Source: Eledone cirrhosa (lineage: Eukaryota). From it: a stretch of DNA of 64,000 nucleotides. Each line of letters opens with the position of its first letter. Position 1 is the first letter of the stretch. Position numbers and translations under genes: made by a program. Where the stretch lies: assembly GCA_964016885.1 (NCBI GenBank), contig OZ024741.1:234546001-234610000 (forward strand), in the 5' to 3' direction. Below the pieces are notes generated by a model. The model saw only the letters and a list, made by a program, of their open reading frames with translations. It did not search any database and was not told where the DNA came from. Below are positions 1 to 64,000 of the stretch, one piece after another.

Positions 1-30752: not shown

Positions 30753-31457
30753 TATTAGAATTGGCGCTCTGAAATAGCTATATATATATGAATGTATATA
30801 TAGTGTATTTTGCAATACCCTGTATGCTTTATTAAAAGCATTTCGATGACCTTATGCTATTGTTTTAGAGTAGTGACAGTCTCACCTGTTTACTGAAAAT
30901 CATGAATGTTTGATTCTTATAGAATTTCTAGTAATAATCAGGAACTGATTATACAGAGCGGTTGCCGGTCAAGCAGAAATTGAAAATTAGAATTGGCGCT
31001 CTGAAATAGCGATATATAGATGAATGTATATATAGTGCATTTTGCAATACCCTGTATGCTTTATTAAAAGCATTTCGAAGACCTTATGCTATTGTTTTAG
31101 AGTAGTGAGAGTAGTGACAGTCTCACTTACTTTAAAGTTTCAGCAAACAGGGGAGATAAAGCTGACATAGCTATGTTTCGTACTGATTGGTACTTATCAA
31201 AGCCACGTACTCCACCTGTTTGCTGAAAATCATGAATAATCAGGAACTGATTATACAGAGTGGTTGCCGGTCAAGCAGAAATTGAAAATTCGAAGTACCA
31301 ATCAGTACGAAACATAGCTCTGTCAGCTTTACCTCCCCTGTTTGCTGAAAATTTAAAGTAAGTGAGACTATCACTACTCTAAAACAATAGCATAAGGTCT
31401 TCGAAATGCTTTTAATAAAGCATACAGTGTATTGCAAAATACACTATATATACATTC

Positions 31458-31460
<3 letters not shown>
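30753..31460 (-). mobile_element. Retrozyme-like family E: tandem units (30753-30985 with internal deletion; 30986-31290) and an inverted partial unit (31293-31460)
   Basis: ATTAGAATTGGCGCTCTGAAATAGC at 30753 and 30987; non-coding; HHR in the complete unit. Confidence 0.7.
31160..31204 (-). ncRNA. Type I hammerhead ribozyme, family E, U3-A8 core variant
   Basis: Minus strand GGCT-TTGATAA-GTAC caatca GTAC-GAAAC-ATAGCTAT-GTC-AGCT; palindromic stem III ACATAGCTATGT; GUC triplet. Confidence 0.85.
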
Positions 31461-31490
<30 letters not shown>

Positions 31491-31556
31491 TGTATATACA
31501 TACATATGTATGTATATATATATATGTATATATATATATATGTAAATATATATATG

Positions 31557-31589
<33 letters not shown>

Positions 31590-31896
31590 GTATATATATA
31601 TGTATATATATATATGTATATATATGTATATATGTATATATATGTATATATATATATATATGTGTAGCGGCCCCTTATGGCTGTGACTCAGCACGTATAG
31701 GAGTTACGTCCTTTTGCGACGGGCGCGACTCCCAGCGGCAGATTCATGTACTAAACGGAGTATATGTATATATATGTATATGTATATATATGTATATATA
31801 TATTTATATATATGTATATATATATATGTATATATATATATACATATATATATGTATATATATATATACATATATATATGTATATATATATATATG

Positions 31897-31927
<31 letters not shown>

Positions 31928-31958
31928 GTATATATGTATATATATATATGTATATATG

Positions 31959-31994
<36 letters not shown>

Positions 31995-32082
31995 GATATA
32001 TATATGTATATATATATAGATATATATATGTATATATATATATAGATATATATATGTATATATATATATAGATATATATATG

Positions 32083-32117
<35 letters not shown>

Positions 32118-32146
32118 GTATACATATATATATACATATATATATG

Positions 32147-32178
<32 letters not shown>

Positions 32179-32192
32179 CACATATATATATG

Positions 32193-32242
<50 letters not shown>

Positions 32243-32252
32243 TATATATATG

Positions 32253-32342
<90 letters not shown>

Positions 32343-32647
32343 TATATACATATATATATGTATATATACATATATATATACATATATATATGTATATATA
32401 CATATACATATATATATATACATATATATATGTATATATATATATGTATATATATATGTATATATATATATACATATATATGTATATATATATATACATA
32501 TATATATATACATATATATGTATATATATATATACATATATATATATATACATATATATATATACATATATATGTATATATATATATACATATATATATC
32601 TATACATATATATATATATACATATATATATGTATATATATATATAC

Positions 32648-32678
<31 letters not shown>

Positions 32679-32843
32679 CATATATATATGTATATATATA
32701 TACATATACATATATATATACATATATATATATATACATATATATATATATCCATATATATATGTATATATATATATATATAATATACATATACATATAT
32801 ATATACATATATATATATATATGTATATATATATGTATATATA
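31460..32843. repeat. Interrupted (TA)n tract containing a Gypsy LTR 5' fragment (31663-31762, plus)
   Basis: TGTAGCGGCCCCTTATGGCTGTGACTCAGC...CTAAACGGAG inside the TA repeat. Confidence 0.92.
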
Positions 32844-34073
32844 CAGGGAACGGACGATATTTGTTCGAAGATTACTGTCTAGATAAAAATAACACAGTAG
32901 TTTTATTTTTTAAGATATATTTATCAAACTTGGGTCAGTTTGTCTTCATGACTTGTTCTTTCGATCTCACTCGATAAACCCGCCATTGGCTTTGATGACG
33001 GCGTCAAGACAGCCTTGGAACCGGCTACAGGCCTTCGTCACTATCCCCCGACTTAGGCCCCTAAAGGCACTTGTGATCCTGGCCTTCAGATCGTCTTTCA
33101 TATTGCAGCTAGATCTGTTGGTGTCTCATTCCACTGCACCCCACACAAAGAAGTTGAGGGGGTTTGCAGACAGGCAATCTGGGAAGCCAGATGTCAGGTG
33201 AAGTGTGGTCGACAAAGTTCTCTGACAGCCGGGCTTGGGTCTTTCGGCTGGTATGGCAGGACCCTGAGTCTTGCTTCCACACGTACGGCCTACCTGCAGC
33301 TACCTGGTCGATCCAGGACTTTACTACCTCGCTCAGAACGCGGATGTAACCATCGGTGTTCAGCTTGAGGCCTTCAGGGAAGAAGTGAGGTGGCATGACA
33401 TTTCCTTGACTGCTGACGACATCTTTGGATGAGACAGCGAGCCACCTGTTGCTCTGGCAGTTGATCATCTGGTCTTGGCAGAAGTTTTTCTCGTCGGAGA
33501 AAAACCACAGCATGTCTGGCTCCAGTGGGTTATTCAACTTGTTGATCAGCTTCTTTGCGTCCTTCAGTCGCTTTTCTTGCATCACCTTTGACAGAATTGT
33601 CCTTTCCTCATCTTGTATGAAACGTAGCGAATGTCTTCATGTACCACCAGCCTAATGAGCTTTTCATCCACGTCTTTCTCCCTTGCAATGGCACGCATCG
33701 ACTTGCTAGGTTCATTGTTGATGATATCCTGAACTTCAGTAACGAATTCGGGCGTTCTGAAGGCGTCAGATCGTCGATCATGTGTTTTCCTCTCTGATGT
33801 GGCTTCGTAGTCGAATCCTGAATCTTCCAATTCCTTTCTGACCTTTTCCACCATTCCCCTGCTGACGCTGAGAAAGTCTGAAATTTCCTTATTTGTCCTC
33901 CAGGCGCGGATTCCAAATTTGGAGGTTCAAAATTATTCATAATCAATTATTTTGAAAATAAATAATGGAAATATAGTCACAGTTTTTATGAAGACAAGAG
34001 TGACAACGGAAGTAAAAAAAATTTGCATAAAATTAGCAGTTGAAAATTGCGAACAAATATTGTCCACACCCTG
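32844..34073 (-). mobile_element. Tc1/mariner DNA transposon (maT/DD37D-like), decayed transposase
   Basis: TIRs CAGGGAACGGACGATATTTGTTCG / CGAACAAATATTGTCCACACCCTG, flanked by TA; WFFSDEKNF, VWKQDSGSCHTS, HTH region SMRAIAREKDVDEKLIR. Confidence 0.9.
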
Positions 34074-34081
34074 TATATATG

Positions 34082-34113
<32 letters not shown>

Positions 34114-34290
34114 AGAAGAGAAATAGGACGAAGGTAAACAATTCGTCCTATTTCTCTTCTTTGATTACACTCCTCGTTTGTTCGTGTTTCCACTACAGAA
34201 TCCCTACCAACCTGTCGAGTCACCTTAACGTATGTTGAGAACTTTCCTCACAACTTGTTCTACCAAGCTTTGGAATACTCCTAATAACTG

Positions 34291-34344
<54 letters not shown>

Positions 34345-34348
34345 GTAT

Positions 34349-35288
34349 ATAGGGCACCGGTCCCATCTGGGAAATGGCCATGCTTAGTGTGTAGGAAAGG
34401 AGTAGGTAGAAACTCCATTTTATGTCCCAAATGCAAAGTATGGGTGCATAAAAGATGTAGTGGAATCACAGGTAAGCTAACTAAGAATATAGATTTTATA
34501 TGTGGCCGGTGCTCTGGTTACAATAAGTAGCAGCAAGTGCCCACAGAATACTAGCTCATTCCATTGCACAGATGGTTCTATAGAAATAGTGGACAGCTTC
34601 CGTTACCTGGGTGACAAAATCAGCAGTGGGGGAGGGTGCTCTGAAAGTACAGTAGCTAGAGTCAGAACGGGATGGAAAAAGTTCCGAGAGCTTATACCAC
34701 TATTAGCCGCTAAAGGGTTCTCTCTAAAAATGAAAGGCAGGCTGTATGATACCTGCATACGAACAGCAATGTTACATGGCAGTGAGACCTGGGCATTGTG
34801 TGCAGAGGATATACGCAAACGAAGCTCGCATGCTCTGCTGGATGTGTAATAGTAATATACGTGAACGGCAAAGCATAAACGAACTAAGGGATAAATTAGG
34901 AATAAGAGGGATCAGATGTTGTTTACTCGAGAGAAGACTACGTTGGTACGGTCACGTGATACGCATGAAAGATGACAGCTGTATAAAAAAGTGCAGAGCG
35001 ATAAAAATAGACGGTAGCCACGGACTAAGCAGACCCAGAAAAACCTGGGACGACTTGATAAATTCCGATCTCACACACTTACACCTCTCCAAGACAATGT
35101 CACTGGACCGAGATCTTTGGCGCTACACAGTTATACAGAAGACCCGCATTGCCTAAGTACAAAGCGAAACCTACAGTCAGTAGGCACCTCTAACAAAATA
35201 CACCCCCGTCCCACTACCCCCACCCCATCCACACCACCCCCTTAAATGTGAAATTATGTTGGTGCCACAACATCCAGTCCGAAACAAA
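34349..35288 (+). mobile_element. RTE LINE fragment
   Basis: [34 protein letters not shown]. Confidence 0.9.
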
Positions 35289-35339
35289 AAGTCTACTGTC
35301 CCACCATACCATGAATAAGTTAGCTATGTCGCCTAGACA

Positions 35340-37260
35340 CTTATGACCTTAGCAACCTGTGCCCTACAAGACCAGCAAGAGGCAGACCACCTACCATTAC
35401 CTCAATGGCCAAGAAAACCCACACAGATAGATGGAACGGGTGGACCAGAGCCATACGGACACCCGAAAACCACGATGAACTGAAGAAAATGATTGCACAT
35501 GCGGTAGGGGCCAGCATAAAATTAACCCTTAAGGAACATATGTTCAAATTTAATGGAAAAACATATGCCCAAGAGGAAGGAGCAGCCATTGGTGTTAGCA
35601 TTGCAGGCGACATAGCTAACTTATTCATGGTATGGTGGGACAGTAGACTTAAACTTAAACTTAAAGAACAATTAGAAGACAGCTTAACCCTGATAATGTA
35701 CTCCCGCTACGTAGATGATATAAACATCATAGTTAAGACACCCCCACTAGAGAACAGTCAGGAACTAGAGAAAAACACAATGGAAAGCATCCAGCAAATA
35801 GCAAACTCCATCCACCAGAGCATTAGAGTTACTATAGACTACCCAAGTAGACACCCCAACCATCGATTACCTGTACTAGACACAGAGCTCTGGTTAGATA
35901 CCATTAACAACCAAAAACAAATCCTCCATTCCCATTATGCCAAACCCATGACTTCCAAACATCTGATCCACCGAAACTCGGCCATTTCGGACCATACCAA
36001 AATCAACATACTGATTACGGATTTGGTACGGGTGATGAGAAATGTGTCCCGCATGTGCAACCCCGAAGAACTAGAGAGACACATACAACACTTCATCCAC
36101 CGTATGCAGTTCTCTGGCTACAATCAGAGAGATAGAATCAGAGTGTATAGAGGAGCCAGAACCAAATGGGAAAAAATGGTAAATAATGACATAAATGGGA
36201 CCTGCCCCTTGTATAGGAGCAAATTTTGGAATAGAATAGAAAGAACTAGGAACAAGGCCAATAGAATAAACTCATGGTAGGATAGCAATAAATACCAGAG
36301 TGTAATGTTCATCAATACAACCCCTAGAGGCGAACTAGCCTACAAATTTAGAAGGGCCCTAAATAAACATAAACTCAATATTAAGATAGTAGAAAGACCA
36401 GGTACCTCCGTAAAAACACTTATTAGCAAGACATACCCGTTCCAAAGACCCTCATGTATAGATAAGAAATGTATAACCTGTAAAATAAGCCCCCATATTA
36501 ACTGTAAAACTAGAAATGTAGTGTATAGCATAAGATGTACTGAAGGACAATGTAGAAACAAAAATATAGTGTACATAGGTGAGACAGCTCGTAGTATAGG
36601 GGAACGGATAAATGAACACTGGCGAGACCTTCAAGATAATAAAGAATCATCTGTACTCTACCAACATGCTAAGATAGAACACAAGGGTAAATTTAGAGAA
36701 CATAGAAATAAAACTAGAATCCACACACAGAAAAGATGCAATGTTTAGGCAAATTACAGAGGCAGTAAGCATAAAAGAATTACAACCAAAATTAAATAGA
36801 AAATATGAGTGGAACAGCAACATCACAACTTACAATTAAGGACAAAATGAAAACACACACACACATAGAACAAACAACCAACCAACAACATGTAAATAAA
36901 TAAACAAATAGATAAATGAACACAAACACACACAGACACCCGGATGTGGCGCATGCGCAAACTGAGCACACAACACACACACAGAAACAAAATGGCGTAG
37001 GACAGAAGAAAGGAAAGGCACAGAAACAAAGAAAGGAATCCCCAGTCACTGAAGAGGTCACAGAGTGTGTGACGAAAGGACTATGACTATATATAAACAA
37101 CTATCTGGTTGTGGAACCAACCAACCAACCAGAAATTTATAAGTTTGTAGATTTGTAAATTTATAAATTTATAAATATATAATAAATTGAAGTGAAAGCA
37201 ACTGGTGCGTGTGTTTCTTATTGGCAACATGACCCTCCCAAAGTATAACAATATCGGTTT
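35340..37260 (+). mobile_element. 5'-truncated Penelope-like element (RT + GIY-YIG) with a 3' pseudo-LTR
   Basis: YAQEEGAAIG, YSRYVDD, LPVLD, HYAKP; in-frame TAG at 36278 then CIDKKCITC...NVVYSIRC...VYIGETARSIGERINEH. Confidence 0.92.
37044..37088 (+). ncRNA. Minimal type I hammerhead ribozyme, family C, in a Penelope pseudo-LTR
   Basis: AGTCA-CTGAAGA-G-GTCACA gagtg TGTGAC-GAAA-GGAC-TA-TGACT, co-oriented with the RT ORF. Confidence 0.75.
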
Positions 37261-37475
37261 CAACACACCATTTCAGATAAAGAATCTTGCTAAACAAATT
37301 CAGAAACGAAATATATATATATGTATATATCTATACATATATATATATATATATATATACATAAGTATTACGTGAGTCAAGTTTGAAAACAGTCGGTTGG
37401 GTGGTTCTCGACTTTTAGGGATTCAAACTCACACACACACAGACAGACATCCTCAGTTTTATATATAATGATATG

Positions 37476-37518
<43 letters not shown>

Positions 37519-37812
37519 GTATATATATACATATGTATATATATATATGTTTATATATATATTTGTATATATATATATGTATATGTATATATATATGTGT
37601 ATATATATATATGTATATATATATGTATATACGTATATATATATATATATGTGTATGTATATATGTGTATGTATATATATATATATGTGTATGTATATAT
37701 ATATATATGTATATATATATATGTAATACATATATATATATATATATGTGTATGTATATATATATGTGTATGTATATATATGTGTACGTATGTATATATA
37801 TATGTATATATA

Positions 37813-37855
<43 letters not shown>

Positions 37856-37861
37856 GTATAT

Positions 37862-38132
37862 GGAGGCACATGGCTTAGTGGTTAGAGCATTGGTTAGTTC
37901 AATTCTCAGACCGGGTGATGTGTTGTTTCCTAGAGCAAGACACTTTATTTCACATTGCTCCAGTTTACTCAGCTGTAGAAATGAGATGATAGGGACTGGG
38001 GTCCATATCATTCCACTGTAAAGTGGACGTGTAGGTGCCACGGCAAAAATAAAGCCAGAATCAGTTCCCGTCCCACCCTTGCAAGCAGAGAAAAGCGGAC
38101 GTAAAATGAAATGATGATGAAATGATGATGAT
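37862..38132 (+). mobile_element. tRNA-derived CORE-like SINE with an RTE-derived 3' tail; related copy at 46377-46620
   Basis: TGGCTTAGTGG A box, AGTTCAATTC B box, GAGCAAGACACTTTATTTCAC; tail CTTGCAAGCAG.GAAAAGCGGACGTAAAATGA matches the RTE 3' end at about 60735-60775. Confidence 0.8.
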
Positions 38133-38551
38133 GTATATATATATATATGTGTATATATGTGTATATATGTATATATATATATATGTGTGTATATATATAT
38201 ATGTGTATATATGTATATATATATATATGTGTTTATATATATGTGTATATACATATATATATATGTGTATATATAAATGTATATATATATATGTGTATAT
38301 ATATATATATGTGTATATATATATGCATATATATATATATGTGTGTATATATATGCATATATATATGTGTGTATATATATATGTATATATATATATATAT
38401 ATATACGTATATATATACACACATATATATGCATATATATATACATATATATATATATACACATATATATATATGTATATATATATAATGTATATATATA
38501 TATGTATATATATATATGTATATATATAGGTATATATATTTGTATATATAT

Positions 38552-38591
<40 letters not shown>

Positions 38592-38928
38592 ATATATATA
38601 TATATATGTAAATATATATATATATAGGTATATATATATATGTAAATATATATATAAATAAATATATATATATGTGTATATATATATATATCTATGTTAA
38701 TATATATATGTATATATATGTGTATATATATATAAATATATATATATGTATATATGTATATATATATATATATATGTAAATATATATATATGTGTATATA
38801 TGTATATATATGTATATATATGTGTATATATATATAAATATATATATATGTATATATATAGGTATATATATATATGTAAATATATATATATATGTGTATA
38901 TATGTATATATATGTATATATATGTATA

Positions 38929-39469
38929 TTGAGGCAATCCAGTGAAGCTACACGTAGAGGATTGCTATGATTAAGAAGATAAGCTACTGGGAGAGGCTAA
39001 AGGAACTTAACCTCTACTCCTTGGAACGAAGAAGTGAGAGATACGCAGTGAGCTATATGTGGAAAATCCTGGAGGGACTAGCATCATTTTTTGGCATTGG
39101 GAGCGGGACCAACCGTCGAACAGGACGTCACTGTGTGGTACCAAAGTTCCCTTCTTCCACATCTAGAATAAGGAGCAGATATTGCAATAGCCTGGGGTTC
39201 AAGAGCCCTCAACCCTTCAACAAGCTGCCGAGGGTTCTGAGAGATCTGCATGGTGTGGAGGGGGATGACTTCAAGAAACATCTCGACACCTTGCTATCCA
39301 GGATTCCAGTGGAGCCCACAGCAAGACACGAGGGAAACCTAAGGGCAGCAGCAACAAACTCCCTCTTGCACCAGTGGCCAACCAATACAGGCTGGAGATA
39401 AAATGTGTAGCAACAAGGGCAGTGCCCCAGCATGGCCTCAGCTGGAACAGGTAAAAGAGTATAAAAGAG

Positions 39470-39470
<1 letters not shown>
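38929..39470 (+). mobile_element. CR1-group LINE 3' fragment
   Basis: [33 protein letters not shown]; GTAAAAGA tail. Confidence 0.8.
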
Positions 39471-39516
<46 letters not shown>

Positions 39517-39517
39517 G

Positions 39518-39549
<32 letters not shown>

Positions 39550-39559
39550 TATGTATATG

Positions 39560-39604
<45 letters not shown>

Positions 39605-39944
39605 GTATATATATATATATATGTGTATATGTGTATATATAAATGTGTATATATATATATATGTATATATATTAATATATATATGTATATATATATATGT
39701 ATATATACATATATATATTTATATATATATATACATATTTATATATACATATATGTATATATATATATATGTATATATACATATATATATTTACATATAT
39801 ATATATATATATATATACATATTTATATATACATATAGGTATATAAATATATATATATCGATATGCAAATTAGGCTGCTCAGCTGTTAATATGCATAAGG
39901 GAAGTATATACTTTCAAACGTTCAATCATCTGACAGGAAGGTAT

Positions 39945-39987
39945 ACGATGCTGACGATAGCTAATAAGCTTGAAACTAGTTCATTGT
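39945..39987 (+). ncRNA. Minimal type I hammerhead ribozyme, family B (GUU triplet)
   Basis: ACGATG-CTGACGA-TAGCTAATAAGCTT-GAAAC-TA-GTT-CATTGT within a partial unit at 39858-40050. Confidence 0.75.
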
Positions 39988-40129
39988 TCCTTTGTCAGTG
40001 TTGAACAAAAGAGCAACGATGGTTGCCGAACACTGTACAGCTTAATTCAGGCTATTTTGTCGGCTGGCGTTAAAAAAAAAAAAAAAAATTAAGTCGTTTT
40101 TAGCCATCGGGCATTAACACTGGCTTATG

Positions 40130-41318
40130 TTATTTGAAAGTTGCAAAGTTTTTGTGCATGCCGTTCTGGCAGTGTTCAGAGAGTTTGTTCAGTAGCGGGC
40201 TCTTGGCGAATAAAATTTCGTAGCTCTCTGAGATATAAAGGTCGCAGCATTTGTGTCCTTCGTTGTATGAGCGCGCCTCCTGGAGTATTTTCCATTTAAG
40301 CATAAAGGGGGTGGAGTTCCTTTTGAGGTCCCAAACATAGGAGGCGAGTGTTGTCTGGTTTGATTTGTCCGGTCTTCTGAAGGTGTGGGTATGGGCATAC
40401 CACCGGGTCTTAAAGTTATTGGAAGTCATGCCGATGTAAGTCTTTTTGTTGTTGCAATCATCGGTGCCTAAGATGACATCGCATTTGTATACGATATCAT
40501 TTGTCAGGCATTTGTTTTCAAGTGGGCAGGCTTCCTTATTTAGGCAATTACACAAGGGGATTGGGTTCGGAGGTGGTTGGCTTATTTAATTTTTTAGAAT
40601 TGTGATTGGCTATATTCCTAGCTATAGGTGTAGAGACCTCTCTATTGAATGGAGGGTTGTACCAGCTAATCTGCCTATTTCTCCTATGCAGTCTTGCGGT
40701 GGTTTCTAGGTAGGTTATCTTTTCTTTAAATCCGCTGCGGGCAAGGGCGTCATTGTAGTAGGAGGCAGAGGCGTTAAAAATATCTGCGTTGGCAGAGAGG
40801 CCAGAGATTCTAATAGAGACGCTTTTTACTAAGTTATCAGTGATGTTTTTGGGGTGGTTTGAATTAACATTAATATATCTAAGGGACTCGTTAGGTTTGT
40901 GGTACGGGTAATAGAAGGAAGTATCTAGATCGAGAGTGACATCTAAGAAGTTGGCCCTAGTCATATTAGATTCTATAGTTATACTAAATCTTAGATTAGA
41001 GAAGAACGAGCTTAAGTTTCTCCGAAACCCATCGGTGGTTCTAGGGTTAACCTTGTGCAGGGCGAAGAGGCCGTCGTCTCGGTATAAACCTCCGGTTAGG
41101 GCAGTAAAGAGGTTCTTCGGGTGATATAAAATGTACAGGCCTACAAGGTTGCTAATTTCAGCCGAGTCACTCGCTCCCATGCTGACATCAAATGGGGTCT
41201 GAGACTTCTTGTTGATCCAGTAAGATCCATCATAGTATAGAAAGGTCTTACGGGCATGGAGAATAACATCTTGCTCAGCATCGGTTATGGTGGTAAAATT
41301 CCTGGCAAAGGTAATTGT
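40130..41318 (-). mobile_element. Penelope-like element fragment (RT + GIY-YIG), possibly Nematis-like
   Basis: FDVSMGASDSAEISNLVGLYIL, GLYRDDGL, NFLDVTLDL, WYNPPF; CNCLNKEACPLENKCL...VYKC...YIGMTSNNFKTRW. Confidence 0.92.
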
Positions 41319-41319
41319 G

Positions 41320-41382
<63 letters not shown>

Positions 41383-41815
41383 GTGAGTGTGTGTATGTGA
41401 ATGTCTCTGTTGACACCTGGAATATAGCTTAAGAGAAATATGACAATAATGATAGGCACCCAATATTCTGAACTGGTTTCTCTTGGCTTTTGTCACTCTA
41501 AGTAGAGCTTTAAAGAATTAGCTTTTAAAGAATTTCCCTTTTCTTTAAATCCATCAACCATGACCGATCCCCAACCATCTTATAGACACCTGAAATATAG
41601 GCATTGTTAGCTTAAGAAAAACTTAAAAATAAGGAGTGGCACCCCAACTTGAAATTGTTTATAGAATTCTTTCTAAATTTAAATTATAGCCTTAAAGAAT
41701 TAGCTTTTAATGAATTCCCTTTTCTTTCAACCAATGACCTCCACCCATCCCACTCCCCACCCTCTCCTACCACCTGAAAATATATAAATACCACAACATT
41801 TATTTTGGGAAAGCC

Positions 41816-41866
41816 AGATTCCTGATGATTTCTAAAGAATGAAACAGTTCTAGTCCTGTAGAATCT
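41816..41866 (+). ncRNA. Type I hammerhead ribozyme, family A, complete
   Basis: AGATTC-CTGATGA-T TTC taaa GAA T-GAAA-CAG ttctagtc CTG-TA-GAATCT; 6-bp stem I; predicted cleavage after A41860. Confidence 0.88.
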
Positions 41867-41876
41867 CATCTATATT

Positions 41877-41987
<111 letters not shown>

Positions 41988-42067
41988 GAGATATGTATGT
42001 ATATATATATGTATATAAATATATGTATATATATATATATGTATATATATATATGTATATAATTATA

Positions 42068-42870
42068 TGTTTAGGGAACTACTACCACTGCTAGCTGCAA
42101 AAGGCTTCTCCCTCAGAATGAAAGGCAGACTGTATGATGCATGTATCCGAACAGCGATGTTGCATGGTAGTGAGACCTGGGCGCTGAAGGTGGAAGACTT
42201 ACGTAGATTAGAGAGAAACGAAGCCTGCATGCTCCGATGGATGTGTAACAGTAATATACGTGAACGACAAAGCATAAATGAATTGAGAGAGAGACTGAGC
42301 ATAAGAGGAATCAAATGCTGTGTGCAGGAGAGGCGGTTGCGCTGGTATGGACATGTGATGCATATGAAGGATGACAGCTGCATAAAAAGGTGCAGAGCAC
42401 TAGAAGTTGATGGAAACCGCGGAGTGGGGAGACCCAAGATGACCTGGGATGAGGTGATAAAAGCCGACCTTACCCAATTACACCTCTCAAAGACAATGAC
42501 ACACGACCATGACTTCTGGCGTCACGCAGTAATACAGAGTACCCGACCTCCCATGGGTACAAGCTGAAGCATATAGACAATATGCCCCCACACACCCCAC
42601 CGCAAGGTGGTGTGGAGGTGCCACGGCAAAAAAGCACCCAGCCCACACTGTAAAGTGGACGTGTAGGCGCCACGAAAAAGCACCCAGCACTCACTGTAAA
42701 TGAGGTTGGTGTTAGGAAGGGCATCCAGCTGTAGAAATCAAGCCAGATCAGTTCCTGTATGAGCAAGGCATGGTCAGCCGACCAGACACTGCAGACAACA
42801 GGACAACCCGTCTAACCCATGCTAGCGTGGAAGAACGGACGTAAAACGGTGATGATGATGATGATGATGA
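42068..42870 (+). mobile_element. RTE LINE 3' portion (second subfamily) with (GAT)n tail
   Basis: [41 protein letters not shown]. Confidence 0.92.
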
Positions 42871-43031
42871 TATATATATATGTATATATATATATATGTA
42901 TATATATGTACATATATATATGTATATATATATGGGTATATATATATATGTATATATATATATATAGGTATATATATATGTATATATATATGTATATGTA
43001 TATATATGTATATATATGTATATATATATAC

Positions 43032-43062
<31 letters not shown>

Positions 43063-43103
43063 CATATATATAAATAGATATATATATACCTATATATATA
43101 TAC

Positions 43104-43134
<31 letters not shown>

Positions 43135-43257
43135 CCTATATATATATACATATATATATATACATATATATATACATATATATATACATATATTTATACA
43201 AATATATATATATACATATATATATATATTCATATATATATACCTATATATATATAC

Positions 43258-43302
<45 letters not shown>

Positions 43303-43448
43303 TTTATATACATATATATATGTATACATATATATATATATGTATATTTATATATGTATATATATATATGTATATATGAGAATCTCATCTATATTATACA
43401 TGTATTTATAGAATCTCATCTATATTATACACATATTTATATATATGT

Positions 43449-44103
43449 ATCATCATCATCATCGTTTAACGTCCATCTTCCACGCTTGCAAGGGTTTGGA
43501 CGGGAGTTTTCCCACTTGAGGCAAGAGTGGTTGTCTTGCTTGCATAGGACTGTCTGGCGGGTTTTCTACGTCTGGATGCCCTTCCTAACACCAACCACAT
43601 TTACAGTGTGGACTGGGAGGTTTCTACCGTGTTACCTACACGGCTACATTACAGTGTGGACTGTGTGTTTTTTGGTCGTGACACCTACACAACCTCATTT
43701 GTTTCGGACTGGATGTTGTGGTACCAACATAACTTTACATTGAAAGGGGTGATGTGGATGCGGTGGGGGTAGTGGGACGGGGGTGTATTTTTGTTAGAGG
43801 TACCTACTGACTGTAGTAGGTTTCACTTTGTACTTAGGTAAGGCGGGTCGTCTGTATTACTGTATAGCGCCAAAGATCTCGGTCCAGTGACATTGTCTTG
43901 GAGAGGTGTAAATGTGTGAGGTCGGAATTTATCAAATCGTCCCAGGTTTTTCTGGGTCTGCCTAGTACGTGGCTACCGTCAATTTTTATCGCCGTCCACT
44001 TTTTTATACAGCTGTCATCTATCATGCGCATCACGTGACCGTACCAACGTAGCCTTCTCTTGAGTAAACAACATCTGATCCCTCTTATTTCTAATTTTTC
44101 CCT
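43449..44103 (-). mobile_element. RTE LINE 3' portion
   Basis: [15 protein letters not shown]; (CAT)n edge; matches 28381-29040. Confidence 0.9.
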
Positions 44104-44172
44104 TGTATATATTTTTCCCTATGTATATATATATGTGTGTGTATATATATATATATAGATATGTATGTATAT

Positions 44173-45180
44173 ATAACTTTGATAACTTTGATAGGTTTCG
44201 GCCTGTATTGACCCAGGCCATGTCTAACTTAATAGCACCACCTGGCGAAGTCTTACAAATCAGTGTTTCGGCACCATGGCCCACTCGAGCAGGGAGTTAT
44301 TGTTTACGGAGGCATATCCGGATGTAGGAGGCTTATCCGGGATTTCTTGAAGGAATTTATCCAAAGACTTCTTGAACTTGATGGGGTCTGTCTCTGCTTT
44401 GATGTGTTTTGGTATAATGTTAAAGAGTGCAGGGCCAATTGAGGTGAAATAATTGTGCCATATTGTTGTTATGTGATGCGAGTGGGATTTTTGTCCTGGG
44501 CAGATAGCACGGGGCCCAAGCCTTGGGTGTATACTAAAGATGATGCCAACATCATTTGGGCTAAGCTGATGTAACAGATAATGTAACGCTCACGGCGACG
44601 TTGAAGAGAATAAAGTTTGAGCTTTTCTAATCGACCCCAATAGTCAAGGCCTGTCATGCCAACTATCTTTTTTGTAATTGACCTTTGGGGTGCTTCAACT
44701 TTCATGATACTTTGTTTCGTGTGGGGTGACCCCAGTGGACAACAGTATTCAAAGTGGGGTCGGGCAAAAGTGGAGAAGAGAAGGACAACAGTGTGGATAT
44801 CTCTCGACTGGAAAGTTCTGAGAATCCAGGAACACATTCTGCGGGCCATATCAACTTTGCTGTTTATATGAGTGTCCCAGCTTATATTGTTGTCCACAAT
44901 TACTCTCAGGTCTCTGATGTTATTGGAAGCCACTAGAGTTTCACCCGAAGGAAGAGAGTATGGTAGTTTTAGAGCATCCTTTTTTCCAAAGTGGATTAGT
45001 TCAAATTTATCCTCATTATATATATATGTATATAAATATATGTATATATATAAATATATATATACATATATTTATATACATATATATATAATGAGGATAA
45101 ATTTGAACTAATCCACTTTGGAAAAAAGGATGCTCTAAAACTACCATACTCTCTTCCTTCGGGTGAAACTCTAGTGGCTT
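44173..45180 (-). mobile_element. CR1-group LINE 3' fragment (44173-45017) with an inverted duplicate (45090-45180)
   Basis: IRDLRVIVDNNISWDTHI, RPHFEYC, DYWGRLEKLKLYSLQRRRERY; (TATCAAAGT)n tail. Confidence 0.85.
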
Positions 45181-45345
45181 CCTCGATATGAATACCCCCT
45201 CCGCCTCCGTGGTATTTTCTTCGTGGTTATAAGAGGCTTAGCTCTGTTTCTCGACCGTTATATCGCGTGACTATCTCCCCCTCCGCCTTTTGGGATTCTT
45301 TCTCACGTCGTGTAGACGTGTTCTTGAGACTAGTAAAATGAGGTA

Positions 45346-45433
45346 TCCTCTTGATAAGTCGGCAGACCTCGCAAGGACTCTATATCTTTGATATATTGTT
45401 TTTGTTTATGCCACGAAACTACGTAGTCGAGGA
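45346..45433 (+). ncRNA. Type I hammerhead ribozyme, family D, U3-A8 core, long stem II insert
   Basis: TCCTC-TTGATAA-GT(C)GGCA...TGCCAC-GAAAC-TACGTA-GTC-GAGGA; palindromic stem III ACTACGTAGT; cleavage predicted after C45428. Confidence 0.82.
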
Positions 45434-45936
45434 ATTTAGGAACAGTTTAGGTATGATACATTTTATTACTAATTATATCTAAATGTTTCTTCTCTCTTCA
45501 TAATGTATTTTTAACTCTGATACTGGTTCAGTCTGGTTCAAACTGAATTGGTCTGTCCCAGTCATTCATTGAGCAACATCGGTGAAGTTGGCACCCTTAA
45601 CTCACAGTTGGGTGCGGATGCATTCATGTATATATGTGTGTGTCCGCATGTATCTGTGTGTTTCTTAATATATTAATAACTCCCTCTGGTCGAGCAATCT
45701 TTGAAGTGTGGGGACAACTGGAAAGCTTCCATTACTCATACTTCTCGCCTTCTTCACTACCTCTTCTACGGCCTCGATATGAATACCCCCTCCGCCTCCG
45801 TGGTATTTTCTTCGTGGTTATAAGAGGCTTAGCTCTGTTTCTCGACCGTTATATCGCGTGACTATCTCCCCCTCCGCCTTTTGGGATTCTTTCTCACGTC
45901 GTGTAGACGCGTTCTTGAGACTAGTAAAATGAGGTA

Positions 45937-46024
45937 TCCTCTTGATAAGTCGGCAGACCTCGCAAGGACTCTATATCTTTGATATATTGTTTTTGTTTAT
46001 GCCACGAAACTACGTAGTCGAGGA
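45937..46024 (+). ncRNA. Type I hammerhead ribozyme, family D, second copy
   Basis: Identical to 45346-45433; cleavage predicted after C46019. Confidence 0.82.
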
Positions 46025-46618
46025 ATTTAGGAACAGTTTAGGTATGATACATTTTATTACTAATTATATCTAAATGTTTCTTCTCTCTTCATAATGTATA
46101 TAAATATATATGTATATATATATATGTATATAAAAATGAAGCGAGAAGCGAAAACCAACCAAACAGTGAGTGTGTTCTGTTATTAATTCTGGCTATATAT
46201 ATATGTATATATATGTATATATATATATACATATATATATATATACATATATATATATACATATATATATACATATATATATACATATATATATACCTAT
46301 ATATATATACATATATATATATATACATATATATATATACATATATATATACATATATTTATATACATATATATATGGAGGCATATGGCAATCGAAAGGT
46401 TGTGAGTTCAATTCTCAGACCGAGAGATGTGTTGTTTCCTTGAGCAAGGCACTTTATTTCACATTGCTCCAGTTTACTCAGCTGTAGAAATGAGATGATA
46501 GGGACTGGGGTCCCTATCATTCCACTGTAAAGTGGTCGTGGTGCCACGGCAAAAAAAAAGCACCCAGCACTCACTGTAAATGAGGTTGGTGTTAGGAAGG
46601 GCATCCAGCTGTAGAAAT

Positions 46619-47166
46619 CAGGCTGTTCGCTTGTTTACAAACGAACAAAGCGGGCGTTATAATAAACGTTCGCTAAACTGATACGTACATATATATATGT
46701 CTACCTGTATGTATATATATATATATATATATATATGCATGCTACTGTACGTCTGTATAGATATATGTATGTACGTATACATACATACTTACATTTAAGT
46801 AAGTGCCGTACTAAGAGGGAGAAATGAAATTTCGTTTCATTATATTACAACTTATCGTTTTCGGTACGCCTGGCCGATTTAACTCACTCGATATGCAAAT
46901 TAGGCTGCTCAGCCGTTAATTTTCATAAGGAAAGTATATACTTTCGAACGTTCAACTATCTGGCAGAAGGGTATACGGTGCTGATGATAGCTAACAAGCT
47001 TGAAACTAGTACATCGTTCCTGTGTCAGTGTTGAACAAAAAGGTGACGTGGTTGCCTTAACACCGTATGGCATAAATCAGGCTGTTCGCTTGTTTACAAA
47101 CGAACAAAGCGGGCGTTATAATAAACGTTCGCTAAACTGATACGTACATATATATATGTGTACCTG

Positions 47167-47208
<42 letters not shown>

Positions 47209-47314
47209 TGCTACTGTACGTCTGTATACATATATGTATGTGCGTATACATACATACTTACATTTAAGTAAGTGCCGTACTAAGAGTGAGAAATGAAATT
47301 TCGTTTCATTATAT

Positions 47315-47318
<4 letters not shown>
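46619..47318 (+). mobile_element. Retrozyme-like family B, about 1.5 tandem units of 459 nt
   Basis: CAGGCTGTTCGCTTGTTTACAAACG at 46619 and 47078; internal TA microsatellite; one HHR per unit. Confidence 0.8.
46975..47017 (+). ncRNA. Minimal type I hammerhead ribozyme, family B
   Basis: ACGGTG-CTGATGA-TAGCTAACAAGCTT-GAAAC-TA-GTA-CATCGT; cleavage predicted after A47011. Confidence 0.88.
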
Positions 47319-47345
<27 letters not shown>

Positions 47346-47354
47346 TCATTAATT

Positions 47355-47747
47355 TGGACTGGATGTTGTGGTACCAACTTTACAGAGAAAGGGTGGTGTT
47401 GGTGGGAGAGGGAGGGTGGAGTAGGGGTAGTGGGATGGGGTGTATATTTGGTTAAGAGGTGCCTACTGATTGTAGGTTTCGCTTTGTACATAGGCAAGAT
47501 GGGTCTTCTGTATTACTGCGTAACACCAAAGATCTCGGTCCAGTGACATTGTCTTAGAGAGATGTAAGTGTGTAAAGGTCGGAATTTATCAAATCATCCC
47601 AGGTTTTTCTGGGTCTACCTACTCCGTAACTACCATCAATTTTGAAAGCCCTGCACTTTTTTTATACAGCTGTAGTCTTTCATGTGCATCACGTGACCAT
47701 ACCAACATAGTCTTCTCTCGAGTAAATAGTATCTGATCCCTCTTATT
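47355..47747 (-). mobile_element. RTE LINE fragment
   Basis: Homologous to about 28640-29025. Confidence 0.82.
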
Positions 47748-47961
47748 CATATGTATATATGTATGTATATATATATATATATGTGTATATATGTAAGTAT
47801 GTATATATGTATGTATATATGTATGTGTATATGTGTGTGTGTATATATGTATGTATATATATATATGTCTGTATATATATGTGTATGTATATATATATAT
47901 GTGTGTATATGTATATATATATGTATATGTTTGTATATATATATATATGTATGTATGTATG

Positions 47962-48020
<59 letters not shown>

Positions 48021-48164
48021 GTAATGGAGGAAGTGTGGTAAGTAACCAGGTGGACCATAACGCACCAAAGTACTCGATACTGCGTAGTAGAGTGGGTAAT
48101 ATGAAAAGAGTCAGGCCGTTTTGACAGCTATACAGACACACATATATATATATTTATATATATA

Positions 48165-48744
48165 CTAGCTAAAGTACCCGTCCTTTGGATGGTTCAAGTA
48201 GCTTTCGATGTAGCTCATTAAACTAAACAAAGTAAATTTGAACACAGAAGAAAAACGTACTTTATGTAAACATGAAAACCTTAGGCACTATTCCAGCGAA
48301 ATAATTAATATGTGAGCTCGGTGTCATCCGTTATCCCATGTAACAACAGAAATCCAGTCTAGGTATACATTTTTTTGACAACAGTAAAACCTTTTGTTTC
48401 AAGTACAAAGAGTAAAGAAAAATCCAAATGAGCCGAATTGTAATAATCAAAATCCCAAAACAAAATTTTTCACAACATCAAATATGAGTTCCTATTGTAT
48501 TGACGAAAGATAACTCTTGTCTTACTTAATCACGAAAATTGACACAAATAACCGAAATGTTTTTAATGTCTCCAAAGGCCCCAATATAGATTTTTGAAAG
48601 CCTTTGTAGATCATGTACAGGTTTTGTGCAAGGAGAAGCTCTGTAAATAATTTCAGAAATCGCATGAATGGTTTAGAATATATGAGCCCTCATTAAAAAT
48701 TGTCCACACACACACAGAAAACTTCAGCTTTATATATATACAGA
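48165..48744 (-). mobile_element. Non-autonomous Helitron
   Basis: Minus strand A|TCTGTATATATATAAAGCTGAAG ... hairpin CCATCCaaaGGACGG ... CTAG|T; inserted in AT with no TSD. Confidence 0.75.
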
Positions 48745-48770
48745 TGTGTGTCTGTATATATATGTGTGTG

Positions 48771-48806
<36 letters not shown>

Positions 48807-48809
<3 letters not shown>

Positions 48810-49698
48810 GGTGCGGACGATATCTGTTCGCAAGATTACTGTCTAGGAGAAAATAGCACAGTAGTTTTATTTTTTAAGATATATTTATCAAACTTGGGTC
48901 AGTTTGTCTTCATGGCTTGTTCTTTCGATCTCACTTGATAAACCCACCATTGGCTTTGATGACGGCCTCAAGGCGGCCTCAGAACCGGCTACAGGCCTTC
49001 GTCACTGTCCCCTGACTTAGGCCCTTAAAGGCACTTGTGATCCTGGCCTTCAGATCGTCTTTCGTATTGCAGCTAGATCTGTTGGTGTCTCGTTCCACTG
49101 CTCCTCACACAAAGAAGTCGAGGGGGTTGCAGTCAGGCGAGCTGGGAGGCCAGATGTCAGGTGAAGTGTGGTCGACGAAGTTCTCTGACAGCCAGGCTTG
49201 TGTCTTTCAGCTGGTATAGCAGGGCACTGAGTCTTGCTTCCACACGTACAGCCTACCTGCAGCTACCTGGTCGATCCAGGGCTTTACTACCTCGCTCAGA
49301 ACGCAGATGTAGCCATTAGTGTTCAGCTTGAGGCCCTCAGGGAAGAAGTGAGGTGGCATGACGTCACCTTGACTGCTGACGACACTTAAGACCAATGTTG
49401 TCGCTGGAAACTTTGTCTGCATGACTCTAGGCACGTCTTTGGATGAGACAGCGAGCCACCTGTTGTTCTGGGAGTTGATCTTCTGTTCTTATTTGTCCTC
49501 CCGGCGCAGATTCCAAGAAGAACACCGTGTCTCTCCCACAAATTTGGAGGTTCAAAATTATTTATAATCAATTATTCTGAAAATAAATAATGGAAATATA
49601 GTCACTGTTTTTATGAAGACAAGAGTGACAACGGAAGTTTAAAAAATTGGCATAAAATTAGCAGTTGAAAATTGCGAACAAATATCGTCCACACCCGG
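48807..49698 (-). mobile_element. maT/mariner copy with internal deletion
   Basis: TIRs CAGGGTGCGGACGATATCTGTTCGCAA / TTGCGAACAAATATCGTCCACACCCGG with TA flanks; homologous to 32844-34073. Confidence 0.9.
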
Positions 49699-50664
49699 TA
49701 TATATATATGCATCTATATATTTCCTTTTTTTTTTCTGTCTCCATTTATTAACAAATGAACTTTGGATATCATCATCATCATCGATTCATATATCTTTAA
49801 CAGATCTTGTACGATCAATGCCTGTGACAACCCAACTTTAGTAAGATTCTTCTCAAATACAACCCCTAACTGCAATACATACAACATTCTAGAGAGAAAT
49901 CCCCCCCCCCCCATATTATGTCTCTATCATCCATGGTATTACATTTCCCCTTACCAACCACTACCACCTTTCTCACTTCATATGTGTTTATAAGCCCACT
50001 GGCTACTTAAGTTTTTCCACTGATTGTTGTACTGGCTGAATCTAAAGTATGTAAAAAGCTTTCTTTTATCTTCAACTGTGTATCATTCAAAATACATATC
50101 ACTCCAAGTTATTTTTCTGTTTTGCTCCATCTACTTATGAATGGAATCCAAGCATATCTTTAACATATCGTATTTTCTGTCTTGCTCTATTTATTAACAA
50201 ATGAACTTCTGGCATGTCTTTGTGTCTTTAATAGCCCCTGTATGATCAGTGGCTGTGGCTCATCTCTCATTTTCCCTCCCACCCATGTTCACCTCCATAG
50301 CCTCCTAGACCAATCAAATCACAGCAATGCAAATATGTCTTAACTCTTTACTCATAGTCTATTGCAATAACTACTACTACTATCATTGTTATGGGTTGGT
50401 TGTTTGTATTACAGATGGACTACAATGTTGGAGCAACTCTAAATATGAATTGACTATTCGTTTCCAGGCGACCATGTGAACTTTCTTCTTTATTTCAGAC
50501 ATGGAAAGCCAACACCAATTCACCCCCCACTCTCTTCTACTCTATAATAAACTTCAAAACTTCCAAGTTGCCACCATCAATTTAGTCATGATGAAATGAA
50601 GATCAGGATAGATTGTAGAGGTGCTAGAACGAAAGAAAGTTGATGTGTGTTGTATACATCAACT

Positions 50665-52415
50665 TTCTGAATCAAGTCATGAAAGTTGCAGAAAAAGTTA
50701 TAGTACAGATGATTAAGGACCAATTTAACCTAGATGAGATGCAATTTGGATCTGTGCCAGGTAAAAGTACCACTGACACCTTCTTCATTATGAGGCAACA
50801 GCAAAAGTATTTAGCTAAATGTATGTCCCTCTTCTTAGCATTTATCTGGTGGACGCTTAGAAAACTAGGGATATATCAGTGGCTTGTAAGGGCAGTATAA
50901 GCCATGTATAGAGGAGCAGTCAGTAAGGTTAGAATTAACAATGATTATAGTGAGGAATTTAGCATGCAGATAAGTCCATCAGGACTCTTAGCCTTCTCCT
51001 GTTTATTATCATCCTGCAGGTTATAACAGAAGAGTTTAAGACTAGTTGCCCATGGGAACTCCTATATGCAGATGATCTAACTCTCAAATCTATGGCAGAA
51101 TTAGAGAAAAAATTCCAAACCTGGAAGCATAGATTAGAATCAAAAGGTCTTAAAGTCAACTTGACAAAAACTAAAGTCCTAGGAAGTAGAAAGGAAAACA
51201 AGGCCCAGATCCCTTCAGCCTTGTTCAGTGTGCAGGAAAGAAGTAGGTAGAAATTCCATCCTTTGGCCCAAATGCAAGCTATAGGTACACAGGAGATGTA
51301 GTGGAATCTCAGGTAGGCTAACAAAGAATGTAGGTTTTGTATGTGCACAGGAGCAGTAAGGTAGCAAGAGCCCACAGGAAACATGCTCCATTAAATGCTC
51401 AGAAAGCTCCATAGAAGTAATTGATAGCTTCTGTTACCTGGGTGACTAAATTAGCAGTGTTCTAAAAGTATAGTAGCCAGAGTGAGAATGGTGTGAAAAA
51501 AGTTCAGGAAGCCACTACTGCTGCTAACTACAAATGGCCTTTCCTTCAAAAGAAAAGGCAGATTGTATGACAGTTGTGTATGAATAGCAATGCTGCATGG
51601 AAGTGAGATCTGGGCACTGCAGAGGACCTGCGGAGATTGGAAAGAAATGAATCTTGCATGCCCCAATGGATGTCTAATAGTAATGTGCACAAATGGCAAA
51701 GCATAAAAAAAACTGAGAAACTGGGTATAAGAGGTTGTCAGATGCAGTGTGCAAGAGAGGAGATTGTGATGGTATGGACATGTAAGTTGTATGGAGGGTG
51801 ACAGCTGTATAAAAAGATACAGGGCACTCAAAGTTAATGGAAACTGAAAGAGGAAGACTTAGAAAAATTTGGGATGAAGTGATAAAAGTAGACATTGCCC
51901 AATTAAACATCACAAGGATGACACAAGATTGCGATCTCTCTCGTTATGTTATACTGCAGAAGACCTGCCTTCCCATGTGCACTAGCTAAATAACCCATAC
52001 ACCTCACCCATGTTGAACTTACTTACTTGTTCCACCCTAATCCTCACTCATCACCTCTAATACCCCTCTCCTGCCAAACCACACATCCAAAAAATCACCA
52101 ATTCCACCCCTTATAGTGATCCAATGCTACAAGAAAGCACCCAGTCCATCCCGTAAGGCAGTCATGCTCACACGACAAGAACACTCGGTCCACCCTGTTA
52201 GATGGTTGTTTTGGTGCCACTATAAAAAGCACACAATCCACACTGTAAGGTAGTTGGTGTTAGGAAGGGTATCCATCTATAAAAACCAATCCAAAATACA
52301 GATCCATATGAGCAAGACATGGTCACCTGACATGAATTGTCTCATAACATGACAACCTGTCTAACTAATGCAAACATAGAGCCATAGACATTAAATGGTG
52401 ATGAGGATGATGATA
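50665..52415 (+). mobile_element. Older, heavily mutated RTE LINE
   Basis: NQVMKVAEKVI, LDEMQFGSVPGKSTTD, PWELLYADDL, many stops; GATGA tail. Confidence 0.85.
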
Positions 52416-52761
52416 TATATGGTTTTCTGCGGCTGAATGTCCTTGTTAATGCCAACTACATTTCAGCATGCACTGAGAGCTTTTATTGTGGCACAGCATT
52501 ACCTTCTTACAGGGTGGACTGGATGCGTTTGTCGTGGCACTAGCACTATAGTAAGAGCAAACAACATATCTTGAGGGTATTTATATGCATAATATATATA
52601 TATATGTGCGTGTGTATGAATATATGTGTGTGTGTCTGTGTGTATATATATATACATATATATATATTTATGAAGAAAAAGTAAACAGAAAACAACAAAA
52701 TAAACAATACAGTACAATCAAAATATATATATATTAGTTTAATGATTAAAAAGAAAAGAGT

Positions 52762-52795
52762 CCTGACATTTCGGACGTTAGTCCTTCATCATAAG
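52762..52795 (-). ncRNA. Degenerate minimal hammerhead relic
   Basis: Minus strand CTT-aTGATGA-A-GGAC taac GTCC-GAAA-TG-TC-AGG; C3 mutated. Confidence 0.5.
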
Positions 52796-54090
52796 ATAAA
52801 ATGAGAAATGAAAGAAGTAGAAAGATAGAGGAGAATGAGAATAGGAAGAAACGGAAAATAATTTTGTGGGAAGGAAAAGCACATGCGTGTTCAGTCAGTC
52901 ATTTTATATATAATCAATACAATAAGCCCACTTGATGGTATATCATATAATAAGAAATTACATCGCTAATATCTATACAGGTGAGAGCTGTCTGTGGATT
53001 CACAATTATGTAACAAATACCAGTGAAATGCATATAACAGCAATTACATAAATAAAATGTGAAATTCTAACCTACTACCTTCTACATTAATACTCTGTCG
53101 TACACAGACCTACATGGTAATATAACTGGGAAGGCATACCACGTTGAGTGCTTAACCCTACTTACACAAGTGTTTTTTTTAATCAATACTTACAACCTGA
53201 TAACTAACAATCGATTAATTATCATGAAATAACCATAAATATATATTATAATAAAACTGAATACAAGGATTGCATATTAATATAAATATATTATTGCAGA
53301 GCACAATTGTGTTTCTTAGCATTCATACAATGCAGGCAAGAACTTTATTTCATTAGCTGAGATAACAAATTTAATAAAAAGGATTTTAATTTACCTAGAT
53401 TTTATACATTTGCAATGACAAACTCATAAGCCACTAAAACTTCAGAATTCAAATCTCTTCCATTCGAATATAAAAAAACTATTACAAAATCCTTCAATAG
53501 GTATAATATTAACTGTACTTGCAGTTTTAAATATGAATATTTCTTGCAGTGTAAAAGTAATATATCATTAACAAAAATCTATGCAAGTGTTCCATAATGA
53601 AGAGTTTAAAGCATTATGAATATAATGTAAGTTAACTGAACATAAAGAGTTAAAGTTATATACTTTAAAATATATGTTTACTTTAATATCTGTAATTAAC
53701 AATAATTTCCAGCTAAATTTTAAGAAAATATGCCCAGAAGGTGAAGTGAGACAGAGAAGGTGAAAGAGAGAGAGAATATACAAACATTAATAATAATTTT
53801 TTTTAAATGTTCATTTGGACGTAAGTCTTATATACACTGACATAAGATAGTAGAGAAAGAGGAGTAGAGTAAAAACAAAAGAGAGGAGAGAACTCGGGTG
53901 AATGGCAAAGTGAAAAAGAAAATTTGGAAAAGACAGAGAATATACAAACAATATGTGCACAAACATATGTAGGACCTTAAAATACAAAATCGTTTGATGA
54001 TATAAAACTGACATATCTAACCTTCATTAAGATATATTTAGTAGTTAGACAAGGTGAAGAGGGGTGTGAAAGTGTAGCAATATTATCTCA

Positions 54091-54093
<3 letters not shown>

Positions 54094-54171
<78 letters not shown>
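54094..54171. repeat. (CT)n microsatellite
   Basis: Directly visible. Confidence 0.97.
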
Positions 54172-54173
<2 letters not shown>

Positions 54174-55454
54174 GAATATATATATATATTATGAAGTGCA
54201 TCTTAAGGTAGATATTTTGTTGCTGTGCTAATAATCGTTTTGGCATTGATACACCGGTTGGATGCCCTTCCTAACACCAGCACCACTTTACAGCATGGAC
54301 TGGGTGCTTTTATTTGTGCCACCAGCACTAGAGAGGATGTCTTACTAGACTCAAAGGCCCTCTCTACCCCTCCATTTTACAGCATGGTCATAAAAAAAAA
54401 AAATATGTCAATTTCATTTCATCAAATGACTACTGAATGCTTAAGGTATTGCTGTGTTTTAATGTATATATGTATGTAAGTGTGTGTATATATATATATA
54501 TATCATCATCATCATTTTCGTCTTTTCCCTGCGTGTGTGTGTGTATATATATGTGTGCATGTGCAAATAGTAAGATGCAGTAATATCTCAAATTTCCAGA
54601 CCATCACATAAGTAGTAATGTAAACAAATACATGTGGCATATTGTTATGTTCATTGCATATATATATTTATATATGCATGCACACACACATATATTTATA
54701 CATGCACATATATACCGTCAAAATGGCCGGAGCTCAGCCGTCGGGGTCCTGACTCTTTTCCGACATACATACATACATATACATATATACAAATATATTT
54801 CTATCCTACAGCAGCATACCAATATTTTCTTATTAGCTCTGTCAAGTTACCAAAGACTGGGTCTTTGATCGACCAGTGACACGATCTTGGCACCAGTAAA
54901 TCTACCACAACAACGATGAGGAATAGATACATATTGGCAATACATCTCAAGTGAAAATTTTGGAGTAAAATTCTTAAAAACTTAAAATTTTGTGTTTTTT
55001 GTTCTTCAACATTTCCATAGTTCCATTAACTCCTTCATTACCATATTTATAATGAAATATTTTGTATTTTAATTAATTAATGAAGAATTTAGGAAGAAGG
55101 AGAGAAAACCAAGATCAATTTTAAGACACCATATTTCTAATGGAATATGAAATACACTGTATTTGAATTAATTAATGAAGAATTATGGGTGATTTACTAA
55201 AGTTATTGATTATTTCATTATTAAGATGTTATTTGTAACATAACTTTCTTATGTAATATAAGATTCTTATATCAAACTATTTTGTAAGGTTTTATTTTAA
55301 ATAGGAACCCTTTAAAACATGTAGTTTTGTTTCATATAACCAGGGGCAGTTTTATGCAGGTTGGTATTAAAAGAGCTAAACAATATTAAATATTTATATT
55401 GAAATGATATGATGGAACTCTCAACATATTTGTCTTTAACTCTTTAATTGTTTC

Positions 55455-56450
55455 TTTCCAACATTAGCACAAGGCCAACAAATTGAGGAAGTGGAAAATT
55501 GATTATATTGACCTCAGTGCTTTACTGGTGCTTTATTTTTTTGATCCCCAGAAGGATGAAAGGCAAAATTGACCTGAGCATGACTTGAATGCAGAACTTA
55601 AAAAGCTGGAACAAATACTTGTTTCTACTTTAGGCACAAGGCCAGCAATTACCCAGTGCATTACTGGTACTTTATTTTATCGACCCCGTAAGGATGAAAG
55701 GCAAAGTCAACCTCGGCGGGATTTGAACTCAGATCATAAAGGGACGTAACTATGCTTGAAAGCATGGCGTCCGACCCTCTACCGATACTGCCAATCCACT
55801 GGAACAAATACTGCTAGTTTGTCTGACACTCTAATAACTCAGCCAATTTAGTGTCCTCTGTTAACCCTATAACATCTAAATTATCAATATAGTTAAAAGT
55901 TTGTTCAGAGCTCATCAGACCAGAGCTTATGCCAATTTCATGAGGCATTGTGACAGAGTAATAGATTCCCCATAGTCCATCACACAGTTTACCCTCAGCT
56001 GCTGCTACATGTATTCATTTTTTCAGCTGAGTTCACTGGTGCAACATTAAATGAAATGGCTTGTTTAAAAATAGAATGTGCTACCAGTTGGAGCAGGTAT
56101 CAAACCTATGACCTTACATTCGTGGGTCCAACACCGTAACCACAAGGCTGTAAATTTTCAAATTATCAATATGAACAAAAAGATATTATTTAATGGTCTT
56201 TTTCAACATATTTTAAGGTAAGGCTGGTGGATTGGCAAAATTGGTAGAATGCCAGCTAAAATGCCACTGTGGTATTTGTTCTGGCTCTTTATGATCTGAG
56301 TTCAAATTCTGCCATGGGGCCATGGTTAACTATGACTTTCAACCTAACGGGATCAATGAAATAAAGTACCAGTAAAGTACTGTGGTTAATTTAATCAAAT
56401 TCTTCCTTCCACCAAGTTTGCTGGCCTTGTTCCTAAATTAAAAATCAATA
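55455..56450. mobile_element. Cluster of SINE copies (Nin/Deu-like: 55455-55620 and 55625-55800 minus, 56220-56450 plus)
   Basis: ACTGGTACTTTATTTTATCGACCCC..AAGGATGAAAGGCAAAGTCAACC...GATTTGAACTC is the reverse complement of the SINE core seen at 1-3 kb. Confidence 0.7.
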
Positions 56451-57395
56451 TTTGAAGGTAAGCAGTGTTTTAAAATTTTTATTTTCTTATATTTTTTTCT
56501 TTTATTTCTATTGGTTTTAGTCATCAGACTCCAATCATGCTGGGGTATCACATTCAAATATTTAGTCAGTCATATTAACCCTAGTCTGGTTTATAAAAAT
56601 TATTAAATGTTTCATTACAAATATAGCAACTTGATGTATGGTGCTTATATAATATTATATTTTAAGGTTTTTAATTTAAATAAGAACTATTTTAAATGGG
56701 TGGTTTTGTTTCATAGAACCAGAGCTGATTTTGGTTGGTATCAAATAGTTTAAACATAAACATGAATGTAGAGATAAACAAACACTCTTTCTTCCTCTCT
56801 CTAATATATATATGTATATGTATATCCTAGTGTTTAGAATATATAAACAGTGTCCTTACATGTCATAAGAGATGACTAAAAGAGTTGGCATTAGGAAGGG
56901 TATATTGCTGTAAGACATTGTCCCAAACCCATGCCAGCATGAAAAAGTGAACGTCAAAACAATGATGATTGATATATATAACAGATACCACGGAAATATA
57001 TATAACAGTAATAAAATAATCAATAAAATGATGCAAGATTCAAATACTCTGATTTCTTCATTACGGAGTCGATAAAATAAAGCACCAGTAAATACCCTGC
57101 GATAATTGCTGGCCTTGTGCCAAAAGTAGAAACTATTATTATATATATATATATCATATCATTATCATCATCATCATCACCGTTTTGCGTTCGTTCTTCC
57201 ACGCTAGCATGGGTTAGATGGGTTGTCCTGTTGTGGGCAGTGTCCAGTCAGCTGACCTTGTCTAGCTCATACGGAAACTGATTCTGGCTTGATTTCTACA
57301 GCTGGATGCCCTTCCTCATTTACAGTGAGTGTTAGGTGCTTTTTTCTGTGGTGCCTACACATCCACTTTACAGTGTGGGCTGATATATATATATA

Positions 57396-58267
57396 TCTAA
57401 TATATATTTGTGAAATTTGTGGTGGTTGAAATTCAGATGTGCACGGTTAAATGGTAGTAGACATGGTCGGACGGACATGAAAATTTACACACCTATGTAA
57501 AAAGTGCCAAGGAAGCAAATAGACGAGGTTTCAAATCTCTAACTTGAAAAATGTGGTCCCTGAGGCCCCCAAACGGTCTATTTACTATCACGTTCGGTGA
57601 GTTATTTCCCCCTGTTCTAATACTTGGATGAGTTATTTACAATTTCATACAAATTTTTAAACTCATCAACGTTCTTTCGCTGTTAACATACAGTACCAAT
57701 AATTTGAAAAATATTATTGAAAGTTTATTATAAAGAAGCAGTTTCAGGAAAAAAAATAGAAATATGCACTTGGGGCTGGACGGCGTACAATGAGAAGTGG
57801 AGCGACGTGAAAAGCGTTGTTTATTAACAGCGAAATAGCAATGTCGATGATATGCAAGTTTGAAAATGCAGATTAATAAACTGTTGCCTTCTACAGTACA
57901 TTTCATTTTCACAGTACCGTTTTATGAAATCGATTCTGCAGTACAGTCACTGTTTTCCATCAAAAGAAATAAAACCCTTAAATTGCGAAGAAGGGATGTG
58001 TGTTTTTATTTTAATTCTAATACATGTTAACCACCACTAACAGTAAGTAGTATTTTTCAAATTGCATATCATCGACATTGCTATTTCGCTGTTAATAAAC
58101 AACGCTTTTCACATCGTTCCACTTCTCATTGTACGCCGTCCAGCCCCAAGTCCATATTTCTATTATTTTTCCTGAAACTGCTTCTTTACAATAAACTTTC
58201 AATAATATTTTTCAAATTATTAACTTAATAAAATGTGCCCCCGGGTGCAACCGGGCTCAGCTGCTAG
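57396..58267 (+). mobile_element. Non-autonomous Helitron with an internal about 170-bp inverted repeat
   Basis: A|TCTAATATATA start; 3' hairpin CCCGG gtgcaa CCGGG then CTAG|T; arms 57698-57866 and 58053-58221. Confidence 0.72.
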
Positions 58268-58742
58268 TTTTATATATAGTGAGAAAAGTTCAAAAATTCC
58301 ACATCAGTTAATTTTTTGAAAAGTTTATTGTTTTCACCTCCATCATAAGATAAAATAGGTTTCACTGGTTGTGAAAATATTTATGATAAAGAAGAAAGTG
58401 TACTGAAATTCTTTTCTATGATAGAAATTGAATGTACATTTATCTTTTATAGAACCTCTTCATATTTTCTGTAATTATACACATGCATGCATACATACAT
58501 ACATACATAAAGTGCCTCCAAATTAAAACACAACTGGCCTGATATTATTGTTTAGGACCACAGATTAAAAACTTGCTCTGTTGTAGAAGTCAGCCTCACA
58601 CTCAATGTTTATGTAGAGAAGGAGGATATTTACAGACTTTTCAAAGCTTGCTGAACACACAAGCCAAAACCGGTCGGGATTTTACACATCTCTATACCCA
58701 CTCAACATCTCCCCTTAGTGGTCTTGTCGGTCTTAGCACCGC

Positions 58743-58782
<40 letters not shown>

Positions 58783-58783
<1 letters not shown>

Positions 58784-59001
58784 ATATTATGTATGAGATA
58801 ATGAAGTTTCACTTTAAAATGTTTTATTTCATATTGAATGTTACATATGTTTCACAGATGATTGGCTCAAGGTCTTTTATTGTTATGGTAGACCTGACAT
58901 GTGAATTGACCTACTCATCAGATGTGTGGACTCAAATCAAAACATTTTCATGCAATAAAAACATTTTGAAGTGAAACTTCGTTATCGCAAGCATAATATA
59001 T
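58783..59001. mobile_element. MITE with about 45-bp terminal inverted repeats
   Basis: TATATTATGTATGAGATAATGAAGTTTCACTTTAAAATGTTTT vs AAAACATTTTGAAGTGAAACTTCGTTATCGCAAGCATAATATA. Confidence 0.7.
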
Positions 59002-60712
59002 ACATTCCACTAATTAGAAGCATGCAACACACAGACACAACAATAAGTATAAACGTCCTTAAGAATTGCCCTGTTCTAATAATAGCATTGGGTGCTCATA
59101 CTGGTGCCACCTCTAGTAATCAACAAAATTACTGAATAACCTACACTGTATCATCATCATCACCATTTAACGTCCATTTTCCACACTGGTATGGGTTGGA
59201 CAAGTTATCCTGTTGTGAGCAATACCAGACCAAGTGACCATGACTTTCTCATACAGAACCGATTTCTGGCTTGGTTTTTACAGCTGGATGTCCTTCCTAG
59301 CACCAATTTCATTTACAAGTGAGTTTTGGGTGCTTTTTGTTATTCAAATATAACTATGTAACAGCCACCAGATTGCTTCCATGTTATATAACGTTGATCA
59401 AACATAAAGAATCCTTAGAGGTGGTAGTGATGGTATTGTGGATAGTGTTGGTATTTGTGATGGAGATGCTGGTGATGTTGTTATTGATGATGACTCTGTA
59501 ATGATGAATATGACGACAACAACAATGATATTGATAATGATGATAATTATTTATTTTGTTCTAATAGAAATAAAAACAACAATAGCAACAACAACAATAA
59601 ACAATTCGTTAATTAGGCATGAAGCCTGAGGTGAGAAGAATTAGTAGAATTAGAGTGTCTTAGAGAAATTAAATATGGAAAAATAAATAATAATAATCAC
59701 AATAACAACAACAATAATGATAAAGAAAAAGGAGAACAAGAAATTAAATTTAATAAAAAAAAATGCTGAGGGTGGGTGAAAAAAAATATCTTCATTGTTG
59801 TGAAAGTGATGGTGTTGGTGTCAGTGATGGCAGCAGTGCTGATAGTGGCAGCCACAATGGTGTTGGGGGAATAGGAAGTGGTATTAAAGACAATTTTAAT
59901 GAGATAATAATAATTAAATGAAACGACGCATTTCATGACACAACAGATTAGACGAGCTATTAATTAGAGTGTTTTTGTATCTGCTTATTTTAAGTTGTTT
60001 TTTTTAATTTTAATCTGCAGTTAATTCTAATCCAGACTTCACATCATCCTGCAGCCAGCTACCTCAACAGCCACCCGCTGTCTCTCTCTTACACACATAG
60101 TATTTTAGTACTGTTCTTTATTCGTATGATGGCATTTGTTAGAAACAGAAATTTAAATTATATTTTAAAGTTTAAAAGAAAAGAAAGAAAATATGTTATT
60201 TCATATTTTATTTCATTCTTTTAACTCAATCTGTGAGTTCACCATTTTTATAATTGGTTATATACTCAACTTTTCCCCTCCCCCAAATTACTGGCCTGGT
60301 GCCAAATGTACAAATAATAATAATAATTATTATTATTATTATTATTATTATCATTATTATTGGCAACTCGCAGAGCAAATGCCAGCCAACAATGATTGCG
60401 CCATCTGTGGGTCTTTCTTTTATTTGTTTTCTTTTCCAAAGCAAAGAAAAATTATTATCATGATTATTACCTCTGTTTTTTTAATAACCCTTATATAGCT
60501 TGCGCCATATATGACATGCTAATCAGACTTGGACAAAGTATTTAACACTGAGAAGGAAACTGGAACACCCATTTTCATACTAGGAAAACAAAAGGGCAGA
60601 TCTCTTTAAGAATATACATATACTGTATATATCTATATATATAAAGTTGTATTCGTGTCTGTTTGTTTGTTCACAAACTACTCCTATGGTTTTCGAGATA
60701 GACCCCCCCCCC

Positions 60713-62528
60713 CATCATCATCATCATCATCATCATCATTTTACGTCCGCTTTTCCCTGCTTGCAAGGGTGGGACGAGTCTTATTCAGCACAGCATCTCT
60801 CCACTTATCACGGTCCTTCGACATCTCCACCGTGAGCTTCAGCGATCTGAGGTCTGTTCTCACCACTTCCGCCCATGTTTTTCGTGGTCTACCCCTACCA
60901 CGTCTTCCTTCAACTGGCATTTCCTGGCACTTCTTCACCCATTGGTCATCCTCCATGCGCATCACATGTCCATACCACCTCAGTCTCCTCAATCGCACAC
61001 TACATTCTATCCCTCTCAGACACAGTTTCTCTCTCAACACATCCATGCTGGGGCGTTCACACACATTTACACTGCACATCCAACGGAGCATGCTTGCCTC
61101 ATTTCTCTCCAGCCGTCACATAACCTCTGCAGTTGCTGCCCAAGTCTCACTACCATGCAGCATCGCGCTCCTCACACAGGCATCATATAACCGGCCTTTC
61201 GTATGCAGGGAGAAACCCTTCTTCGTCAGCAGAGGAAGCAGCTCCCTAAACTTCTTCCAACCTGTCCTTATTCTAGATACTATGGCCTCGGAACACCCCC
61301 TCCCATGCTAATTTGATCTCCTAGGTACCGGAAGCTATCCACCACTTCTATAGCACCCGCCTGCATTTGAAAAATGTGTCTATCAATGCGACTTCTACTG
61401 TCTAATTTCCTTGTACATCTACTGCATACATATTTCTCCCTACTTGTTAGTTTGCCTGCTATCCTACTACACCTCTTGTGTACCCAGGATCTGCATTGTG
61501 TGCATTTTATAGAATTTATGCCAGTTCCTTTTCTGCATATCGAAAATGGCCATTTCCCTGACGGAATCAGAGTTTTGTCCTCTTTTCTATTCATCAACAC
61601 TTGTCTTAGCTAGGTTCACTCTCAGTCCTCTTGCTTCCAACTGCTGTTTCCATAGCCAGAATTTATTCTCTAGCTCCTCTACTGATTCTGCTATAAGAAC
61701 CAGATCGTCAGCATAGAGAAGTTCCCATGGACAACCAGTCTTAAACTCCTCTGTTATGGCTTGGGGGACTATAATGAACAAGAGCGGGCTGAGGACCGAA
61801 CCTTGATGTACTCCTACTTGTATCTGGAATTCCTCACTAAACTCCATTCCTACCCTGACTTTACTGACATCACCTCTGTACAAAGTTTTCACTGTCCCCA
61901 CAAGCCATTCCTCAACACCTAGTTTCCTTAGGAACCACCAGGTGACAGATCGGGGTACCCTATCAAAGGCCTTCTCTAGGTCAACAAAGGCTAAGAATAG
62001 TGGCTTATTCTTCTCTAAGAACCTCTCTTGTAATTGTCTCACCAAGAAGAGGGCATCTGTTGTACTTTTCCCAGTCACAAAACCAAACTGCATCTCATCT
62101 AGTTTGACCCTTTCTCTAATTAGTTGTGCTAATATCCTTTCTGCCACTTTCATAACCTGATCCATCAGTTTTATACTCCTATAATTGCTCCTCTCCAGAG
62201 CATCCCCTTTACCTTTGTAGCAATTTATGAGAATACTGCTGCACCAGTCTTTGGGTATGACACCGCCATATATAGCCTGATTGATGATGCATGCAACCAG
62301 TTTAGTGCCTATGTCCCCTGATGCCCTCAGCATCTCAGCAACATTCCCCGAAAGTCCAGCAGCCTTACCACTTTTCATTTCCTTAATCGCCTCTTGGACC
62401 CTATATTCGTCAATCTCAATAGCTGGTCCCTCTGTCGGATCTACTGAGGGTAATTTCTCTCTCCCATTCGTTCTCCACATTCATCAGTCTCTCATAATGA
62501 TATTTCCAGGCCTCCTTTTTCTGATTAA
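60713..62528 (-). mobile_element. 5'-truncated RTE LINE with most of the RT domain (third subfamily)
   Basis: MKSGKAAG, YKGKGDALERSNYRSIKL, QFGFVTGKSTTDA, AFVDLEKAFDRVPR, GVHQGSVLSPLLF, LLYADDLVL; two frameshifts; (GAT)n tail. Confidence 0.95.
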
Positions 62529-63115
62529 CCATAACCACATATATTCTGAAACTACATTTCCCAGGGTACTTGGATAAGTATATTTCATTTTAATCGAAGG
62601 GTTCCCCGCGGGCACAAAACCTCCGGTGAAAATGTTTTTCCTTCGATTTATATGAAATTTAAAGGTAAATGACAAGATATGACGCCTATTCACAAAATTT
62701 CAGCAAATTTCAATGATACTAAGACACCCTAATGGGGGTTAAACCTCCTTTAGTGAAAACTAGCCGAATTACCCGTGCCATGCTGTGTTTCATACATTTT
62801 TTTTTTGTAAGAAAATGATGATTGATTTTAAATCAGTGATATAATTTATGGAGAAAAACTCTGCATTTCAATATTACTCAATGTAAAATGTAATGCATGA
62901 AAAATTGGAAAACATTATTTTTTGTAATATATCAAATCAAAATTACATTATTAAATCTTATTCTTATTTTGTTTCTTGTAAATCATTTTTTTCAAAATAT
63001 CAATTCAAAACTTTTGTGAATAGGCATCATATCCTGTCATTTACCTATGGTTTAAATTTCATATAAATCGAAGGGAAAACATTTTTAGCGGAGGTTTGTG
63101 CCCTCGGGGAACCCT

Positions 63116-63330
63116 AGGAACGATCGACTTTCGTCAAATCGGACCGAGGAAACAATGTTTCCGTTGGTCTTTCTAATTGCTAATACTATCTATCGGTTGC
63201 AACTCCAGGTAGAAGGAGCAACGTGAAATAAAGTGTCTTGCTCAAGGACATAACGCATCGCTTGGTCCAGGAATCGAACTCACGACCTCACGATTGCGAA
63301 TCCAATTCTCTAACCACTCAGCCACACGCC
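63116..63330 (-). mobile_element. tRNA-derived CORE-like SINE
   Basis: Reverse complement of 30102-30316 with few differences. Confidence 0.85.
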
Positions 63331-64000
63331 TTCATAGGGTTTAACCCCCATTAGGGTGTCTTACTATTATTGAAATTTGCTGAAATTTTGTGAATAGGCA
63401 TCATATCTTGTCATTTACCCATGGTTTAAATTTCATATAAATCGAAGGGGAAAACTTTCAGCGGGGGTTTTTGGCCAATAAATGGAACAAGATTTCACAA
63501 ACTCCTTCTATGGTTTTGGAGATAGACCCCACCCTCCCCCATAACCATATATATTCTGAAACTATATTGCCCAGGGTACTTGGATAAGTATATTTCATTT
63601 TAATCAAAGGGTTCCCTGGGGGTAATGGGTTCCCTGCTGAAAATGTTTTCCCTTTGATAATGTAATTTTGATTTGATATATTACAAAAAATAATGTTTTC
63701 CAATTTTTCATGCATTACATTTTACATTGTGTAATATTGAAATGCAGAGTTTTTCTCCATAAATTATATCACTGATTTAAAATCAATCATCATTTTTTTA
63801 CAAAAAAAAATGTGTGAAACACAGCAAGGCACGGGTGATTCGGCCAGTTCATATATAAACCTAAATAAGACTGTCAATCATTTTAATTTGAAAATAAACA
63901 AATCTACCCCAATCCAAAGTTGCCACGAACACAAATAAAATGCAATAACAGGTGATATATATTTATGCCAGAGGCCTGTCAATGGGGAACTCATTCCACA

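Follow-up and report, generated by a model that had tools for sequence, protein, structure and literature searches.

What are the two 328-bp direct repeats, each bearing a hammerhead motif, that stand among runs of TA in the 64,000-nucleotide stretch of DNA analysed here (the window), and how did they come to be there? The original prediction saw in them a young retrozyme with a 591-nt unit whose RNA would be cleaved and circularised, and the data on the family to which the locus belongs bear out the young retrozyme and its predicted 591-nt monomer. The reading that we favour, and regard as probable rather than secure, is that the 591-bp family is a non-LTR retrozyme spread into TA microsatellites by a Penelope-like reverse transcriptase-endonuclease, by way of an RNA cut by the hammerhead and circularised. 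At the level of DNA this reading has its basis in the size of the family, its tandem and head-to-head arrays, its TA targets, its two fixed 3' ends and the selection on its ribozyme fold.

The locus and its family

Both repeats (45181-45508 and 45772-46099) were found as originally described, 328 bp each at an offset of 591 bp and with identical hammerheads; a single mismatch (45319/45910) separates them and lies outside the ribozyme. The insertion and its surroundings are arranged as follows.

44300..45008, minus strand: C-terminal fragment of a LINE reverse transcriptase, flanking and outside the element
45009..45098: left part of the (TA)n target microsatellite, seen in the sequence
45090..45182, plus strand: 93 nt of the left flank (44925-45017) repeated exactly in inverted orientation, with 2-nt microhomology at the junction with the insert
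45181..46099, plus strand: whole insertion, 919 bp or 1.56 head-to-tail units of the 591-bp non-coding repeat, 5'-truncated and with its 3' end at E1
45196 and 45278, within 45196..45288, plus strand: C-rich 11-mer present twice, each time within a block that the subfamilies conserve
45484..45508, plus strand: E1, the first of the two fixed 3' ends, at unit position 328; the window copy ends there (46099); putative start of reverse transcription
45659..45675, plus strand: E2, the second fixed 3' end (unit position 493-495), 165 nt beyond E1; putative second start of reverse transcription
46100..46135: right part of the (TA)n target microsatellite, likewise seen in the sequence
46136..46195, plus strand: pseudo-LTR fragment of a Penelope-like family with a 1218-aa frame, a separate insertion in the same microsatellite

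The LINE fragment at 44300..45008 has no Pfam match and is probably CR1/L2-like by its motifs. Translation of the repeat locus in six frames meets stops throughout, at a regional GC content of 0.40. Arms of the family end at fixed 3' sites and their 5' ends are scattered, so that 45181, initially proposed as the left boundary, is an arbitrary truncation point, the right edge alone being a fixed end, and the 328-bp repeats are pseudo-LTRs; the scatter of 5' ends among family copies also disposes of their reading as LTRs. The window copy consists of one E1 arm, 919 nt in length, joined at its far end to the inverted flank copy. Inverted flank duplication of this kind was dropped as a general feature of the family, being present at only 1 of 28 single-arm loci. 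To judge by their sequence, the C-rich 11-mers are possible internal promoter boxes; the distant family F (loci L286-L315) contains the C-rich box region one extra time. The window also contains other direct repeats, 78-98% identical: 43700-44175 with 47350-47830, about 3,655 bp apart, and 46615-46855 with 47074-47324, 460-470 bp apart.

Counting genomic copies, as had been proposed at the outset, gave 7,681 exact matches to the 19-nt 3' half of the ribozyme and 7,083 to its 18-nt 5' half in the 3.0 Gb searched, against 0 for reversed-pattern controls. Near-identical copies of the unit are dispersed over many contigs, in tandem arrays and head-to-head pairs, and public sequencing runs contain the unit with loose ends into TA at both fixed ends. 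A local tandem duplication, a satellite or an assembly artefact with a chance resemblance to a hammerhead might be suspected from the position of the locus among long TA runs, from its inverted flank copy and from the lack of a public-run contig spanning it whole. For the family, however, this explanation is refuted by the thousands of dispersed copies on many contigs, by their fixed ends and by compensatory changes, and the presence of the unit and both its ends in independent public runs tells against it as well; we give it next to no credence.

The hammerhead and its conservation

Each repeat carries UCCUC-UUGAUAA-stem II-GAAAC-UACGUA-GUC-GAGGA, with C17 at 45428 and 46019, and the following parts can be assigned.

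45339..45371, plus strand: predicted pseudoknot, UGAGGU (45339-44) with ACCUCG (45366-71)
45346..45433, plus strand: type I hammerhead 1, with stem I at 45346-50/45429-33, core UUGAUAA at 45351-57 (U3-A8), stem II from 45358, GAAA at 45415-18 and predicted cleavage after C17 (45428)
45365..45408, plus strand: 44-nt insert in stem II, a short unpaired strand followed by a predicted hairpin of about 14 bp
45418..45427, plus strand: 10-nt palindrome of stem III (second copy 46009-46018), with pairing predicted between the two hammerheads
45429..46019, plus strand: predicted 591-nt monomer between both cleavage sites
45937..46024, plus strand: type I hammerhead 2, identical to hammerhead 1, with predicted cleavage after 46019

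All marks of a type I hammerhead are present: a core with a 3-8 pair, GAAA, NUH, stems I-III and an open stem I. An Rfam search of the window region at E<=10 returned zero hammerheads and only TA-driven miRNA matches, in agreement with the expectation that a standard search would overlook the ribozyme; the locus thereby exemplifies a natural hammerhead variant, with U3-A8 and a long stem II, that lies beyond Rfam detection. The palindrome forms a duplex of -12.9 kcal/mol and no hairpin by itself, as is expected of a dimeric ribozyme and as had been foreseen for stem III. The hammerhead-constrained fold lies only 1.1-1.8 kcal/mol from the best fold (one copy from each of three subfamilies). Compared with shuffles, folding of the 591-nt monomer has a z of -7.0 on the plus strand and -1.1 on the minus strand, the flanking LINE piece giving -0.5, and one old monomer of subfamily B folded no better than its shuffles (z -1.4).

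The insert in stem II, first described as a loop of about 44 nt, is for the most part a predicted 14-bp hairpin. Its short strand plausibly pairs, in our model, with the flank of stem I as a pseudoknot: 6 bp are possible, and all four subfamilies retain the 5-nt cores, UGAGG ahead of stem I and CCUCA/G where loop II begins; the changes seen amount to one wobble, and none is double-sided. Pseudoknots have been described in hammerheads of all three types (PMC3088659). The remainder of the insert is a hairpin with wobble changes in nine hand-picked copies, in which the shuffle control is not exceeded. Beyond the ribozyme, 20 nt past the cleavage site, a splice-donor-like AG/GTA motif (window 45448-45455) is kept in the four subfamilies; introns near the hammerhead are retained in Penelope-like elements (PMC4209133).

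Does the U3-A8 core reflect selection or decay? The pair is U-A in 126 of 128 distinct copies from four subfamilies, in a set selected for near-matches to the two halves of the ribozyme. The original prediction had named canonical or random cores elsewhere in the family as the sign of an incidental variant; the canonical C3-G8 form of the 5' half has 3 genomic matches, none of them within the family. The older subfamilies B (~82% identical) and C (~74%) have the same closed unit as the window family. Between the majority sequence of subfamily B and the window unit, 0 of 44 ribozyme columns differ against 96 of 543 others (Fisher p 0.0005), and for subfamily C the counts are 2 of 44 against 141 of 547 (p 0.0007), one of the two ribozyme differences being an artefact of gap placement. 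Subfamily C was found by a query outside the ribozyme; subfamily B is less independent, because its seed came through the ribozyme 3' half. Compensatory stem changes were absent among subfamilies A-C alone. They appear in family F, a distant homologue over most of the unit (profile E to 2e-32), which retains UUGAUAA, has double-sided changes in two stem I pairs and one stem II pair, and carries an 8-nt palindrome in place of the 10-nt one. With U3-A8 fixed in four subfamilies and compensatory changes in the most distant of them, selection on the ribozyme fold is well supported by sequence comparison, which vindicates the earlier view that the core was selected and not decayed.

Insertion ends and the candidate mobiliser

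Insertion ends were surveyed at 48 loci, comprising 78 arms, picked from the first 100 matches listed on contig C1. Among these listed matches, 72 of 78 arms finish at a fixed site (36 at E1, unit position 328, and 36 at E2, here unit position 489-501). In 69 of these 72 the arm is followed by (TA)n; the 5' ends are scattered. Head-to-head pairs of the young subfamily combine one E1 arm with one E2 arm in 28 of 28 cases with two fixed ends (21/21, and 7/7 among top-ranked loci; binomial p 4e-9); a duplicated locus enters this count a single time, and five pairs in which one end was non-standard are left out of it. The same pairing is found in older subfamilies, in 13/13 insertions of B and 14/15 of C (five overlapping loci skipped), which brings the overall figure to 55/56. 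Arms longer than one unit make up 32 of the 78 in the 48-locus survey, with a maximum of 2,907 nt, and one array arm of ~6.8 units was seen elsewhere in the genome. Partial tandems, an adjacent inverted 5'-truncated arm and a one-end tail, as in Penelope-like elements, are all present in the family. The same 8-mer stands before each fixed end (window 45484 and 45659), where a long predicted hairpin has its 3' foot, which suggests that the two could be copies of one protein-binding module.

Which enzyme could produce such ends? The genome contains two young Penelope-like families with long open frames, of 1218 aa and 775 aa. The 775-aa frame matches GIY-YIG above the Pfam cut-off and RVT_1 just under it; the 1218-aa frame has no Pfam match and is taken as Penelope-like by its motifs. 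Median identity among top-ranked copies is 98.8% in the 1218-aa family and 99.8% in the 775-aa family. Both families end in (TA)n at two sites each, and their inverted insertions have one of each in 9/9 and 5/5 cases; the (TA)n microsatellite target is common to the 591-bp repeat and to these young autonomous families. Both frames have C-x4-CxxC ahead of the GIY-YIG region, which PMC8557442 gives as a mark of Neptune and Nematis. Since copies of the unit are inserted into TA repeats and, like the local Penelope-like elements, have two fixed end points, they were likely spread by the enzyme of such elements; by analogy, a Neptune/Nematis-type element is the likely mobiliser of the repeat. A PDB sequence search with the 775-aa protein gave no match.

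Among individual copies, a complete arrangement of pseudo-LTR, 1218-aa frame and pseudo-LTR with a period of 4,136 bp is found at G000:C28:57246500-57256499 (L101); this copy contains an insert rich in Asn, and its hammerhead is minimal and of C3-G8 type. The 775-aa family is very young, its frame being open in many copies (loci L276-L285). The window itself contains, at 35342-37312, a 5'-truncated copy from a third family of Neptune type, whose identity to the 1218-aa protein is 66%; the copy ends in TA and has its own minimal hammerhead near 37048-37090.

No homology to the unit was detected, by BLAST and by family profile, in four Penelope-like families (the 1218-aa family, its 66% relative, the 775-aa family and an old decayed one), so that we infer the partner by insertion behaviour only. 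Might the unit instead be the detached pseudo-LTR of an autonomous Penelope-like element outside this sample, with its ribozyme as unselected baggage? The comparison covered just these four families, and Xenopus retrozymes are related to Penelope pseudo-LTRs (10.64898/2026.07.22.740005). At 0 of 48 loci from the pattern list, however, is the unit continuous with an ORF, nearby ORFs having their own pseudo-LTR, and three subfamilies down to ~74% identity share the closed non-coding unit, a fourth being homologous over most of it, with the ribozyme the best-kept part. We regard this origin as very unlikely.

The RNA template and relation to known systems

In the mechanism that we propose, tandem copies would be transcribed as read-through RNA, in which two hammerheads would pair through the palindrome and cleave after GUC, aided by the pseudoknot between the stem I flank and loop II, and a host ligase would circularise the 591-nt monomer; read-through, dimeric cleavage and circularisation are all likely. 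A dimeric Neptune/Nematis-type protein would then cut both strands of (TA)n and prime one cDNA at E1 and one at E2 of the same RNA. Each cDNA would roll round the circle over a variable length, giving 5'-truncated arrays, and survival of both would result in their head-to-head joining, one E1 arm with one E2 arm. Precedents include dimeric hammerhead cleavage (reviewed in PMC6765202) and the Penelope-like protein of the anole Poseidon element (PMC11167929). In purified form this protein cuts both DNA strands, extends each of them and uses two internal starts; it is a predicted dimer, with no strand difference in start site in vitro.

A bolder version, which we put forward tentatively and at less than even confidence, starts from a circular-RNA lineage that is ancient and free of ORFs, has a pseudoknotted U3-A8 hammerhead of its own and shares no sequence with its helper. 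The lineage would hijack a Penelope-like protein that acts as a dimer, each of the two active sites being assigned a different start on one RNA. If so, the near-strict pairing of E1 with E2 would amount to genomic proof of simultaneous twin priming by Penelope-like elements, and twin priming would account for their inverted arms and one-sided tails. The small RNA of the family, with starts 165 nt apart, offers a ready substrate for studying how these arms and tails arise, a point that the literature consulted describes as unresolved.

Did the template have to be a circle? With the same family and mobiliser, the RNA could usually be an uncleaved linear multimer, or one re-entered by jumping. 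The hammerhead would then be functional but slow, or act as a fold bound by protein, and circles would be by-products or would not form at all. The 5' ends of genomic copies bear on this: 19 matches (16 distinct) begin exactly at the cleavage site, against 5, 4 and 12 at three nearby control positions, 7 of the 12 representing a one-base deletion. The excess is 3-4-fold (p 0.0008 after and 0.002 before corrections, with three control positions), and 12 of 12 loci fetched with such an end are true truncations, one of them having both arms start there; stalling of the polymerase at local ribozyme structure could be an alternative source of these ends. They account for <1% of the family, which speaks for the linear template; most cDNAs run past the cleavage site, which fits circles but equally uncleaved RNA. 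According to the literature, Penelope-type hammerheads cleave poorly in vitro (PMC4209133, PMC11167929), the anole element inserted without needing its hammerhead (PMC11167929), and 8 of 9 Xenopus retrozyme dimers were uncleaved in vitro (10.64898/2026.07.22.740005).

Homogeneity does not single out a circle. Divergence is 0.24% among units within a locus, 0.27% between opposite arms and 2.3% between loci, but only 25 of 44 loci have a within-locus distance smaller than their distance to the closest other one, and young homogeneous arrays would likewise yield homogeneous daughters from a linear template. A 621-nt contig of run X1 (one unit plus 30) was dropped as evidence of circles, tandem DNA giving the same; its depth ratio to the LINE piece in X1 is like that in the DNA-like run X2. 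Against the linear template, copying with 5' truncation should not exceed the parental number of units, so that arrays ought to shrink over the long existence of the family, yet an arm of ~6.8 units exists; moreover, the catalytic core is invariant, and not the stems alone. We judge the linear template somewhat unlikely and continue to favour the circular one.

Non-LTR retrozymes, their circular RNAs and their proposed mobilisation by Penelope-like elements have been described (Cervera and De la Pena 2020, PMC7229834; Li et al. 2026, 10.64898/2026.07.22.740005). Metazoan members resemble the present family in their tandem non-coding units with one type I hammerhead each and GC <50%, their structured monomer, short palindromic stem III and co-occurring Penelope-like elements. 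The unit of 591 nt exceeds the 170-400 nt of PMC7229834 and falls within the 51-972 bp of 10.64898/2026.07.22.740005. The present ribozyme is set apart by its U3-A8 core and its long stem II, and a predicted pseudoknot takes the place of the usual loop 1-loop 2 contacts; at the level of DNA, the ends and targets of insertion have been resolved for this family. The enzyme that spreads animal retrozymes is still a hypothesis based on co-occurrence and pseudo-LTR similarity, and in this family the insertion signature of Penelope is itself visible, at thousands of loci that are young, in a genome with two intact candidate proteins.

With Neptune/Nematis-type elements (PMC8557442; anole Poseidon, PMC11167929) the family shares pseudo-LTR partial tandems, an inverted 5'-truncated arm, a one-end tail, two internal starts, an AT-rich or (TA)n target and a hammerhead in the repeat, whereas the 591-bp repeat is without an ORF. 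Penelope-like elements are described with inverted arms and a one-sided tail of 30-40 bp (PMC8557442), against 165 nt here and ~20-60 nt in the two intact families of this genome, whose pseudo-LTRs lack sequence similarity to the unit and carry minimal hammerheads of C3-G8 type. Plant LTR retrozymes, as outlined in PMC7229834, are of a similar monomer size class and also have two hammerheads flanking a non-coding monomer; they possess type III hammerheads, true LTRs, PBS/PPT and 4-bp target duplications, in contrast to the random 5' edge and type I hammerhead found here. Membership of that class was rejected on the type I hammerhead and the absence of a true LTR with a short target duplication.

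Covariation to U3-A8 has already been published (Perreault 2011, PMC3088659; Cervera 2014, PMC4209133) and is reported as active in vitro. The U3-A8 motifs of Schistosoma Cercyon (~1,300 hits, PMC4209133) are heterogeneous and mostly single, whereas the present family has a single fixed sequence, carried by thousands of tandem copies whose stem III is a full palindrome. The family is a well-conserved non-LTR retrozyme of a known kind; distinctive are its variant ribozyme and an insertion signature of Penelope type that is unusually clear. Our literature search found no description of the 591-bp family or of a counted end-pairing rule; Repbase, supplements and most subscription papers lay outside its scope, so either may exist. 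The ribozyme gave 1 chance match, without the 5' half, in a metagenome collection and 0 in a viral one.

Within the genome, a short-stem hammerhead pattern has 132 matches with U3-A8 (control 12) and 96 with C3-G8 (control 5), which indicates, at the level of pattern matches, that U3-A8 is not peculiar to the 591-bp family and is common in other hammerhead families. A pattern for other long-stem-II U3-A8 families gave 7 matches against 9 in its control, and is blind to family F. One further non-coding repeat, with a unit of ~317 bp, has a type I U3-A8 hammerhead with a 4-bp stem II and a different 10-nt palindrome, and lies in TA with inversions (L197-L199, L204, L205, L207-L209, L211 and L212, on G000 C1). 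More hammerhead-like families with U3-A8 have another stem III palindrome (L201, L202, L206, L215 and L216). At G000:C20:21011268-21011912, seven canonical hammerhead-like motifs follow one another with a 102-bp period, forming a very small retrozyme-like array.
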